From: Thermoplasmatota archaeon | Lineage (GTDB): Archaea; Thermoplasmatota; Penumbrarchaeia; Penumbrarchaeales; Penumbrarchaeaceae | NCBI GenBank assembly: GCA_965234725.1 | Contig: CBDDUX010000031.1 | Span: forward strand, 1 to 54,411 | Direction of reading: 5' to 3' | Length of the DNA stretch: 54,411 nucleotides | Shown here: positions 1 to 54,411 of the stretch, in pieces | Layout: the number at the start of each line of letters is the position of its first letter | How positions within the stretch are numbered: the stretch's first letter is position 1 | The notes under the pieces: generated by a model | What the model saw: only the letters and a program-made list of their open reading frames with translations | What the model was told of the DNA's origin: nothing | Databases searched by the model: none | Program-made: the position numbers and the translations under genes

Positions 1-2
1 CG

Positions 3-755
3 ATCACCCTTGTAGTGAAGGACCGTATGGACAACGAGGTTCAGAAGAACTTCGTCATCACTGTTGAGAAGAGGATCAGCGAAGAGGACGAGCTAGGAAC
101 TGTCAACCCCACGATCGATACCGATCTTGACGGTATGAAGGACTGGTTCGAGATCAAGTATAAGCTTAATCCTCTTGTGAAGGATGCTGGTGAAGATCCC
201 GATGGTGATGGTTACACGAATTACGAGGAGTTCGGCAATGGCAAGTGGTATGCTCAGAACCTGACCAATCCGAAGGATCCCCGCAGCCATCCCACCCAGA
301 TCTTTAAGGAGGAAAAGGCAGAGGACAAGGGTCCTTTCTCGGATTCCATGCTACCTCTTTGGGGCATACTTGTTCTTTTGATCCTTGTCGTGGTCGTAAC
401 GATGGCCGTGATGAAGAACAAGAAGGACAAGCAGGTGAAGAGGATTAGAAGTGTCCGCAATATGCGGAAGATCATGCCATCTGTGTCCTGGGATCAGATC
501 ACCACCACTGCATACATGGCACCATATGTCCAGGGTGCAGCTCTTGCGGCTGCTTCCGGACCTGCACTTCCGTCGGCAACACCTACAGATGTAGACCCGT
601 CAACGGCCCTGCCACCAGGAGATAAGGAAGCGGTAGAGAAGCAGGAGATAGCTGAACAGCAGCAGGGAGAAGCAACTCCTCCGCCCGTTCAGCCTCAGCC
701 CACACCTCAACCACAACCTGCTCCACAGCCACAGCCCTTCCAGCCACAGCAGTGA
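3..755 (+). CDS. C-terminal part of a large membrane-anchored surface protein (5' truncated): Ca-binding DxDxDG repeats, TM helix, Pro/Gln-rich cytoplasmic tail
   Basis: Frame is open from the window start. Motifs DTDLDGMKDWFE and DPDGDGYTNYEE, hydrophobic helix LWGILVLLILVVVVTMAVM followed by KNKKDK, PQPQP tail. Confidence 0.75.
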   Translation: MTLVVKDRMDNEVQKNFVITVEKRISEEDELGTVNPTIDTDLDGMKDWFEIKYKLNPLVKDAGEDPDGDGYTNYEEFGNGKWYAQNLTNPKDPRSHPTQIFKEEKAEDKGPFSDSMLPLWGILVLLILVVVVTMAVMKNKKDKQVKRIRSVRNMRKIMPSVSWDQITTTAYMAPYVQGAALAAASGPALPSATPTDVDPSTALPPGDKEAVEKQEIAEQQQGEATPPPVQPQPTPQPQPAPQPQPFQPQQ

Positions 756-776
756 AGATCGTGGAAGGATACCAAC

Positions 777-809
777 GGGGAGTCCTTAAGAGGACTCCCC
801 TTTTTTTTT
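777..809 (+). terminator. Hairpin plus oligo-T terminator
   Basis: GGGGAGTCCT-TAAG-AGGACTCCCC perfect 10-bp stem followed by T9, about 20 nt after the stop codon. Confidence 0.8.
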
Positions 810-877
810 AAATTTTATTGTACAGGACAATTTTTCAAGCCATCACTTTTTTAAACCCATTATTTCATGGTCCCCCC

Positions 878-1513
878 ATGAAGATATCACTCTTCGGCCC
901 TCCCGGAGCCGGAAAAGGAACACAGGCCAGATTCATAGTGGAGAGATTCCAGTTACCGCAGATATCCACTGGAGACCTTTTAAGGGCCCAGGTGAGAGGT
1001 GGTACTGAACTTGGAAAGAAGGCCAAGGAATTCATGGACAGAGGAGCCCTCGTTCCGGACGAGGTTGTGATCGGCATGCTCAAAGATAGGATAGGGCTAG
1101 AGGACTGCCGCAATGGTTTCATACTTGACGGCTTCCCCAGGTCCCTGTCACAGGCAGAAGCTTTGAAAGAGATCATTGAACTGGATGCTGTTGTAAATAT
1201 TGTTGTGAACGAGGAATCCCTTGTAAGAAGGATCACCGGAAGAAGGATGTGCGGGTGTGGTGCGACCTATCATGTGGACTTCGCTCCTCCTAATGTGGAG
1301 GGTGTTTGCGATAAATGCGGCAAAGGGTTGTATCAGAGGGATGATGATCGAGAGGAAACGGTCAGGAACAGGATAGAGGTTTACAGATCCCAGACAGAAC
1401 CCTTGGCTGCTTATTACAGAAAGGAAGGGATCCTGAAAGATATCGATGGTAACAGGTCTATCGATGAGATATCCGATGAGATCCTGCAATTCCTCGAATC
1501 CATGAAGGAATGA
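878..1513 (+). CDS. adk: Adenylate kinase (long, Zn-lid type)
   Basis: GPPGAGKGTQA P-loop, ISTGDLLR, GFILDGFPR, lid cysteines (RRMCGCG...CDKCG), QRDDD. ATG at 878 chosen as start. Confidence 0.95.
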   Translation: MKISLFGPPGAGKGTQARFIVERFQLPQISTGDLLRAQVRGGTELGKKAKEFMDRGALVPDEVVIGMLKDRIGLEDCRNGFILDGFPRSLSQAEALKEIIELDAVVNIVVNEESLVRRITGRRMCGCGATYHVDFAPPNVEGVCDKCGKGLYQRDDDREETVRNRIEVYRSQTEPLAAYYRKEGILKDIDGNRSIDEISDEILQFLESMKE

Positions 1514-1516
1514 GAT

Positions 1517-2467
1517 ATGAAGGTTTTAGTGGTAGGGGCGGGAGCCCTTGGAAGTCTCGTCGGAGGCCTTCTTTCGAAGGAACATGATGTAACAATCATC
1601 GGTAGGTCCGAGCAGGTCTGGGTCCTGAAAAGGAAGGGTCTGAGAATTGATGGGATAACAAAAGGAGAGTTCAGGCCCAAGGCATTGACTGGTGTTCCAA
1701 GGAACGAGGAGTTCGACCTTATCATCCTCTGTGTCAAATCATACAATACGGACATGACCCTGGATCCCCTTATGCCCATCTTGAAGAAGGGAACAAGGAT
1801 ACTCTCTCTCCAGAACGGGCTTGACAATGAGGAGAGGATACTCCGTTTCATCAACGACAATTCACTGGATTCCGAAGTGATAGGGGGGATCACCTGCCAT
1901 GGTGTGACCTATAAAGGCCCCGGCGTCATCAAGCATGCTGGAATTGGTGATTCAATGATCGGTCATTTCGGCGGTGGTGAAGAGGGATGTTCCACTGTTG
2001 ACGATATTGCTCAGGCTTTCAGGGATGCAGGGTTCGAGATGGAGACCTCAACCTGTATCGAGAGGGAGATCTGGGCAAAGACCATCATCAATTCTGCGAT
2101 CAACCCGCTCACAGCCATTGTTCAGGGCCGGAATGGAGTGATAATTTCCAATCCAAGTGTCCGATCCACTGCGGAGGACCTGATCCGGGAGGGTGTATCC
2201 ATTGCCAACGGATACGGTAAGGACCTGACCTTTGAAGAGATGAGGGAAAGGACCTTCCTTGTCGCTGAAAGGACTGCGAGGAACAGGTCCTCCATGCTTC
2301 AGGACCTTCAGAGGAACAGGAGGACCGAGGTAGAATCCATCAACGGCGCTATTCATCAAAAGGCCGAAGCTCAGGGGATGAAGGCTCCTTTGAACCTTAC
2401 AATGGTACGATTGATAAAGGCCATGGAGGACAGGAACCTCGATGGTCCTTGGGAACTAGAAGAATGA
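1517..2467 (+). CDS. panE: 2-dehydropantoate 2-reductase (ketopantoate reductase)
   Basis: GAGALG Rossmann motif, VKSY, LQNGL, W-x-K..N..INPLTA, SSMLQD..R.TE..ING. Confidence 0.92.
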   Translation: MKVLVVGAGALGSLVGGLLSKEHDVTIIGRSEQVWVLKRKGLRIDGITKGEFRPKALTGVPRNEEFDLIILCVKSYNTDMTLDPLMPILKKGTRILSLQNGLDNEERILRFINDNSLDSEVIGGITCHGVTYKGPGVIKHAGIGDSMIGHFGGGEEGCSTVDDIAQAFRDAGFEMETSTCIEREIWAKTIINSAINPLTAIVQGRNGVIISNPSVRSTAEDLIREGVSIANGYGKDLTFEEMRERTFLVAERTARNRSSMLQDLQRNRRTEVESINGAIHQKAEAQGMKAPLNLTMVRLIKAMEDRNLDGPWELEE

Positions 2468-4648
2468 ACCCACTGCCTGTTCCAGGGTCATGTTCTGGAC
2501 CCTGACGGGTCTCAGTTCATCAGGAAGGAACTTGAGATATCTTGGTTGTTTCAATCTTTCTTCCATCAGAACGGTGACTGCTCTATCGTTTTCAGACCTT
2601 ATGGACCTACCAGATGCCTGAAGGATCTTGTTCATAGCGGGATAGATATATGCGTATTCCTCGCCCAGATTATATCCGAACTTTGTCCTGAAATAGGCCC
2701 TCAGTGCCTGGACCTCCAGTGATGGAGGGGCGAAAGGGAGGCCCACAACAAGAACACCCGAAAGCAGATTGTCGTTGTAGTCAACACCTTCCGACAGTGA
2801 ACCACCCATGACCGCCATCAGGATAGCACCGGTTCGTCCCCTTGCGCTCCTCAGATCGGATATCACCCTCTCCTTGTCGGACCGGGACATGGACCTCTCC
2901 TCAACGATGAGCGGTTTGGGACAACCCCAGAGGTACCCCTTGACATCATGAAGGATGCTGTAGGATGGGAAGAAGACCGCCACATTTCCGGGGATCCTTC
3001 CCGAGATCGAGACGATCTTTTCTCCAATGGCCCTGTACATGCTTTCACTTCTACTCTTGTATGCGGTGGTTACGCTGTCATCCAGTAGGACGAGCCTGTT
3101 CCTGGTCGGAAAAGGTGAGGGGTATTCCTTCTCCATCCTTCTATCTCTGGCCATACCGAGAATATCTCCGAACATCGATGGGGGCGACAGGGTTCCACTC
3201 ATGAGTATAGCGGAATCGCAACCCTTGAAGATGGGTCCCGATATCTCACCCGGATCAAGGTTCCTGAAGGATATCCGAAGGGAATCTATACCTTTCCCGT
3301 CAGGAATGGATAGATAGAGTATATGCGACCCTTTGAGGGACATCAATCCCTCAAGGAAATCGGCCACCATCATGATCGGGTCATCCTCTTCGGTGTTCCC
3401 TCTTTTCTTCGACAGGTCCTCCAGCATCTCGATGAACATATCCAGGTCCATGGACCGATCTATCGTGCTCTCCTGGAAGATGGCCCTTATCTCTGAAACG
3501 AACAGTCTCTTATCCAGCTCGATCTCTCCCTGGTCACCTAGTTCCCTCTTTGCCATCGAGATAATATGGTCCCTTATCATCCTCAGGTGGTGTTTGAGAT
3601 GTTTCCTACCGGTGCAGATGTCAACAGCCTCATCCAGGATCCTGACAGGTAGTTCACTGGACTGATGCGCTCTGATCCTGTCAGGGAGATTGTGTGCCTC
3701 ATCCACGATGATGGTGATCTCGGATATGTCCTTGGACAATCCCGATAGTATGGTATCTTTCAGATCGGAGAAGAGGTAGTTAAAATCGCATATCAGGACA
3801 TTGGTTTCCTTGGCTGCTTCCAGGGCTGCACGGTGAGGGCATATCTTCCTCTGGAGCGAGAGTTCAACGATCCTGGCCACATCGTTCACATCTTCTAGGA
3901 TCTCTCTCACGAGAGTTGGCGGAGGCTGCCTGTAAAGAGGACAGGAGCCGTCCTTTGACTGCTGTTTGCACATGAAAGAAAAAGTGGAATGCGGAAGTTT
4001 TGAGATATCCCTCGGACACATGGACTGCTTGGAGATGATATCAACAGCTTTGATCCTGGAGCCCGACCTCCTTGTTAGCTTCTTGATGGTATCAATGGCT
4101 ATTGCATGCTGGGACTGTTTCGAAGTCAAGAACAGGACCATGGTCCCCCTTTCCAGGGCATGTTCGATCGCGGGTGAAAGGGCGGCCGCGGTCTTTCCGA
4201 TACCGGTAGGTACATTGGCCAGCAGAAATCCACCGTTGGATATGGTATTCTTAACATCGTTCTGGAAATCATCCTGTCCGGGTCTGATCCTGTCGAAGGG
4301 AAACATCCTTCCGGCTTCTGTCCAATCCTTTTGGGTCGTTTTTCCCTTCCTTCCACCCTTTGATAGCTCCTTCATTGATGAGAGGTCCTTTGTACTTATG
4401 GTGGCCGTTTCAGAATTAAAAAGGGACCTGGAAGCGTATTTGGAACTCCTGGGTGAGACCCCTTTTCTCACCTTGAACTTGCTTTGTGATCCCTTATTAC
4501 CAGAGTGATCAGGTTGTGGGACCTCCTTTTGATCATCAGGTTCTTCCAGCAGGTCCACCCTTCCACATCTGGAACATATCCTTGCCCGATCTCCGGTGGA
4601 GAAATCCCATCTGAGAATGGATCCGCACACCTTGCAAAAATTTTCCAT
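2456..4648 (-). CDS. xpd: XPD/Rad3/DinG-family Fe-S DNA helicase with N-terminal Zn ribbon
   Basis: Q motif (FPFDRIRPGQ), PTGIGKT, four Fe-S cysteines, DEAHN, SGTLSP, FFPSY, SEGVD, QASGRSIR. ATG at 4648 follows GGAG. Confidence 0.88.
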   Translation of the reverse strand: MENFCKVCGSILRWDFSTGDRARICSRCGRVDLLEEPDDQKEVPQPDHSGNKGSQSKFKVRKGVSPRSSKYASRSLFNSETATISTKDLSSMKELSKGGRKGKTTQKDWTEAGRMFPFDRIRPGQDDFQNDVKNTISNGGFLLANVPTGIGKTAAALSPAIEHALERGTMVLFLTSKQSQHAIAIDTIKKLTRRSGSRIKAVDIISKQSMCPRDISKLPHSTFSFMCKQQSKDGSCPLYRQPPPTLVREILEDVNDVARIVELSLQRKICPHRAALEAAKETNVLICDFNYLFSDLKDTILSGLSKDISEITIIVDEAHNLPDRIRAHQSSELPVRILDEAVDICTGRKHLKHHLRMIRDHIISMAKRELGDQGEIELDKRLFVSEIRAIFQESTIDRSMDLDMFIEMLEDLSKKRGNTEEDDPIMMVADFLEGLMSLKGSHILYLSIPDGKGIDSLRISFRNLDPGEISGPIFKGCDSAILMSGTLSPPSMFGDILGMARDRRMEKEYPSPFPTRNRLVLLDDSVTTAYKSRSESMYRAIGEKIVSISGRIPGNVAVFFPSYSILHDVKGYLWGCPKPLIVEERSMSRSDKERVISDLRSARGRTGAILMAVMGGSLSEGVDYNDNLLSGVLVVGLPFAPPSLEVQALRAYFRTKFGYNLGEEYAYIYPAMNKILQASGRSIRSENDRAVTVLMEERLKQPRYLKFLPDELRPVRVQNMTLEQAVGSFF

Positions 4649-4718
4649 TTTCCATCTCCGATGCCAATCGCCATCACCGAACATGATATAATTATGTCGG
4701 CAGGGGGAGCTAGGCGAA

Positions 4719-5480
4719 TCAATCCATTATCTCCACATGCAGTCTCCTGCCCTTATGGATCCTGCAATCGATATCGAACACATCTCCTATCCATTTCTCC
4801 TCTATTACATCCACAGTAGGTCCTTTGACCACAAGTCTGCCGTCCTTGATAAGGGCCACTTCGTCACAGAACCTGGCTGCAAGGTCGATATCATGGAGGA
4901 CAGCGATGACAGTGGTCCCTTCCTTCCTGTTCAACCTTTTTACAATGGATAGAATGTCGATCGAATGCCTGATATCCAGGTTCTTGGTGGGTTCGTCCAG
5001 GAGCAGGATCCTTGGCTCCTGGGCAAGGGATCTTGCTATGAAGACCCTCTGCCTCTCTCCTCCGGAAAGCTCGTTAATGCCTTTTTCTTCCATTCCTGTT
5101 AGACCGCACCATGTGAGGGCCTTTTCAACCGCCTTTCCTCCGTTCCTGTCTGTCATGGAGAACCTTCCCATGTGGGGGTACCTGCCCATTGAGACGATCT
5201 CTGAGACCTTGAAATCGAAACCAGGGTTGTAATCCTGAGGCAGCAGTGCCATTTTCCTGGCCAGTTCCTTTGGCCTCCAACTTGTGGAATTCTTTCCGAA
5301 GAGCTCTATGGTGCCTGATCTGGGTCTGAGCGAACCTGTAAGACATCTGAGCAGTGTGGTCTTGCCAGAACCATTTGGTCCCAGCAGTCCAAGGAAATCT
5401 CCTTCGGCAACCTCAATGTCAATTCCCCTCAGGACCTCTTTACCATTGTAAGAGGCGTGAATATCACGAGCCCTGATCAT
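4719..5480 (-). CDS. ABC transporter ATP-binding subunit (BtuD/FecE/FhuC family)
   Basis: GPNGSGKTT, LSGGERQR, LLLDEPT, VLHD. Start overlaps the permease stop (ATGA). Confidence 0.92.
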   Translation of the reverse strand: MIRARDIHASYNGKEVLRGIDIEVAEGDFLGLLGPNGSGKTTLLRCLTGSLRPRSGTIELFGKNSTSWRPKELARKMALLPQDYNPGFDFKVSEIVSMGRYPHMGRFSMTDRNGGKAVEKALTWCGLTGMEEKGINELSGGERQRVFIARSLAQEPRILLLDEPTKNLDIRHSIDILSIVKRLNRKEGTTVIAVLHDIDLAARFCDEVALIKDGRLVVKGPTVDVIEEKWIGDVFDIDCRIHKGRRLHVEIMD

Positions 5481-6535
5481 CCTAACCCCCTCCTTCTTCC
5501 CATGAGGTAGAGGAAGAAGATCCCTCCAAGGAAACCTGTGACTATCCCAAGAGGTACAATCTGGTCCAAGATCGTTCTTGAGAACATATCGCACAGGATC
5601 AGAAATGAAGCTCCCATGAGGGCGGAGCAGGGAATCAGGTACCTGTGGTCAGGTCCTATCATCCTCCTGACCAGATGGGGGATCATGAGACCAACGAATC
5701 CGATCATTCCGCAAAAAGGAACGGTAACAGCTGCAAGAAGGGAAGCAGCACCGAGTATCAATATCTTGGACCTCTCAACATCAACACCCAATCCCCTGGC
5801 ATCCTCCTCTCCCATTGAAAAAGCGTTCAGGTCCTTTGAGAATGCCATCAGGAAGGGTATGGAAAGGAGAACCACGGGGCCGACGATCGCAAGTTCACTC
5901 CAGGTCGAATTCGAACATGAACCCAGGAGTGACACCATGACCGATCTGGGATTTTCGATGAAGTAGTAGATGATGAACTGCGTGGCAGCGGTAAGGGATG
6001 CTGAAATGGCCACTCCGGCAAGCAGAAGATTGGTCATGGGAATACGGCTTCCAGTCCTTGCCACAAGGTAAGCGCAGGAAACGGCCCCCAAAGCTCCCAG
6101 AAAACTGAGAAGCGCCCTGAACCAACCCACCCATGTTCCCGATTCTCCCATAGTCAGGACAAGTGCCACCATCCATCCAATGGCACCTCCTGCGGATATT
6201 CCAATGATGAATGGATCTACCAGGGGATTTCTGAACAATCCCTGAAGGGAGGCCCCAGAGGTCGAAAGAGCCGCTCCAACAAGAAGGGCCATCAGGACGA
6301 TGGGGAACCTGATCCGGAATATGATGGTCTCCCAGCCAGAAGGATAGGACTCTCCGGATCCGATCCCGAACAGGGTTGATAAAAATATCCTAATAACCGC
6401 TTCCAGGGGAATATCGGCAGGTCCAATTGATAGTCCTAATATTATGGAAATGACCAAGATGGCCATCAAGAGGACTATAAAGAGACCTTTGGAAATACCG
6501 ATGTTATCACGTTCCTTCCGGATACAGAGCCCCAT
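5477..6535 (-). CDS. ABC transporter permease (BtuC/FecCD family)
   Basis: LQGLFRNPLVDP..IGIS.G, GEEDARGLGV EAA loop, GMIGFVGLMIPH. Exact start uncertain. Confidence 0.92.
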   Translation of the reverse strand: MGLCIRKERDNIGISKGLFIVLLMAILVISIILGLSIGPADIPLEAVIRIFLSTLFGIGSGESYPSGWETIIFRIRFPIVLMALLVGAALSTSGASLQGLFRNPLVDPFIIGISAGGAIGWMVALVLTMGESGTWVGWFRALLSFLGALGAVSCAYLVARTGSRIPMTNLLLAGVAISASLTAATQFIIYYFIENPRSVMVSLLGSCSNSTWSELAIVGPVVLLSIPFLMAFSKDLNAFSMGEEDARGLGVDVERSKILILGAASLLAAVTVPFCGMIGFVGLMIPHLVRRMIGPDHRYLIPCSALMGASFLILCDMFSRTILDQIVPLGIVTGFLGGIFFLYLMGRRRGLG

Positions 6536-7454
6536 GTACCGCTTCCAATCCTTCTATCAAATGAGGACCTGTCCTGTCGATCAGATCACCGTCAATATCG
6601 ATCACTCTACCATTTGCAACTGCGGAGATGTCCCTCCAGGTATCTTCATCCAGGATAGTTGACCGGGATGGTGTGGGCCATGTTGTTGATTGGGATGTTA
6701 TTATGACATCCGGATCACTGTCGATTATCGTCTCTATGGATACCTGGACGACAACTCCCACATTGTTATCTATGGAGTTCTTTCCCCCTGCCATTTCTAT
6801 AAGGTTCCCTGAGAATGTGGAAGATGATCCCACCCACGGATCGGAGGTCCCATCGTAGTATGTGACATAGAGCACTTTGGGTCTGTCATCAATGGACATA
6901 TTGGATACCTTCTCCATCACGGTGCCTCTCCGTTCTTTCATATTATCTGTTATATTTGCCGCCCTCTCCTCCAGATCGAGGATCTTGCCCATATCTCCTA
7001 TGAGGTCCAGTACGGTATCAAAGTCCAAGGGAAACGCTCTATAAACCGGAACCGAGAGTAAGGTTATGGTGTTGTAGTTCGCTTCAGTGATGTCAAGGGT
7101 CTTGTCCATGATAACCAGGTCAGGGTCCAAAGCTATCAGTTTCTCGCTGTCCAGACCTTCCCAGGTGGATACGGTCTCCAGGGAAAGATCGGAAAATTCT
7201 CCGGCTGAAACAGAATCTCCTCCCACCAGAAGGTTACCGGCTCCCAGTTCCACCACGATCTCCGTCAGGGCCGGTGTCAGGGTCACGATCCTCTCCGGAA
7301 TTCCCCGAACTTTCAACTGGTTCCCTGTTTGATCCGTGATGGTCCTTTCTCCACCTCCCTCGTTCGACTCAATGCACCCTGCAAGGATCCCGGCTCCCAA
7401 AATCAGCAAACCGATAAGGAGAGTTGACAGGTCTTTCCTTTTCCTTTTGTTCAT
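6507..7454 (-). CDS. Substrate-binding lipoprotein, BtuF/helical-backbone family (cobalamin or iron chelate)
   Basis: LAGC lipobox, PERIVTLTPALTEIV, E.LIALDPDLV, AGG.N, W..I.AV..GRV, RTGP. Confidence 0.88.
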   Translation of the reverse strand: MNKRKRKDLSTLLIGLLILGAGILAGCIESNEGGGERTITDQTGNQLKVRGIPERIVTLTPALTEIVVELGAGNLLVGGDSVSAGEFSDLSLETVSTWEGLDSEKLIALDPDLVIMDKTLDITEANYNTITLLSVPVYRAFPLDFDTVLDLIGDMGKILDLEERAANITDNMKERRGTVMEKVSNMSIDDRPKVLYVTYYDGTSDPWVGSSSTFSGNLIEMAGGKNSIDNNVGVVVQVSIETIIDSDPDVIITSQSTTWPTPSRSTILDEDTWRDISAVANGRVIDIDGDLIDRTGPHLIEGLEAVHGALYPEGT

Positions 7455-7476
7455 CTGAAATCATCCCCATTTTATC

Positions 7477-7520
7477 TCATGTAAAGCGAACTTTATTTAT
7501 ATCAATGTAAGTTTACATGA
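7477..7520. promoter_or_regulatory. Candidate operator in the divergent promoter
   Basis: TCATGTAAA (7477-7485) and TTTACATGA (7512-7520) form an inverted repeat. Nested ATGTAA-GT-TTACAT palindrome at 7505-7518. Both flank the TATA-like TTTATTTATA. Confidence 0.5.
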
Positions 7521-7553
7521 CAGTCACCAGATGATATTTATTTCTTTTGAGGG

Positions 7554-8375
7554 ATGGAAATGCTTGGTGTCCTGAAGAACAAAGGCATGATGACACGATT
7601 GCTCCTACTTTTGGAGATAGTCACGGGAGCACCCGGAGACCAGAGATCACTTGCAGAGCCAGTGGATATCACTCCTCAAGCGGTATCGGATTATCTCTCA
7701 AAGATGAGGGATGAGGGATTGGTGACAACGGGCCTCGAAGGTCCAAAGGCCACTGTTAAGGGTGTTGAGGTCCTCCATCGAGATCTGCTGTCGATAAAGG
7801 ATTTCATAGACAATTCCATCGGTAAACTGGACATTATCCGGTCCACTGACGCAATGGCCCTGACATCCATCAGGAAAGGTGACAGGGTATTTCTCGTCAT
7901 TGAGGATGGATTGTTGTGTGCGACTGAGAAGGGATCTGGATCCTCAGGGATCGCTGATCGGGACGCCGAACCGGGCGATATGGTCCCGATATCGTCCTTA
8001 TCAGGTTTAATGGAGTTAAAAAGCGGAACCTTGAAACTTGTGGAGATATCACCTGCAAGGGCCGGAGGGGGAAGAGGTTCGATAACTGGTCCTGATCTTT
8101 TCAAGATGTGCAATACGGGACCTGCGAATTTCAGGGTAGCGGTCCTGGACCTGGAATCCCTCGCCCTCTTCAGGAGGTCGAATATCGAATTCGACATGGA
8201 AATGCCTCCTCCTGAAGGTGTGATCGAACCTCTGATACGTGGTCTGGATGTCATAGCCGTGGGGACGCCTTTTTCGATATCCAGAGTGCTTCAGATCCTT
8301 GAAAGATCCCCAGGGGAGCATTCCGTGGAACGGTACCCTCTACCTCTAACGGGGCCTAACCAGGCAAAACAATAA
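7554..8375 (+). CDS. Archaeal winged-helix (MarR-like) transcriptional regulator with C-terminal effector domain
   Basis: QRSLA..VDITPQAVSDYL..M..EGLV wHTH and T.KG.E wing. Divergent from the ABC operon. Confidence 0.8.
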   Translation: MEMLGVLKNKGMMTRLLLLLEIVTGAPGDQRSLAEPVDITPQAVSDYLSKMRDEGLVTTGLEGPKATVKGVEVLHRDLLSIKDFIDNSIGKLDIIRSTDAMALTSIRKGDRVFLVIEDGLLCATEKGSGSSGIADRDAEPGDMVPISSLSGLMELKSGTLKLVEISPARAGGGRGSITGPDLFKMCNTGPANFRVAVLDLESLALFRRSNIEFDMEMPPPEGVIEPLIRGLDVIAVGTPFSISRVLQILERSPGEHSVERYPLPLTGPNQAKQ

Positions 8376-8377
8376 TA

Positions 8378-10018
8378 ATGAAAAGCTGGATTTCCACATG
8401 GGGTTCGTTCTTGAAGCTTCTAAGGTTCCTTGGGATATTCCTTCTTCTATGGATCATGGTGGGTTCCCTGGGGATCCCTTCCGGAGTGCAGGCAAAGGAA
8501 GTTGAAGATTACAACGCTTTGCTGGACCTATATGACCCTTCCTTGGAGACCTTTTCAGGTCTCTCCGATATGGAGGAGGTCACGTTCAGGGACAGTGTCT
8601 CAATTTCTGATTACCACGAGATGAAGGATGAGGATTTCGGAGTTACCACTGTCTGGCTCGAATCCACAAAGGCATCAGTGGACGCCCCCAGGCTCCAGTT
8701 CCCGGGAGATGAGACCTACAGATTACTCAGGGGAGCTGAGGTCGAGTTCACCGTGATCATCCTGGAGAAGAAGGATGGCAACAGGACCTACCAGGAGATC
8801 GAGGCATACGGAGGCGGGATCAAGATAATCGAGGAAGGAGAGACCGAAGAAAAGATCCTTCACAAGGATAAGATAGAAGTGCTTGGGTTTGTAATAAAAA
8901 AGGATAACCTTCCAGGATCCCTTCAATCCGACTGGGCGAGGTTCGGCCTGGCATTGGCTATATGGACCGTTGCCATAATCATAATCTGGTACATCTTCAG
9001 GCTTTTACTCCTTTTCACCAAGAAGACCAAGACCAATATGGATACAGCGATCGTCCAGATCGTCCGGATCCCTTTTTTCCTGATCCTTTTCGTCTATGGA
9101 CTGTTGGTCTCTCTATCTCAGTTAAAATTGCCAGATGAGATCCTGAGCGGTCTGGCCCTCTTTTTCCGGGCAGGCGTGATCATTCTATGTGCTATCATTG
9201 CGATCAAGCTGTTCAAGAAGGTCATATTGGTATACCTCAAGATGATCTCCAAGAAGACCGAAACCCAGGCGGATGATGTATTGGTCCCTGTGATCGGCAA
9301 GATCGTTGCCGTTGTCATCTGGATATTCGCCTTTGTCATGTTCATGAACAATTTCGGTGTGAATATCACCGTGTTCCTCGGTGCTTTGGGGATAGCCGGC
9401 CTTGTCATAGCCTTCGCGGCACAGGACACCCTTTCCAACTTCTTCGCAGGGATAATGATACTCCTCGATCGTCCATTCAAGGAGGATGACTGGATCATAT
9501 TGGATGATTCGGTATACCAGGTCAAGCATATTGGGATGAGATCAACAAGACTTTTCAGCTCATGGAACCAGCAGGTGGTCACCCTTCCCAACAGCAAGAT
9601 ATCCAATTATATGTTCTCCAATCTCTCGGAACCGGACTCGTTCGGAAGGAGGACCGTCAAGTTCGGTGTCTCCTACAACACGGATATCGAGAAGATGAAG
9701 ATCATCGTTCACGAGATAGTTTCCGCCCATCCGGGTGTTGAAAAGGATGAGGAGCACCCCATTATTGTAAGGTTCAATGAGTTCGGGGACTCCGCCCTGA
9801 ACTGGTCCGTTACTTTCTTCGTGAAGGATTACAATGACCAGTGGGCCATTGCAAGCGATCTGAGAAACGAGATATTCCACAGGTTCGCCAAGGAAGGTAT
9901 CGAGATCCCGTTCCCCCAGCGTGTCGTGCATATGATGGGAGACACTGCACAGAAAAATACTCGCCCCCCACATCCAGGGGGGAACGATCCCCGGGAAATG
10001 GGCAACCTATCTCCTTAA
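8378..10018 (+). CDS. mscS: MscS small-conductance mechanosensitive channel with N-terminal exported domain
   Basis: LGIAGLVIAFAAQDTLSNFFAG, DRPF, IGMRSTR, PNS, FNEFGDSAL, GIEIPFPQR. Confidence 0.9.
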   Translation: MKSWISTWGSFLKLLRFLGIFLLLWIMVGSLGIPSGVQAKEVEDYNALLDLYDPSLETFSGLSDMEEVTFRDSVSISDYHEMKDEDFGVTTVWLESTKASVDAPRLQFPGDETYRLLRGAEVEFTVIILEKKDGNRTYQEIEAYGGGIKIIEEGETEEKILHKDKIEVLGFVIKKDNLPGSLQSDWARFGLALAIWTVAIIIIWYIFRLLLLFTKKTKTNMDTAIVQIVRIPFFLILFVYGLLVSLSQLKLPDEILSGLALFFRAGVIILCAIIAIKLFKKVILVYLKMISKKTETQADDVLVPVIGKIVAVVIWIFAFVMFMNNFGVNITVFLGALGIAGLVIAFAAQDTLSNFFAGIMILLDRPFKEDDWIILDDSVYQVKHIGMRSTRLFSSWNQQVVTLPNSKISNYMFSNLSEPDSFGRRTVKFGVSYNTDIEKMKIIVHEIVSAHPGVEKDEEHPIIVRFNEFGDSALNWSVTFFVKDYNDQWAIASDLRNEIFHRFAKEGIEIPFPQRVVHMMGDTAQKNTRPPHPGGNDPREMGNLSP

Positions 10019-10036
10019 GAAACAGATATAAAGTTT

Positions 10037-10642
10037 TCAGTTAGAGTTTGGAGCATTGTGGTTGTAGGAACCTTCTGAGATCCTTCCGTTGACAGTGAAC
10101 CAGTACCAGTCATAGGTGGGGACATCCGCATTCTGGACCGCTGTGCCTACACCTTCAGCCTTCAGGGAATACAACCCCGGCTTGGTACTGTTGACAGTGG
10201 CCATGAACTCGGCCCTGTCATACCTGGTGTTACCTGGTGCCTCATACCGATTTTGAGCGACTAGCCTTTCCTTGTTGGTTCCCGGTTCATAGATGAGCAT
10301 GACATGGACCCATCTTTTGAAATCCATGGTGGCCTGGGCATCAGGTCCGAAATGGACCTGGGCATAGATGTAGATGTCAGCTCCCCCCTCACCGATATAG
10401 AAATTGTCTATTGTCCTCTGTTTCTCCTCAGAACCCAGGGGGATCGAGGTGTCCGTGAAAGCCCCGGTGAAATTATGCCTGACCTGTGCAATGGTCCGAC
10501 TGCTGAATTCGATAACGGAGTCCTCTGACGGGAACAGGAGGTCACGGGAGCTTCCCGTATGGAAACATCCGGATGTGAACGTCATTGCGGAAGTGGCCGC
10601 CAGGACCATCAGGATGAGGATTGCTCTTCTTTGCATCAACAT
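10037..10642 (-). CDS. Hypothetical lipoprotein
   Basis: RR, hydrophobic stretch, then TSGC lipobox; soluble beta-rich remainder. Confidence 0.65.
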   Translation of the reverse strand: MLMQRRAILILMVLAATSAMTFTSGCFHTGSSRDLLFPSEDSVIEFSSRTIAQVRHNFTGAFTDTSIPLGSEEKQRTIDNFYIGEGGADIYIYAQVHFGPDAQATMDFKRWVHVMLIYEPGTNKERLVAQNRYEAPGNTRYDRAEFMATVNSTKPGLYSLKAEGVGTAVQNADVPTYDWYWFTVNGRISEGSYNHNAPNSN

Positions 10643-10682
10643 AACTGCAAACCACCATAAGGGATTCAATTCTTTCGGTGGA

Positions 10683-11921
10683 TCACTCTACCATACGGAA
10701 CTCACTCTCCTTTCCCAACGGGAAAGTGGCATCAAATCCCATTTTAACTGTGGTCTTATCCGGTGAGGTTGAAGAAGGATCGAGAGTAGAACCTCTGGCC
10801 CCTTCTATCAGGATCGTGTCCCTGTCTCCCTGGAACCTGGTGGCCAGTGCCCATTCGACCTGGGTATCATCAAAGATGTCGATGTCTTTATTGACGACGA
10901 TCACACGTTTCATAGAAGGATGTCCTGTAAAAGCAGCCATAATGGCATTCTTTGCATCCCCCTGTTTTTGGGGTGTAATTGACACAACACCATGAAGCCA
11001 GCAGCATCCACCTTCTGTCAACCGGACCCCGTGGACCTTGGGGACCACCATGCTAACAGCATTCTTTATTGAGGGTTCCTTTGGAAGCCCCATCAACTGA
11101 TAATGCTCATAGCCTCCGGGAAGCAGAAAATGGAAGATCGGATCCTTTCGTGTCATTGCTTTGTCCACAACAAATACAGGTTCGCCGGGATCCAATCCCG
11201 CGTGATCATATGTGGAAGTGATATCGACGAAGGGACCTTCCGCAACCTTCTCATCAATGAACCTTCCAACAAGAACGATCTCTGTCCCGACAGGTGAGAG
11301 GAGATCATCCCCTCCCGGTGAGAAAACCTTCAAAGGTTCTCCCTTTGCGGACCTGTGAAGGGCGGATGCCACCTCCAACTCATCTTCTCCGAACCCAAGT
11401 GATGTCGAACCAGCCAGGAGACTGTAAGGATCGGCTCCTATCGATACCACTGCTGGGAGGTCATTTCCCTTTTCCCTTGCATTTGAGATGAGGGTCTTGA
11501 GGTGCCTTGGTACCACTCTCACTGCGAACCTGTCATCTCCAAGATACATCATCCTGTGGAACGAAAGGTTCCTTTTACCTTCGTATCCTGCATGGAATAT
11601 GGCGGAAGTGATATAGGGCCCTCCATCGCCCTTGAAATAAGTTGGTATCGGGATATCATCGACCTTGATCTTGATGTAGTGGTTTGGGATGTCCGCCACT
11701 TGGAATGGAACGGGATGTCTGGTTCCGGACATTAAGACATCGGTTATTCCTCTAAGGTCCGTTCCAAGTGCCATGGCCAAGGTTGCCCTGTCAGAGTATA
11801 CATTCCCGGCCATTCGCCAATCATCATTTCCCTTTACCCGGGAGATCCAGGCGGATCGAGGATGGTCCTTGCTCAAAGAGGATCCTTCCAGACGGGGATC
11901 GAGCTCTCCTTTCTCGATCAC
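10683..11921 (-). CDS. UbiD-family prFMN-dependent decarboxylase (possibly anhydromevalonate phosphate decarboxylase)
   Basis: DGGPYITS, RN.S.HR, EGPFVD.T..YD, GGC.WLH, DIDIFD..VEWALATRFQ, LDPS, K.GFDAT. The true start may be ACG at 11954 (see findings). Confidence 0.9.
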   Translation of the reverse strand: MIEKGELDPRLEGSSLSKDHPRSAWISRVKGNDDWRMAGNVYSDRATLAMALGTDLRGITDVLMSGTRHPVPFQVADIPNHYIKIKVDDIPIPTYFKGDGGPYITSAIFHAGYEGKRNLSFHRMMYLGDDRFAVRVVPRHLKTLISNAREKGNDLPAVVSIGADPYSLLAGSTSLGFGEDELEVASALHRSAKGEPLKVFSPGGDDLLSPVGTEIVLVGRFIDEKVAEGPFVDITSTYDHAGLDPGEPVFVVDKAMTRKDPIFHFLLPGGYEHYQLMGLPKEPSIKNAVSMVVPKVHGVRLTEGGCCWLHGVVSITPQKQGDAKNAIMAAFTGHPSMKRVIVVNKDIDIFDDTQVEWALATRFQGDRDTILIEGARGSTLDPSSTSPDKTTVKMGFDATFPLGKESEFRMVE

Positions 11922-12138
11922 TCCGACCTTCTCAATAAGGTCTCTGAATTCCGTATTTACTCCCTCCTGGTCTGTTATATTGGTCGTTGTTCATTCCCTC
12001 ATGGATATCCAACGACCATAAGCGTCTAGGATTGGCATGATATTTCAGCTTTTCACCCTTTGATATGGATGAATATTGAATGATGCTGGGTCGAGTCCCT
12101 TCTCAGAAAGATATATATCATGTAACTATGTTTGCGCG

Positions 12139-12558
12139 ATGATATCCATGGCTCAGAGAACTCGCCTTTTAGATTGTCCAAGCTGCGGAAAACAGCTCGA
12201 GGATACAAAACAGGAAAGGGTGACATGCCGTTACTGCGGTAATATATTCACTCGAGAGGATGTTGTCCAGGAAGATGAGGATTACATCAGAAGGAAGATG
12301 ATCGTCGACCTGAGGACCAATATGGAGATCTCCAAGAAATGGAAGACCATCTCCACGGTCTTCATGATCGCCAGCTTCATCCTCGCTCTCCCGGTTCTGG
12401 TAACGGTAACATTTGATGAGGCTATTATCAATCCTATCATAGCTGTACTTTTCTTTTTAGGTGGTGTGGTGTTCTTCGTTTTGATGATCTTGTTCGACAG
12501 AAGATATGAATCCAACAGGAGCAAGGCGTCTGACATATCCATGAGAAGGAGGCTTTAG
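12139..12558 (+). CDS. Zn-ribbon protein with two C-terminal TM helices
   Basis: CPSCG...CRYCG followed by two hydrophobic helices. TATA-like ATATATA lies upstream. Confidence 0.7.
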   Translation: MISMAQRTRLLDCPSCGKQLEDTKQERVTCRYCGNIFTREDVVQEDEDYIRRKMIVDLRTNMEISKKWKTISTVFMIASFILALPVLVTVTFDEAIINPIIAVLFFLGGVVFFVLMILFDRRYESNRSKASDISMRRRL

Positions 12559-12569
12559 GGGGGTCAACA

Positions 12570-15500
12570 ATGAGAAGAACTTACACTCTTTCAACGGTCA
12601 TTGTAACATTGGTACTGCTTGCTTCCTCCCTGCTTCTGGCAGGTTCGCAGATGGAGACGGTCGCCACCGATCCTGGAACGAGGAATGTGGGTCAGACCCT
12701 CTACGTTGAGAATGGAACCATTACCATCGACAGAGCATCAGATGCGGAGATGAAGAAATGGGACAAGATCGTATTCAGGGATGACGGGAAGCTGATAATC
12801 AAGGGCGACCTTGTCATCACCCAGGAGATCATCTGCAGGGCAGATTTCGATAACACCTCATTCCAGATGATAAACGACGGGGAGTGGCCTGCCAAATTAA
12901 CGGTCCAGAGCGGTGTCCTCAACCTCAAAGCAGATGATATTTCCATTCAGGGATCCACGATCTCTGTGACCAATGAATCCGGTATCCTGGACAATGGAGA
13001 AAATGGAAAAGAGAGTTCTTTCTCGATGATATCCAGGCGATCCGATCTGGTCATCAACGATACTTCCATCAGCGTATCCGGTCAACCCGGAGCAAGCGGT
13101 GCAAACACCAACGGTGGAAACGGCGGAAAGTCCTTCTTCACACTTAGGGCACTTGGAAATCATGATGTGAGGATATCGGATTCGGATATCTACATCCAGG
13201 GAGGAAAAGGTGGAGACACATTCTCGCCTGGATGGGGTTCAGGGACCGGAGGACAGGTGTTATGTAACATCGAGGGCAGAGGGATCAATATCAGGGGTTC
13301 AAGTCTCTATGCCAAATCCGGAAGTGCTGGCGCCGCAGGCGCCCAATCCTTTGGTAAGACCGCTGGAAACTGCCAGATGTTCATTGAATCGATCTCAACC
13401 GACCTATACTTATCCAAAAGCGATCTGGAAGCTGAAGCCGGAACATCCTCAAGTACATCAGTGGTATTGTCCCAGATCAAACTCACAGCACTTTCTGGTG
13501 CATTGCTCTGGGATGAGGGAAAGACAGGGAATGATCGCTTACAGTCACTTTCAAGCTGGAAAGCTGACAATCTTCAGACCGAAGCCATCGATGATGCTTT
13601 CCTGTATGAGGTAGATGTGGGAGATTCACCCCCGGCCTCACTTTCCGGAACCCATCTTTCCCTATTCTGGTGGGCGCAGGTCATAGTCAACGACAATACC
13701 AAGACCCCCATGGAGAATGTTGCTATCAGGTATTACGAACCCTCTGACATATCAACACTCTATCCCAAAGACGGACCTGCCTTTACTGATACTGAAGGAA
13801 AGGTTTGGCTCGAGGTGGAGTCCTTCAAGGACAACCTGTATTTATTCTACACATTCAGGGCTGAGGATTTAGGTGGTGCTTCCGCATCATCCGACAGGGT
13901 CAGGTTCAACTCCAACTCGAACCTTGACGTATACATCAACCTTACAACGATCAATATCCAGAGGGTCTCCCCCCCTCCTGGCAAGCGGATCGGAGGGGAT
14001 GAGGTAAGGTTCCAGGGGACCGCCGTATCGGGCGGGGAAAGCAATGTGGTCAACAGGGTCGTCATCTACAGGGAAGATGAGGTCCTTGGGGAGGCAAAGA
14101 GCACGGCACCCCAGGGAGGTCTGGCATTTTCCAGCTGGGAGTTCGTCTGGAATTCCGAAACTGTGCCGGACGGAATCTACAGTTTCAGCTTCATAGCCTT
14201 TGACAACTCCTACTCTGCCACATTGACCCAGAGAATCGAGGTAAATCAGACCGCCGTTCCACACCCTCCGCTTATGGTTGCTTGCATTGTTACGGATCCG
14301 ATTGGAATATATTCGGTACTACCAGGAGAATCGACAGATGTCCATGTCAATCAGAACGATAAGCTGATAGATTTTGAGGCCAGGATCTTCGATGTTGATT
14401 ATCGATCGGATATAATTGACGAAGGCAAGGAACTGGTATCCGCGGATGTCAGGCTTGTTTATGTTTCCTCAGGCGCGGTGATCTTGACCAGGTTCATCGA
14501 CGATTTCCAGACCGTGAACGAATCCGGTGGATCCAAATTCAATTTCCAGATAGATTCCTCAAAGAAACCAGGAACATCCGAAGCATTGGATGACGGTCTC
14601 TACAGGGTCGAGATGGACATCAAGGATGATGCAGGGTACTGGAAAGAGTCCCAGTTCATCCTCTTCGAACTTTTCTTTGATTATTATCCCAATGCCTATT
14701 CATTCATTGATGTTGTGGATGGAAAGAGGCTCAGTACTGATAAGGTTCCTGGTGTGGACCAGATAGTGGATTACGAGGCTTTCTTCATAGACACCGAGAA
14801 GAGCCATACTGCAGAAGTGAGATTCAATCTTACAAGGTGCACGGACCAGGATAGCCCCAAATTCGGTTCTGGACTTTCTTGGCAGGACCTGAACTTCACG
14901 GTCAGGGTCAAAAGGCAAGGATCCGGAGAGGCGGAAAAGACCATTCTGGATTCAAAGGCATCTGTTCCCACGGTTGAATATCAGTTCAATGTGAAGGATG
15001 TGGAAGAAGGCACCACGGGTAACTTCGATGTCTGGATAGAGGTTACGGATAAGGATGGGTTGAAGGACGAGGTCCGGTATATGATCCGTGTAACCCATAA
15101 TTCTCCTGAAGAGAGACATTCGATCCTGTCCGATCTGACAGGCATTGAGGCGCTCGACCTCATTGAATCGGATATCATGTCCGTTATCAACCCGATCCTT
15201 TTCCTGATCATGGTCGGCCTTTACCTGGGCCTCCTCTTCTTCATGTCGTTCAAATATAATTCGGAGAGGAAGAAGAAGATGGAACTCGTAGAGAAGAAGA
15301 GGAAGGATGATCAGGATAAGAAGAAGGATACGTCAATCGATGACGAGATCTCGGGGACGTACATGAAGACCTCCCAGAAGTACCTGGAAGCAACCGGCGT
15401 AACCAAAGGAAAGGATGAGTTCGCAAAGGAGCTTGAGGCTGCCCGGGCAAAGGATCCTGTAGCCTCCGGGCCTGTCCAGACCCCTGTCCCTGGTAAACCG

Positions 15501-15776
15501 CAGGGAACTCCTGCAAAGCCCCCTGCAATGCAGCAACCTGGTACTCCTCAGCCACCCAAGCAGGTCCCGGTCCAGCAATCACCTGCACCGATATCGACTC
15601 CAAAACCACCTCAAACCCAGCAACCTCCTGCACCGGCTCAACCACCAAAGGTTCCTCAACCGGTGCAGCCTCCGGTCGTTCCACCCACACCAAGTGTTCC
15701 ACCGGCTCCTGTGGTTCCCCCGGTTCCGGCACAACCACCGAAGGTGCCCCCGGTTCCCCCTGTTCCTGAGAAGTGA
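12570..15776 (+). CDS. Large secreted, membrane-anchored surface protein (Gly-rich beta-solenoid-like N-part, Ig-like domains, TM, Pro-rich tail)
   Basis: Signal peptide, GGNGG/GGKGG repeats, W..E.VPDG.Y Ig-like motif, TM helix near aa 875-895, ~100-aa P/Q/V-rich tail. Confidence 0.75.
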   Translation: MRRTYTLSTVIVTLVLLASSLLLAGSQMETVATDPGTRNVGQTLYVENGTITIDRASDAEMKKWDKIVFRDDGKLIIKGDLVITQEIICRADFDNTSFQMINDGEWPAKLTVQSGVLNLKADDISIQGSTISVTNESGILDNGENGKESSFSMISRRSDLVINDTSISVSGQPGASGANTNGGNGGKSFFTLRALGNHDVRISDSDIYIQGGKGGDTFSPGWGSGTGGQVLCNIEGRGINIRGSSLYAKSGSAGAAGAQSFGKTAGNCQMFIESISTDLYLSKSDLEAEAGTSSSTSVVLSQIKLTALSGALLWDEGKTGNDRLQSLSSWKADNLQTEAIDDAFLYEVDVGDSPPASLSGTHLSLFWWAQVIVNDNTKTPMENVAIRYYEPSDISTLYPKDGPAFTDTEGKVWLEVESFKDNLYLFYTFRAEDLGGASASSDRVRFNSNSNLDVYINLTTINIQRVSPPPGKRIGGDEVRFQGTAVSGGESNVVNRVVIYREDEVLGEAKSTAPQGGLAFSSWEFVWNSETVPDGIYSFSFIAFDNSYSATLTQRIEVNQTAVPHPPLMVACIVTDPIGIYSVLPGESTDVHVNQNDKLIDFEARIFDVDYRSDIIDEGKELVSADVRLVYVSSGAVILTRFIDDFQTVNESGGSKFNFQIDSSKKPGTSEALDDGLYRVEMDIKDDAGYWKESQFILFELFFDYYPNAYSFIDVVDGKRLSTDKVPGVDQIVDYEAFFIDTEKSHTAEVRFNLTRCTDQDSPKFGSGLSWQDLNFTVRVKRQGSGEAEKTILDSKASVPTVEYQFNVKDVEEGTTGNFDVWIEVTDKDGLKDEVRYMIRVTHNSPEERHSILSDLTGIEALDLIESDIMSVINPILFLIMVGLYLGLLFFMSFKYNSERKKKMELVEKKRKDDQDKKKDTSIDDEISGTYMKTSQKYLEATGVTKGKDEFAKELEAARAKDPVASGPVQTPVPGKPQGTPAKPPAMQQPGTPQPPKQVPVQQSPAPISTPKPPQTQQPPAPAQPPKVPQPVQPPVVPPTPSVPPAPVVPPVPAQPPKVPPVPPVPEK

Positions 15777-15875
15777 AAGCTATAGGGTGAAAAAGGCCTG
15801 AAGGGCTCTCTATATCCGTACCTACCAATTGCAGCCGAAATACTATATAAATGTCCGTGATTGTTACATTGAGAG

Positions 15876-16979
15876 ATGGTCCATTTGAGCCAGGAAAAGG
15901 ATATACTATCCGTAATAATCCCCACCTACAATGAACGGGAGAACATTCCCGTTATCATACCATTACTCTCCGGGGTACTCAGGGGCAAAGGAATACCTTT
16001 CGAGATCATCGTTATGGATGATGACTCTCCTGATGGTACCTCCAATGCATTTGAGCAGATATCAAAGGACCATCCCGAATCCAGATGTATCGTAAGAAAG
16101 ACCGATCGCGGCCTCTCCCCTGCTGTTATCGAAGGATATGCCAAGGCCACAGGGGACATCCTTCTTGTGATGGATGCTGATCTCTCACATCCTGTTGAGG
16201 TCGTACCTGATATGTATTATGCGATCTCAAGGGACGGAGCCGATATATCTGTGGGAAGCAGGCATGTTAAGGGAGGGGGGGTTGAGAACTGGCCTCTGAA
16301 GAGGAAGATAATCTCCTGGGGTGCCGCATTGATGGCGAGACCATTGACCGGTTGTTCGGATCCTATGTCGGGTTTCTTTGCTGTCAGACCCTCGGTGATC
16401 AGGGAAGCTCCTCTTCGGGCAAAAGGGTACAAGATACTACTGGAGGTCCTGGTCAAGGGTAATTATAATAAGGTAACAGAGGTCCCGATCACCTTCAAGG
16501 ACAGGGAGCTTGGTGAATCGAAATTGGGATCCAAGGTGATCTTCAATTACCTTCAACATCTCTTAAAGTTGTATCTCTTCCCGGGTTCTGCATCATTCTT
16601 CAAATTCCTATTTGTAGGGGGTACAGGGATGGTGATAGACCTAAGCCTCCTTACAATGATGCTCTATATATTAGGGACAGGTAAGACCGAATATATGATA
16701 TCACAGTCCGTTTCTTTCATGGCAGCAGTTACCTGGAACTTCTTCTGGAACAGGCTTTGGACATTCGATTCAAGGAAGGTATCAATGAGGTCCCAGTATC
16801 TCAAGTTCCTGACAGTTGCATTGGGTGCTTTCATTATACGTTCCGCTCTATCATATTTCGGTGTGGATGTTCTGAAGATCCAGGAACCACCCTATTACCA
16901 GATGTTGACCTTCACGGTCATACTGATAGTGACCGTTATAAATTACATAGGATCCCGCTTTTGGGCATTTCGGAAATAG
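15876..16979 (+). CDS. GT2 polyprenol-phosphate glycosyltransferase (DPM1-like) fused to GtrA-like domain
   Basis: IIPTYNE, DDDSPDGT, RGLS.A, MDADLSH, DPMSGFF, R..GESK. C-terminal 4-TM GtrA domain (KFLFVG...NFFWNRLWTF). Confidence 0.9.
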   Translation: MVHLSQEKDILSVIIPTYNERENIPVIIPLLSGVLRGKGIPFEIIVMDDDSPDGTSNAFEQISKDHPESRCIVRKTDRGLSPAVIEGYAKATGDILLVMDADLSHPVEVVPDMYYAISRDGADISVGSRHVKGGGVENWPLKRKIISWGAALMARPLTGCSDPMSGFFAVRPSVIREAPLRAKGYKILLEVLVKGNYNKVTEVPITFKDRELGESKLGSKVIFNYLQHLLKLYLFPGSASFFKFLFVGGTGMVIDLSLLTMMLYILGTGKTEYMISQSVSFMAAVTWNFFWNRLWTFDSRKVSMRSQYLKFLTVALGAFIIRSALSYFGVDVLKIQEPPYYQMLTFTVILIVTVINYIGSRFWAFRK

Positions 16980-17023
16980 CTTCCATCCAAAAGTTTAAAG
17001 TCACTTGCGAATGATTTTGAATT

Positions 17024-18052
17024 GTGTTTGGAAGGATGCTTATACGGTCCCTGCCGGTCTTGCTGTTAATAATTCATCTTCCATTGACGGATGCGGATCC
17101 TGTTTCACCATCCGCCGCAGAGCAGGCTTTGAACTTCGTCTCCGTTGAGATCGAAGAGACAGCGATCTCCATCGATATCTCATTCAACGGATCATTCGAA
17201 GGTGAGCTTCATTGCAGTGCGACACTACTGCTCAACCTGGGCATCTTCGTGGAATCGGTCGATGTGTTCCTCGATGTCAATTTCCCACCCGAGATCTCTA
17301 TAGCCCTTACAGATTATGAGTTCACACTTACACCGGAAGATCCGACATTTCAATTCCTGGCAAATGTAACGGTCAATCCAGGAACCTCTTCCTCAGAAAG
17401 ACCCGTGATCACCATTGATGGAACGGCCAATGCACAGCCTTCTGGAACCAAGGGGGGAATAGCTGAAGATTCGGCTACGGTCATTGTACTCCCTTTCTAC
17501 ACCGCCGAGATCGCCTTCAAAGAAGGTTCCGGAAGTATCGAGAGGACAAAGAGCAAGACCTTTCAGCTTCTTATTGAGAACCGGGGAAATGCAGGTGAGA
17601 CATACATCCTGAACTGGGCGAACCGCGATGAATTGAAGGGGAAGGATATTTCAATCGATTTCGAGGAGAAGGATGTTTTCCTCCAAGAAGGTGAGAAGAA
17701 AGAGATAGATGTAACCATCAAGACCGGTGATAGGACAACACGTGGTTCCTATATTGTCCGGATCGAGGTCTGGTCCGAGATCAACGGGCCTGACAGCAAG
17801 GAGGAATCCAATGCAGTGATCGTTGTGGATGTGAGCGATCCATATTTGGGTACCATACAGGGATTCTTCTCGAAGAGCCCATATATGATCTATCTCACCG
17901 GCGCAGCGGTTCTGATAGCGATCGTCCTTTTGGTATATTTTCTCCTAAGGTGGCGGGCCAAGAGGGCCTGGAGGAGGAGGTTGAGAGAATATCAACTATA
18001 TGGAGAGGAAGAGGGACAGGAGATGGTGTCCGATCCCTCTGTGGATCCCTAA
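17024..18052 (+). CDS. Secreted Ig-like (NEW3/choice-of-anchor T-like) membrane-anchored protein
   Basis: Signal peptide, I.N.GN..ETY Ig motif, C-terminal TM followed by a basic cluster. Confidence 0.6.
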   Translation: MFGRMLIRSLPVLLLIIHLPLTDADPVSPSAAEQALNFVSVEIEETAISIDISFNGSFEGELHCSATLLLNLGIFVESVDVFLDVNFPPEISIALTDYEFTLTPEDPTFQFLANVTVNPGTSSSERPVITIDGTANAQPSGTKGGIAEDSATVIVLPFYTAEIAFKEGSGSIERTKSKTFQLLIENRGNAGETYILNWANRDELKGKDISIDFEEKDVFLQEGEKKEIDVTIKTGDRTTRGSYIVRIEVWSEINGPDSKEESNAVIVVDVSDPYLGTIQGFFSKSPYMIYLTGAAVLIAIVLLVYFLLRWRAKRAWRRRLREYQLYGEEEGQEMVSDPSVDP

Positions 18053-21000
18053 TCCTCTTCCATGAATTCCTCTTCTTCCGGTTCCTCGAACTCAGCTCCA
18101 CAGTCGGGGCAGGTCTCAAGGTTCATTGAAACCAGTTCACCACAGACAGAGCAGACACTCATGTTCTCCAGTTCTTCCATCTCCTCCATATCATCCGCCT
18201 TTGAATGTCCATCGAGGTCCTCTTCGAAGATCGCTTCTGCACCACCCTCTCCCATGATCGTGGGAGGGGCACTGGTGGGAAGATGTATCTTTCCAGTGTA
18301 AATGGCATAGGCCACGGCTGCAATGACAGCAACTATGATCAGGACCAGTATGAAGATGAAGACCTCTATGAGGGATTGCCCTGCCATCTTGGGAGCTGAC
18401 TGGACCTGGTCATTGTAGGGATCATAGTCCTTAATATTCTCCCTTCCATCCCCGTCTATGTCATTGTCCACATCATCTCCGATGCCGTCACCGTCAAAGT
18501 CTCCTGGAAGTGCTCCGTTATTGGGATAGCTATCCTCGCTGTCCAGGATCCCATCATCGTCATCATCCGTATCCATCCAGTTGAACGGATTCCCGGGTGT
18601 TCCGTCCGGAGCACCATCGTGGTCCAGGTCCATCGGGAACGATAACCTGTTCTTGGGATCGGTCCCGAGTTCGATCTCCCAGTGGTCCAGGTATCCATCG
18701 TTGTCATCATCGGTATCGTCACCCGGATCGTTCTCTCCATTTCCATTTATATCATCGAAGTAACCGTCCCCGTCGGTATCCGTTGGGATAAGTATCGCTG
18801 ACAGTGAGATACTCTCTCCTTGCCTGTTATCCGAATCAATGGGAGTGATGTTCACAGTAATGGTCGCTCTGCCCGGGTATGACCATCCGCCAAATGACCA
18901 GGGAAGCTGAGGCACCTCGTAGTTCACTCCAAGTGAGGTTCCACCCACGGACCAGTTGAAGTAATATGTTACCCGGTCTCCGTCGGCGTCGAAAGAATTC
19001 AGATCCTTAATAGTGACTAGGTCATCGGTCTCGATGAGGATCTCAGGGGTAAGTTTTCCTGATATGACGATGGGAGCTGAGTTCACCACCTCGAAATTTG
19101 CGGTCTTGATGCCGGATTGGGAAGTTCCATCGGAGATCCATGCAAGGACCCTGATGTCCATGCCCTTTTCTGTAAACCTGCTGTCAAGGATAGGGGAGTT
19201 TGGTGCTCCGATCGGGACCCATTTGTCATTCCTGTTTAAGACCTCCCATTGATAGTTGAAGGTTACCACATTGGAATCCGCATCCTCGTAGGTTCCGGGT
19301 GTGATGATGATGTCCTGATCGGTCTTGGGTTTGTTCGTATTGTATGTCAGATCGGATTTGAACCTCGGTGCCTGGCCAAGGACCTTTATCTCGGGGGACA
19401 TTACCGGTTCTCCGAATTTTTTTGAATAAATGGATTCCACATCCATTGGCCAAACCTTGAAACTCCATATCTGCCCCTCCTTGACACCGTTTACTGTGGT
19501 TACATTGTCCACGGTGTTGGTACCATACCTTTGAATGGGTGTACCATTGAGGAACCATCGGACATATTTGGTTGAGGGTTCCGTGTCCCCATCGTCGATA
19601 TCATACCAGTTCCATTGAGCTGTGATGGTGGAACCGGTTCGTGGTATGGTATCGGTTCCGGTTATCGAAATGATCCTGGGTTCTGTTATTATCGGCACAT
19701 CGTTAGACCCGATAATGAATATTGTGATATTCACTGTCAGTGACTTTCCATGTGGATCTGTCGCTGTGACAAGGATATTCCCTTCACCGTTCCAATCCTT
19801 TTCAAGATCAACGGACATCATGGATCCTATGAGTTTGGGGTGAAGGTATGGACTCAAGGATTCAACCTTGAAGCTGAGATTCCCCTCATCTGTCCCTATG
19901 TCCGAGAACCATTTTGAGATATCAACGGATCCCTCATTCAGTCCTTTATCTTCCGTGCCCTGGATTATTGTGGGATATTCCTCTGTGAATGGAGCTTTGT
20001 ATCCGGTGTAGGCCTTCGTTGTTCTGGTGGTCAGTGTGAAATCATCGTTGATATAAGCCCATACCCTCTTCGATCCAGTGGATTCCAGGTATGAGATGGT
20101 GAGCTTTACATGCTCCCTGTCTTTACTGTAACCATTTGGGGTCACTTCGTATATCTTGTAAATGTCCTGCCACCTGCCAACTTTATCCGTGACCTTGATA
20201 GATGAAGCGGAGTCTCCGAATTTCAGTTCGGCATTGAATACCTGATCATGTTCATCTTCATCCTTGACGATCACTTCCAAAGTGTAGAAGATCGAGACCC
20301 TTTTAGTGATCTCCTTAACGATGATCCTGTTAGGATCGATATCGGTATCCTCGAGGGTCATGTTGTTCCTGGAAAGCCAGATGGGAGCAACAACGTTACC
20401 TGCAAAGGAGGAATCCTCAACCATGATATCGGTTTGATACCCTCCCTTGAACACATAGATCCCCCAATCGTTATTGGTGAACACACATCCTGTAATGGTC
20501 AAGTCGTCGGAAAGGCCGTCAATTATGATTCCCCTGCCATTGCCCTTGAACTCAGAATCCGTCACCTTACCTTGGGAATCTTCGATCCTCAGAGCGGATC
20601 CCTCAATATACATGAACCGACACGATTCTATTGTTATTAGCTTGGTGTCCATCAATTGGATGCCACCTTCTCCATGGACCACCAGGGTTTCGTCCATCTG
20701 GAAGGAGGCCACACTTTCCGCCTCAAAGCTTCCCATGTATCCAAAGTAGCATCCTTGAATGCTCACCTTGCTGCTTCCCGTGGTACTGATATACCATCTA
20801 TGATCTGTATCATCGGGCCTGATGTAAGCGTTGACCATCTCAAGGGTGTGTGATTGTCCGAGGGAGATAACTGCCCCATCGTTCAGGAATCGTATCTCTT
20901 CATTGAATATCTGCAACCCATTGTTCTCAACAGTGATATCCAGATTGGCTTTAGTGATCCCGGTGAATTCAGAATTTCCAAGCTTATCCTTTCCACTGGT

Positions 21001-24000
21001 ACAATTCCAGGTAAAATGGATATCATCATCTGCTATCAGGTCCCCTTCCTCATTTCCATAGGATATGAAACCGTTGAGTTCCACCTCAACAATACCAGGA
21101 ATGGAACTACCGGCTTCGACAGTAAGACCCATGACCCCATTCTCGGAGAACCAGGATTCCTTGATAATACCATATTTTCCCTGGGAGTCCAGAAGGTCGT
21201 TGTCGTCGATCTTGATATAGATACCTGAACCCTTATTCAGTGACGAGTTCACATTTTGGAAGTTCAGGATCTGCACATCTTCAAGGTAGATCCCGTTCCC
21301 GTAATTACTTTTGAACTGACCACTTTGAATGGAAAGGTTGCCCCCTACCATCTTCAATCCTTCCATTGTATTGGAGTTAAACATGGATTTCGGTGTTGAA
21401 GCGGCCCCAATAGTAAGGTCGGATGAGGTGATCTCCACACCAGGTCCATTGAGGGTTCCCTCTACAATTATTTTTATGAATGAGATGTCGCAACCGCTTA
21501 GACCCTTCACTCCCATAACATTATCTTTAATGTCAGAGTTATCAAATGATGCAGTGACATCATGTCCCATGTCAACTGCCAGGCCTTTATTTTTATTGAT
21601 CACTGTGTGCGATATTGTGAGGGTTGTATCATCCATTATCTTCAACCCACCAAGTTCATTTGATCTGATATCGCATTTATTTTCAAGGGGATCGCTTTGG
21701 ATAGTTATCTGCGACCCCTCATATCCGTATATGCCCCATCCGTCATTGAGGCTGATATCGCATCTTTTTAACAGGAGATTGACCTTGTCATCCATCCAGA
21801 CCCCATCCAGTCCCTGGTCTGTTAGGGTTGCATCCTCCAAGGTTATTCTACCATTGTCAGGCCAGTTAAGGATCGCAACACCATGGCCAGAACCAGTTGA
21901 TGCAATTACATTATCGAATAGGACATTGGCCTCCATGGTCGAGGTCACATCCAGGATGATAGCACCGTAACCATCATCCCTGTCATAGGTTCCGTTATAA
22001 GCGGATTGAATGTCCAGATCGGTAACCTTGATGTTTGCCTTGCTCATCAAACTGCCATCGATACTCAATCCTGAATATTCCAGTTCTCCCCTTACCATGA
22101 TACCCTCAAGTGAGATATCGATGATATCTTTCGGATAGACCGAAGGGAGTTTCATCTCTATTCCATATTCGCCAGCGGTTATATCTACCTCGAAGAGGTC
22201 GATGATCGCATCGGTCGATCCTATTCCGGTCGTGACGTTCCAGATCGTTGTGTTCCTGATGTCATATCTTACAGATCTCGCCATTATTCCATAGCCAACT
22301 TCAGGTACGTCTGCTTCGATCGTGATGTTATCGATCTTGGACATGGGCCAGTCATTATTTCCTTCGAAATCGTTATAAATGAATCCCGAAAGGTTCTGGT
22401 ACCCGAGGATATTGGAATCAAAAAGGTCAAGGGATCCCTTTTCGATCATTATTGCCCACTCCGCTGTGGATGTGTTGTTAATGGTCGGGGATGAAATATT
22501 GAGATGGGATATCTCCGTCATTCCAGAGGAGAAGACCTCGATGAAGTTATCATCAGCGCCGGATACCATTATATCCTCCAATATCAGTGAGTTATCAGTT
22601 ACCTCGGTTTTCTTCCAGAGGTTATTGAACTCAAGGGATAGTGTACCAAGAGGAACCTTTGGTTTGCTTGAAGAACCAAGATAGGGATCTCCAACATAGA
22701 TCACCGCATTGTTTCCACCAGTGGCATTGAAAATGAACATCACTTCCGCTTCGTTTGGTACGGATGAGAGATCGATCTTCGCATCTTCTCCATTGGTCCA
22801 GTTGTCCATGATCTCATCCGCCAGAGGGAATGGAGGCAGCAGTTCCCATGATCCGCTATTGTTATACCATGCTGTCAAGGTAGCCTCCGAGGACCTGGAA
22901 TCAAAGAAGTGCGGGAAATAAAGATAGGGATCCACATAGGATGAATCTACCATTTTGAAACTGAACGAGACGTTCTGGTTCTCCAGATAATAGGCACTGG
23001 GAACATCTATGGGTTTCCAGACGGAATTATTCGCGATCCTTAGTGGTACATCGAAGGTCCCCTCGAAGGTCACGTTCGATATCTCTATCGGATCTTCGGA
23101 CCAGGTGTGGTCCGCATCCACGAAGATGCCGTACCTTGCATCAAGGCCTTGGATCACCGAATCCTTAATCATGATGTCATGGGACCTGATCCATATACCC
23201 ACATTGGGTCCTTCGATATGGCACCTTTCCATGGTCCCCTCGTAAAGCTGAACGGTGGCCTTCTTAGAAGAGGATGTGGAATCCAGTATGAGAGTATCCT
23301 CGATAAGAAGGTGTGATCCGGGAAGGGCGACTATCGACATTCCATCGGATGAACATTTGAACACTGACTGGTTGCCAGAGCTAACATTCATTGGTCCAGT
23401 GATATTCAGATATCCTCCCGCCTCCACGATCACATCATCTCCAGAATCCATCAATATGAATGTTGAGTTGATAAGATCAAGGGATCCTCCCGCCTCTATC
23501 CTGACAGGCCCCGAAAGGATGGTCTGATTCTCATAGGTCATTGATTTGTTCAAAGACCCCGAGAGTGTTTCCGTTACGAAGTAACTGAAAGTGTAGGTCT
23601 TCTTCTGGTCGAATCTGTCTGTTGCATCGACCTTAAGGTCATGCTTTGCAATGGTGGATGGTATGGGAATAGCCGATCCGGCCCAGTTCTGTTGGGTTCC
23701 TGAATCCCATGTGTAATTGACCTTCTGATTGGCAATGGCCCAGGCTCGAGTAGATAAGGTATCATTATCCGAAAAGTCAAGTTCGATCGAGGATGAATTG
23801 GTGGCATAGGTCTTTCCATCGGCCACATATATCATGGAGGGATCCTCGATCGTTTCGATCAAGGGGGCCATGTTGTCTATATTCAGCCTGAGGTATGTCA
23901 TACCTGTAAGATGGTTTTTGATATACACGGTGGTACCGTCCGCGACATCGAGTTCGATGCCTCCTGATACTACTTTGAAGTTCTGACCAAGGTTCTTCTT

Positions 24001-24378
24001 CAAGGTGATATTACCGTAGAAATCACTATTTGAACCGCTGTAGGAAAGTTCAATGGTAGTATTGAAAGCAATATGTCCATTACTATCGGTCAGATTCAGA
24101 TCGATGATAAGTTTATCTTCTGACGATGTGGGAATGGATTTGTTCACGGCGGTGATGTTGATGATGTCATTGATAGTAACAGCAGTATCATTTGTGACCG
24201 GACCAAGATGGAGGCCCGATACCTTCTGTGCGGAGATATCTTTGACCTCATAGAACTTCGCGGCCTCAACCTCAACATCGCCCCGTTCGCTGAGCAGCAG
24301 GACTGCACCAAGCAACAGGATCCCCACTGCTATCGGCAGGAAGATCGGTACACTAAAAAATCCTTTTTTAACAGACAT
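18049..24378 (-). CDS. Giant (2109 aa) surface protein: right-handed beta-helix repeats, Ig/cadherin-like domains, TSP3-like Ca-binding repeats, TM, cytoplasmic Zn ribbon
   Basis: Signal peptide, repeated N..GI.I motifs, D.D.D...Y.W Ig units, many DxDxDG motifs, TM helix, CSVC..CPDC at the C-terminus. Confidence 0.8.
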   Translation of the reverse strand: MSVKKGFFSVPIFLPIAVGILLLGAVLLLSERGDVEVEAAKFYEVKDISAQKVSGLHLGPVTNDTAVTINDIINITAVNKSIPTSSEDKLIIDLNLTDSNGHIAFNTTIELSYSGSNSDFYGNITLKKNLGQNFKVVSGGIELDVADGTTVYIKNHLTGMTYLRLNIDNMAPLIETIEDPSMIYVADGKTYATNSSSIELDFSDNDTLSTRAWAIANQKVNYTWDSGTQQNWAGSAIPIPSTIAKHDLKVDATDRFDQKKTYTFSYFVTETLSGSLNKSMTYENQTILSGPVRIEAGGSLDLINSTFILMDSGDDVIVEAGGYLNITGPMNVSSGNQSVFKCSSDGMSIVALPGSHLLIEDTLILDSTSSSKKATVQLYEGTMERCHIEGPNVGIWIRSHDIMIKDSVIQGLDARYGIFVDADHTWSEDPIEISNVTFEGTFDVPLRIANNSVWKPIDVPSAYYLENQNVSFSFKMVDSSYVDPYLYFPHFFDSRSSEATLTAWYNNSGSWELLPPFPLADEIMDNWTNGEDAKIDLSSVPNEAEVMFIFNATGGNNAVIYVGDPYLGSSSKPKVPLGTLSLEFNNLWKKTEVTDNSLILEDIMVSGADDNFIEVFSSGMTEISHLNISSPTINNTSTAEWAIMIEKGSLDLFDSNILGYQNLSGFIYNDFEGNNDWPMSKIDNITIEADVPEVGYGIMARSVRYDIRNTTIWNVTTGIGSTDAIIDLFEVDITAGEYGIEMKLPSVYPKDIIDISLEGIMVRGELEYSGLSIDGSLMSKANIKVTDLDIQSAYNGTYDRDDGYGAIILDVTSTMEANVLFDNVIASTGSGHGVAILNWPDNGRITLEDATLTDQGLDGVWMDDKVNLLLKRCDISLNDGWGIYGYEGSQITIQSDPLENKCDIRSNELGGLKIMDDTTLTISHTVINKNKGLAVDMGHDVTASFDNSDIKDNVMGVKGLSGCDISFIKIIVEGTLNGPGVEITSSDLTIGAASTPKSMFNSNTMEGLKMVGGNLSIQSGQFKSNYGNGIYLEDVQILNFQNVNSSLNKGSGIYIKIDDNDLLDSQGKYGIIKESWFSENGVMGLTVEAGSSIPGIVEVELNGFISYGNEEGDLIADDDIHFTWNCTSGKDKLGNSEFTGITKANLDITVENNGLQIFNEEIRFLNDGAVISLGQSHTLEMVNAYIRPDDTDHRWYISTTGSSKVSIQGCYFGYMGSFEAESVASFQMDETLVVHGEGGIQLMDTKLITIESCRFMYIEGSALRIEDSQGKVTDSEFKGNGRGIIIDGLSDDLTITGCVFTNNDWGIYVFKGGYQTDIMVEDSSFAGNVVAPIWLSRNNMTLEDTDIDPNRIIVKEITKRVSIFYTLEVIVKDEDEHDQVFNAELKFGDSASSIKVTDKVGRWQDIYKIYEVTPNGYSKDREHVKLTISYLESTGSKRVWAYINDDFTLTTRTTKAYTGYKAPFTEEYPTIIQGTEDKGLNEGSVDISKWFSDIGTDEGNLSFKVESLSPYLHPKLIGSMMSVDLEKDWNGEGNILVTATDPHGKSLTVNITIFIIGSNDVPIITEPRIISITGTDTIPRTGSTITAQWNWYDIDDGDTEPSTKYVRWFLNGTPIQRYGTNTVDNVTTVNGVKEGQIWSFKVWPMDVESIYSKKFGEPVMSPEIKVLGQAPRFKSDLTYNTNKPKTDQDIIITPGTYEDADSNVVTFNYQWEVLNRNDKWVPIGAPNSPILDSRFTEKGMDIRVLAWISDGTSQSGIKTANFEVVNSAPIVISGKLTPEILIETDDLVTIKDLNSFDADGDRVTYYFNWSVGGTSLGVNYEVPQLPWSFGGWSYPGRATITVNITPIDSDNRQGESISLSAILIPTDTDGDGYFDDINGNGENDPGDDTDDDNDGYLDHWEIELGTDPKNRLSFPMDLDHDGAPDGTPGNPFNWMDTDDDDDGILDSEDSYPNNGALPGDFDGDGIGDDVDNDIDGDGRENIKDYDPYNDQVQSAPKMAGQSLIEVFIFILVLIIVAVIAAVAYAIYTGKIHLPTSAPPTIMGEGGAEAIFEEDLDGHSKADDMEEMEELENMSVCSVCGELVSMNLETCPDCGAEFEEPEEEEFMEED

Positions 24379-24524
24379 TTAACTCCTCCAGAGCGATCCC
24401 TTTTCCCTTTAAGAGAAGGTTTTTAACCTGATCAACCGTCTCATTTACTTGTACCTATTAAAATGATAGGGTCTTAATTCCATCAACACGATAAAAAAAT
24501 CAACATAAAGCTTGGATCATATAT

Positions 24525-27500
24525 TCAGCTCATTTTCTTGACTGTTCTGAGCCGGTTGAAACGCGGGAGGTAAAGTCTGTATGCTGCGGTCAATATGAAG
24601 ATCGCTCCGTAAGCTGAAAATGCAAGTAATATGATGATCAGAAGTATGAACTCCCTTATGGAGGGAATGTTAACAAGGAAAACGGCCGTAAGTCCCATGA
24701 TCATCGTTGTGGTCGATTCGATGAAGGACCAGCCCGATGTCTCACCGGCGTGAAGGACACCTTCCAATGCGAAGTTCTTCTCCCTCACCCTCTCCGTGAT
24801 ATGGATGGAGAAATCTACTCCGATACCTATGATTATGGAACCTATAAGTGCTGAGAAAAGGTTCAACTCTCCCGAGAATACGTTCTTACTTCCCCATACG
24901 ATATCTCCAACAGCCCCTACGCCCCATATGGCAAAATACTGCCACATGACCACCATTACCACCGGAAGAAGTGTGATCAATGATATTCTCCAGGATTTCA
25001 TCACAAGGAAAAGGAGGATGAATACCATGAGAAGCGCGGTGAGGGTGGACTGGTTCGCATTCATGACGATCACATCATTAATGGTCACAAGGACCTTGGC
25101 GAACCCGGAAGTTGGTGAGGCAGTATCTATTCGGTCCTTTACGCTCATCTCGAAATGGTCATCTATGGCTGCATCCAGTTCCTTAACTGCCTTCTCTGAT
25201 CCAATAATGTCCATGTTGGGGAGGGTGATGTAGACGATGGTCTTGGAGTAGTCATCGTTTACTAGCATCCCTCTGATCTCCTGGCCCATGGCGTTGTAGA
25301 AGATGTTCATTATGAACTCTTCGATGGATTCACCCTGGCCGATCAAAACATTTGATAGTGTGCTGGGTAGATCAGGCGGGTCCTGCATAACGGTCCAAAA
25401 GCTCCTTCCTATCAGATTGTTCTCCACCCAATCATCTACTATCTCTGCAGGATCGGGGATTCCTCCTATTGAACCGACCCGTCCTAATTGTTCCAGGAAG
25501 TTTTTGTATGCTGTTGAATTCCTGAAATCCGGTATCTGGACCATTTTCATGATATCTACTATGGATATGGCTTGGGCATTTTTGATCCCTTGATCGTTCT
25601 CATTGTTGGGGTCGCCGTTTATATCAAAAATCAAATTGTCAATATCGTTGAGTGTTTCGATGTCCTTTATACTTCCCGGGATACGGTCATCCCTTCCGTC
25701 ATTGTCATCGTCATAGGTCCTATCCCCACGGTATATCATCATCTCTATCTGGCCGGAACCAAATGTGGCGGACTGTTCCGAAAGCTTCTGGACCACCGGT
25801 TCATCTGCGGGTGAGAGGGAAATGTAATCCATATTCGCCTTGACAATGCCCATCCCTCCTACCTCGACACCTATGAATGGAAGTTCCGAAACCGGGGAAA
25901 GAGATACCGAGATAACCGCCAGGATCAAACCACCCAGCAAGATCTTTCTCGAATGTTTCATTGGGATCTCTGCGATCTTTCTTGAACCGGCAGAGCTCTT
26001 TCCTTCGTTCTTGGACATCTTCTTGTAATCAAGCCAGATGACAAGGGAAGGGGTCATGAGGATGGTTGTAACATAGCAGGCCAGTATTCCTGTTGAAAGA
26101 CCGAAACCCAGCACCTGCATGGTAGGCATGTTCACTGTTAACATGGCTCCAAACCCGAAGGCGGTTGTCATTGCAGAGAGGAATATTGCCTTCCCCGTTG
26201 TCCTTAGGGCATACCTGATCCTCTTTTCCTTGTCCTTTATGGATGTTTCCTCTGCATATCTGTTCGCGATGTACAAGCCGTAAGCTACACCGAGCGCGAT
26301 GAGGATGGGTGCAACCAGCACCACCTGCGGAGTCAGGATGGGCAGGAACCACCCCATCAAACCAAATGATATCAGTAAAGAGAAAATAACGGGGACCAAT
26401 GTAATCAACCAGATCTTCCAGGTCCTGTGGAATATCAGGAGAGAAGCAGCGACCATGGCAATTGCCCATGGGAGGACCACAGCCATCTCGCTCATAGTCC
26501 TCTTAGATATCATCCTCGCCAGGGGTGTCGGTCCTGTCAATGTCATTCTACAGTGGACCTCACCATCTTCGTACCTTTCCAACCATTCATCGGTGGTATC
26601 CACTGAACCCGGTCTGATGCCAGTGTCGACATAGTAAAGCGAGATCTTGTCTTCGATCGAGTTCACCAGCAGGTCAGTGTCCACTGACTTGGAAAGACCA
26701 ATGAGAAGGAGAGCGGAATCGTAGATCCCGTCACCATTGATATCAGCAACGAGAGATGAGATCTGGTCGGGGCCTACCCGATTGAAGAACTCATCTATCA
26801 GCCTCTGGTCCTCGGGGATAGTATAGTTCCCCTTGAACTGATCCGGAACAGAGAAGTTGATATAGTCCCCTTTAAGCTCGTTCAGGAAAGCCTCCTCTAT
26901 GGAATTGGTCATGTTGTGGAGTGTCTTGATCAATGTGGATATGGAAAAACAATAGATTATTCCGTCGTTCTTTCCCTTGTCCTTCTTATCATAATTGAGG
27001 TATTCCTCTATATCTGATATCTCTTTTAGGACTTCATAATCGGTGATGTTGGTCTCATCCGTGGGATCGAACTTGTTGTTTGTCTCGATGAATACTGTTG
27101 CAAGGTCAGTTGACCAGTTCTGTTTCATCTCCCCCAGGACCTTATCTACATCGGAACCTCCTGGAAGATACGCCTCGAAGTCTCCCCTTATCTTCCCCTG
27201 GAGCCTTGTCTTTTCGTTGGAATCACCCAGAAAGCTATCCTTTACCCACCCGGGTCCGATGACTCCCCAATATGCTATCAATAGTGAAAAGATAACTGTC
27301 AGGGCAAAGACGGTCTTCCTGTATTTCAGGATACCTTCCATTACAGTGTCCAGGGGTTTGGACTTGAACATCCTCTGAGTATAGGATTCACTCTTTTCAT
27401 CAAGGTCCTTTAACCGTTTCTGGGTCTCTTTGAATATACCTTTCGCTTTCCTTGTATATTCAGGTGTCCTATCACCCAATTGGGATACCATCTTGTCAAT

Positions 27501-27647
27501 GGTCTCATCAACCTCTTTGGCGGTCTCCCTGGAATAGATGCGGTCTGTATCCTTCTTGAAAAGGGAACTCCTTGGACGCCTTTTCGGCTCATCCTTGTTT
27601 GGATCTGAGGTCAACCGTACACCTGCCGTCTGGATGTTGGCAGACAC
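24525..27647 (-). CDS. MMPL/RND-family (HAE3-like) exporter
   Basis: Two repeats of TM + large loop + TM bundle. GVAYGLY..RY.EE and GIGVDFSIHITER TM4/TM10 motifs, G.AI..SA.TT..GF. Confidence 0.88.
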   Translation of the reverse strand: MSANIQTAGVRLTSDPNKDEPKRRPRSSLFKKDTDRIYSRETAKEVDETIDKMVSQLGDRTPEYTRKAKGIFKETQKRLKDLDEKSESYTQRMFKSKPLDTVMEGILKYRKTVFALTVIFSLLIAYWGVIGPGWVKDSFLGDSNEKTRLQGKIRGDFEAYLPGGSDVDKVLGEMKQNWSTDLATVFIETNNKFDPTDETNITDYEVLKEISDIEEYLNYDKKDKGKNDGIIYCFSISTLIKTLHNMTNSIEEAFLNELKGDYINFSVPDQFKGNYTIPEDQRLIDEFFNRVGPDQISSLVADINGDGIYDSALLLIGLSKSVDTDLLVNSIEDKISLYYVDTGIRPGSVDTTDEWLERYEDGEVHCRMTLTGPTPLARMISKRTMSEMAVVLPWAIAMVAASLLIFHRTWKIWLITLVPVIFSLLISFGLMGWFLPILTPQVVLVAPILIALGVAYGLYIANRYAEETSIKDKEKRIRYALRTTGKAIFLSAMTTAFGFGAMLTVNMPTMQVLGFGLSTGILACYVTTILMTPSLVIWLDYKKMSKNEGKSSAGSRKIAEIPMKHSRKILLGGLILAVISVSLSPVSELPFIGVEVGGMGIVKANMDYISLSPADEPVVQKLSEQSATFGSGQIEMMIYRGDRTYDDDNDGRDDRIPGSIKDIETLNDIDNLIFDINGDPNNENDQGIKNAQAISIVDIMKMVQIPDFRNSTAYKNFLEQLGRVGSIGGIPDPAEIVDDWVENNLIGRSFWTVMQDPPDLPSTLSNVLIGQGESIEEFIMNIFYNAMGQEIRGMLVNDDYSKTIVYITLPNMDIIGSEKAVKELDAAIDDHFEMSVKDRIDTASPTSGFAKVLVTINDVIVMNANQSTLTALLMVFILLFLVMKSWRISLITLLPVVMVVMWQYFAIWGVGAVGDIVWGSKNVFSGELNLFSALIGSIIIGIGVDFSIHITERVREKNFALEGVLHAGETSGWSFIESTTTMIMGLTAVFLVNIPSIREFILLIIILLAFSAYGAIFILTAAYRLYLPRFNRLRTVKKMS

Positions 27648-27739
27648 AAGAATATCTATGAGTTATTATATGATTCGGTCTCTGAATAAAACTATACTCG
27701 AGATAAATTATCGGAAAATAGGTCACCAGGTCATGAATA

Positions 27740-27994
27740 TCATTCAACATGTTTTCTTGCCATGTTAGAATAGAATACTCCAGCAGCGATGGAGACGATG
27801 ATCCCGAAGATCATTCCAGCAACCACACTGTATTCCAATTTTTCATTGAATAATATCTGAGAGACCCTTAGCATGTAGAATGCTCCCGTAAAAAGAGGAA
27901 CTATTATTATTGCGAAAAGGGCGCTACTGTAAAAGATCCATGTGGAATTGCTCAGGATCTTTCTGTCATGGGCCTCAATATTCTCGGACTTCAT
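27740..27994 (-). CDS. Small two-TM membrane protein
   Basis: 84 aa with two hydrophobic helices. GGAG upstream of the ATG. Confidence 0.6.
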   Translation of the reverse strand: MKSENIEAHDRKILSNSTWIFYSSALFAIIIVPLFTGAFYMLRVSQILFNEKLEYSVVAGMIFGIIVSIAAGVFYSNMARKHVE

Positions 27995-28260
27995 GGAATT
28001 AACTCCAGGGGTGGGGGTGAACCAAACGGGTTTTATTTAAAATTTGTTAAAGATACGAACCTTTTCAATTGATAAACCTTATATAATTTCTTTAACCATA
28101 AGCCTTCACAATGGGCGGGGAGTGGGGTCTGTCCGTTGTTCCCATATCTACGGGATGGATGGAACAAGAGATTAGGGGAATATCCCAAAGGGGAAAAATT
28201 AGGGTGTGTATCATATGCCCCCAGTTATTGGGGGCTGCTTCGTTCTGATGAATCTGAATG

Positions 28261-28482
28261 CTACATACAATATTTGCCATTTTTAAGGAGAGGATCAAAC
28301 CCCATCATGTTCCCATCTGGATCGAAATCCATATCATCAGTGGTTTCTATGTTAACTATCATATCCACAAGAAGGTTTACCATGTTTCGAAGCTCCCTTA
28401 CCTCTGATCTAAGGTCCTCTATGGATTCCAGGACCTTTTCATCATCGGCCTTAGCCTCCTTCTTCCCCTTGGCCTGTGTCAA
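28261..28482 (-). CDS. Small coiled-coil hypothetical protein
   Basis: LESIEDLRSEVRELRNMVNLL heptad pattern. GGTGA SD before a TTG start. Confidence 0.6.
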   Translation of the reverse strand: MTQAKGKKEAKADDEKVLESIEDLRSEVRELRNMVNLLVDMIVNIETTDDMDFDPDGNMMGFDPLLKNGKYCM

Positions 28483-28643
28483 TTTCTCACCTTTGAGTAT
28501 CCACCGAAACTGGATCGTTACTAGTTAAAAAACACAACTCTATGCCATGTATTAGATACTTTTGGTATGAACTTAACAGCGAATGCTGTCCACAGGTCTT
28601 GGAACCTCTATATATGATGCGAACAATGTTGTAGATCGATAAT

Positions 28644-29459
28644 ATGGCCCTTTCATCTATCAAAGTGGAGGTTGTTCAGAAGCTTCACAAAAGGTTTGAT
28701 ATCCAAGGTAATATGAAGATGATCAATAAGGCCTTGGAAGGGTCCAATTCCGATCTGGTTGTATTTCCGGAGATGTTCATTACCGGTTACAATATTGGCG
28801 ATGAGGTAAGGAACCTGTCCTTATCGAGGGATGACCCCATATTTGGTTCATTGGTGGATACGGCCTCTGCTGAGAATAAACATCTGATATTCGGTTATCC
28901 TGAACGGTCTGAAAAGATCAAGGGCCAGATCTTTAATTCTGCAATGTTGATAGGACCAAATGGGATAATGGGTTCCTACAGAAAAATGCACCTTGTCAAT
29001 TTCGGACCTTTTGAGGAATATTCATATTTCACTCCTGGAAACGCTCCTTTCATGTTCGAGATCAACGGTTATCGATTCGGTCTGATCATCTGCTATGATA
29101 TCTTCTTCCCAGAGCTTACAAAGCATTATGCTCTGAAAGGTGCGGACGCTGTCATCTGTATTTCTGCATCCCCTTCAGTGACGAGGCCCTTTTTCGAGGC
29201 TGTAATAAAGGCGAGGGCCATTGAAGATACCATCTATTTCATCTATTCCAATCTGGTTGGATATGATTCCAGAATGGATTTTTGGGGTGGGTCCCAGGTG
29301 GTATCTCCAAGGGGATCCGTCATCTCGAAAGGGCCCTATTTCGAGGAGTCTATTCTAAGTGCCACCTTAGAGGAGGAGACGATTTCCCTTGCCAGATCTC
29401 TAAGACCGACACTAAGGGATACCAGATTTAATATCAAGAAGGCCTTGGAGCAGATATGA
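28644..29459 (+). CDS. Carbon-nitrogen hydrolase (nitrilase superfamily)
   Basis: Glu-Lys-Cys triad: VFPEM, YRKMHL, ICYDIFFPE; also ARAIE. Confidence 0.92.
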   Translation: MALSSIKVEVVQKLHKRFDIQGNMKMINKALEGSNSDLVVFPEMFITGYNIGDEVRNLSLSRDDPIFGSLVDTASAENKHLIFGYPERSEKIKGQIFNSAMLIGPNGIMGSYRKMHLVNFGPFEEYSYFTPGNAPFMFEINGYRFGLIICYDIFFPELTKHYALKGADAVICISASPSVTRPFFEAVIKARAIEDTIYFIYSNLVGYDSRMDFWGGSQVVSPRGSVISKGPYFEESILSATLEEETISLARSLRPTLRDTRFNIKKALEQI

Positions 29460-29568
29460 GTTCAATATTGGAGACTATTGATCCCATGGTAACATTTTTA
29501 CCTTACATTTTTATCTACAATGTGTTCATTCATAAACAGAGATGTTGGTTTAAGGGAGCAGATAGATA

Positions 29569-30198
29569 ATGAGATGGTTGAAGAAAAAAAAACCCGAGAA
29601 AATGGAATATGACAACATAGGTGTCAAGGACAGTTTGGTCGAGATGAAGGACCTGTCCGAACAGATAATCGATCTTTCTTATTCTGCTATTTTATTCGAC
29701 AGTTCGGATATCGCGTCCCAGGTCGATGAACTCGAGGAAAGACTGGATAAGCTCCTTTACAATGTCCGAATAGGTTTGATGCTTGCAGCCAGAAATCGAG
29801 AGGATGCTGAGCAATTGACGGGCATCCTCCAGGTGGCATCTGCAGCCGAGAGGATAGGAGATGCTTCTCAGGAACTCATGATGCTCTTCTCCGAAGGTGT
29901 CGAGTTCAGACCTTTTGCTCCGTTCTTCTTGAAGGATGGTGATGAGAAGATCTGGGCTATACGGATCTCCGAAGATTCGGATGTCGTAAATCGGCAGATC
30001 AATGAATTGCAGATAGAATCAGAGACCGGCTGCAGGATAATCGCTATCAAGAGGGGTCCTAAATGGATCTATGATATAGAACCGGATAAGAGATTGAAAG
30101 GTTCCGATGTCCTTATAGCCAGAGGGGTGGAGGATGGTTTGAAGGAACTGATCGCATATGCAAAAGGTGAGGTGAAATGGGGGAATTACAAGAGGTAG
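29569..30198 (+). CDS. PhoU-like helical domain + TrkA_C (RCK_C) protein
   Basis: LVEMKDLSE..IDLSYSA, ETG..IIAIKRG..WIY. Confidence 0.85.
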   Translation: MRWLKKKKPEKMEYDNIGVKDSLVEMKDLSEQIIDLSYSAILFDSSDIASQVDELEERLDKLLYNVRIGLMLAARNREDAEQLTGILQVASAAERIGDASQELMMLFSEGVEFRPFAPFFLKDGDEKIWAIRISEDSDVVNRQINELQIESETGCRIIAIKRGPKWIYDIEPDKRLKGSDVLIARGVEDGLKELIAYAKGEVKWGNYKR

Positions 30199-30779
30199 AG
30201 GATCCCATGACTAGGGTCATGGATATGTTCCTCGAGATGAAGGACACCTCTGAACTGATGGTGGACCTTGCCTATTCCTCACTACTCTACGATAACGATG
30301 AAATAGCATCGGAGGTGGAGCACCTAAATGGTCAGATCGATGAGATGGCCGGGCATCTCAAGAGGCTGGCAATAACTGAGGTGTCACAGAGGTCCCCGGA
30401 TGCAACAATAATGGTCCTCAAGCTTTGTACTTATATCACTTCCATCGCAGATGCGGCAATGTCAATTGCCGATGTTGTTCTAAGGGATATAGAACCCCAT
30501 CCTGTGATAAAGCAGTCCATTAAGGAATCTGATGTGTCGATCTTCAGGTTAGAAGTTAATCCGAAGTCGATCCTTGCCGGGAAGAAGATCGGTGATCTAA
30601 GGCTTGCTACAGAAACGGGAATGTGGCTGTTCGCAATAAAGAGGAACGTAAGATGGATCTATGGTCCCGAAGAGCATGATGTTATCCTTAAAGGAGATAT
30701 AATTTTCGTCAGAGGTCCTGAAGACGGCATGAAGAAATTGAAGGCTGTGGCCAGAGGAAAGGTCAGGAAACTTGAGTGA
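30177..30779 (+). CDS. PhoU-like + TrkA_C protein (tandem paralog)
   Basis: EMKDTSELMVDLAYS, ETGMWLFAIKR..RWIYGP. Confidence 0.85.
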   Translation: MGELQEVEDPMTRVMDMFLEMKDTSELMVDLAYSSLLYDNDEIASEVEHLNGQIDEMAGHLKRLAITEVSQRSPDATIMVLKLCTYITSIADAAMSIADVVLRDIEPHPVIKQSIKESDVSIFRLEVNPKSILAGKKIGDLRLATETGMWLFAIKRNVRWIYGPEEHDVILKGDIIFVRGPEDGMKKLKAVARGKVRKLE

Positions 30780-30822
30780 AAGGTTTTAAAAATAGGAACT
30801 ATATCCCCCTTTCCCACCAGCC

Positions 30823-30898
30823 GCGGGTGTGATGTAGCCTGGTATCATTCTAGCTTGCCAAGCTAGTTACTCGGGTTCAAATCCCGGCACCCGCACCA
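30823..30898 (+). tRNA. tRNA-Gly (GCC), CCA encoded, no intron
   Basis: Acceptor stem GCGGGTG/CACCCGC, anticodon arm CTAGC-TTGCCAA-GCTAG, GGTTCAAATCC T loop, discriminator A plus CCA. TTTTAAAAA promoter-like element upstream. Confidence 0.96.
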
Positions 30899-31044
30899 TT
30901 TTTCTTTCGTCAATTATACATCGAAACGAAAAATGGTGCTCAAAAATGATTACACACGACAAAAAATGATTGAGAAAGATTTCATCCGTTTTTTGTCTCA
31001 GGGGTAGAACTTAGATATCGTTAATTTCAAGACAGTTCTACCCC

Positions 31045-31063
31045 TCCCGGCACCCGCACCATT
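31045..31063 (+). repeat. 19-bp direct repeat of the tRNA-Gly 3' end (att-like)
   Basis: TCCCGGCACCCGCACCATT is identical to 30882-30900 and lies 163 bp downstream. Confidence 0.9.
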
Positions 31064-31181
31064 ACTTCAAATTTTTCTTTAATCTATGTAATGGTGCTTG
31101 GATTGACGTGAGGGGTTTGAAGGAAGTGAAATGGGGTTTGGGGGGAGAAACTCATTTGTTCCAAAGATCATATACTCCCTC

Positions 31182-31901
31182 ATGGATGATCTACCAGATC
31201 CTTCTTCGAAAAAGGTTGCACTGGTAACAGGAGGCTACAAGAAGATAGGCCTGGAGATCTCAAAGGCCCTCAAAGACATGGGGTATAATGTTATCGCAAC
31301 ATACAGGTCCGATCCTGACATCGCTCTGAAAGCATCCGAGGAAATTGGTTTTGAGGTCCTCCACGCAGATATGTCGAAGGAGGAGGACGTAAAGGATCTC
31401 TTCTCGAATCTCAGGTCCAGAGGTGTTTTCGTATCGGTCCTTGTGAACAATGTCTCATCGTTCCCCAGAGGTCCTCTGATCGGTATGGACCCTCATGAAT
31501 TCAGACAAGCTTTCGAAAGCTGCGTATATTCTTCCTTCTACTCGATAAATGAAGCTGTAAAGGATATGAGGAGAAACGTAGGGGGCTCGATAATCAACAT
31601 AGGAATGGCCGGGACCCAAGATGTCAAAGGGTACATTGACGTCGCCGCCCATGCATCTGCAAAGACGGCCCTAGCGGTCCTTTCAATGTCACTTGGAAGG
31701 GAGCTGGAAGATGAGGATATATCTGTGGACCTTGTTTCTCCAGGTTTGGTGGATGATCCTGAAAGGGATGATGATTGGAGGGAAAGGATGAGAAGGATAT
31801 CTCCTTCGGGGGATCTGGTTTCACGGACCGATATTGCGAGAGCGGTCATCACTCTCTTGAAGGATCGAAAGATCGGTGGAAGGATCGTTGAGATCATTTG
31901 A
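31182..31901 (+). CDS. SDR family oxidoreductase (pteridine reductase-like N-terminus, atypical active site)
   Basis: ALVTGG.KKIG, ADM, LVNN.S, G.IINIG, HASAK in place of YxxxK, VSPG. Confidence 0.85.
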   Translation: MDDLPDPSSKKVALVTGGYKKIGLEISKALKDMGYNVIATYRSDPDIALKASEEIGFEVLHADMSKEEDVKDLFSNLRSRGVFVSVLVNNVSSFPRGPLIGMDPHEFRQAFESCVYSSFYSINEAVKDMRRNVGGSIINIGMAGTQDVKGYIDVAAHASAKTALAVLSMSLGRELEDEDISVDLVSPGLVDDPERDDDWRERMRRISPSGDLVSRTDIARAVITLLKDRKIGGRIVEII

Positions 31902-32040
31902 TAATGATATGCATCATTCGAGGGTTTATGGGATATCCCGGGGATATCCCAATTGCCGCCTTTCTGGGACATAATTATAAAAAATGGAAACCTCCTGAGT
32001 GAATGATAGGCATTTGGGAAAGGATCTGTGAGGTGCGGTT

Positions 32041-32967
32041 GTGTGGTTAGGTCTGGGCGGAACGATACTGGGTCTTTTTATCCTGATCTGGGGTTCAAAC
32101 CTACTCATTGATGGGTCCGCTGGTCTAGCCAAGAAGAAAGGGATAAGCGGGCATGTAATAGGTTTGACCCTGGTTGCCACCGCCACATCCCTGCCCGAAC
32201 TGGCCACTGCCATTACAGCAACGATCTCGAACAGTCATGGTATTGCAATCGGTAATGTGGTTGGTTCAAATGCATTCAATATCGGGATTGTCCTGGCAGT
32301 TGGGGCTTTGATCATCCCCATTCTCCCTGATCGGTCCGCAACAAGGGACGGATTGATCGTGCTGGTTGCAACATGTATCTTTGCGATCTTCTCGGTGATA
32401 ACCGGTAGGGGTATCGGAAGGATCGAGGCTCTGATCCTCTTCTTCCTTTACGTCATCTATGTGTTCTACCTTATCAGGACAACAAAGATGTCAGGGGAGG
32501 TTGAGGTGGGAGATAGGTCCACATTGACCATGGTATTTATGATACTGGTAGGAACATTATTCCTCTTCATCGGTTCACCGATCCTTGTTGGTTCCGCCGA
32601 GAGGTTGTCCAGAGTATGGGGAATTGAAGATTCTGTAATCGCTGTCACCTTGATAGCGGCGGGGACCTCACTTCCCGAACTAATGGCAACAATTACGGCA
32701 GCGATCAAGGGTCATGAAGGTATTGCGGTCGGTAATGTCTTGGGATCGAACCTTTTCAATATTCTATTGATTCCGGGTATAGCAGCAATGATTCATCCTC
32801 TGGATATCAGCCCACTTATTGGACAGGCTCTGATACCGGGAATGTTGCTCCTCACTGCTCTGGCACTTCTCCTGACAACAAGGAAATTGGGAAGGAAAGA
32901 GGGTGTCCTTCTGATGATTGGCTTTTCCCTTTTCTTCGTTTTAAGTCTAAGGGATGTAATATTCTAA
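32041..32967 (+). CDS. Calcium/sodium (CaCA, YrbG-like) antiporter
   Basis: Duplicated alpha repeats ATSLPEL...GNVVGSN and GTSLPEL...GNVLGSN. Confidence 0.93.
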   Translation: MWLGLGGTILGLFILIWGSNLLIDGSAGLAKKKGISGHVIGLTLVATATSLPELATAITATISNSHGIAIGNVVGSNAFNIGIVLAVGALIIPILPDRSATRDGLIVLVATCIFAIFSVITGRGIGRIEALILFFLYVIYVFYLIRTTKMSGEVEVGDRSTLTMVFMILVGTLFLFIGSPILVGSAERLSRVWGIEDSVIAVTLIAAGTSLPELMATITAAIKGHEGIAVGNVLGSNLFNILLIPGIAAMIHPLDISPLIGQALIPGMLLLTALALLLTTRKLGRKEGVLLMIGFSLFFVLSLRDVIF

Positions 32968-33006
32968 GGGACCGTGGATATTCGAGATGGTCCACTTATA
33001 CACAGC

Positions 33007-34860
33007 CTATTTCAATTCTTCCAGATAGGAGATCTTTATTGTGGCAGACCAATCGTTACCAGGATCATTTGACCTTACTATCACTCCGAACGGACCGATG
33101 AAATCACCTGCATTGTTACAGGTTACCACAAGGGTCCAATCGGCTCCTCCGATCTTTTCGGTCTCATTTACCTCGTAGTTGATACGCAGAGAACCACCCG
33201 ATCCAGGTCCATCTGTCATGACAGTTCCGTTGGGTGATCTGAGTTCGATCTCGAATTCATCCGGAGCATTGGTCTGAAGTCTGGGGGCAGGTTCGTCCTG
33301 CCAGTTGAAGGTGATGTTGATCCATGTCAGCGTCCCTTGTGTTTCAAGGATTATAGACTCGGAACTCCTTTCATTGGTAGTTCCTGTGCTCCCGATCTGG
33401 GTTGAATTCTCCACGTAAATTATCTCATCTGCAGTCCCATCGATTTCTTCTGGAGGGAAGAAGGTGCTCTGACCGATCGAGAATGTTGCGAAGAGAATTA
33501 TGGGAATAATGGTCAGTGGAACGATCACTGATCTTCTCTTGTCGAAGAATTTCAGATAGAACGGCTCATGATGTATCTCCCTTGCCTCATCAATGTGAAT
33601 GCCCTCTTCTTCTGATTTGATCTTGGCGGCTCTCTCTATGATCTCCTTCCCCCAGGCCCTATAGTAGAACATGAATCCGACCAGGACCATTAGACCTATG
33701 GAGATAATGATCCCATAGAAGAAATGAGGCCGCTCGAACCCTACAGCAATGATATTGGTGAGAATGCCGAAGATCAGGGCTCCGAAGAAGATCCCGGTGA
33801 AGGATGCAAGGAAATTGCACCCGATATATGCTGAGATCTTTTCCTTTGGTGCCAATTTGGATACGAAGGCAAGGTAACCTGGAGCGACCATGAACTCCCC
33901 AATTGAGTAGATCACTATCCCTATAATTGCAATTGCAGGGTTCTGCATGGTGAAAGAGACCCATGCCAATCCGATCAAGTAGACGATCACACCAAGCATC
34001 AATACCTTCAATGATTCCAATCGTTCGACGAACTTTGCAAGAGGTATTCCGAGCAGGATTATGGTTCCGGGATTGAAAACACCCAGAAGGATAACCGGGA
34101 AACTTTCAGGAAGGAAATGGAATCCGTACATTATTGTCTGGAACGGGGCCAGAGATGCAGAATATAGGGCCCAGAAACCAGCCATTAATAGCATCATGAT
34201 AACGAATTTCTTGTCCTTGAACGCGGTCTTGATATTGAACAGGACATCCTTAACGGTCTTGACCTCGCCGGACCTTGGGACCTCTTTGAAAATGAATATT
34301 GCAACAAGAATGTTTATTACAAAGTAAATTGAAGATATTCCGAAAACCCACGCATACATGTCCTGGGTGAGGACCCCGAATACAATGAGACCCGTCCAGA
34401 TCATTGCAAATCCGAAAGCGGCAAGATTGACGGTCCAGTAGTAAATTGAGTACGCCACATTCCTATCCTTTTGAGGTGTAGCCTTGGCGATAGTGGAGGA
34501 GACGAGGGGTTTGTATGTCCCAATTCCAAATCCCAGCAGCATTACACCAATTACTGCCATGATCGAATTATTGGCCAGCGCAAGGAATATGTAGGCAAAG
34601 GTGAGAACGGTGAATCCTACGATCATCTGCTTTTTGTATCCCACCTTTTCAGCTAATGCGCTGCTGAAGATCGGCATGCCATATTGGAATGGATACATGA
34701 ACACTGTTAGGATCAATCCTAGCCAGATAGGGATCCCCACATTGTAGATGAAGTGGACAGCCAGGATCGGCATCATGGAATAATAGGCACCTCTCTCCAT
34801 CAATTCGAAGATCTGAACGATCCAGAAAACCGATGGGAATCTCTTGAATAGCGATGGCAT
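33007..34860 (-). CDS. MFS transporter (POT/peptide-like) with extra C-terminal exported domain
   Basis: ELMERGAYY (ExxER motif), YSIYYW.VN, GE...P, ~13 TM helices, soluble C-terminal extension. Confidence 0.85.
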   Translation of the reverse strand: MPSLFKRFPSVFWIVQIFELMERGAYYSMMPILAVHFIYNVGIPIWLGLILTVFMYPFQYGMPIFSSALAEKVGYKKQMIVGFTVLTFAYIFLALANNSIMAVIGVMLLGFGIGTYKPLVSSTIAKATPQKDRNVAYSIYYWTVNLAAFGFAMIWTGLIVFGVLTQDMYAWVFGISSIYFVINILVAIFIFKEVPRSGEVKTVKDVLFNIKTAFKDKKFVIMMLLMAGFWALYSASLAPFQTIMYGFHFLPESFPVILLGVFNPGTIILLGIPLAKFVERLESLKVLMLGVIVYLIGLAWVSFTMQNPAIAIIGIVIYSIGEFMVAPGYLAFVSKLAPKEKISAYIGCNFLASFTGIFFGALIFGILTNIIAVGFERPHFFYGIIISIGLMVLVGFMFYYRAWGKEIIERAAKIKSEEEGIHIDEAREIHHEPFYLKFFDKRRSVIVPLTIIPIILFATFSIGQSTFFPPEEIDGTADEIIYVENSTQIGSTGTTNERSSESIILETQGTLTWINITFNWQDEPAPRLQTNAPDEFEIELRSPNGTVMTDGPGSGGSLRINYEVNETEKIGGADWTLVVTCNNAGDFIGPFGVIVRSNDPGNDWSATIKISYLEELK

Positions 34861-34994
34861 GGGACTCCATCGGATATCTTCATGTCTTATTTAAAGAGAT
34901 TTGTTATTTCCTGAAAGCCTATTTTGTATCGTTTTAAGATAGTAAGTTAATTAATCTAAGATGATGTGATATGCCTGTCTGGATGCTGGGGTAG

Positions 34995-35900
34995 ATGGAA
35001 CGGGAACGAACTGGTATGTTGCTGATCTTGGTGACTGTTATCCTATGGTCTACCATCGAGGTCGTGACCAAACTCGTCCACCACGACATTCCTTCCATGA
35101 CGATCTCATTCCTCAGATTCACCTTTGGTGGATTGTTCCTTCTTCCGATCGGGATAAGCGGACTTCTTAAAGGAAATGCCCGTAAGGCCGACCTCAAGGA
35201 TTGGATCTCCCTCATCCTCCTTTCAATACTCGGGATCACGCTTACATTCTCATTATATCATAAAGCCCTGGACTGGATCTCAGCTTCCTCGGTTGCAACA
35301 CTGGTATCAATGGTGCCGATCTTCGTTGCTCCCGCAGCTTTCATTTTTCTAAAAGAGAAGATCGGGTGGATACAACTTGTCGGATTGGTACTGGGAACTT
35401 TTGGGGTAGGACTCATCTACCTTTCGGAGGAACCCAACTGGTGGTCTGTACAAGGAGTTGGTTTGATGGTCCTTTCCATTACCTGCTTCTCGATATATGC
35501 TGTGTTGATGAAGAGATTGAATCAAAAGATGACCGCAAGGGTCACCACCCCCTTCACTCTTCTAATCGGGGGGATATTTACAGCACCCATCACACTGATC
35601 GACGGCGCTCCCCTCTTCAGAACCACTGACACTCTGGGATATGTTCATCTCGGATGGCTTGCATTTGCTGCCGTAGGATTGGCATATCTTTTCTACTTCT
35701 TCGGGTTGGAGAGAACGGGTGCTGCAAAGGGAAATTCTTTGATGTATGTGAAACCCCTAATCGCCGGGTCTCTTGCGTGGATGTTTCTTGGGGAGGAACC
35801 CTCCCCTGCCAGGATCGCTTCCATTATTCTCGTAAGTGCTTCGATCTACTTTGTTCTGAAAGGCCCAAAGGTCCTGAAGATCGACGAAAGAGTTCCTTAA
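34995..35900 (+). CDS. DMT/EamA family transporter
   Basis: 10 TM helices, W......K, R F..G, LKEK and LGE motifs. Confidence 0.9.
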   Translation: MERERTGMLLILVTVILWSTIEVVTKLVHHDIPSMTISFLRFTFGGLFLLPIGISGLLKGNARKADLKDWISLILLSILGITLTFSLYHKALDWISASSVATLVSMVPIFVAPAAFIFLKEKIGWIQLVGLVLGTFGVGLIYLSEEPNWWSVQGVGLMVLSITCFSIYAVLMKRLNQKMTARVTTPFTLLIGGIFTAPITLIDGAPLFRTTDTLGYVHLGWLAFAAVGLAYLFYFFGLERTGAAKGNSLMYVKPLIAGSLAWMFLGEEPSPARIASIILVSASIYFVLKGPKVLKIDERVP

Positions 35901-35985
35901 GGGCCCTTGTTTTCACCACATGAGAGGGATAGTTTTATTTTGACAATCGGATCATTACAATCGGAACAACGGAGGGAGAGTTCTG

Positions 35986-38900
35986 ATGAGAGTCAAAGGG
36001 TTAATTCTGGTTTTTGGAGCCATGTTATTGTTGCCATCTGCTTCTGTTTTATTACTTGCAGATGATGACTTCTCAGGTGATGGTATTCATATGGATCATT
36101 CATCGCCAATTGCGGGAGATGCTGCCTTTACCATAGATGGTGATCTTGAGTTGGAGCAAAAAGCAACTGAAATGGGATGGGAGGGTGCCGGAACCAGCTC
36201 CGATCCTATCATTGCCGATGGTATGGAGATCGATGCACAGGGTGGCTCTCAATGTGTGAGGATCACTAATACAAATCTCCATCTGAACATCACCGATTCC
36301 GTTTTCATGAATGCAACTAGCTGGTCCGGAGGTTACGGCATTTATCTAAATTCATGCGGAAATGTATCTGTAATCAATTGCACCATCAAAGATAACAGGC
36401 AGGGTATAATGATCATGGGATCAACGAACATCAGTTGTAAGAATTGCACATTTTTTAACAATTCACAATCCAATATATATTCGAATTATTCAGAAAATGT
36501 ATCATTTCTATTGTGCAATTCCTCAGATAGTTATTATGGTGCTGTAATAACCAGTTCTGAGAAGATCGCTTTTTCCCATTGTGTTATGAACAGATCCTCA
36601 TTCACACTTGATATCAGGATGACCAATAATTCGGTCCTTGACGGTTGTGACTTCGGCTCACCGGGCACTTACTCTATGTCAGCTGTTGATAATCTTACCA
36701 TAAGAAACTGCAATTTCGTGGATGCTCCCATATCTTTGAATTCATGCAGATTCTCCAATATTATTGGAAATACCCTAAGGGACTCCAATCTAAATATTGG
36801 CGAACCAATAACTTCGAGGATATGGGAGAATGATTTCTTCAACCAATCTATATTTTTTACCGGAGGTCTGGGTTATTTCAATGAGATCGAGATCTCATCC
36901 AATAACACTGTGAACGGTCTACCTATCTTTTATGCCCATGACACAGACTATATGGGTGGCTCGCTTGCTACAGGATATGGTCAATATATTCTAGGAAATG
37001 TATCGAACGTGATCATCTCGAATCTGAACCTTGGCCGAGCCGGTTATCCTATGATCATCTCCTACTCAAACAACATTTGGATAGACAATGTCTACCTTTC
37101 CAATTCGATAAACGGGATAACGGTATTTGAATGCCGGGACCTGGAGATCGCTGACAGCACAGTGGTCGATTCCCTTAACTATGGATTGTCGATACAAAGG
37201 ACCAGCAATTCACTGATAAAGGGAAATACCATTGATGGTGCAGAGATCGGCATTTTCATGAACTGGCAATGCAGTTCAAACAGGGTCCTGAATAATAATG
37301 TATTCAATTCCACCCGATATGGGATCTTGATCTATTCTAGGATATACAACTCCCTGATAGAAGAGAATATTCTTAGATTGAATGATGTCGGGATCTGTCT
37401 GCTTGAGTATGATCTTTCAGGGAATAGGATCTCCCGAAACAGGATAATTGACAGTTGGGATACAGGGATACTGGCTGATAGTGTACAGCTTTCAAATGTT
37501 ATCATAGGAAACGAGATCACGGGATCCAAAGTTGGCGGGATGGAGCTGTATAACTGTATCAACCTAAATGTTGTTGACAATATCATCTCGGGTTCCGGTT
37601 CATACTCCATACTTCTCAACGATTCGGATCAGAATAATTTTTATGAAAATCAGATGGAAGGATCCGGCTTCATGCTCTATCGATACTCAGGTGTAGGTTA
37701 TGGTAACACTATCCCATCCAACAACACAGTGAATTCAATGCCTGTTTATTATTACATTGGGAATGGAGAGACCTGGAGCGTACCGGAGAATACGGGTCAG
37801 GCCGTTATTGACGGCTGCTCAAATCTGAAGGTGGAGGGTATAAGTTTCGACAACGTGTCCTATCCCATTGTCGCTTCAAGAGCAAATAACCTTGTGATCT
37901 CGGATTGCAGTTTCAATGACTGTGGGGAAGGTGGGATCCACATATTCCAGCCATCTGTCACAACTATCCTGGGAAATAATTTCACCAGGAGTGAGAACGG
38001 AGTAGCCCTTGTCAACGGGCAAATGTCACAATCCAAGACAGTGTATGTCGATTTCAATAATTTCACATCTATAAACGGTGTGGGATTGAAGGTCAGAGGG
38101 TACAAAGGATTTTACACGGAGGGGAACCTCTTCAAGGATTGTAAATTCGGGTGCTTGTTGGATAACTGCAACAATTATTCCATGAAGAAGGACCTCTTCA
38201 TTGATTGTGCTGGTGCGGGGATCCTGATGTTCAGGAATAGTAACAACAGGATAACCGAGAGCACTTTCTATTCATGCGGAGTTGGCATCCATGAGATCGA
38301 TCGCTGCAACAACAATGTGTTGACCTTCAATCTGATCAAAGGATGCTCAGGTCCTGCCATTCATCTGGATCCCACTTCATACAATGACAAGGTCTACAAC
38401 AACGCATTCATCTTGAACAACGGAACGGGTGAGACCTATGTTGATGGCAAACCCCAGGTACTCGATGAGAACAAAGGGGGAAGATGGTTCCATCCCAATG
38501 GCATCGGAAATCACTGGTATGATCTAAGAGAACCCGATTCCGACTCCGATGGAACAGTTGACATTCCTTACATCATTGCAGATGATCTTACTGATGATTT
38601 CCCAATAGCAGAGCTTCATCTAACGATTGCGACAGCTCCCACTCATCCGGGTGCAGTGGGATTCAAGGGATACGTACATGTTGGCTGGAGAGAACCTGAA
38701 GAGACCAGAGGAATGCCTGTAATGTCCTACAACATATACAGGAACAACGGCACATCGGAAGACGAGATCGTCTCAACTGTTTCGGGGATGGAGTATATAT
38801 TCAACGATACGGATGTTCTGAACGATGTTACCTATACTTACCATGTCCAGGCAGTCACTGTCTTTGGATCAGGTGAGCTCACAGGCCCCTTTACGGCCAC

Positions 38901-40554
38901 TCCAGATGGAACACCTCCCTTCCTGGAGATCTTGAACCCGTTGGATGGTTCCATTTTCAATATAGATTCCATCAAGGTGGAATGGGATGCCAGGGACACA
39001 ATTATAGGATCAGGATTGAAGTTCGTAACTTTTACCATGGATGGAGGATCGCCGCAGGATGTAACGGACCTGAGTTCCCTGGATGTAATGAACCTCACCG
39101 GAGGGGAACACGAGATCACGATCGAGGCCATGGATAACGTTGGAAATGGAATAACGGTTTCAGCCTCGTTCATTGTGGACCTGGACGATCCATTTGTCGA
39201 GATTTCCAGTCCTTTGAACGGATCCCTCCTCAATACCAGATCCTTTATGATCAGCTGGAACGGTTCCGATCCGACCACAGCTGTAAGCAATTATTCCGTC
39301 AGGATCGATAGCGGTCCATGGACGGAGGTGGGAACCAATACCAGCATGATCCTTTCGGATCTATCCGAGGGGTTCTATCAGCTGAGCATAATGGCCATCG
39401 ATATGGCTGGAAATTTCAATACCTCTTCCATATCGATCTCCATAGACTTCACTCCGCCTACATTGACATTGAGATCCCCCACCAACGGGTCCTATCACAA
39501 GCTCAATAGGATACTCGTCAACTGGACCGCGAGCGATGATCTGTTCGGGATCCAAAGGGTCAGTCTCTTTGTTGATGATGTCCTGAACGACGAAGACCTT
39601 GAGATGGAGGAATTCTATGTTGAGGACCTGGAAGATGGGGATCATAACATAACCATCAAGGCAGTTGACATGGCCGGTAACGTCAAACAGATTACCGTTT
39701 TGGTCCATGTTGATACCATACAACCGGAGATCGTCGAATACGGTCCTGTTGGTGTCAATGTCGATGTGGCATCAAACATATTCATTCTTTTCAACGAAGT
39801 GCTGAACTGGAATTCCGTTTCCCTCATGGTGACGGGTGTACCTGTCGCCTTCGAGAGGGAGGGTCTGACGATCCGTTATGATCAACCCTCTCCACTGCAG
39901 TACGGCAGGACCTACCAGATCTCCATTTCGGGAATGGACCTGGCAGGCAACATGGTCTCTCTGGAATGGTCGTTCGAAACCGATGGGAATGGATCAGTCA
40001 GAGGTCAACTGCTCTCCCCCCAAGGTTCCCCATTGGTTGGGGTCCAGATATTCCTTGATGATGATGAAAAGGCCCTTTCCAATGAAAACGGGTATTTCAA
40101 TTTCAATATCACCTACGGGACCTACAATCTTGTTATCCGGGGGAATAATTACCAGGAGAAAGTGGTAAAGGCTGTTGTAAGCGCTGGCAAGACAACGGAC
40201 CTTGGTCAGATCACCATGGAACCGCTTGATGAGACCCCGGGAGAAGAAAAAGATGAGGGCGGATCGGGATCATGGGTCCTGATCGTTGCAATACTTGTAG
40301 TAGTGATCCTCATCGTGGTGATAATAGTGATCTTCATTTTATCAAGAAGGTCCAGAGGTCCAAAGGAGAGCATTGGCGTCTACGAAAAAGCGGAAGGGCT
40401 CAGAGGTATCGCTTCGAAAAGGGGCATTGCCATTGATGATCTGGAACCGGATTACAAGAACGCACTTTATCAGAGAGACATCGGTGACCTGGAGGATTCC
40501 AAACACTCAATGGAAAGATATGTTGAAGACCTTGAAAGGAAGATGGAGGAATAA
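35986..40554 (+). CDS. Large surface protein: NosD/beta-helix repeats, FN3, Ig-like domains, carboxypeptidase-regulatory-like domain, TM anchor
   Basis: IDGD....W.G.GT..DP.I N-terminal motif, NNTVNG.P, GN.W.D...D...DG.VD.PY, Y.IYR..Y.Y.V.A FN3, repeated D.AGN Ig motifs, C-terminal TM. Confidence 0.85.
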   Translation: MRVKGLILVFGAMLLLPSASVLLLADDDFSGDGIHMDHSSPIAGDAAFTIDGDLELEQKATEMGWEGAGTSSDPIIADGMEIDAQGGSQCVRITNTNLHLNITDSVFMNATSWSGGYGIYLNSCGNVSVINCTIKDNRQGIMIMGSTNISCKNCTFFNNSQSNIYSNYSENVSFLLCNSSDSYYGAVITSSEKIAFSHCVMNRSSFTLDIRMTNNSVLDGCDFGSPGTYSMSAVDNLTIRNCNFVDAPISLNSCRFSNIIGNTLRDSNLNIGEPITSRIWENDFFNQSIFFTGGLGYFNEIEISSNNTVNGLPIFYAHDTDYMGGSLATGYGQYILGNVSNVIISNLNLGRAGYPMIISYSNNIWIDNVYLSNSINGITVFECRDLEIADSTVVDSLNYGLSIQRTSNSLIKGNTIDGAEIGIFMNWQCSSNRVLNNNVFNSTRYGILIYSRIYNSLIEENILRLNDVGICLLEYDLSGNRISRNRIIDSWDTGILADSVQLSNVIIGNEITGSKVGGMELYNCINLNVVDNIISGSGSYSILLNDSDQNNFYENQMEGSGFMLYRYSGVGYGNTIPSNNTVNSMPVYYYIGNGETWSVPENTGQAVIDGCSNLKVEGISFDNVSYPIVASRANNLVISDCSFNDCGEGGIHIFQPSVTTILGNNFTRSENGVALVNGQMSQSKTVYVDFNNFTSINGVGLKVRGYKGFYTEGNLFKDCKFGCLLDNCNNYSMKKDLFIDCAGAGILMFRNSNNRITESTFYSCGVGIHEIDRCNNNVLTFNLIKGCSGPAIHLDPTSYNDKVYNNAFILNNGTGETYVDGKPQVLDENKGGRWFHPNGIGNHWYDLREPDSDSDGTVDIPYIIADDLTDDFPIAELHLTIATAPTHPGAVGFKGYVHVGWREPEETRGMPVMSYNIYRNNGTSEDEIVSTVSGMEYIFNDTDVLNDVTYTYHVQAVTVFGSGELTGPFTATPDGTPPFLEILNPLDGSIFNIDSIKVEWDARDTIIGSGLKFVTFTMDGGSPQDVTDLSSLDVMNLTGGEHEITIEAMDNVGNGITVSASFIVDLDDPFVEISSPLNGSLLNTRSFMISWNGSDPTTAVSNYSVRIDSGPWTEVGTNTSMILSDLSEGFYQLSIMAIDMAGNFNTSSISISIDFTPPTLTLRSPTNGSYHKLNRILVNWTASDDLFGIQRVSLFVDDVLNDEDLEMEEFYVEDLEDGDHNITIKAVDMAGNVKQITVLVHVDTIQPEIVEYGPVGVNVDVASNIFILFNEVLNWNSVSLMVTGVPVAFEREGLTIRYDQPSPLQYGRTYQISISGMDLAGNMVSLEWSFETDGNGSVRGQLLSPQGSPLVGVQIFLDDDEKALSNENGYFNFNITYGTYNLVIRGNNYQEKVVKAVVSAGKTTDLGQITMEPLDETPGEEKDEGGSGSWVLIVAILVVVILIVVIIVIFILSRRSRGPKESIGVYEKAEGLRGIASKRGIAIDDLEPDYKNALYQRDIGDLEDSKHSMERYVEDLERKMEE

Positions 40555-40593
40555 GGTCCATTCAAAGTAATTCAATGGGAAATATAGATATCC

Positions 40594-40887
40594 GTGACTT
40601 CGTTTCTCATACGAATGAAGGTCTTTCCAGTGGACCTCCTCATGGGGCTCCTCCTCTCATTGATGCTGCTCTGCATCCTTGCAGGGTCCTACATATTCAT
40701 TGGCAGGAGGGAAAAAGGACCGATCATCCTTCTTGTTTCCGCTTTGATAGGAGTTATGGGCCCAGTCTTTCATATCCTGGACCAGGTAGAAGTTGTTGAG
40801 ATCGATACGATATTGATCTGGGTCCCGATCATCATTTGGTTGGCCGGAACCGTGTTCTCCATCTTCCGGTGGAGGAGAAGGGAATGA
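40594..40887 (+). CDS. Small three-TM membrane protein
   Basis: Three hydrophobic helices ending RWRRRE. Stop overlaps the next start (ATGA). Confidence 0.65.
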   Translation: MTSFLIRMKVFPVDLLMGLLLSLMLLCILAGSYIFIGRREKGPIILLVSALIGVMGPVFHILDQVEVVEIDTILIWVPIIIWLAGTVFSIFRWRRRE

Positions 40888-41384
40888 CCGACCCTTTGGA
40901 CCTCCCCCTCAGAAAACGGATGACAGAATACATCAGAAGGAATCCTGGTGTCCATTTCAGGCAGATCTCTCGTGACCTTGAACTGGCCATCGGCCAGCTG
41001 GACTTTCATCTGAACGCACTTGTGAAGGGCGAGGTCATCGTGAAGGATTCCTCTACTGCGAATGCCAGATATTATGTAAGGGACAGGTTCACAAAGGATG
41101 AGAGAAGATCGATGTCAATACTGAGGAGAGAGATCCCTAGAGGTATCGTCATCTTTCTCCTGGAACATGGCCAGGCCACTCCCCATGAGATCCTTGATTC
41201 TTTTAGCTTCACCCACGCAACCCTCTCCTATCATCTGAAAAGATTGGAAAAAGCGGGGATACTGAATGTCTCACAGGTGGGCAGGGAACGTTTCTACTCT
41301 TTAAATGATCATGATCTGATAGAGATGCTCCTTGTAATGTACAAGACCACCCTTCTGGATACCATTGTAGATGGTATCTCCTAA
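40884..41384 (+). CDS. Double winged-helix transcriptional regulator (ArsR/MarR-like)
   Basis: R.RM.EYI..NPG.HFRQI.RDL....GQL.FHL and a second HTH ATLSYHLKRL..AG. Confidence 0.85.
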   Translation: MTDPLDLPLRKRMTEYIRRNPGVHFRQISRDLELAIGQLDFHLNALVKGEVIVKDSSTANARYYVRDRFTKDERRSMSILRREIPRGIVIFLLEHGQATPHEILDSFSFTHATLSYHLKRLEKAGILNVSQVGRERFYSLNDHDLIEMLLVMYKTTLLDTIVDGIS

Positions 41385-42364
41385 TCCTTCTTGTAGAAAC
41401 GGTTATTCTCCAGCATCAGTTCCCTGCCGTTCGTTCCAATATTTTTCCTTGAAACGTATGCGATGGAGAGTATCAGAACAAAGATGACGAAGGCTGTACC
41501 TATTGCGAATGAGACTATATGGTCCAAAATGAAGGATACAGTGTCTTCAGTCGCTTGATCCAGGGCTTCGATCAGACCTTCCAGAACAAGGAAGCTTCCC
41601 GATACGGAATAGGAATCTATGTCCTCTCCGATCGTCGAGGAGATGGACAGGGTCCCTGTTTCCTCTTCCGATTCCAGCAAGACATCTGTTTCCACTCTCT
41701 TTTGCCCTTCTGATGTGCTGATATTCGCGTCCTTATCGATCATGAGTTCACCGAGGTCCGTTCCTTTGTTGTTCTGATACTGGAACCGGTGACCATTGGT
41801 TTGATCTTTCCAGCAGCATCCTTCATCCAGACCGATGGAGGAGAGTTCCAGGTCAATGGTGATATTTCCTTTTCCTGGCGGGTCCTCGATATCTATACTA
41901 ACTTCAAGGTTCTTCTTGTCCCCTTCCCATCTATATCGAAATGAGATCGAGATCTGTGATGTATCACAAGAGACATTGTTCTTATCCTTCCATTCTACCT
42001 GACCCTGGTATCCTATGGTAGTACCGGATGTGTCATCATCTTGATCGACCGTCCATTCAGATGATCCCGGATCGATCTCGCAGGAAGTCCCATTATTATC
42101 ATGACGGATCTTGCCGATGGAGATCATGATCCCGGAATCACCTCCTTCATTCTCTATCGAAGCAGCTGGTCTTTCATTCCCGTACCTGTAGGAGACCTCT
42201 TTATCCAGAGGTCCTTTTTTGGAATCCTGACCGTTCATGGGACCGGGTCCTTCCATACCATTTCCAGGACCCATTCCCACCATTTTCTGTCCCAATGCCG
42301 GGGTGGAAAGGAACAGAACGGATGCTGTTAGGATTGCCATCAATGTGATCATGGTTCCTTTCAT
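41381..42364 (-). CDS. Secreted, membrane-anchored hypothetical protein
   Basis: Signal peptide, GMGPG-rich linker, C-terminal TM helix. Confidence 0.65.
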   Translation of the reverse strand: MKGTMITLMAILTASVLFLSTPALGQKMVGMGPGNGMEGPGPMNGQDSKKGPLDKEVSYRYGNERPAASIENEGGDSGIMISIGKIRHDNNGTSCEIDPGSSEWTVDQDDDTSGTTIGYQGQVEWKDKNNVSCDTSQISISFRYRWEGDKKNLEVSIDIEDPPGKGNITIDLELSSIGLDEGCCWKDQTNGHRFQYQNNKGTDLGELMIDKDANISTSEGQKRVETDVLLESEEETGTLSISSTIGEDIDSYSVSGSFLVLEGLIEALDQATEDTVSFILDHIVSFAIGTAFVIFVLILSIAYVSRKNIGTNGRELMLENNRFYKKD

Positions 42365-42400
42365 GAGGGTTCATTGGCATGGTGTATATAAGTCGGATTT

Positions 42401-42500
42401 GGAACACTGCTCTAGATGATTTTCTCCTTATGTACACTTTGTGAAAAATATTATGGGGATGCATATCTAGAGGTTTGTTCCACATCTAGAGATGCGTTCC
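42401..42500. promoter_or_regulatory. Triplicated TCTAGAG-N3-YGTTCC motif in a divergent promoter
   Basis: 42401-42416 on the minus strand; 42466-42481 and 42485-42500 on the plus strand. Confidence 0.55.
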
Positions 42501-42572
42501 AGAATGAGGTTAAATACCCGGTAGGTTGGTTATTTGTGGCGCGTAAAAGGCCCACCAATGGAGGTAACAAAA

Positions 42573-43238
42573 ATGAATACAAGAACGATGATCTTCGGTG
42601 GCTCAGCTGCTCTGGCCCTTCTCATAGGGGTCGCATTCTTTGCGGCCGCTACCGAGACCAATGATGGCACGATGTTGGGAGAAACAGCCCTTGGAGACAT
42701 GCTTCGCAAGGGTATGGACAATGGAAAAGGTGAGGTCGAACGTGCCATGGATGGAGAATGTGACCCTGAAGACGCAGAGCAGGCACGTGAGCAGGAGAAG
42801 CTCCAGGATGGCAGCTGTGGTGACGGTCCTTCAGAGGACGGCTCAGGTGAGATGAAGCAGGAGCAATCTCAGCAGAAGTCCGAAGGTTCAGATGCACCCG
42901 AGGATGCAGATCAGGCACGTGAGCAGGAGAAGCTCCAGGATGGCAGCTGTGGTGACGGTCCTTCAGAGGACGGCTCAGGTGAGATGAAGCAGGAGCAGTC
43001 CCAGCAGAAGTCCGAAGGTTCAGATGCACCCGAGGATGCGGAACAGACCCGTGAAAGGGAGCAGTTGAAAGACGGTTCCTGTGACGATGACGCCTCGGAA
43101 GATGAGGTTGTTTTCATATCATCCACAAGTGATGCCGGGGACGAATCAAAGGATAGGTCCGGCATTCAGCAGCACGACAGGGACAGGGACCAGGACAACG
43201 GCGGAACAGGTCCTGAATACAGGAACGGCGCAGTTTGA
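42573..43238 (+). CDS. Secreted acidic low-complexity protein with 44-aa DGSC repeats
   Basis: GGAGGT SD, signal peptide/TM, about 2.5 copies of PEDAEQAREQEKLQDGSCGDGPSEDGSGEMKQEQSQQKSEGSDA. Confidence 0.75.
   Translation: MNTRTMIFGGSAALALLIGVAFFAAATETNDGTMLGETALGDMLRKGMDNGKGEVERAMDGECDPEDAEQAREQEKLQDGSCGDGPSEDGSGEMKQEQSQQKSEGSDAPEDADQAREQEKLQDGSCGDGPSEDGSGEMKQEQSQQKSEGSDAPEDAEQTREREQLKDGSCDDDASEDEVVFISSTSDAGDESKDRSGIQQHDRDRDQDNGGTGPEYRNGAV
42765..43088 (+). repeat. 132-bp intragenic tandem repeat (about 2.5 copies)
   Basis: CAGGCACGTGAGCAGGAGAAGCTCC at 42780 and 42912. Copies 1 and 2 are near-identical; the third is partial and diverged. Confidence 0.92.
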
Positions 43239-43249
43239 ACATCGATTTT

Positions 43250-43284
43250 ATGCCGGATGGTCCGAATTGGACCTCCGGCATTTT
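43250..43284 (+). terminator. GC-rich hairpin after the repeat-protein gene
   Basis: ATGCCGGA-T-GGTCC / GGACC-TCCGGCAT stem followed by TTT, just after the stop codon. Confidence 0.55.
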
Positions 43285-43331
43285 GTATGAAAATTCATGA
43301 AAGCGGGTTGTAATCCTTTTTCATACACCCG

Positions 43332-43750
43332 CAAAGCAGTGTCTCTAATTGACGATCTGTTTTGACCTTGGAATTACTGAGATGATCTCAACATTATCTA
43401 ATTTCAAGGCACGCACAATGGTGTATGTCAGTGACGATCCATTGCTGCTGTGTGTCGAAATTACGAGTTATTAATACATTTGACGCGAGTAATTTACGAC
43501 ATTCCTATTTTAATAATCGGGTCTTGACATCATCGATGGCAAGGTCAGCATAAAACCGAAGCCGAAGGCTGTTTTCTGCAATGATTTCGAAGTCACATAA
43601 CTTATTTGATTGACGAGACCTTGAAATTGCTGAACCCTATCCAATCTCTCTGAATTTCAAGGCATGCACAATAGTGCTTTCAATTGACGCTCTATTGTTG
43701 CTATGGATCGAAATTCCGCATCATATCGAATTGACGAAAGGAATTTACGA
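43332..43750 (+). ncRNA. Candidate structured non-coding element: two diverged three-hairpin units (43366-43501, 43619-43750) plus an extra hairpin at 43332-43364
   Basis: Conserved stems with compensatory changes, conserved bulges and TTGACG loops. No ORF of 60 aa or more. G-U pairs favour the + strand. Confidence 0.55.
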
Positions 43751-43837
43751 GCTCCTTTGAAAAAGGAGTGACTTACGAAAAAACCCGCTTAACATTTTCA
43801 TCCTATGTTGTGAGCATTTAACTCTTGAGGGTTTTTT

Positions 43838-45130
43838 TTAATTTTCAACGAACTTGATACCTTTTTGTTTCAACCTTTCCAGGGCCGTAGTGTATACCTT
43901 GTGATGTGTGGGGATCTGAACCCCAGTGAAACCTTTCATTTCTCCCTTCAAGATCATTTCCACTCCGATCGCAGCCGGGAGCCCAACAGTCCTGGACATT
44001 GCAGAATCCCCTCCCGGGATTCCTTGATCGATCATTGTCGAGGTCAGGACCTTTTCAGTTCCATTTCTTTCTACCCTGAATTTGTGTTGAAGGATGATCA
44101 TATCCTTTTCACCCGGCTGGTAGGTCAACTTCTTGTTCAGAAGGTCCGAAAATGAGTCCATCATACTCTCGGTACTGCTCAATGGTTCATCCGAGAACAG
44201 GCCGAGCCAATCCCAATTGCTTATGGCTGTCATGTTGTTCTTAGTGTTTATGCTGGATAGAGCCCTTTCCTTAAGGTTTCCCTCTCCGGGGATGAGGCCC
44301 TCCATTAGCTGGTGGAAAGTTGCTGCTGTTGTGGGGGCTTCTTCCAGGATCCCGATATCATGAAGTCCTTTCCAGGTATCGCACCACCCTTTGTTCCTTA
44401 GTGTTCCCCTAAGGACGGTCCTGGACTCAGGGATCCCGTAGATATCCCCGTAGGGTACCGAATCCCTGTTGGGATAACCTTCGAATTTTCCCATGCCCGG
44501 TATGTCTATCATCTCATAGGTTCCGAAAAGCTCCTTTCCTGGAACATCTAGGACCTTTCCATCTCTCTTGAACCTTGCATTGTTCTTTGAGGCCAGAACG
44601 ACCCCCCTTGGACTCCAGGAGAACTTGTAACCCCATGGATTAGTATTTGCATCAGGAGCTGGGAGACCTCCGCAGTAGGAGATGAATTCTAGGACTTTAC
44701 CTCCATCTTTGTGTACCAGGTCGATCACCCTTTGAGCTTCCATGTGATCGATCCCGGGGTCCAAACCCATCTCGTTCATTATGAGGATTCCAGCGTCCTT
44801 TGCTGCTTTGTCATATCCCTTCATCTTCTCAGAGACGTAGGATGTGGTGACCATGGACCTGCCTTTCCTTAAACAGGCTTCAGCTACGAGATGATGACAG
44901 GTGTAAGGTAATAGTGAGACAGAGACATCGTTCTCATCCACCAGCTTATCCAGGTTGTTATCCCGGTTTATATCAAATCGGAGAGGTTGCCCTCCTCCCG
45001 AGCTTTTTGTGATCCTTTCCGCCTTTTCCAAGGTCCTGCTGGCAACGGTGACTTTGAACCCCGCTCCCACGAGGTGATCGACCAGCGGTCTGGCTACAAG
45101 CCCCGCTCCTAAAACAAGTACGCTTTTCAT
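43838..45130 (-). CDS. Saccharopine dehydrogenase (glutamate-forming; Lys9/AASS C-terminal type)
   Basis: VLGAG.VA.P, SLLPY..H, VTTSY, NEMGLDPGIDH, SYCGGLP, YKFSWSPRG, YPNRDS, RGTLR, SAMSRTVG. Confidence 0.92.
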   Translation of the reverse strand: MKSVLVLGAGLVARPLVDHLVGAGFKVTVASRTLEKAERITKSSGGGQPLRFDINRDNNLDKLVDENDVSVSLLPYTCHHLVAEACLRKGRSMVTTSYVSEKMKGYDKAAKDAGILIMNEMGLDPGIDHMEAQRVIDLVHKDGGKVLEFISYCGGLPAPDANTNPWGYKFSWSPRGVVLASKNNARFKRDGKVLDVPGKELFGTYEMIDIPGMGKFEGYPNRDSVPYGDIYGIPESRTVLRGTLRNKGWCDTWKGLHDIGILEEAPTTAATFHQLMEGLIPGEGNLKERALSSINTKNNMTAISNWDWLGLFSDEPLSSTESMMDSFSDLLNKKLTYQPGEKDMIILQHKFRVERNGTEKVLTSTMIDQGIPGGDSAMSRTVGLPAAIGVEMILKGEMKGFTGVQIPTHHKVYTTALERLKQKGIKFVEN

Positions 45131-45131
45131 A

Positions 45132-46445
45132 TTATATCTCCTGAAGTGCCTTTTCAAGATATCTGTAACCTTCTGTTAGTTCTCCCTTGTAGATGATTAT
45201 GGCTTTTCTGATGGGTTTGGGGACCTTAAGATCTTCGAATGAGACCGTGAGGTCCGCATTTGCAAGAGCTGGAAGGAACTCCTTGAGCTTGTCTCCAAAA
45301 TAATCGGATGATTCCTTCGGGATCTCGCATGGAAGATTGTCCACCGTCATCATAACGGGACCGGTTCCTTTCCAGCCAGGTATGGCAGAATCTTCCCATG
45401 GATCATATACATATAGAGGATCCTCAGGGGATGTGGCCTTGATCGTTGACTGGATGGCCCCGTTAATATCGCAAGATATATCCCCGATGACACGGAGCTT
45501 CGGGGATCGGTGGTCCTGGTAAAGCTCTTTGATCTGTTCCTTTGTAAGAAGTCTGGGATATTTCTCTTCCCAGTAGATGCAGTTCATCAGGACTGAGAGA
45601 TAAGGAATATACCGATTGAACTTGGACCTGTAACGTTCAGGGTTGTTGTAATAGTCCTGAAGATCGAACTTTCCCTCGGGATCGATTGGTTCGACCATGT
45701 CCCATTCGTTGAATATTACTTTGTAGATATTGGTCCCGGAATCCTTCCTCTTGTTCAGATCCTTTAGCTCTGCCGGGCTGACCTCTTTTACCGGGAGAAG
45801 ATCCAGTATCTCTTGTGCCCCCTTGGATACGTTACCGGAACCCGCGATCCCGATGACAAACGGTCTGATGGAATAGGGGATCCCGTAGGTTGTGATCATC
45901 CTTCCAACTGCCGAGATATGTTCCCTGATATTGGGGAGGTTACCGTACTCGTGCGCCTTCATTATCGAACTGAATGGATTTCTGACCCCTTCCCATTCCA
46001 GTCTCCGGCCGACGGTCCAAAGTGTGTCCACCATACCTGCAACGCCGGCATGCCATCCGAAGAATATCAGACGTCTACCCTGCTCATCGACGATCTTCTC
46101 ATAATCGATCAAGGTGCAGTGAATGTCCATCATCTTCTTGAGCATCCTCATGTTGTGCTTCTGTCCCTTGATGGTATGTGAGAAGAACATGTAACACATC
46201 TTCGGGATGAGCTCGTGGATAGGTACTTCCTTAATTCCCAGGGTGATATCCACCTCGTTCAGCTCTTCATCAATCCTAGCTCCGGCAGTCTCATAGTCCT
46301 CGGTAAGGAATGCCCTGAGATCAGAAGGCTGTACAGTGAACTTTACCTCATGGTCGTTTACAAGCCTCTGGACATGGTCCGGAGTTAGGGGGGCTCTTCT
46401 CTCCCATCTATTCTTGCTTTCCCGCCTGATCCCAATTCGGTTCAT
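45132..46445 (-). CDS. Lysine-2-oxoglutarate reductase (AASS N-terminal / LKR type)
   Basis: IGIRRE.KN.WERRAPLTP, FFSHTIKGQ..NM, LIDYEKI, FG..AG.AG, GSGNVSKGAQE, DISCD..G, DNLP.E.P. Confidence 0.9.
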   Translation of the reverse strand: MNRIGIRRESKNRWERRAPLTPDHVQRLVNDHEVKFTVQPSDLRAFLTEDYETAGARIDEELNEVDITLGIKEVPIHELIPKMCYMFFSHTIKGQKHNMRMLKKMMDIHCTLIDYEKIVDEQGRRLIFFGWHAGVAGMVDTLWTVGRRLEWEGVRNPFSSIMKAHEYGNLPNIREHISAVGRMITTYGIPYSIRPFVIGIAGSGNVSKGAQEILDLLPVKEVSPAELKDLNKRKDSGTNIYKVIFNEWDMVEPIDPEGKFDLQDYYNNPERYRSKFNRYIPYLSVLMNCIYWEEKYPRLLTKEQIKELYQDHRSPKLRVIGDISCDINGAIQSTIKATSPEDPLYVYDPWEDSAIPGWKGTGPVMMTVDNLPCEIPKESSDYFGDKLKEFLPALANADLTVSFEDLKVPKPIRKAIIIYKGELTEGYRYLEKALQEI

Positions 46446-46493
46446 CTTATCGATCAACGTAAATGTGGAGGTTCCATTAATACTAGACGTAGG

Positions 46494-46796
46494 TCACTTT
46501 GAGGGTTTGTTATATTTGGGATATTTTCCATTCCTCTCGTAGAACTCCTCCATTGCCTCATCCCAGGCCTTTTTTGCTTCCTCCCCGGTCTCGTAATATT
46601 CAATGGAGAAGAATTCCACATCATCTGCAGGTGAAGGACCGTCGGGAAGATGTTTTGGCAAATGCTTCTTGATGTTGCCCCTACCTATGAAAAGTATCCT
46701 CTTTGATGCCCCCGCCAGTTTGTATACTCCCCACCTCTTTTCGACCTTCTCAACGTTCTTCTCGACGTATGGGTAGTAGGTGAACTCCATTATCAT
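46494..46796 (-). CDS. Small GIY-YIG-like domain protein (degenerate)
   Basis: GVYKL.......LFIG..N pattern and C-terminal P.YN. Confidence 0.5.
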   Translation of the reverse strand: MIMEFTYYPYVEKNVEKVEKRWGVYKLAGASKRILFIGRGNIKKHLPKHLPDGPSPADDVEFFSIEYYETGEEAKKAWDEAMEEFYERNGKYPKYNKPSK

Positions 46797-46839
46797 GCTG
46801 CCTCACCCTTTTTGGTAATCGATATTAGCCTTATTAAAA

Positions 46840-47895
46840 TCATTCTGCATTTCTATCCATTTTTCTTAGATTTACTTTCAACCTACCGAATGACCTTATC
46901 GATCCGACTAGTTGCTCCGATCTGGTCTTAATTATGCTGGGATGATATTTCATTCCTGCACCCTCTTCGTTGAAAAGACCAAGCTCCTTCAGGATATGGA
47001 ATGATAATGCCTCGCATGCAGGGTAGGCCCCGTCCTCGATCTTCACCGATATCCCCAGCCATTCTCCATTGATGTTCGCTGCCATGGTTTGCAGACCCAC
47101 TGCTCCTGCCTTTGAGATCAATTTGTTCTTATGGTCCATCATCATTATTGTATCGAACCTGTCTGTCCCAGCTATAAGATAAGGGTGGTTGATGAATGCA
47201 TCCCTCATTGTTTTTAGAGCTGTCTGGTATTTTCTCTCTTCGGGGTCTGCCAGGATTGCAAACAGCTGTGCCATTTTATTTATTGGAAGGCCGAAGTTGG
47301 GAATATCGCAGCCGTCCACACCGAGAAAGACATCTTCTTTTTTCATGTCTGTAAGTCTTGAGATCAGGTTTACTATCTCTTTTGTTAGGGGATGATTGAG
47401 GTCTGTGTAGTCTTGAATGTCCCACCCCATATGCTTGCATGTTGCTATTGCCCCAGTGTGTTTTCCTGAGCAGTTGTCATGAAGTTTGCTGTATTCTCCA
47501 TGGAGCTGTTTTACAGTTCCCTTGTGGAACGGAGGATGACCTCCACACTTCAGTGAAGAGACATCTATGCCTATCTTTTCCATCATCTTCTTGACTAAAC
47601 CGATATGGGCTTCTTCTCCCGAATGCGAGGCCGAACACATGGCGATCTCCTCTTCGGTGAATAGGTATTCTTTTGCAGCTCCGAGGTAAAGAACAGGGAG
47701 GGCCTGGATCGGTTTGATGCAGGACCTTGTGAAAGTAAAATGATGAGGGTCACCAGATGAATATCTCAAGTTCCCTTTTTTATCCACCACTGCAACGTGG
47801 GTCCTGTGGAGGGCCTCGACGAGACCGTTCCGTTCCTCTATTACGATGTGTTCCCCTTCGAGGAATTCCTTGTTCATGAGGTCAGAAAGGAACAT
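46840..47895 (-). CDS. L-asparaginase II (Rhizobium etli AnsA-type, class 3)
   Basis: RSCIKPIQAL, SHSGE..H, NCSGKH, DGC..P, K.GA.G, KIEDG. Confidence 0.9.
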   Translation of the reverse strand: MFLSDLMNKEFLEGEHIVIEERNGLVEALHRTHVAVVDKKGNLRYSSGDPHHFTFTRSCIKPIQALPVLYLGAAKEYLFTEEEIAMCSASHSGEEAHIGLVKKMMEKIGIDVSSLKCGGHPPFHKGTVKQLHGEYSKLHDNCSGKHTGAIATCKHMGWDIQDYTDLNHPLTKEIVNLISRLTDMKKEDVFLGVDGCDIPNFGLPINKMAQLFAILADPEERKYQTALKTMRDAFINHPYLIAGTDRFDTIMMMDHKNKLISKAGAVGLQTMAANINGEWLGISVKIEDGAYPACEALSFHILKELGLFNEEGAGMKYHPSIIKTRSEQLVGSIRSFGRLKVNLRKMDRNAE

Positions 47896-47952
47896 GAGGA
47901 GTGGAGTTGAATGAGCGATATAAAAGTTTCAATAGAAATGGATCGGAGGGTG

Positions 47953-48108
47953 TTATTCCCTGGCCTCATCAATGAGGTCCTTCCTCTTCTTCTCCACGTG
48001 GGTCCTTTCGATCTCTAACAAGGACCCTTCAGGACCTCCACGCTCCTTGAAGTGCGTATTCTTGAGAACGGACCTCAGGTTCTTTTCGAGTTCCTTTTTC
48101 TCATCCAT
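47953..48108 (-). CDS. Small charged protein (51 aa), below the ORF-track cutoff
   Basis: MDEKKELEKNLRSVLKNTHFKERGGPEGSLLEIERTHVEKKRKDLIDEARE*. Purine-rich codons like neighbouring genes; TTAAATA about 25 nt upstream. Confidence 0.6.
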   Translation of the reverse strand: MDEKKELEKNLRSVLKNTHFKERGGPEGSLLEIERTHVEKKRKDLIDEARE

Positions 48109-48424
48109 ATTATATCATTGTTCAGGACTCTATTTAAGAGTGACGCTTCCATGGTATTATTGTATTTATCCTGTGATATATTGATCGATATGATCATTCG
48201 TATTATTCAGATAGTAAAGGCCTGCAACAATGGATCAATTGTTATGAAGATCAACCAATATGGAATCTATTGGTTATCATTCCAAAGAATAGCATGTTAA
48301 ACACCTTGAATAACTAATTACGGGCGGTTAGATTTAATAGTCTGGAACATATTGATTTCAGATGGATAAACGTTGGATTCGGTTAACGGTTGATCCGGAT
48401 CGGATCCCTATTTCCAGAAGGTAG

Positions 48425-49432
48425 ATGGAAATGAAGAAGGCTGTCGTAATCATAGCGGTAATAGCAGGGGCGATCCTCGCAATAGGAGGGTTCCTGGTAG
48501 GTTCCTATCAAGGTTCCGTTAACCTGTTCTCATCTGACCGGAGCAGTCCCGATGAGGTCCAATGTCCGACATGGATGAACGGACAGTTTTGGCACTATGC
48601 GTTCGAAACGCCGGATATCAAACCTACAATGGCAAGGGTCGTGGTGGCTACCAGTAATGATACAAATTACCAGCTGGGTATTGAGAACAGATTGGATGCT
48701 CAGAAGCATGCAGTGCTTAATTACAATCCAATGCTGGGAAGGATCACGACCGAAACCCTGGGAGTATATGAGAATGGTATTGTCCAGCCGATTTTAAAAT
48801 TTCCACTTGAGAAAGGAGAGACCTGGAAATTCTCTTTCCTGGGACGTGAGGAGTGGGAAGCAAAGGTCACCTCCATTGTGAGGAACACATTGATCGATGA
48901 TGGGAAAGCAGTCAATGTCAACATCGAAGCCAAGACCAGCAGCGGGGATGTCCTCAGTTACGTTTATGGTTCCGATGTTGGCTGGCTGCGGTCTATGGTC
49001 CTTACAAATGCACAAGGGGAAGAGGAATTGAGCATGGTCATGGTCTCACATGGAACCGGTTTCACCGGGGAGGTCTTCTTCTTCAGAGGGGTAGACCTCT
49101 ATGATGAGGTATACAGCTCTTCAACCGGTTCCCCGGTGATCGATATCTACGATTCCTTCATAGACAGAGGTCATGCAAAATGGGGTCCGTTCGACAGTCT
49201 GATCTATTATTACGAGGTGGAGGTCGGTTCCCAGTCCAATGGCCTTCTTACCATCAGGGACCATTCGACCAATGCAGTACTCAGGAAAACCTATGATCCC
49301 GGCACCACCGAGAACGGCATGGGATCCATACCCAGCTCCGGTGGAGAGGTGGGAATAGTCATCGGTCTGCAGGGGACCTGTGATCTGCATCTCATGATCG
49401 CCGGTGGTATCGAGTATAAATGGACGTTGTAA
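48425..49432 (+). CDS. N-terminally anchored or secreted hypothetical protein
   Basis: KK plus hydrophobic helix, P.W..GQFW.Y, FPLE.G.TW beta-rich domain. Confidence 0.7.
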   Translation: MEMKKAVVIIAVIAGAILAIGGFLVGSYQGSVNLFSSDRSSPDEVQCPTWMNGQFWHYAFETPDIKPTMARVVVATSNDTNYQLGIENRLDAQKHAVLNYNPMLGRITTETLGVYENGIVQPILKFPLEKGETWKFSFLGREEWEAKVTSIVRNTLIDDGKAVNVNIEAKTSSGDVLSYVYGSDVGWLRSMVLTNAQGEEELSMVMVSHGTGFTGEVFFFRGVDLYDEVYSSSTGSPVIDIYDSFIDRGHAKWGPFDSLIYYYEVEVGSQSNGLLTIRDHSTNAVLRKTYDPGTTENGMGSIPSSGGEVGIVIGLQGTCDLHLMIAGGIEYKWTL

Positions 49433-49515
49433 TATAGAAGTGATCTGGGATTCTGTACTAATGAGGACCTTGCAAATTCATGATGCTAACGAATTGGTGG
49501 AATATTGTTCAGAAA

Positions 49516-52500
49516 TCATTTTACAATTTGAGAATCGGAAGTTGCACTCCCCATTGAAGGATCATCAATCACTGGTTCATTGTGAACTTCCTGAGAATGT
49601 TGTGCGGGTGGGAGAGAGTTCTGGGTCAAACTTGAAAGTTGAGGTCCATTTGTATGAGGAGGGGCGCTAATGAAGTTCTTCGTTCCAATTGTCGGACCTA
49701 CTGGAACTGAACTTTGTTCAGCACCCTTCACCTGATCCTTCTCTTCTTCAACTTTCCCAGTTCTAGACCTTCTGAAAACAACAAATAGTATTCCACCTGC
49801 AATAGCTAACAGGATTACGACAATGAATACAATCAATAAGATCGAGGAACCACCCCCGTCATCAGTTTCACCTATCTGGTCAGCTAATACTGTGAAGGTC
49901 CACGTTTCCTCTACAACATTTCCAGCAGAATCAATTGCCCTGACTACCAGAGTATGATCTCCCGGAGGGAGTATTTCTGTTGAATAGGAATCTCCCTCTA
50001 CTTCTATGAACTCTCCACCGTCAAGTGATATCGATACGTTTTCAATATTCGAGGTACCATCACTAGCCGTCCATGACAAGGCTGCAATCCCGTTTTGAAC
50101 ATTTCTACTCTCATCTATAGTTAAGATGGGCTCCGTTGGATCTATGATTACCTGGTTTGGGTAATCTAGTTTGTAGATCCATTTTGCTTTGTCGATCACT
50201 GTAAGTGATATGGTATGTGTTCCTTCTAATAATTCTAAGGTGTAAACAGTATCATTGATGTCCAGGGCGATTTTCTCTCCATCAACTTCAAGGAAAATTT
50301 CGCTAATTCCCATTTCTTCTTCGATCTCCCATTGAATTAAGAGATCCTTCTGTGATGAAACAGATACAGTTTCTCCAACCCAGTACGCTTTGGGCTCTGT
50401 AAGATCCACAGTTATGATCATTGAGATGGACGCATTGTTACCAGCCACATCCGAAGCGTTGAGAGTAACCTTGTAGTGACCATCCTCCGTGAGAATTATC
50501 GACAAATGATCCTTCCCCAGAACATCCCTGCTTTTTTCTCCTTCGATGGTAAGGTCCATTCCCACAATTCCATTGATATCCTCCGACTCCCATTCGACTT
50601 TGATATCCCTTGATGTTTGGATCAATGTCCCCATTTCAATAAATGATAATAGAGGTGCAGTTGTGTCCACAATAAACCGGATTTGCGCCTGGTGAATGTT
50701 TCCCGCGAGATCGATGGCCCTTATCTTTGCAAGGTGCTCCCCCTCTTCAAGGTCCAAATCCAATGAAGTTTCAATTTCCATATCTTTCCATGCATCATCA
50801 TCGATACATAATTGATAACCCCGGATCCCGATATTGTCAACTGCATTCCATTTCAGGCTAATATTCCCGAACCTTAGGAAATCTCCTTCGTCGATACCAA
50901 GGAATCCCACCAATGGTGATTTTGAATCCTTGATCACCCAGATATCGCTTTGCACATAATTTCCACTATCATCCACTAGTTTTATTGAAATGAGGTACTC
51001 TCCATCTTCAGGAAAGGTCATCTCGTATTCATGTGACTCACCAATTGATATGAAATCATTTTGAATTCCAACCCTTATAAGGGCTGATGACCATTCGAAA
51101 ACCCCATCATAATCCCATTGCATGGAATAAATACTCGAAGAGAAAACGGTTCCATTCACTGGAGATATTATGTCAACTTCATTATCATTCGAGATCTCGA
51201 ATGGAACCTTTACTACGGTCAAATGACCAGCATTATCCATTGCCTCGATCTCAAAAAGGTGTTCACCCTCATTTAGAACTACCGTTATCGAACCATCCAC
51301 ATCTGCCATGGTCCAGTCTTCCTCATTGAATCGATATCTGATTGTTTTAATCCCAGTAATATCAAAAACAGAGTAATCGAAGTTGACGCTTTGACTTGAG
51401 ATTATTGAACCGGGAGAAGGACCGTGTAATGAGATCTGAGGAGCGAATCGGTCAACTGTAAATTCAATATTTTCTGTTAATAACAAATCATGATCATCTA
51501 AAACTGAGATTGAAATTGAGTGAGGACCTTCCTCTAAATCAAGGTTAAGGGAACGGATAGCAGTATCCAAAAGTGTCCATTCTCCATCTACCGAGAAATT
51601 GAGCTCATATACCGGGAAATATTCCACAACTTTCCATTCTGCTGTCACTGGATCGTTTTCAATAAAGCATCCATTTGAAGGACTTGAAATATTCAGCACT
51701 GGGACGGTTTGATTCAATTCTATGCCCAGATCTAAGATCCTAGCTAATCCATTATTATCAGTCGCTTTTAGAGAAAAATTATAAGGTCCTTTTTCAAGGA
51801 ACACAGTTGTTGAATTTATCTCTGTCACATTGGTCCATTTTCCATCGGTTCCGTTCAATTCCACCTTCTGGATGCCCCATTCATCACCCGTTTCCCATCC
51901 GATCCGATGGTACGATCTGTCAATGAAATTAAATGTGTTGGTGGTGAAAGAAGCATCAGGCTGGTCCACATCAAAATTGATATTTGCAACTGGTAACTTA
52001 TCAGAGTTTTTTCCAGTTCCAGAGAGAGAATATGGAATATCCACTATTCCATTTCGATCCTCATCTGGAGAAAGATGATCATCCCAGTAATTACCTATAA
52101 TCCCATTGTCATAAATATTAAAATTACCTGTGGGTCCCCCATCACTTTGAGCACCATTATTTGGGTAATATTTATTATTATTTTGGAATAGATTCATCCA
52201 AATGGTATTGTTCCACCCCTCCATGGAATCCCACTCAAAAGTGATAGCAAAAAACCTATTATTAGAGAATACATTGTCGAAAATGTCAGCATTCCAAGAA
52301 GTTGCGATTAATCCCCTTTTACAATAATCAAAGGTATTATTGAAGATTTGAACACGTGCAGCGTTTGGATTAGTGCCTTTCAATTCCATACCCATATTAC
52401 AGTTTGTGAATGTATTATTGTATACAGCACCATTATTACATTCTGATGGAGCTGTAGAGTCAAACCTTAATCCATGATAACCTCCAGCTCCATTTCCTGT

Positions 52501-53253
52501 GAAACTACAATTTCTTATTGAACTTGATGCTGACATCCCCTTTGGAGATAGACCCGCATTCATAAAGGTGGAATGTTCAATTATTTGTGTGCCATGTATA
52601 AATGATTCAACAAAGATCTGAGAAAATGTTGAATTTGATATATGAAACATACCAGAATTTCCTGAAAAATTGAAATATGAAGGAATATTCTGGGATGACC
52701 AAATAAACATGAAATTCGAGTTCTCAACATTCAATGATGATAAATTTTTACACAATATTGAAGATTCATATTTCAATGTTGTTGAAAAGGAACAATTATT
52801 CATCTTAAGATCCAAACAATCAATGCTTTTAAAGAAATATGATGAATCCAATGCCAAGTTCTCTAAATTGATGTGATCATTATTTCTGAATATCATACGA
52901 TATTCCGCTGAAGTGCCCCATTCGATGTCAGTGATCGTAAAAAATGATGTAGTGTTACTGATCTGGATACAATATATGAACATATCGAGACCGGATATGA
53001 CATATGGGTTATTTCTCGAACCATTACCGGTGATAAATGAATAATTTTCGAAATCCTCGTCCCCCTCAATTATAAGGTTTTCAGACATTAAGGTATTGGA
53101 CCCAGCTAATGGATCATCAGAAGATGCAGATTCCATTTGACCTGAGATCATTGGTATCGAGATCAATGAAATGGAAATAATCAAACAAAAAACATATTCT
53201 TTTTTGATATTTTCAAATTTACATGATTCTCTCTTCATGAATTCCACCTCCAA
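49516..53253 (-). CDS. Large surface protein: beta-helix + multiple Ig-like repeats + TM anchor
   Basis: G.GS..NPYVISG, GNYWDD..D...NGIVD.PY, repeated A.D.AGN Ig units, TM helix then RRSR. Same architecture as 35986-40554. Start uncertain. Confidence 0.82.
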   Translation of the reverse strand: MEVEFMKRESCKFENIKKEYVFCLIISISLISIPMISGQMESASSDDPLAGSNTLMSENLIIEGDEDFENYSFITGNGSRNNPYVISGLDMFIYCIQISNTTSFFTITDIEWGTSAEYRMIFRNNDHINLENLALDSSYFFKSIDCLDLKMNNCSFSTTLKYESSILCKNLSSLNVENSNFMFIWSSQNIPSYFNFSGNSGMFHISNSTFSQIFVESFIHGTQIIEHSTFMNAGLSPKGMSASSSIRNCSFTGNGAGGYHGLRFDSTAPSECNNGAVYNNTFTNCNMGMELKGTNPNAARVQIFNNTFDYCKRGLIATSWNADIFDNVFSNNRFFAITFEWDSMEGWNNTIWMNLFQNNNKYYPNNGAQSDGGPTGNFNIYDNGIIGNYWDDHLSPDEDRNGIVDIPYSLSGTGKNSDKLPVANINFDVDQPDASFTTNTFNFIDRSYHRIGWETGDEWGIQKVELNGTDGKWTNVTEINSTTVFLEKGPYNFSLKATDNNGLARILDLGIELNQTVPVLNISSPSNGCFIENDPVTAEWKVVEYFPVYELNFSVDGEWTLLDTAIRSLNLDLEEGPHSISISVLDDHDLLLTENIEFTVDRFAPQISLHGPSPGSIISSQSVNFDYSVFDITGIKTIRYRFNEEDWTMADVDGSITVVLNEGEHLFEIEAMDNAGHLTVVKVPFEISNDNEVDIISPVNGTVFSSSIYSMQWDYDGVFEWSSALIRVGIQNDFISIGESHEYEMTFPEDGEYLISIKLVDDSGNYVQSDIWVIKDSKSPLVGFLGIDEGDFLRFGNISLKWNAVDNIGIRGYQLCIDDDAWKDMEIETSLDLDLEEGEHLAKIRAIDLAGNIHQAQIRFIVDTTAPLLSFIEMGTLIQTSRDIKVEWESEDINGIVGMDLTIEGEKSRDVLGKDHLSIILTEDGHYKVTLNASDVAGNNASISMIITVDLTEPKAYWVGETVSVSSQKDLLIQWEIEEEMGISEIFLEVDGEKIALDINDTVYTLELLEGTHTISLTVIDKAKWIYKLDYPNQVIIDPTEPILTIDESRNVQNGIAALSWTASDGTSNIENVSISLDGGEFIEVEGDSYSTEILPPGDHTLVVRAIDSAGNVVEETWTFTVLADQIGETDDGGGSSILLIVFIVVILLAIAGGILFVVFRRSRTGKVEEEKDQVKGAEQSSVPVGPTIGTKNFISAPPHTNGPQLSSLTQNSLPPAQHSQEVHNEPVIDDPSMGSATSDSQIVK

Positions 53254-53630
53254 TCTAATTTGATTGAATTGACCATTAATCTCAATATCAATATATAAAG
53301 GACCATAGAATTGAAATCTACACTATCGAACAAAGATTACTGGTGTGAGAAAATGACCCGCCAGGTCTCCATAGAATGTGTGTTTTAATGCCATGAAAGC
53401 TTCACATCCATCGATAAATTGTCTCGACATAGGATCTCATAGTGGGACCTTTAGTTGACTTCCAAATTTATTGGAATGAATGAGTAATTGATGATTGATG
53501 GAAGGTATCGATAATAAGGACCTTATAGAGAAGATCAAAATCATTCATTATCAACTCTGAATCGGTTAATAAAAATCGATAATAATATCTACTTTCGATA
53601 ACTTTAACAGACTGTTGTGGGTGGTAAAAA

Positions 53631-54131
53631 ATGGACTTCGATTCTACTGTGATTGGAGCTATCCTTGCCTCTATTATTGGGATCATTGGCCTCATCATTA
53701 TCGTTTTGTATATAATATGGAGGTCAAAGAGAAATCAAAGGAGATTGGAATATGAATTTGATGATGATATTGATGACAGATTACCATCAAAAAAATTACA
53801 GAAGAATGCAAAGATCACATTTGATGAAAGAGTTGTTGTCGAGCCCAAATCCCATGAGATCAGAAACACTATCCTGAAACAGGGGGATAAGATCAGAATA
53901 TCGATGATAGAGAAGAATAAACGGGCTTTCAATTTCTATCTGTTAAATGAGGAGAATTATAATATCTATTTGAAAAGCAAGTATTTCCGAAAAGAGATCA
54001 GTAAGAAAGGAAAATCAAAATATCTTTTGGAACATGAGATCCCTGAAAAAGGAATGTGGTTCTTTGTCATGGAATGTTCCATGAAGAAATTGGAAAGAGA
54101 GATACATCTGATAATGTATATAAAAAAGTGA
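53631..54131 (+). CDS. Membrane-anchored hypothetical protein
   Basis: GGTGG SD, N-terminal TM helix, Lys-rich beta-sandwich-like C-domain. AT-rich. Confidence 0.65.
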   Translation: MDFDSTVIGAILASIIGIIGLIIIVLYIIWRSKRNQRRLEYEFDDDIDDRLPSKKLQKNAKITFDERVVVEPKSHEIRNTILKQGDKIRISMIEKNKRAFNFYLLNEENYNIYLKSKYFRKEISKKGKSKYLLEHEIPEKGMWFFVMECSMKKLEREIHLIMYIKK

Positions 54132-54411
54132 AATAGATGATGATCAATAATTCTGCAACACAGCGTGAAAATTAATGGTTACACTTGCTTTCTCATCCAT
54201 ATTAGAAATGCCAAGATGGCAATATCCAAGATGTCCTCCTTTTTCCCGGTTCTCTCGGTCTCTTTATCTCCCATATATACGATAATTTGATCATACAATC
54301 GGTCCTCGATATGGGGAATTTGATCCTCTTTGAATATTTCTAAATATTCCTCTCCCCCTTTTTTTGTACCCCTTTAGGAAGATTGAAAGGGTTAAGAGAG
54401 CAAGTTTTAAA

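Follow-up and report, generated by a model that had tools for sequence, protein, structure and literature searches.

In integrons, attC sites are hairpins that are conserved in shape and strand-specific while their stems vary in sequence, and the cassettes lie head to tail, each ending in the same short core. Tyrosine-integrase elements at tRNA genes are bounded by direct repeats identical to the 3′ part of the tRNA and leave the tRNA intact, while CIME-like elements, which have no integrase, are stacked at tRNA genes by tandem accretion. The filamentous phage CTX has an attP of folded single-stranded DNA and integrates at dif by exploiting Xer. Palindrome-associated elements derived from IS200/IS605 are non-coding, with subterminal hairpins on one strand and guide pairing between flank and interior; to our knowledge, IS200/IS605 elements leave no direct repeats of 15–22 nt. 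Within archaea, casposons occur at tRNA 3′ ends in Aciduliprofundum boonei, a member of the phylum studied here, where the T loop stands beside a duplicated segment of ~15 bp (PMC5137440). For Methanopyrus, a lineage-specific palindrome, CGTTA(N)9TAACG, has been reported just behind about half of the tRNA genes, with a proposed role in maturation (PMC5217627).

The locus compared with these systems lies behind the tRNA-Gly(GCC) gene in the window, i.e. the whole stretch of 54,411 nt that was analysed. The window is contig C31 of a 97.7%-complete archaeal genome (3.54 Mb in 114 contigs), labelled G000 in genome comparisons. Like attC, its hairpins have a conserved shape with free stem sequence. 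As in integron arrays, units lie head to tail and share a short core, and in sedentary arrays, too, many units resemble each other. Unlike attC, the units have no GTTRRRY core at their borders, the stem bases being GCACCA/TGGTGC, AGGGG/CCCCT, and similar. The shared core is 15–22 nt of a tRNA gene, the anchor is that gene and not an attI beside intI, most units carry no gene, and the host belongs to the archaea. An IntI-type integrase was looked for and not found; the genes flanking the locus are a PhoU/TrkA-C gene and a dehydrogenase gene.

Direct repeats identical to the tRNA 3′ part and an intact tRNA are shared with tyrosine-integrase elements, but the units encode no integrase and could only be non-autonomous relatives. 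CIME-like elements appear comparable in their tRNA-end repeats, intact tRNA, stacking, and lack of an integrase of their own; the units differ in being 10 to 100 times smaller (~160 nt), in consisting entirely of covarying hairpins, and in occurring as one family at more than 10 tRNAs. The fold predicted for Gly-type B units may recreate the duplex arms of the target around an unpaired centre (here 7 nt) much as the CTX attP does, although the target is a tRNA gene instead of dif and the element has no genes. Casposons differ from the units in their terminal inverted repeats, internal polymerase and Cas1, and tRNA register, as well as from the 22-nt repeats of the type B units defined below. 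The IS200/IS605-derived elements resemble the units in being non-coding, in their subterminal hairpins on one strand, and in their guide pairing, but the units have long direct repeats and the genome has no Y1 transposase. MITEs differ as well, since the left (TTTTTCTTTCG...) and right (...AGTTCTACCCCT) ends of type A do not form an inverted repeat and the direct repeats are 15–22 nt of tRNA. The Methanopyrus palindrome is likewise archaeal, lineage-specific, and directly 3′ of tRNA genes, but it is a single short motif without tRNA-end repeats or arrays. None of the known families compared fits the units fully, and a full-text search of the literature returned no account of anything comparable. 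The units have the appearance of a miniature mobile element of a new kind, stacked behind many tRNA genes in a single family of sediment archaea.

Two types of unit behind tRNA-Gly(GCC)

The original prediction saw a train of four hairpins downstream of the tRNA. All four inverted repeats are real and lie where it placed them (Table 1), and the TTGACG motif that it noted at 31103 is present. They are not four equal members of a train, however: together they represent a complete type A unit and a cut type B unit, both non-coding, with three distinct modules of one unit followed by the first module of a second. Three further features had escaped notice: a 19-nt direct repeat, the sharing of GCACCA between hairpin arms, and an inverted copy of the T arm.

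Table 1. Coordinates of the tRNA gene, its neighbours, the hairpin units, and the related 43.3-kb element in the window.
Feature	Position	Strand	Remarks
Upstream flanking gene	30177..30779	+	PhoU + TrkA-C domains
tRNA-Gly(GCC)	30823..30898	+	Intact, CCA encoded; ARAGORN; Rfam tRNA 60.1 bits
Direct repeat, copy 1	30882..30900	+	TCCCGGCACCCGCACCATT, 19 nt; tRNA position 60 to CCA, plus TT
Hairpin 1 of type A unit	30893-30939	+	GCACCATTTTTC/GAAAAATGGTGC, 23-nt loop
Conserved linker	30940..30957	+	AAATGATTA.ACAC; from 12-copy alignment A1
Hairpin 2	30958-30997	+	GACAAAAAA/TTTTTTGTC, 22-nt loop
Hairpin 3	31000-31045	+	AGGGGTAGAACT/AGTTCTACCCCT, 22-nt loop; abuts right repeat copy
Direct repeat, copy 2	31045..31063	+	TCCCGGCACCCGCACCATT; closes type A unit
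Hairpin 4 (S hairpin of type B)	31056-31097	+	GCACCATTAC/GTAATGGTGC, 22-nt loop
Truncated type B unit	31056..31121	+	Hairpin 4, TTGGATTGACGTGA, inverted T-arm copy GGGGTTTGAA; nhmmer type B profile positions 1-66, E = 7e-6
Downstream flanking gene	31131..31901	+	Short-chain dehydrogenase; start 10 nt past cut type B unit
Related 43.3-kb element	43281..43830	+	Not tRNA-linked; at least 8 further copies in genome

The last 17 nt of the tRNA gene, TCCCGGCACCCGCACCA, reappear 163 nt downstream (30882 and 31045), and these are the only two occurrences of the 17-mer in the entire genome. The stretch that separates the two copies of the tRNA 3′ end contains hairpins 1–3. In hairpin 1 as in hairpin 4, the 5′ arm starts with GCACCA, the final 6 nt of the repeat; in hairpin 1 this tRNA end is followed in the arm by TTTTTC. 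The inverted T-arm copy, at 31112-31121, could pair with TTCAAATCCC at 30876-30885. Folded as single-stranded DNA, positions 30876-31125 reach -46.1 kcal/mol, compared with -23.6 +/- 3.8 in 200 shuffles (z = -6.0), none of which matches this energy, and the predicted fold includes all four hairpins.

Type A units run from hairpin 1 through a conserved linker, hairpin 2, and hairpin 3 to 15–17 nt of the host tRNA 3′ end, for a length of ~153 nt plus the repeat. The copy in the window is complete: a covariance model matches it at 30893-31061 (166.9 bits, E = 8.6e-48), and its 163 nt contain no ORF. Hairpin 2 is the module with the highest sequence conservation (GAYNAAAAATGAT...CGTTTTTNRTC), with an 11-bp stem and a loop of ~19 nt across the family. 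Hairpin 3 has a variable stem sequence and a loop of the form T.GAT.ATCG..AAT...AC, and the loop of hairpin 1 holds a conserved TCGTCAAT. The alignment of 12 copies shows hairpins 1 and 3 with the same geometry, loop motif, and orientation. In the tandem pair behind tRNA Glu-CTC, the two units are identical save for hairpin 3, which is wholly swapped, showing that modules are exchanged and that point mutation is not the cause.

Type B units open with the S hairpin, which begins in or just after the repeat, and continue with (A)TTGACGTGA, the inverted T-arm copy, a variable hairpin with TTGACGATA in its loop, then a short A/T-tract hairpin, and finally the repeat. Their repeat is 22 nt long and begins inside the T loop. 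Hairpin 4 and the adjoining TTGGATTGACGTGAGGGGTTTGAAGG are the opening part of a type B unit that is cut 10 nt 5′ of the dehydrogenase gene. A partial type B unit beside the orthologous gene is also found in G004 and G003, two species of the genus.

Stem covariation, tRNA ends, and distribution

The structure of type A units is under selection: their stems change in sequence and remain paired. A structure-blind MAFFT alignment of 12 copies from G000 (A1), analysed with RNAalifold, yields the three hairpins with compensatory changes at 27 of 34 pairs. A second alignment (A2) holds 68 distinct copies from 60 sources; it was fitted to the structure of the model and leans towards pairing, with 95.4% of its cells paired, double changes at 32/34 pairs (12/12 in helix 1, 9/11 in helix 2, and 11/11 in helix 3), and 587 compensatory cells. 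These pairing values were reached in 0/500 shuffles of A2, and sliding the 3′ partner by 1–3 columns as a control lowers pairing to 44–51%. The structure-blind result from A1 concurs with that from A2.

The pairing is also strict. With two end pairs left out, G·T accounts for 0.92% and A·C for 1.64% of 2074 stem cells, compared with 8.2% G·T in tRNA stems (40 genes of G000)—i.e. G·T is nine times rarer in the units—and the mismatches show a bias to neither strand. A T5 run lies directly 3′ of the end of tRNA-Gly(GCC), where it would stop archaeal RNA polymerase. Searches of Rfam 15 returned only the tRNA at a gathering score; the units have no match at E < 1, and weaker matches (E 1.9–8.1) fall far under the gathering scores. 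The avoidance of G·T, the T5 run abutting the tRNA end, and the absence of an Rfam match together point to folded single-stranded DNA structures rather than RNA.

The association with tRNA 3′ ends that had been raised for this locus proves tight. At least one additional downstream copy of the gene's own 3′ end, on the same strand, is present at 13 of 40 tRNA genes. Homologous units, recovered by blastn and with a profile of 30873-31125, lie 3′ of tRNA Gly-CCC, Gly-UCC, Leu-GAG, Arg-GCG, and Glu-CTC, a B/A chimera lies 3′ of tRNA Glu-TTC, and further units adjoin copies of the tRNA-Ala and tRNA-Ser(TGA) 3′ ends. Each unit terminates in the 3′ end of its own host tRNA, and the right edge of the repeat tracks the gene. 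Specifically, CCA is present in the Gly, Leu, Arg, and Ser repeats, where the gene encodes it, and absent in those of Ala and Glu, a pattern that speaks against mature tRNA as the template. On the left, type A repeats of all lineages start at tRNA position 60/61, immediately 3′ of the T loop.

Units also carry sequence complementary to the end at which they sit. The last 4–7 nt of the repeat and the next ~5 nt always pair with a segment 22–25 nt further in. For the Gly, Leu, and Ser lineages this pairing is hairpin 1 itself, while in the Ala, Glu, and Arg lineages an additional S hairpin pairs with the unit's own repeat end and hairpin 1 is kept as a separate stem. For example, seven of the eight units that begin with GCGCCA end in a repeat closing ...GCGCCA or ...GCGCTT, and the eighth (L028) is cut before its repeat. 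The inverted T-arm copy of type B units is similarly tRNA-specific: it reads GGGATTTGA at Gly and Leu genes, GGGATTCGA at those for Arg and Glu, GAATTTGA at Asp, and GGGGTTCGA at Lys. A tRNA-specific inverted T-loop copy no more than 330 nt downstream is found at 11/32 tRNAs compared with 94/2000 random windows. Modelled as single strands, the units would place a tRNA-derived core, with 7–10 nt unpaired, between two stems; for the Gly-type B unit, the predicted fold restores the two duplex arms of the tRNA-gene end and leaves 7 nt open at the centre.

As the original prediction proposed, the hairpins are members of a dispersed family; its copies are homologous, and their loops are almost constant in length. 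The covariance model finds type A units in 24/24 genomes of the Thermoplasmatota family, with 4–29 copies each and more than 320 matches in all, usually in tandem behind tRNA genes and often spaced at 162–215 nt. Only 3/13 genomes from other families of the class have them. Exact unit patterns were also found in uncultured Thermoplasmatales/Thermoplasmatota genomes, and viral contigs gave 0 matches.

Individual units are gained and lost at the same locus among relatives, a comparison that had also been suggested for this locus. The tRNA-Gly(GCC) array is different in each of the seven species compared, and arrays at this gene in different species contain unrelated unit types. Arrays also differ between G000 and G004, the closest well-assembled relative. 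The lone 5′ module at tRNA-Asp in G000 is accompanied by one extra 161-nt unit in G004, and the lone 5′ module at tRNA-Leu(TAG) corresponds to a full B unit, an A unit, and the module. tRNA-Lys has no unit in G000 and a full B unit in G004, and tRNA-Arg(GCG) has four B units in G000 and two in G004. About half of the G000 tRNAs with enough downstream sequence have no module, so the units are not a universal part of tRNA loci.

Fewer than 100 nt are assembled 3′ of 8/40 tRNA genes in G000, probably because tandem unit arrays break assemblies. Contigs from four DNA runs were compared over 29800-32200; most pieces that touch the units come from paralogous tRNA loci, the loose ends belonging to tRNA-Gly(CCC), Gly(UCC), and Leu(GAG), and for this reason the joints in these runs are not evidence of excision here. 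Neither excised circles nor empty-site reads nor single-stranded forms were observed.

As a side observation, gene cassettes bounded by tRNA-end repeats occur at tRNA-Ala on contig C28. Their ends are of a different "type C" and they have no S hairpin, and they were rejected as examples of the same element.

Candidate enzymes and the origin of the units

A family-wide search identified a 243-aa tyrosine recombinase without the N-terminal core-binding domain. It lies directly 3′ of arrays at tRNA-Val (G012) and tRNA-Ser (G008); in G012, the repeat preceding the gene opens an S hairpin with a 22-nt loop, and the contig ends ~425 nt past the gene. Among its eight loci, two adjoin an array, five are cut by a contig end (within ~20–435 nt of the gene; the G004 copy is at the far end of its contig), and one, the copy in G000, sits in an AT-rich island with no tRNA nearby. 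Searching species genomes returned only seven loci, on Thermoplasmatota-type contigs plus one filed under a Deltaproteobacteria bin, and viral contigs yielded no relative. This recombinase is the best candidate enzyme for moving the units, although the case is suggestive only.

G000 has seven tyrosine recombinase matches, and its PF00589 matches do not adjoin arrays; no recombinase was found in or next to the units of the window or next to any array in G000. Matches to PF00589 at E <= 1e-8 occur in only 15/24 family genomes, whereas units occur in all 24. The Y1 transposase (PF01797) has 0 matches in G000 and TnpB none above the cut-off. The genome further encodes one RT gene, on contig C47, and two Cas1 genes; one of the latter, of 407 aa, is on contig C59, ~1.1 kb 3′ of tRNA-Leu(CAG). 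Cas1 was found in only 5/24 family genomes.

We infer, with a probability of roughly 45%, that the units are integrative mini-elements without coding capacity, that their hairpins fold into an attachment site, read by its shape around a tRNA-derived core, and that they are moved in trans. Such elements, of ~150–220 nt, would use the 3′ end of a tRNA gene as attachment site, each unit bearing a copy of the terminal part of the host tRNA gene, which starts near position 60 in type A and near position 55 in type B. Since a unit carries this copy, insertion would keep the tRNA intact and leave the unit bracketed by direct repeats, and repeated insertion together with unequal exchange between repeats would give tandem arrays. 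The hairpins would form in DNA from one strand, with a stem on either side of the tRNA-derived core. In type A, the core would be flanked by hairpin 3 to its left and hairpin 1 to its right; in type B, the two flanking stems would be the inverted T-arm copy and the S hairpin. A recombinase supplied in trans would then read the fold by shape, as integron integrases read attC, and carry out strand exchange with the tRNA gene. The best candidate for this role may be the small tyrosine recombinase, carried on larger elements that insert at the same arrays.

This mini-element reading would account for the repeats, the intact tRNA, the arrays, the strand-specific and strictly Watson–Crick covariation, and the complement of the target end borne by each unit. 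Several observations weigh against it. One family sits at more than 10 different tRNAs, for which a sequence-specific integrase would need a retargeting step that has to be postulated. The uniform left edge of type A at position 60/61 would also fit a ruler-like target-site duplication. Units occur in more family genomes than PF00589 matches do (24/24 compared with 15/24), no recombinase adjoins arrays in G000, and excised, empty-site, and single-stranded forms were not seen.

If true, the mini-element reading would place the units among the smallest integrative elements known, consisting of an attachment site and nothing else. It would also extend to archaea a site-specific recombination that reads DNA shape, so far seen mainly in bacterial integrons and a few phages. 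The family provides many natural variants of one fold (68 distinct copies aligned out of more than 320 matches), and the clear rule linking unit and tRNA, together with a short candidate enzyme, makes the mechanism directly testable with oligonucleotides.

A more far-reaching possibility, which we regard as unlikely but worth stating, is an archaeal platform akin to an integron. The tRNA 3′ ends would serve as fixed insertion sites. A recombinase that reads shape would capture, stack, and shuffle hairpin units there in the form of folded single strands, and occasionally also single genes bounded by the same repeats, as at tRNA-Ala on contig C28. With a complement of the target end in every unit, the choice of target would be written in nucleic acid and could be rewritten for a new tRNA.

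Quite unlikely, in our judgement, is that the units are cis-acting parts of tRNA loci kept by the host, no longer mobile and amplified only via unequal exchange. They might be terminator or insulator modules, or spare or decoy tRNA 3′ ends that absorb integrating elements. Their presence in all family genomes and at the same tRNAs across genera is consistent with this, as is the T run after the tRNA end with its expected effect on the polymerase, and the G000–G004 differences at tRNA-Asp and tRNA-Arg are whole-unit changes in copy number. Host-kept modules are, however, difficult to reconcile with the half of tRNAs that have none despite enough downstream sequence, or with the unrelated unit types at one tRNA in different species. 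Homologous units at more than 10 tRNAs must also have moved at least in the past, and the three covarying hairpins with conserved loops are left unexplained. Even as fossils or host-kept parts, the units would be an undescribed, family-wide feature of tRNA loci in abundant marine-sediment archaea.

A Cas1-type integrase (casposase) is an improbable source of the repeat. It would read the T loop as "leader" and duplicate the next ~15 bp as its target site, and the units would be non-autonomous casposon passengers. The position of the repeat, right after the T loop and 15–17 nt long in every type A lineage, is the best point in favour of this origin. It agrees with A. boonei, whose casposase duplicates 15 bp adjacent to the T-loop segment of tRNA-Pro (PMC5137440), and the 407-aa Cas1 behind tRNA-Leu(CAG) fits as well. 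The strongest objections are that the type A ends have no terminal inverted repeats and that the type B repeat is 22 nt long and includes T-loop bases. A duplication would, moreover, have no need of the unit-encoded complement of the flanking repeat end, and Cas1 occurs in only 5/24 family genomes.

We give similarly little weight to a single-strand transposon of the IS200/IS605 or another HUH-nuclease style, in which subterminal hairpins would be read on one strand and internal guide pairing would set the left cleavage site. Such a transposon would suit the common geometry, loop motif, and orientation of hairpins 1 and 3, the pairing of the last 4–7 nt of the flank with an internal segment, the strictly Watson–Crick stems, and the orientation-specific insertion. 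A 97.7%-complete genome with neither a Y1 transposase nor TnpB above the cut-off speaks against it, as does a repeat that matches each tRNA over its full length and not over 4–6 nt only. IS200/IS605 elements are also not known to leave direct repeats of 15–22 nt.

Small structured RNAs, made from a promoter of their own or by read-through from the tRNA, are an equally improbable source of the hairpins. Three covarying hairpins with conserved loops within ~150 nt would suit an RNA, and the CGTCAAT motif in type A loops has its complement in the TTGACG of type B and of the 43.3-kb family, which would permit loop–loop pairing. The ninefold rarity of G·T relative to the tRNAs of the genome, with no strand bias, the T5 run directly after the tRNA, and the missing Rfam match all argue against RNA, and no conserved TATA-like box is seen by eye in alignment A1.

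Priming by mature tRNA followed by reverse transcription, brought to mind by a 17–18-nt repeat that resembles a retroviral primer-binding site, was rejected on account of the Ala and Glu repeats without CCA, and a CRISPR-like array, a C/D-box or H/ACA sRNA, and a bacterial -35 box (TTGACA-like) were dropped by eye.

The 43.3-kb element and spacer lengths

The hairpins at 43.3 kb had been assigned to the same family as those behind tRNA-Gly(GCC), and this holds for shared modules only. The left end of the element is the hairpin TGTATGAAAA...TTTTCATACA and its right end finishes in a T run; between them lie two internal B-like modules (43364-43499 and 43617-43750). The element belongs to a family separate from the units, whose copies have left and right ends of their own, contain 0–2 internal modules, and are not linked to tRNA genes. 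Modules common to both loci are nonetheless apparent. The hairpin at 43712-43748 matches, in inverted orientation, hairpin 1 of tRNA-Ala-linked units (84% over 38 nt, a weak E of 5e-4), and the composite motif CGCACAAT...ATTGCTGCTG with a T-loop-like TCGAA is present in three copies of the 43.3-kb family and five tRNA-linked type B units.

The original prediction also linked the two loci through a 12-mer, CTTTCGTCAATT (30904-30915), that is the reverse complement of AATTGACGAAAG (43729-43740). The match is exact, but it is not significant alone and is not evidence by itself, because 249 pairs of reverse-complementary 12-mers separated by 1 kb or more occur in the window, compared with ~91 in shuffles. 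The spacer lengths bear out the expected peaks, near 17 and 22–24, only weakly or not at all. Among 522 perfect inverted repeats with arms of at least 10 nt in the whole genome, there is no peak at 17 but a moderate excess at spacers of 19–25 (101/522 compared with ~63 if the distribution were flat), and the 43.3-kb and tRNA-linked families account for much of this excess.

Modular variation in hairpin units, a related dispersed element family and genes at other tRNA ends

Downstream of tRNA-Glu(CTC) in the source genome, two hairpin units, i.e. non-coding units bounded by tRNA 3' end copies, stand in tandem. Hairpins S (a hairpin added in units of the Glu lineage), 1 and 2 are identical in the two, while the stems and loops of hairpin 3 differ completely; this difference is an exchange of the whole module.

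The same genome holds a family of modular non-coding elements, including one in the window, with fixed left and right ends, 0–2 internal B-like modules and a T run that closes the right end. Copies usually sit where two genes converge, or else follow terminator-like hairpins.

Features in the source genome
Feature	Contig	Positions
Tandem units at tRNA-Glu(CTC)	C5	2559-2943
Modular element	window	43281-43830
Modular element	C3	107415-107752
Modular element	C69	12535-12793
Modular element	C63	27137-27330
Modular element	C28	207-370
Modular element	C27	
Modular element	C100	
Modular element	C77	
Single-gene stretches at tRNA-Ala	C28	5400-14413
tRNA-Thr integrase locus	C102	6823-8345
tRNA-Thr integrase locus	C44	20287-21807
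Cas1 gene at tRNA-Leu(CAG)	C59	1-2456

Genes at other tRNA ends

Three single-gene stretches bounded by tRNA-Ala 3' end copies encode, respectively, a methyltransferase, a 1061-aa FG-GAP protein and a 1085-aa peptidase C1/lectin protein. Their ends (type C, roughly 90 nt) are unlike those of hairpin units, no integrase is found in these stretches, and their organisation resembles that of cassettes.

At two paralogous loci, tRNA-Thr precedes a 173-aa ORF and then a 310-aa tyrosine integrase, all in one orientation; hairpin units are absent from both loci, and a further copy of the tRNA-Thr end was not found on either contig. Just downstream of the tRNA-Leu(CAG) 3' end, at a contig start, an AT-rich ORF accompanies the gene for a 407-aa Cas1, an arrangement that looks like a casposon inserted at the tRNA end, with its remainder beyond the contig.

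Assembly breaks and the small recombinase

Genome-wide, the assembly continues for less than 100 nt past the 3' end in 8 of the 40 tRNA genes, and contigs of relatives with the small recombinase (the 243-aa candidate mover of units) likewise stop right after its gene. Short-read assemblies are probably broken by the tandem arrays of units.

One contig assigned to a Deltaproteobacteria bin carries the gene for a relative 65% identical to the small Thermoplasmatota recombinase. This assignment is probably a binning error; possibly the recombinase was transferred instead.

Follow-up and report, generated by a model that had tools for sequence, protein, structure and literature searches.

Hairpin units in a gap between convergent genes

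The locus raises the question of what two similar, strongly structured non-coding units are doing in a gap between convergent archaeal genes. We refer to the whole stretch of DNA that was analyzed, 54,411 nt from a Thermoplasmatota archaeon, as the window; the genome to which it belongs (G000) comprises 3.54 Mb in 114 contigs and is 97.65% complete. The gap spans 599 nt between the ORFs 42534..43238 (+) and 43838..45157 (−), the second of which encodes a saccharopine dehydrogenase, and the longest ORF within it is at most 44 aa. Relatives of the neighboring gene come from uncultured Thermoplasmatales/Thermoplasmatota MAGs, and the sequencing runs that match the locus are marine-sediment metagenomes. 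The upstream ORF (42534-43238) encodes an acidic protein without a Pfam match that contains internal repeats, their number varying between relatives, and further upstream (35986-40554) lies the gene for a 1522-aa surface protein with beta-helix and Ig domains.

An initial annotation of the window described two units of three hairpins each, differing by compensatory changes. Upon rereading the sequence, we found every one of these hairpins where it had been placed, including the 253-nt spacing of the two units (77% identity across a 66-nt ungapped core), the C-G to T-A and G-C to A-T swaps in hairpin B, the A-T to C-G swap and the bulged A in hairpin C, the loop lengths (22/24, 17/17, and 24/22), and the G-T pairs, one in A1 and one in the hairpin at 43331-43364. 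A covariance model from 10 units (R1) scored unit 2 at 138.1 bits (E 8e-32) and unit 1 at 132.7 bits (E 2e-30), while the reverse strand of the window units reached 20.6 bits with the same model; the hairpin pair is far above chance. The initial annotation had also described the loops as strongly divergent at nearly constant length; the lengths are indeed nearly kept, but the divergence is not a plain one, as all 10 aligned units have GACG in both the B and the C loop. Between 43349 and 43736 of the + strand (∼390 nt) there are five TTGACG and one GTGACG, each 2 to 3 nt 5' of a hairpin 3' arm, compared with 30 TTGACG in the whole 54-kb window when both strands are counted. One of these six motifs lies in the loop of a further hairpin arm (43585-43596), the sixth, which had been overlooked.

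The units as parts of a composite element

The span originally proposed, 43332..43750, contains real units but is merely the inner part of a larger element of 556 nt (43284-43839), which has a hairpin head and a terminator-like tail. Its parts are listed in Table 1 together with those of a minimal element from elsewhere in the genome.

Table 1. Parts of the composite element in the window, the adjoining host hairpin, and a minimal element for comparison. Positions are those of the window unless a contig is given.
Feature	Position	Strand	Description
Host terminator-like hairpin of upstream gene	43252..43284	+	GCCGGATGGTCC / GGACCTCCGGC, then ATTTT; insertion target, outside the element
A0 head hairpin	43284..43327	+	TGTATGAAAA / TTTTCATACA; 10 nt, 100% complementary
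B0 hairpin	43328..43364	+	GCAAAGCAG / CTGTTTTG; 17-nt loop with TTGACGAT at its end; modeled as B-type in minimal elements
Three-hairpin unit 1	43365..43501	+	A1 43366-43409, B1 43410-43452, C1 43455-43499; R1 132.7 bits
S module, two more hairpins	43517..43585	+	TCTTGACATC..GATGGCAAGG and GCAGAAAAC..CTGTTTTCTGC; recurs in other copies
C0 outer hairpin, 5' arm and loop	43585..43618	+	Arm TTTCGAAGTCAC; loop ends in TTGACGAGA
Three-hairpin unit 2, nested in C0 loop	43618..43752	+	A2 43619-43662, B2 43663-43705, C2 43708-43750; R1 138.1 bits
K hairpin	43752..43768	+	CTCCTTT GAA AAAGGAG; altered stem in C100 and C77
C0 3' arm	43768..43780	+	GTGACTTACGAAA, bulged A
Tail	43781..43839	+	A-run/CCC..GGG/T-run stem, head-complementary ATTTTCAT copy, small hairpin, T8
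Minimal element parts	C63:27137-27330		A0 GTATGAAAA / TTTTCATAC; B0; C0 TTTCGAAGTCAC / GTGACTTaCGAAA; tail closing with small hairpin and T-run

The A0 hairpin is the conserved start of 12 minimal elements, and its first and last base covary. The C0 5' arm, which in the minimal element of contig C63 pairs directly with GTGACTTACGAAA, is separated from its partner in the window by a nested unit, an arrangement that also occurs in the copies on C3, C100, and C77. The tail stem carries compensatory CCC/GGG to CUC/GAG changes among minimal elements, and in the window the tail reaches with its last bases into the stop codon of the convergent gene for saccharopine dehydrogenase. In all 12 minimal elements, 8 bp of the head are complementary to the tail (94.8% paired, one covarying pair), with the right copy ∼35 nt inside the 3' end; this could be either a short inverted repeat or an alternative helix. 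The S module (43517-43585), which includes CCGAAGSCGWAGSC and is also seen in C69, C100, C60, C38, C114, C103, and C77, is a second recurring building block with compensatory changes of its own; nhmmer found nine matches to it in the genome at E ≤ 1, seven of these at E ≤ 2e-4.

Conservation of fold, loop motif, and strand

The repeated module comprises 136 nt and three hairpins, A, B, and C. The initial annotation had proposed that selection acts on the fold, and the larger sample bears this out: in a covariation set of 76 matches (68 distinct, from 51 sources), 96.3% of cells are paired, 31 of 32 pairs have changed on both sides, and none of 500 shuffles scored as high. When the partners were slid as a control, 26 to 49% of cells were paired. 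The 68-copy alignment was fitted to R1, which favors the structure, and independent MAFFT alignments (of 10 units and of 12 minimal elements) agree with it; already the first 10-unit alignment gave a three-hairpin consensus with double changes at 18 of 32 pairs. The A stems vary almost freely, and B and C retain their bulges and a loop motif, AUYGACG. Hairpin shape, bulges, and the AUYGACG loop motif are kept while the stem sequences change.

The fold also has a direction, as the initial annotation had suggested from its G-T pairs. In the 41 best units, we counted 28 G-T cells versus 9 A-C cells on the + strand, a single-copy strand test gave 140.6 bits on one strand versus 32.1 on the other, and adjacent U-G and G-U pairs in the tail hairpin are kept in 11 of 12 minimal elements. 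Folding of the whole element gave −152 kcal/mol (z −4.2) for the + strand and −146 kcal/mol (z −3.6) for the − strand. These results bear on whether the inverted repeats could be palindromes bound as double strands by a DNA-binding protein, or could form a replication origin. Their clustering in a gap without coding sequence would fit; the freely changing stems with conserved loops, the asymmetric bulges, the excess of G-T over A-C cells, the very different scores of the two strands, and the dozens of dispersed copies do not, so that this explanation, disfavored given the strand asymmetry, is barely credible.

That the unit belongs to no recognized RNA family, as had been supposed, agrees with our searches: the best match in Rfam 15, which includes C/D and H/ACA sRNAs, ribozymes, and omega/HEARO RNAs, was to an unrelated lncRNA model at E 0.88, and at the Rfam gathering threshold one tRNA was the sole match in the window. 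By eye, we tried to read the loop motif as a K-loop, a GNRA loop, or a sarcin-ricin-like loop, and none of these readings was consistent across copies. The idea that the loops might act as guides gained no support: when 61 loop sequences were compared with the genome itself, matches of 14 to 20 nt occurred at chance level, one adjacent partial duplicate aside.

A mosaic, dispersed repeat family

The units are not a local duplication of a single-copy RNA gene but belong to a dispersed, insertion-polymorphic repeat family. BLAST and nhmmer found complete and incomplete copies, distributed over at least 15 contigs of this genome, and R1 gave 37 matches at E ≤ 1, reading the minimal element itself as one unit composed of A0, B0, and C0. 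The minimal element is ∼190 nt long (e.g., C63:27137-27330) and has four parts: A0, B0, C0, and tail. The copy on C69 is a minimal element plus an S module, the copy on C3 carries a unit and a K hairpin inside the C0 loop, immediately 3' of TTGACGAGA, and the window copy combines an S module, a unit with K hairpin nested in the C0 loop, and an extra unit 3' of B0. More generally, head, units or S module, and tail are combined differently in C63, C69, C3, C100, and C31, and one element lies behind the tail of another. Some copies in the genome are 98 to 100% identical; those on C3 and in the window share 98% identity over 252 nt and 100% over the 49-nt head. Head and tail are <600 nt apart in every pair in the genome, with no ORF between them, and a search for ORFs of ≥100 aa inside copies found none except for two edge overlaps.

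Assembled DNA reads contain a contig that runs from the upstream gene to 43364, then CTGGG, then 43585; we do not count it as bridging because its far side comprises 21 letters only. The joints in a second DNA run match other copies in the genome.

We lean toward the reading that the duplicated unit is a 136-nt building block of a clade-specific, many-copy, mosaic intergenic repeat, similar in kind to REP/BIME or BOX elements and folding on the + strand. The window copy is a composite built on a minimal base of ∼190 nt (A0, B0, C0, and the terminator-like tail), with an extra unit and the S module added between B0 and C0 and a second unit and the K hairpin within the C0 loop. It occupies the T-run that comes after the upstream gene's terminator hairpin.

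Distribution across related genomes

A covariance-model search of the genome and its relatives, as the initial annotation had proposed, recovered homologs at E ≤ 0.01 from 23 of the 24 family genomes; G001 has 68 matches. At E ≤ 1e-5, matches were seen in 22 of 37 class genomes; outside the family this was so for 1 of 13 (G028, 11 matches), and the sister family had none (0 of 2). In a sample of the phylum, 14 of 151 genomes matched, all 14 within the family, and 0 of 134 others, where a non-match means "not found" and not "absent" since MAGs are incomplete. Repeats and mobile genes, moreover, often stay unbinned in MAGs. The repeat family is restricted to one archaeal family and one outlier genome.

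Exact 17-mer scans extended the search to wider collections, from which three viral loci and six Thermoplasmat- MAG loci only were given to the model. In the viral collection, there were three matches, none of which the model confirmed; in the genome collection there were at least 117, mostly chance ones in bacteria, and all six of the MAG loci tested were confirmed. In G001, which has the most copies, many contigs (C114, C116, C117, C95, C32, C61, and C112) start or stop inside units. The repeat probably breaks assemblies.

Insertion sites

Copies are present or absent at orthologous sites. In a relative whose neighboring gene is 93% identical (L016), the convergent genes that flank the window copy are separated by a terminator hairpin and T10 alone. 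The C3 copy has an empty site at G004:C22, where the flanks abut in a clean junction with no duplication; this is the only empty site at which a clean junction is known, and the window site cannot decide on target-site duplication because it sits in a T-run. The C63 copy is missing at G003:C55, and G004 does contain the C69 and C27b copies.

The element starts follow a pattern. A hairpin of ≤ −12 kcal/mol lies within 50 nt upstream of 13 of 22 distinct head-type element starts, compared with 31 of 128 control windows, and a T-rich run precedes 22 of 22. Stable RNA genes are also used: a unit begins at the discriminator base of a tRNA-Met in four genomes (G000, G003, G007, and G012, representing two genera), a unit lies close behind the same tRNA-Met in G023 and G020, and one unit begins 11 nt 3' of a 5S rRNA. 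By crude ORF calls, 12 of 21 starts are co-directional with the upstream ORF, 6 are opposite, and 3 have no upstream ORF. We asked whether the 5' arm of the A hairpin is a host-derived target and rejected the idea; it fits the tRNA-Met copies, where the arm equals CC(A) plus a T-run; for head-type elements, by contrast, the empty site does not contain the 5' arm. A combined promoter and terminator consensus scan gave 20 terminator-like sites versus 14.6 expected and called neither the host hairpin nor the tail; having missed both and being built for bacterial promoters, it is uninformative. The single RNA run examined yielded two contigs, both on coding stretches of a relative and neither on the element.

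From this pattern, we infer how the family might work. The element may reach sites behind stem-loops, T-runs, and the 3' ends of stable RNAs either by non-autonomous spread or when copies recombine with one another. It would be transcribed by read-through as a 3' trailer and fold as RNA, and a trans-acting protein could recognize the single strand in its folded state by the GACG loops and the conserved bulges, and so copy the element or serve a role at the RNA level.

The main rival is that the arrays are a functional RNA family, a real if minor possibility. GACG-loop hairpin arrays would then serve as 3' trailers of mRNAs, tRNA-Met, and rRNA that bind, titrate, or recruit an RNA-binding protein or aid 3'-end formation, with their copy number arising from gene duplication. 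The strongly conserved structure with its fixed single-stranded motif and fixed bulges, the + strand G-U pairs and terminator-like tail, the placement behind terminators, mostly in the sense orientation, and the units directly 3' of tRNA-Met in two genera all point this way. However, congeners differ widely in copy number (9 to 54 at E ≤ 1e-5), close relatives have empty orthologous sites, and unit subtypes differ at orthologous positions. A unit is found behind this tRNA-Met in 6 of the 18 genomes that have it, and the remaining 12 lack a model match in the locus examined. By reading only, the head of the element has no visible conserved promoter. Two of the observations cut against our preferred reading of a mosaic mobile repeat: only 12 of 21 starts are co-directional with the upstream ORF, and a unit behind the same tRNA-Met in two genera could reflect retained function rather than a parasite.

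The tRNA genes could also point to a miniature site-specific integrative element whose folded hairpins would be attachment sites for a tyrosine recombinase. Integration of a single strand by such enzymes is known from integron cassettes and the CTX phage. G007 repeats 14 nt of the tRNA-Met 3' end along with the unit, the weak insert described below lies between a tRNA-Gly and a 19-nt copy of its 3' end, several genomes have ∼150-nt inserts behind tRNA-Met whose last part repeats the tRNA 3' end, and the conserved bulges are reminiscent of extrahelical bases. Tandem duplication could explain the tRNA-end duplications equally well, though; head-type elements have no flanking direct repeat at the clean empty site, and no integrase gene is found among 87 neighboring ORFs. 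We regard an attachment-site role as improbable.

The weak insert is located at 30893-31044 on the − strand of the window (within 30823-31063). It scores 29 bits with R1, has an A-like hairpin and a C-like hairpin with AATTGACGAAAG, and is flanked by tRNA-Gly(GCC) on one side and a direct 19-nt repeat of that tRNA's 3' end on the other, thereby resembling a ∼150-nt insert with an att-like duplication. Inserts of ∼150 nt in which the tRNA 3' end recurs as the closing sequence are found 3' of tRNA-Met at L311, L313, L316, L319, and L323 (in G017, G013, G009, G014, and G020, respectively); these hold an inverted copy of the T-arm/acceptor region and appear to be a different small element at a shared hot spot.

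Search for partner and mobility genes

The 87 ORFs neighboring 17 loci encode housekeeping or surface proteins, with no transposase, integrase, or reverse transcriptase (RT) among them, and a scan for inverted head motifs yielded no candidate parent insertion sequence. That no mobilizing enzyme or autonomous parent copy was found in these searches counts against our preferred reading, as does the shortness of the putative head-tail inverted repeat, whose right copy lies well inside the element.

The initial annotation had named several enzyme families as potential partners, and our searches found no partner among them. The first of these, HUH/TnpA, corresponds to the idea that the hairpins are substrates for single-strand transposition by a Y1 enzyme, either REP/RAYT-like or derived from IS200/IS605. 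Strand-specific imperfect hairpins, extragenic clustering, the lack of a target duplication at the clean site, and the lack of clear terminal inverted repeats would all be expected of such a substrate. The Y1_Tnp domain (PF01797), however, is unmatched in the nearly complete genome G000, in all 23 other genomes of the family, and in G028, while it is present in 6 genomes of the class without the element and in 6 of 14 control genomes; TnpB gave a single match in the genome, below the cut-off. Known Y1 enzymes are thus largely refuted as the mobilizer, and we consider a Y1 substrate quite improbable. IS110 genes do not track the element either, occurring in 13 of 37 class genomes with 1 of 10 loci adjoining an element. 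At L339 (G017:C108), an IS110-family transposase gene (372-1850) adjoins a solo tail fragment that is directly followed by a complete element.

RT was another of the proposed partners. The RVT_1 match in the genome belongs to a real group II intron (L180, G000:C47:13430-17050, at ∼740-2640) with a 468-aa RT ORF, which begins GTGTGCC 3 nt 3' of a long stem-loop, a IIC-like placement, and matches D1D4-3 and D1D4-1 of Rfam. Copying of the element through RNA, for example by the machinery of this terminator-targeting intron, would agree with the intron's position behind a stem-loop, with element starts a few nt 3' of stem-loops, and with the variable T-run at the element end, as in a terminated transcript. 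Against this, RVT_1 occurs in just 5 of 23 other genomes of the family and is absent from G001, which has 68 units and is 95% complete, as well as from G004 and G028, and the element itself has no match to group II ribozyme domains, which makes this route very unlikely.

It is conceivable, if doubtful, that archaea have a new kind of mobile or RNA-protein system for which the three-hairpin GACG-loop unit serves as recognition module. Its enzyme would be unrelated to Y1-HUH, TnpB, IS110, and group II RT, and a folded single strand would either be copied to the sites where transcription units have their 3' ends (terminator stem-loops, tRNA-Met, and the rRNA operon) or have its function there.

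Likeness to known systems

A REP is defined as a short imperfect palindrome with GTAG, a conserved tetranucleotide, at its foot. The present family does not have this feature, as its conserved motif is within the loops, and it also differs in having hairpins of 42 to 46 nt with loops of 17 to 25 nt, arranged in 136-nt three-hairpin units, with conservation in the loop motif rather than the stem. REP/BIME and REPIN sequences are described as extragenic, many-copy, hairpin-forming, clustered behind genes, and mosaic, with REPINs being non-autonomous and persistent in lineages (PMC3337134, PMC3116915). The present family is likewise extragenic, many-copy, hairpin-forming, clustered behind genes, and mosaic; unlike the REP/REPIN-RAYT systems, it has an archaeal host and no RAYT or Y1 gene in any carrier genome.

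BOX elements follow the scheme boxA-boxB(n)-boxC. In layout only, this scheme of constant ends around a varying count of inner modules is comparable to head, units, and tail here. The sequences are presumably unrelated and the hosts belong to different domains, and our family differs further in its three-hairpin inner module with a fixed loop motif, in units that can be nested in a hairpin loop, and in its preference for insertion behind stem-loops. Pneumococcal BOX repeats are small, interspersed, and structured, and they are judged to be parasitic, slowly transposing, co-transcribed with their neighbors, and limited to close relatives (PMC3049150).

Bacterial group IIC introns are found downstream of terminators, recognizable as an inverted repeat with Ts after it, and lie a few nt 3' of the stem-loop (PMC1702495). 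The similarity concerns target choice only, namely, insertion a few nt 3' of a terminator stem-loop, as at 13 of 22 starts here; the present elements are 190 to 560 nt only and have no RT ORF, and RT genes do not track them. Group II ribozyme models gave no match at E ≤ 10 over 42800-44300, while the same library finds the real intron of the genome. In layout the family is close to REP/BIME or BOX and in its choice of sites to IIC introns, and the data fit a lineage-restricted, non-autonomous, mosaic hairpin repeat.

Other comparisons are more limited. As in MITEs, the copies are small, non-coding, numerous, and insertion-polymorphic and may have a short head-tail inverted repeat; unlike MITEs, they show no target-site duplication at the clean empty site (G004:C22), the right copy of the head-tail complement is internal, and no parent insertion sequence with the same ends was found. 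They differ from IS200/IS605-derived elements of the PATE type, which share end hairpins with a TnpA (Y1) or TnpB element of the genome, in that no TnpA was found and TnpB gave only the one match below the cut-off. An integron attC site is a single imperfect hairpin between gene cassettes, beside an integron integrase; here, the units are not separated by cassette ORFs, and the 87 neighboring ORFs include no integrase. CsrB and RsmZ are protein-sponge RNAs in which several hairpins present one short single-stranded motif. They resemble the present family in the working mode of the functional RNA alternative only, with several hairpins sharing a single-stranded motif, and differ in that our copies are dispersed by the dozen and insertion-polymorphic and that no partner protein was found.

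Intergenic repeats that form structures, such as REP, BIME, and BOX, are characteristic of bacteria. We know of no comparably well-defined archaeal family with this much covariation, and our literature search found no comparable structured intergenic repeat family in archaea. The family provides a second example, besides the IIC introns, of elements that gather behind terminator stem-loops, and a clean case in which shape, bulges, and loop motif are conserved without a known partner gene, which points to an undiscovered protein. The covariance model can be used to annotate dozens of unexplained gaps in these MAGs and to explain some of their assembly breaks. In G000, two NAD synthase paralogues (L162:3059-4093 on C27 and L163:5517-6497 on C26) each have a copy of the element upstream, which may be coincidence.

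Follow-up and report, generated by a model that had tools for sequence, protein, structure and literature searches.

The intergenic sequence at 43285–43831 of the window (the whole stretch of DNA analysed here, 54 411 nt from a Thermoplasmatota archaeon) is not a single locus-specific array but a composite assembled from a dispersed repeat that is modular and non-coding. We favour, with a probability of roughly 55%, the reading that it is a non-coding, non-autonomous mobile element made of three-hairpin units, in which a contact with the hairpin loops serves propagation. It is best read as a structured mobile repeat of the MITE, BIME or BOX kind, the loops being putative contacts for a protein acting in trans. 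The repeat is explained neither by a known RNA family nor by a known transposase. A search of the whole window against Rfam at gathering score yielded a tRNA-Gly as its sole match, and the four matches within 43200–43900 at E ≤ 10 scored 13.7–15.1 bits, far under their cut-offs. Several structural classes (K-turn or K-loop, H/ACA, C/D box, hammerhead, bulge-helix-bulge and tRNA-like) were dropped on inspection by eye, their defining nucleotides being missing.

Anatomy of the composite element

The element occupies most of an intergenic stretch of 600 nt between a gene for an acidic repeat protein (42534–43238, + strand) and a saccharopine dehydrogenase gene (43838–45157, − strand). The terminator of the upstream ORF lies at 43252–43284 (+ strand) and consists of a hairpin, GCCGGA...TCCGGC, followed by ATTTT. 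The composite (43285–43831, + strand, approx. 547 nt) starts with GTATGAAAA and ends with CTTGAGGG, is flanked by T4 and T8, and contains no ORF of 60 aa or more. The ATTTT is the left remnant of an oligo-T target, with the T-run at the other end of the element as its right remnant.

All parts of the element are given here as they read on the + strand. The backbone opens with hairpin SL1 (the backbone H0; 43284–43327), in which TGTATGAAAA pairs with TTTTCATACA around a 24-nt loop. Its 10-nt stem is 100% complementary; the hairpin is conserved in other genera with compensating changes, GTATGAAGA/TCTTCATAC. Backbone hairpin A follows (43328–43364), with an 8-bp stem formed by the 5′ arm CCCGCAAAGCAG and the 3′ arm CTGTTTTG, and a 17-nt loop, TGTCTCTAATTGACGAT, that carries TTGACG at 43349. 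This hairpin is uninterrupted in two other contigs of the genome, C63 and C69; in the window the base of its stem continues at 43517–43521, beyond a nested unit, H1 (43365–43516). H1 has an H0 hairpin of its own (43366–43409), an A+B pair of hairpins (43409–43499) and an AT-rich tail at its end; it carries TGACG at 43432 and TTGACG at 43480 and scores 89.6 bits against R1, a covariance model built on the A+B hairpins. Module M (43517–43584), delimited by comparison of copies, consists of two short hairpins that separate backbone A from backbone B. The 5′ part of backbone hairpin B (43585–43618) comprises the 5′ arm TCGAAGTCAC and the loop ATAACTTATTTGATTGACGAGA, with TTGACG at 43610. Its 3′ arm, GTGACTTACGA, is placed at 43768–43778 by comparison with C63 and C69. 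Between the two lies the second nested unit, H2 (43619–43767, boundaries ±2 nt), with H0 at 43619–43662, A+B at 43662–43750, TTGACG at 43684 and 43731, and a tail hairpin, CTCCTTT-GAAA-AAGGAG; it scores 94.5 bits against R1. H1 and H2 are direct repeats spaced 253 nt apart. The element closes with module R (43778–43839), a hairpin AAAAAACCC...GGGTTTTTT around ATTTTCAT that ends in the T8. The enclosed ATTTTCAT is complementary to the 5′ arm of SL1, and the hairpin has a compensating CTC/GAG variant in contigs C26 and C100.

The modules match 12 other contigs of the same genome piecewise, and their order can be compared between copies. The left module, L, comprises SL1 together with hairpin A. 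C63 has the plain order L-A-B-R, C69 has M as well, C3 has H2 inserted in the B loop, and the window copy is the backbone plus M, H1 and H2. Module M is found in C69, C38, C60 and C100 and is missing from C63 and C3; H1 is missing at the corresponding point of C69; H2 is missing at the same point in C63 and C69 and present, 98% identical, in C3. Modules are present or absent at identical points in C63, C69, C3 and C31. The insertion point of H1 is the 3′ strand of backbone hairpin A, that of H2 falls after the loop of backbone hairpin B, ahead of its 3′ arm, and in C114 one unit interrupts another B where the 5′ arm meets the loop. It follows that units nest at the stem/loop junctions of older units. 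Any target duplication around H1 and H2 amounts to at most 2 ambiguous nt.

Covarying stems and a conserved loop motif

The unit consists of three hairpins, H0, A and B, and is approximately 135–150 nt long. Hairpin A takes the form NNN-GCA-N6 / N6′-x-TGC-T-NNN′ with a 17-nt loop, and hairpin B the form TCGAA-N4-CG / N4′-TT-A-CGA with a loop of 21–23 nt. H0 is an uninterrupted stem of at least 8 bp that ends right before A in 34 of 44 distinct units, compared with 3 of 880 shuffled upstream sequences that show an H0-like hairpin. Its median stem is 10 bp and its median loop 22.5 nt, and its stem sequence differs by sub-family (CCTTGRAATT, TCTGGAAATT, GTATGAARA, or arms rich in T-runs).

Pairing in A and B was assessed in two alignments. 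When 13 units from this one genome were aligned with MAFFT, the consensus comprised 21 pairs, 14 of which had compensatory changes. A second alignment, A2, holds 52 matches from 35 sources (51 distinct rows). Across these 51 distinct units, 96.1% of cells are paired and all 21 pairs show compensatory changes that affect both partners. None of 500 shuffles reached any of these measures, and slid controls were 20–46% paired. A2 was fitted to the structure of the model, which favours its pairing counts; the independent MAFFT result agrees.

The loops, on the other hand, are kept. Among 43 distinct full-length units, the conserved positions of loop A are A22 (41 units), G25 (41), A26 (41), C27 (42), G28 (42) and T30 (37), and those of loop B are G72 (41), A73 (41), C74 (43), G75 (42), A78 (41) and G79 (41). 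Both loops keep A-W-Y-GACG, followed by 2–4 nt and then the 3′ arm, so the motif is YGACG, with TTGACG as its commonest form. A sequence-only reading of this region had proposed that the basic module may be any stem plus a TTGACG loop. The covarying stems and the constant loops agree with that idea; the stems are nonetheless more constrained than it allows, with fixed bulges and fixed nucleotides at the base (CGCA...TGCTG in A, TCGAA...TTACGA in B), and the motif is broader than TTGACG. Because the loops are conserved while the stems covary freely, a sequence-specific factor that would read the loop in a folded single strand seems likely.

The motif was first seen in the window as six words on the + strand, TTGACG at 43349, 43480, 43610, 43684 and 43731 and TGACG at 43432, and the sequence confirms all six. 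Given the genome-wide rate, 0.07 TTGACG would be expected per 401 nt of one strand, and the probability of five or more is 1.3e-8. Over the whole window, TTGACG occurs 30 times on both strands against 19.65 ± 4.49 in shuffled sequence, where 1 of 100 shuffles reached 30. The three 17-nt loops described earlier, at 43340–43356, 43423–43439 and 43675–43691, are as quoted and have complementary arms on either side of each. Five of the six words had been placed 2–3 nt ahead of a 3′ stem arm, and this now extends to all six. The word at 43610 was the only apparent exception because its 3′ arm (43768–43778) has been displaced by a nested insertion, the 149-nt unit that separates it from the loop; its hairpin is intact in the uninterrupted copies on C63 and C69.

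Support for the loop motif is strong when homologous units are compared (GACG is present in 41–43 of the 43 distinct units, in both loops), whereas naive enrichment across the genome is weak. There are 1232 TTGACG sites on both strands of the 3.54-Mb genome. With stems of at least 8 bp, 23 of them (1.9%) lie on the 3′ side of a loop, compared with a mean of 0.7% and a maximum of 1.7% for 40 hexamers of the same composition. When stems of at least 6 bp are admitted, the figure for TTGACG is 8.6% against 7.1% for the control hexamers (maximum 8.6%), which is no difference. The genome-wide counts thus show a modest enrichment of TTGACG in hairpin loops at stems of at least 8 bp and none once stems of 6 bp are admitted. 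Motif discovery over hairpin loops did not single out GACG either: in an unbiased ranking of 5-mers over 794 perfect-stem hairpins, GACG words were not at the top, and YGACG occurred in 11 loops.

Dispersal and insertion into terminators

This genome contains 16 strong A+B copies matching R1, plus partial copies. R1 also found matches in 20 of the 23 other genomes of the family (seven genera) and in the single genome of a second family (G028), while none of 36 further genomes of the phylum matched. Within the class, 22 of 37 genomes carry the unit, namely 21 members of the first family, this genome included, and G028. Copy number ranges from 1 to approximately 54 per genome (51 in G001), and many copies lie at contig ends. 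Copy sites are not syntenic between genomes. Single copies in other genera sit after the terminators of unrelated genes, and the one copy of G009 and the one copy of G008 stand at unrelated sites. No locus is common to all carriers. Among viral contigs, a strict A+B pattern gave one match, which R1 did not confirm; among metagenome contigs the same pattern gave 69 matches, of which R1 confirmed six loci only, in no new context. The DNA sequencing runs that contain the stretch are labelled marine sediment.

All 17 units of this genome are intergenic. Evidence on mobility comes from related genomes with the site of the window element in other states. In the sister species G004, where the dehydrogenase gene is 90% identical, the site reads hairpin, T10, then the end of the convergent gene; in the window it reads hairpin, ATTTT, the 547-nt element, T8 and the gene end. 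The site is also empty in G001. G003 has only TTTTTTATGAAAATTCAATATTTTTTT at this site, of which 11 nt (ATGAAAATTCA) match the element from its third base on, and this may be a footprint. In G002 a different element with L-type and R-type ends is found at the same place. From the empty and filled sites we conclude that the element entered, or left, the oligo-T terminator, which is shared by the two convergent genes. Duplication of the target is not readable within the T-run (T10 when empty, T4 + T8 when filled). The ends, GTATGAAAA... and ...CTTGAGGG, have no terminal inverted repeats, the inverted matches between L and R being internal; this is a point against the mobile reading.

At one locus the array directly adjoins the stop codon of a gene that runs towards it, and the last 10 nt of this convergent gene together with the next 13 nt recur after each unit. 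The same arrangement is present at the orthologous locus of G003.

Folded strand and transcription

Where pairs in the alignment depart from Watson–Crick geometry on the + strand, they are G-U in 31 cells and A-C in 11 (binomial p = 0.003, with cells that are not independent). This excess points to the YGACG strand as the one that folds. Folding energy does not pick a strand, since both strands fold better than shuffled sequence (z = −3.9 for + and −4.6 for −).

The G-U excess also speaks for a functional RNA. The main rival reading, though distinctly less probable than a mobile element, is that the units are functional non-coding RNA modules whose mobility is secondary: A+B would be transcribed by read-through from an upstream gene or tRNA, or from a promoter of their own, and the YGACG loops would bind an RNA-binding protein, for protection of 3′ ends, reinforcement of terminators or titration of the protein. 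The strong covariation fits this, as do the T-runs that follow module R and, in many copies, hairpin B; a small RNA gene would be expected to end in this way. In sense orientation, copies stand right behind tRNA-Met (four genomes) or 5S rRNA (two genomes), and persistence across two families without a cis-encoded enzyme, together with the copies after tRNA-Met, would also fit a host function. Orientation leans the same way, 9 of 13 loci being co-oriented with the upstream ORF and one further locus with an upstream tRNA. The bias is weak, at p = 0.13 for 9/13 and p = 0.046 for 10/13; co-orientation of the nine loci also fits a T-run target on the same strand, but is not significant alone. Several observations speak against RNA modules: the T-run ahead of each unit should halt read-through in archaea, inspection of the H0 loops by eye revealed no conserved TATA-like box at a fixed distance, the motif is antisense to the tRNA in units linked to tRNA-Gly, and carriers have no locus in common, the lone copies of G009 and G008 being at unrelated sites.

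Four RNA sequencing runs contain small shares of this sequence; their contigs cover only 42600–42974 and 44323–44398, outside the repeat, and so bear neither for nor against its transcription.

Units beside tRNA and 5S rRNA genes

In this genome, 9 of 40 tRNA genes are followed by one to four direct copies of their last 12 nt, 80–760 nt downstream, and these copies of tRNA 3′ ends bound tandem units of 140–215 nt. An example lies within the window at 30899–31062 (− strand), downstream of tRNA-Gly(GCC) (30823–30898, + strand), and closes with 17 nt copied from the 3′ end of that tRNA. On the − strand the unit reads as A-type, middle and B-type hairpins, with TTAACG and TTGACG in the loops (A-type loop TGTCTTGAAATTAACGAT..., B-type loop ...AATTGACGAAA). 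A hairpin formed by GCACCATTTTTC/GAAAAATGGTGC takes in the tRNA's own 3′ end, and the B-type stem consists of the tRNA 3′ end and T-run paired with an inverted copy. A perfect hairpin of at least 8 bp with the gene's own 3′ end was found for 5 of 34 tRNAs, compared with 11 of 2000 random places. The recurrence of the YGACG loop on unrelated stems in these tRNA-linked units is the best support for the idea that the module is defined by its loop.

H0 hairpins show the same relationship. After tRNA-Met in this genome, G012, G007 and G020 (three genera), the 5′ arm of H0 includes the tRNA end and the T-run; after 5S rRNA in G010 and G021, it includes the end of the RNA gene and the T-run. At both kinds of site the 3′ arm is an exact inverted copy of the 5′ arm, and 5′ arms with a tRNA CCA end or a 5S rRNA end occur in several genera. 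In G028, the tRNA-linked arrangement is seen at two tRNA-Gly genes and is followed by H0-A-B units. The array at tRNA-Gly(GCC) differs in content and unit number among G000, G004 and G003, which represent three species.

These arrangements raise the idea, which we regard as rather unlikely, that the repeats are protein-less miniature integrative elements that choose their targets by complementarity, through an inverted copy of the neighbouring sequence (a tRNA 3′ end and T-run, the end of a 5S rRNA, or an arm belonging to an older unit). The folded single strand would rebuild or pair with the target, and a conserved host enzyme held by YGACG would join the two. If true, archaea would possess a non-coding counterpart to folded-att or guide-directed insertion, which would account for tandem arrays that repeat tRNA 3′ ends.

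A more specific version, which we think unlikely, has miniature integrative elements with a folded attachment site. The unit would carry an inverted target copy, T′ (the inverted tRNA 3′ end plus T-run, 5S rRNA end, or terminator), single-stranded H0 would rebuild a duplex target, and a host tyrosine recombinase would recombine that duplex with the chromosome, the YGACG hairpins acting as accessory binding sites. The direct copies downstream of nine tRNA genes, the hairpins that five tRNAs form with their own 3′ ends, the RNA gene ends in the H0 arms, the variable unit number at tRNA-Gly(GCC) and the presence of seven tyrosine recombinases in the genome all speak for it. Yet the window element brought both H0 arms with it, the empty site having no copy of either, and H1 and H2 were inserted without target duplication beyond 2 nt. 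No contig with a tRNA-linked array encodes any of the seven recombinases, and just one of them shares a contig (C3) with an A+B copy, at a distance of approximately 30 kb. Tandem copies could, moreover, arise by unequal crossing-over.

Candidate enzymes

The mobile element reading calls for a protein in trans, and we searched for candidates among neighbouring genes and known families. No autonomous copy with the same ends was found in five genomes of the genus, where all L–R pairs are less than 600 nt apart. At the 20 array loci of G001, with 152 ORFs, there was no recurrent neighbour gene; the one cluster of ORFs that recurred coincides with the arrays themselves and was therefore taken as spurious. 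Neither a trans-acting protein nor an autonomous element has been found in these searches, another point against the mobile reading.

The loops had also been proposed as repeated cleavage sites for a hairpin-recognizing HUH enzyme, and this is contradicted for the Y1 class (IS200/IS605 TnpA or the REP-associated RAYT), which we consider a very improbable partner. The hairpins are strand-specific, terminal inverted repeats are lacking, and insertions are located at stem/loop junctions and have no clear target duplication, all of which speaks for a Y1 enzyme. Against this, a search of this genome (97.65% complete) gave no Y1_Tnp (PF01797), and the domain is present in 0 of 22 unit carriers versus 6 of 15 non-carriers of the class, with positive controls detected. 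Since the Y1 transposase of the bacterial analogues is absent, another mechanism must act.

Other families fared no better. Cas1 occurs in 7 of 37 genomes of the class and is absent from G028 and most carriers, so it does not track the element. Reverse transcriptase (RVT_1) occurs in 10 of 37, with none in G001 or G028, and likewise does not track it; the sole reverse transcriptase of this genome is a group II intron maturase on contig C47. For the TnpB zinc-ribbon domain there were three weak matches; as a single stretch the best of them scored 21.7 bits against a cut-off of 26.3, while the match at C3:134819 reached 27.9 bits only when summed with its neighbours in frame. None of these matches adjoins a repeat copy, that on C3 being approximately 27 kb from the C3 copy. 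Taken together, five families were searched (Y1_Tnp, TnpB zinc-ribbon, Cas1, RVT_1 and tyrosine recombinases), and none of them adjoins the repeats or tracks their distribution.

Discussion

In the mechanism that we propose for the mobile element, the + strand (the strand with YGACG) would act single-stranded and folded, as either DNA or RNA. The stems would need pairing only, and could therefore drift and compensate, while the large loops would offer YGACG to a sequence-specific protein supplied in trans. We infer that this contact would be required for the copying and insertion of units, that is, for propagation rather than for a host function. Insertion would be targeted beside T-runs, tRNA or 5S rRNA 3′ ends, or hairpins of older copies. 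The window element is a backbone (SL1/H0, A, M, B and R) in an oligo-T terminator, with H1 and H2 nested within it.

In bacteria, REP, BIME and BOX are well-known structured repeats without proteins that shape terminators, mRNA stability and genome rearrangement. To our knowledge, comparable structured repeat families have hardly been described in archaea, and literature titles and abstracts yielded no description of such repeats for this sediment lineage. The clear anatomy of the unit (three hairpins, a loop word and fixed bulges) means that folded oligonucleotides could be used as bait for the partner protein. Arrays that duplicate tRNA 3′ ends in direct and inverted form may show how the elements choose their targets. 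On a practical level, repeats of this kind break assemblies, as the many copies at contig ends illustrate, and create spurious ORFs.

The REP/BIME sequences of enterobacteria and the REPINs are short extragenic hairpins mobilized in trans, and their defining partner is a Y1 HUH transposase (RAYT). The archaeal repeat is similar in being composed of short extragenic hairpins in mosaic, modular combinations (17 of 17 units are intergenic), in its positions between convergent genes and at terminators, in a copy number that varies widely among relatives, and, in our preferred reading, in being mobilized in trans. It differs from REP-associated transposase systems, the subject of PMC2817692 as judged from its title and abstract, in that the RAYT is absent from all 22 carriers searched. 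Here, in an archaeal host, the stems are AT-rich, bulged and variable, and it is the loop that is conserved, not the stem.

The pneumococcal BOX element has the order boxA-boxB(n)-boxC, and the resemblance lies in left and right modules that enclose internal ones in varying number, in strongly structured predicted folds, and in the lack of both coding capacity and a known transposase. There is, however, no sequence relation, the internal units described here are nested in each other's hairpins and have a conserved loop motif, and they also stand alone beside tRNA and 5S rRNA genes. A comparison with MITEs (a review, PMC10969869, and a survey, PMC11602168, at the level of title and abstract) gives a similarly mixed picture: the elements are small, non-autonomous, intergenic and multi-copy, with filled and empty sites, but lack terminal inverted repeats, had no related autonomous insertion sequence in the genomes and loci searched, and leave no readable target duplication. 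In our reading the repeat works like REP/BIME, BOX or MITE elements, but it lacks what defines each, having no RAYT, no terminal inverted repeats and no autonomous relative.

The PATE elements derived from IS200/IS605 are defined by TnpA (Y1) and/or TnpB in the genome, with matching ends, and here there is no Y1_Tnp and the TnpB zinc-ribbon is weak only. For Casposon or Cas1-driven insertion a Cas1 that tracks the element would be expected, and for a retroelement, dependent on a group II intron or of another kind, a reverse transcriptase that does so; neither enzyme, found in 7 and 10 of 37 genomes respectively, follows the element. The sequence-only reading had also suggested a multivalent protein-binding array with the sponge logic of CsrB. 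The loop motif is indeed repeated, but on units of three hairpins that belong to a dispersed, putatively mobile repeat and are not specific to this locus. A CsrB sponge is a single dedicated, transcribed gene with many motifs and a known partner protein. The loops may act as a sponge, but dispersed, non-syntenic copies, 1 to approximately 54 per genome and with two motifs each, are unlike such a gene.

Integron attC sites and the attP hairpin of the CTX phage are recombination sites formed by a folded single strand. The archaeal units share with them a structure that is conserved over varying stems, extrahelical bases at fixed places and one active strand. An attC-type R′/R″ core (GTTRRRY) was not seen on inspection of the unit alignments by eye, and the cassettes here would be non-coding, so the resemblance is one of logic only. 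Finally, archaeal elements that target tRNA genes, such as a 21-kb island with 44-bp repeats (PMC9897764), are comparable in that direct repeats of the 3′ part of the tRNA flank the insert. Set against that island, the tRNA-linked units of this lineage are only 140–215 nt long, non-coding and tandem, and carry an inverted copy of the tRNA end.

Hairpin units at the ends of genes

Tandem units of 140-215 nt each lie downstream of nine of the 40 tRNA genes in the host genome, in the window at 30823-31150 and on contigs C5, C14, C20, C26, C28, C63, C76 and C109. Each unit ends with a copy of the 3' part of the tRNA, beginning in the T-loop, and this tRNA-end copy tends to be followed by an inverted copy, the two together making a hairpin. 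The array behind tRNA-Arg consists of four near-identical units of 143 nt and one longer unit. Where a convergent gene ends, units are also arrayed directly against its stop codon, on host contig C60 (18000-18400) and on contig C10 of the sister genome G003 (65900-66700). In both arrays the last 10 nt of the convergent gene, together with 13 nt downstream of it, are repeated behind every unit. Two B hairpins of the stop-codon array (C60 and G003 C10), B being one of the two hairpins of the unit with a YGACG loop, have identical arms and different loops.

The terminator of the composite element and the gene before it

The locus orthologous to window positions 43280-43840 in the sister genome G002 (L053, contig C15) carries a different non-coding element of approximately 330 nt in the same terminator. 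Its ends, GTATGAAGATTC ... CATGAAGATTTTTT, are of the same kind as those of the window element, and its interior differs. On the minus strand of host contig C28 (1-207), a copy of module L (SL1 and hairpin A) with the insertable nested unit H breaks off within hairpin A, and unrelated sequence, perhaps from an insertion sequence at which the assembly broke, runs from there to the contig end.

The open reading frame directly upstream of the terminator (window 42534-43238, plus strand) encodes an acidic, Cys-containing product for which no Pfam match was found. The frame contains internal DNA repeats of approximately 120 nt, whose number varies across the four sister genomes. In four metatranscriptome runs, contigs span the 5' portion of this frame (42600-42974).

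Retroelement, Cas1 genes and loop words across the genome

The host genome contains a single group II intron (C47, 14574-15980; positions 3074-4480 of locus L145), located in an intergenic spacer that is flanked by genes for a diphthamide synthase and an M29 peptidase. Its RT-maturase has RVT_1 and GIIM domains and lacks an endonuclease domain. Two Cas1 genes are present (C106, 688-1533, and C59, 27-896), one frame being of 565 aa and the other, at a contig start, of 408 aa. Across the whole genome, 794 hairpins have a perfect stem and a loop of 14-26 nt; the loop words most enriched in this set were GTTAA/TTAAC, CGTCG and CGGGC, an enrichment that hints at additional families of hairpin repeats in this genome.
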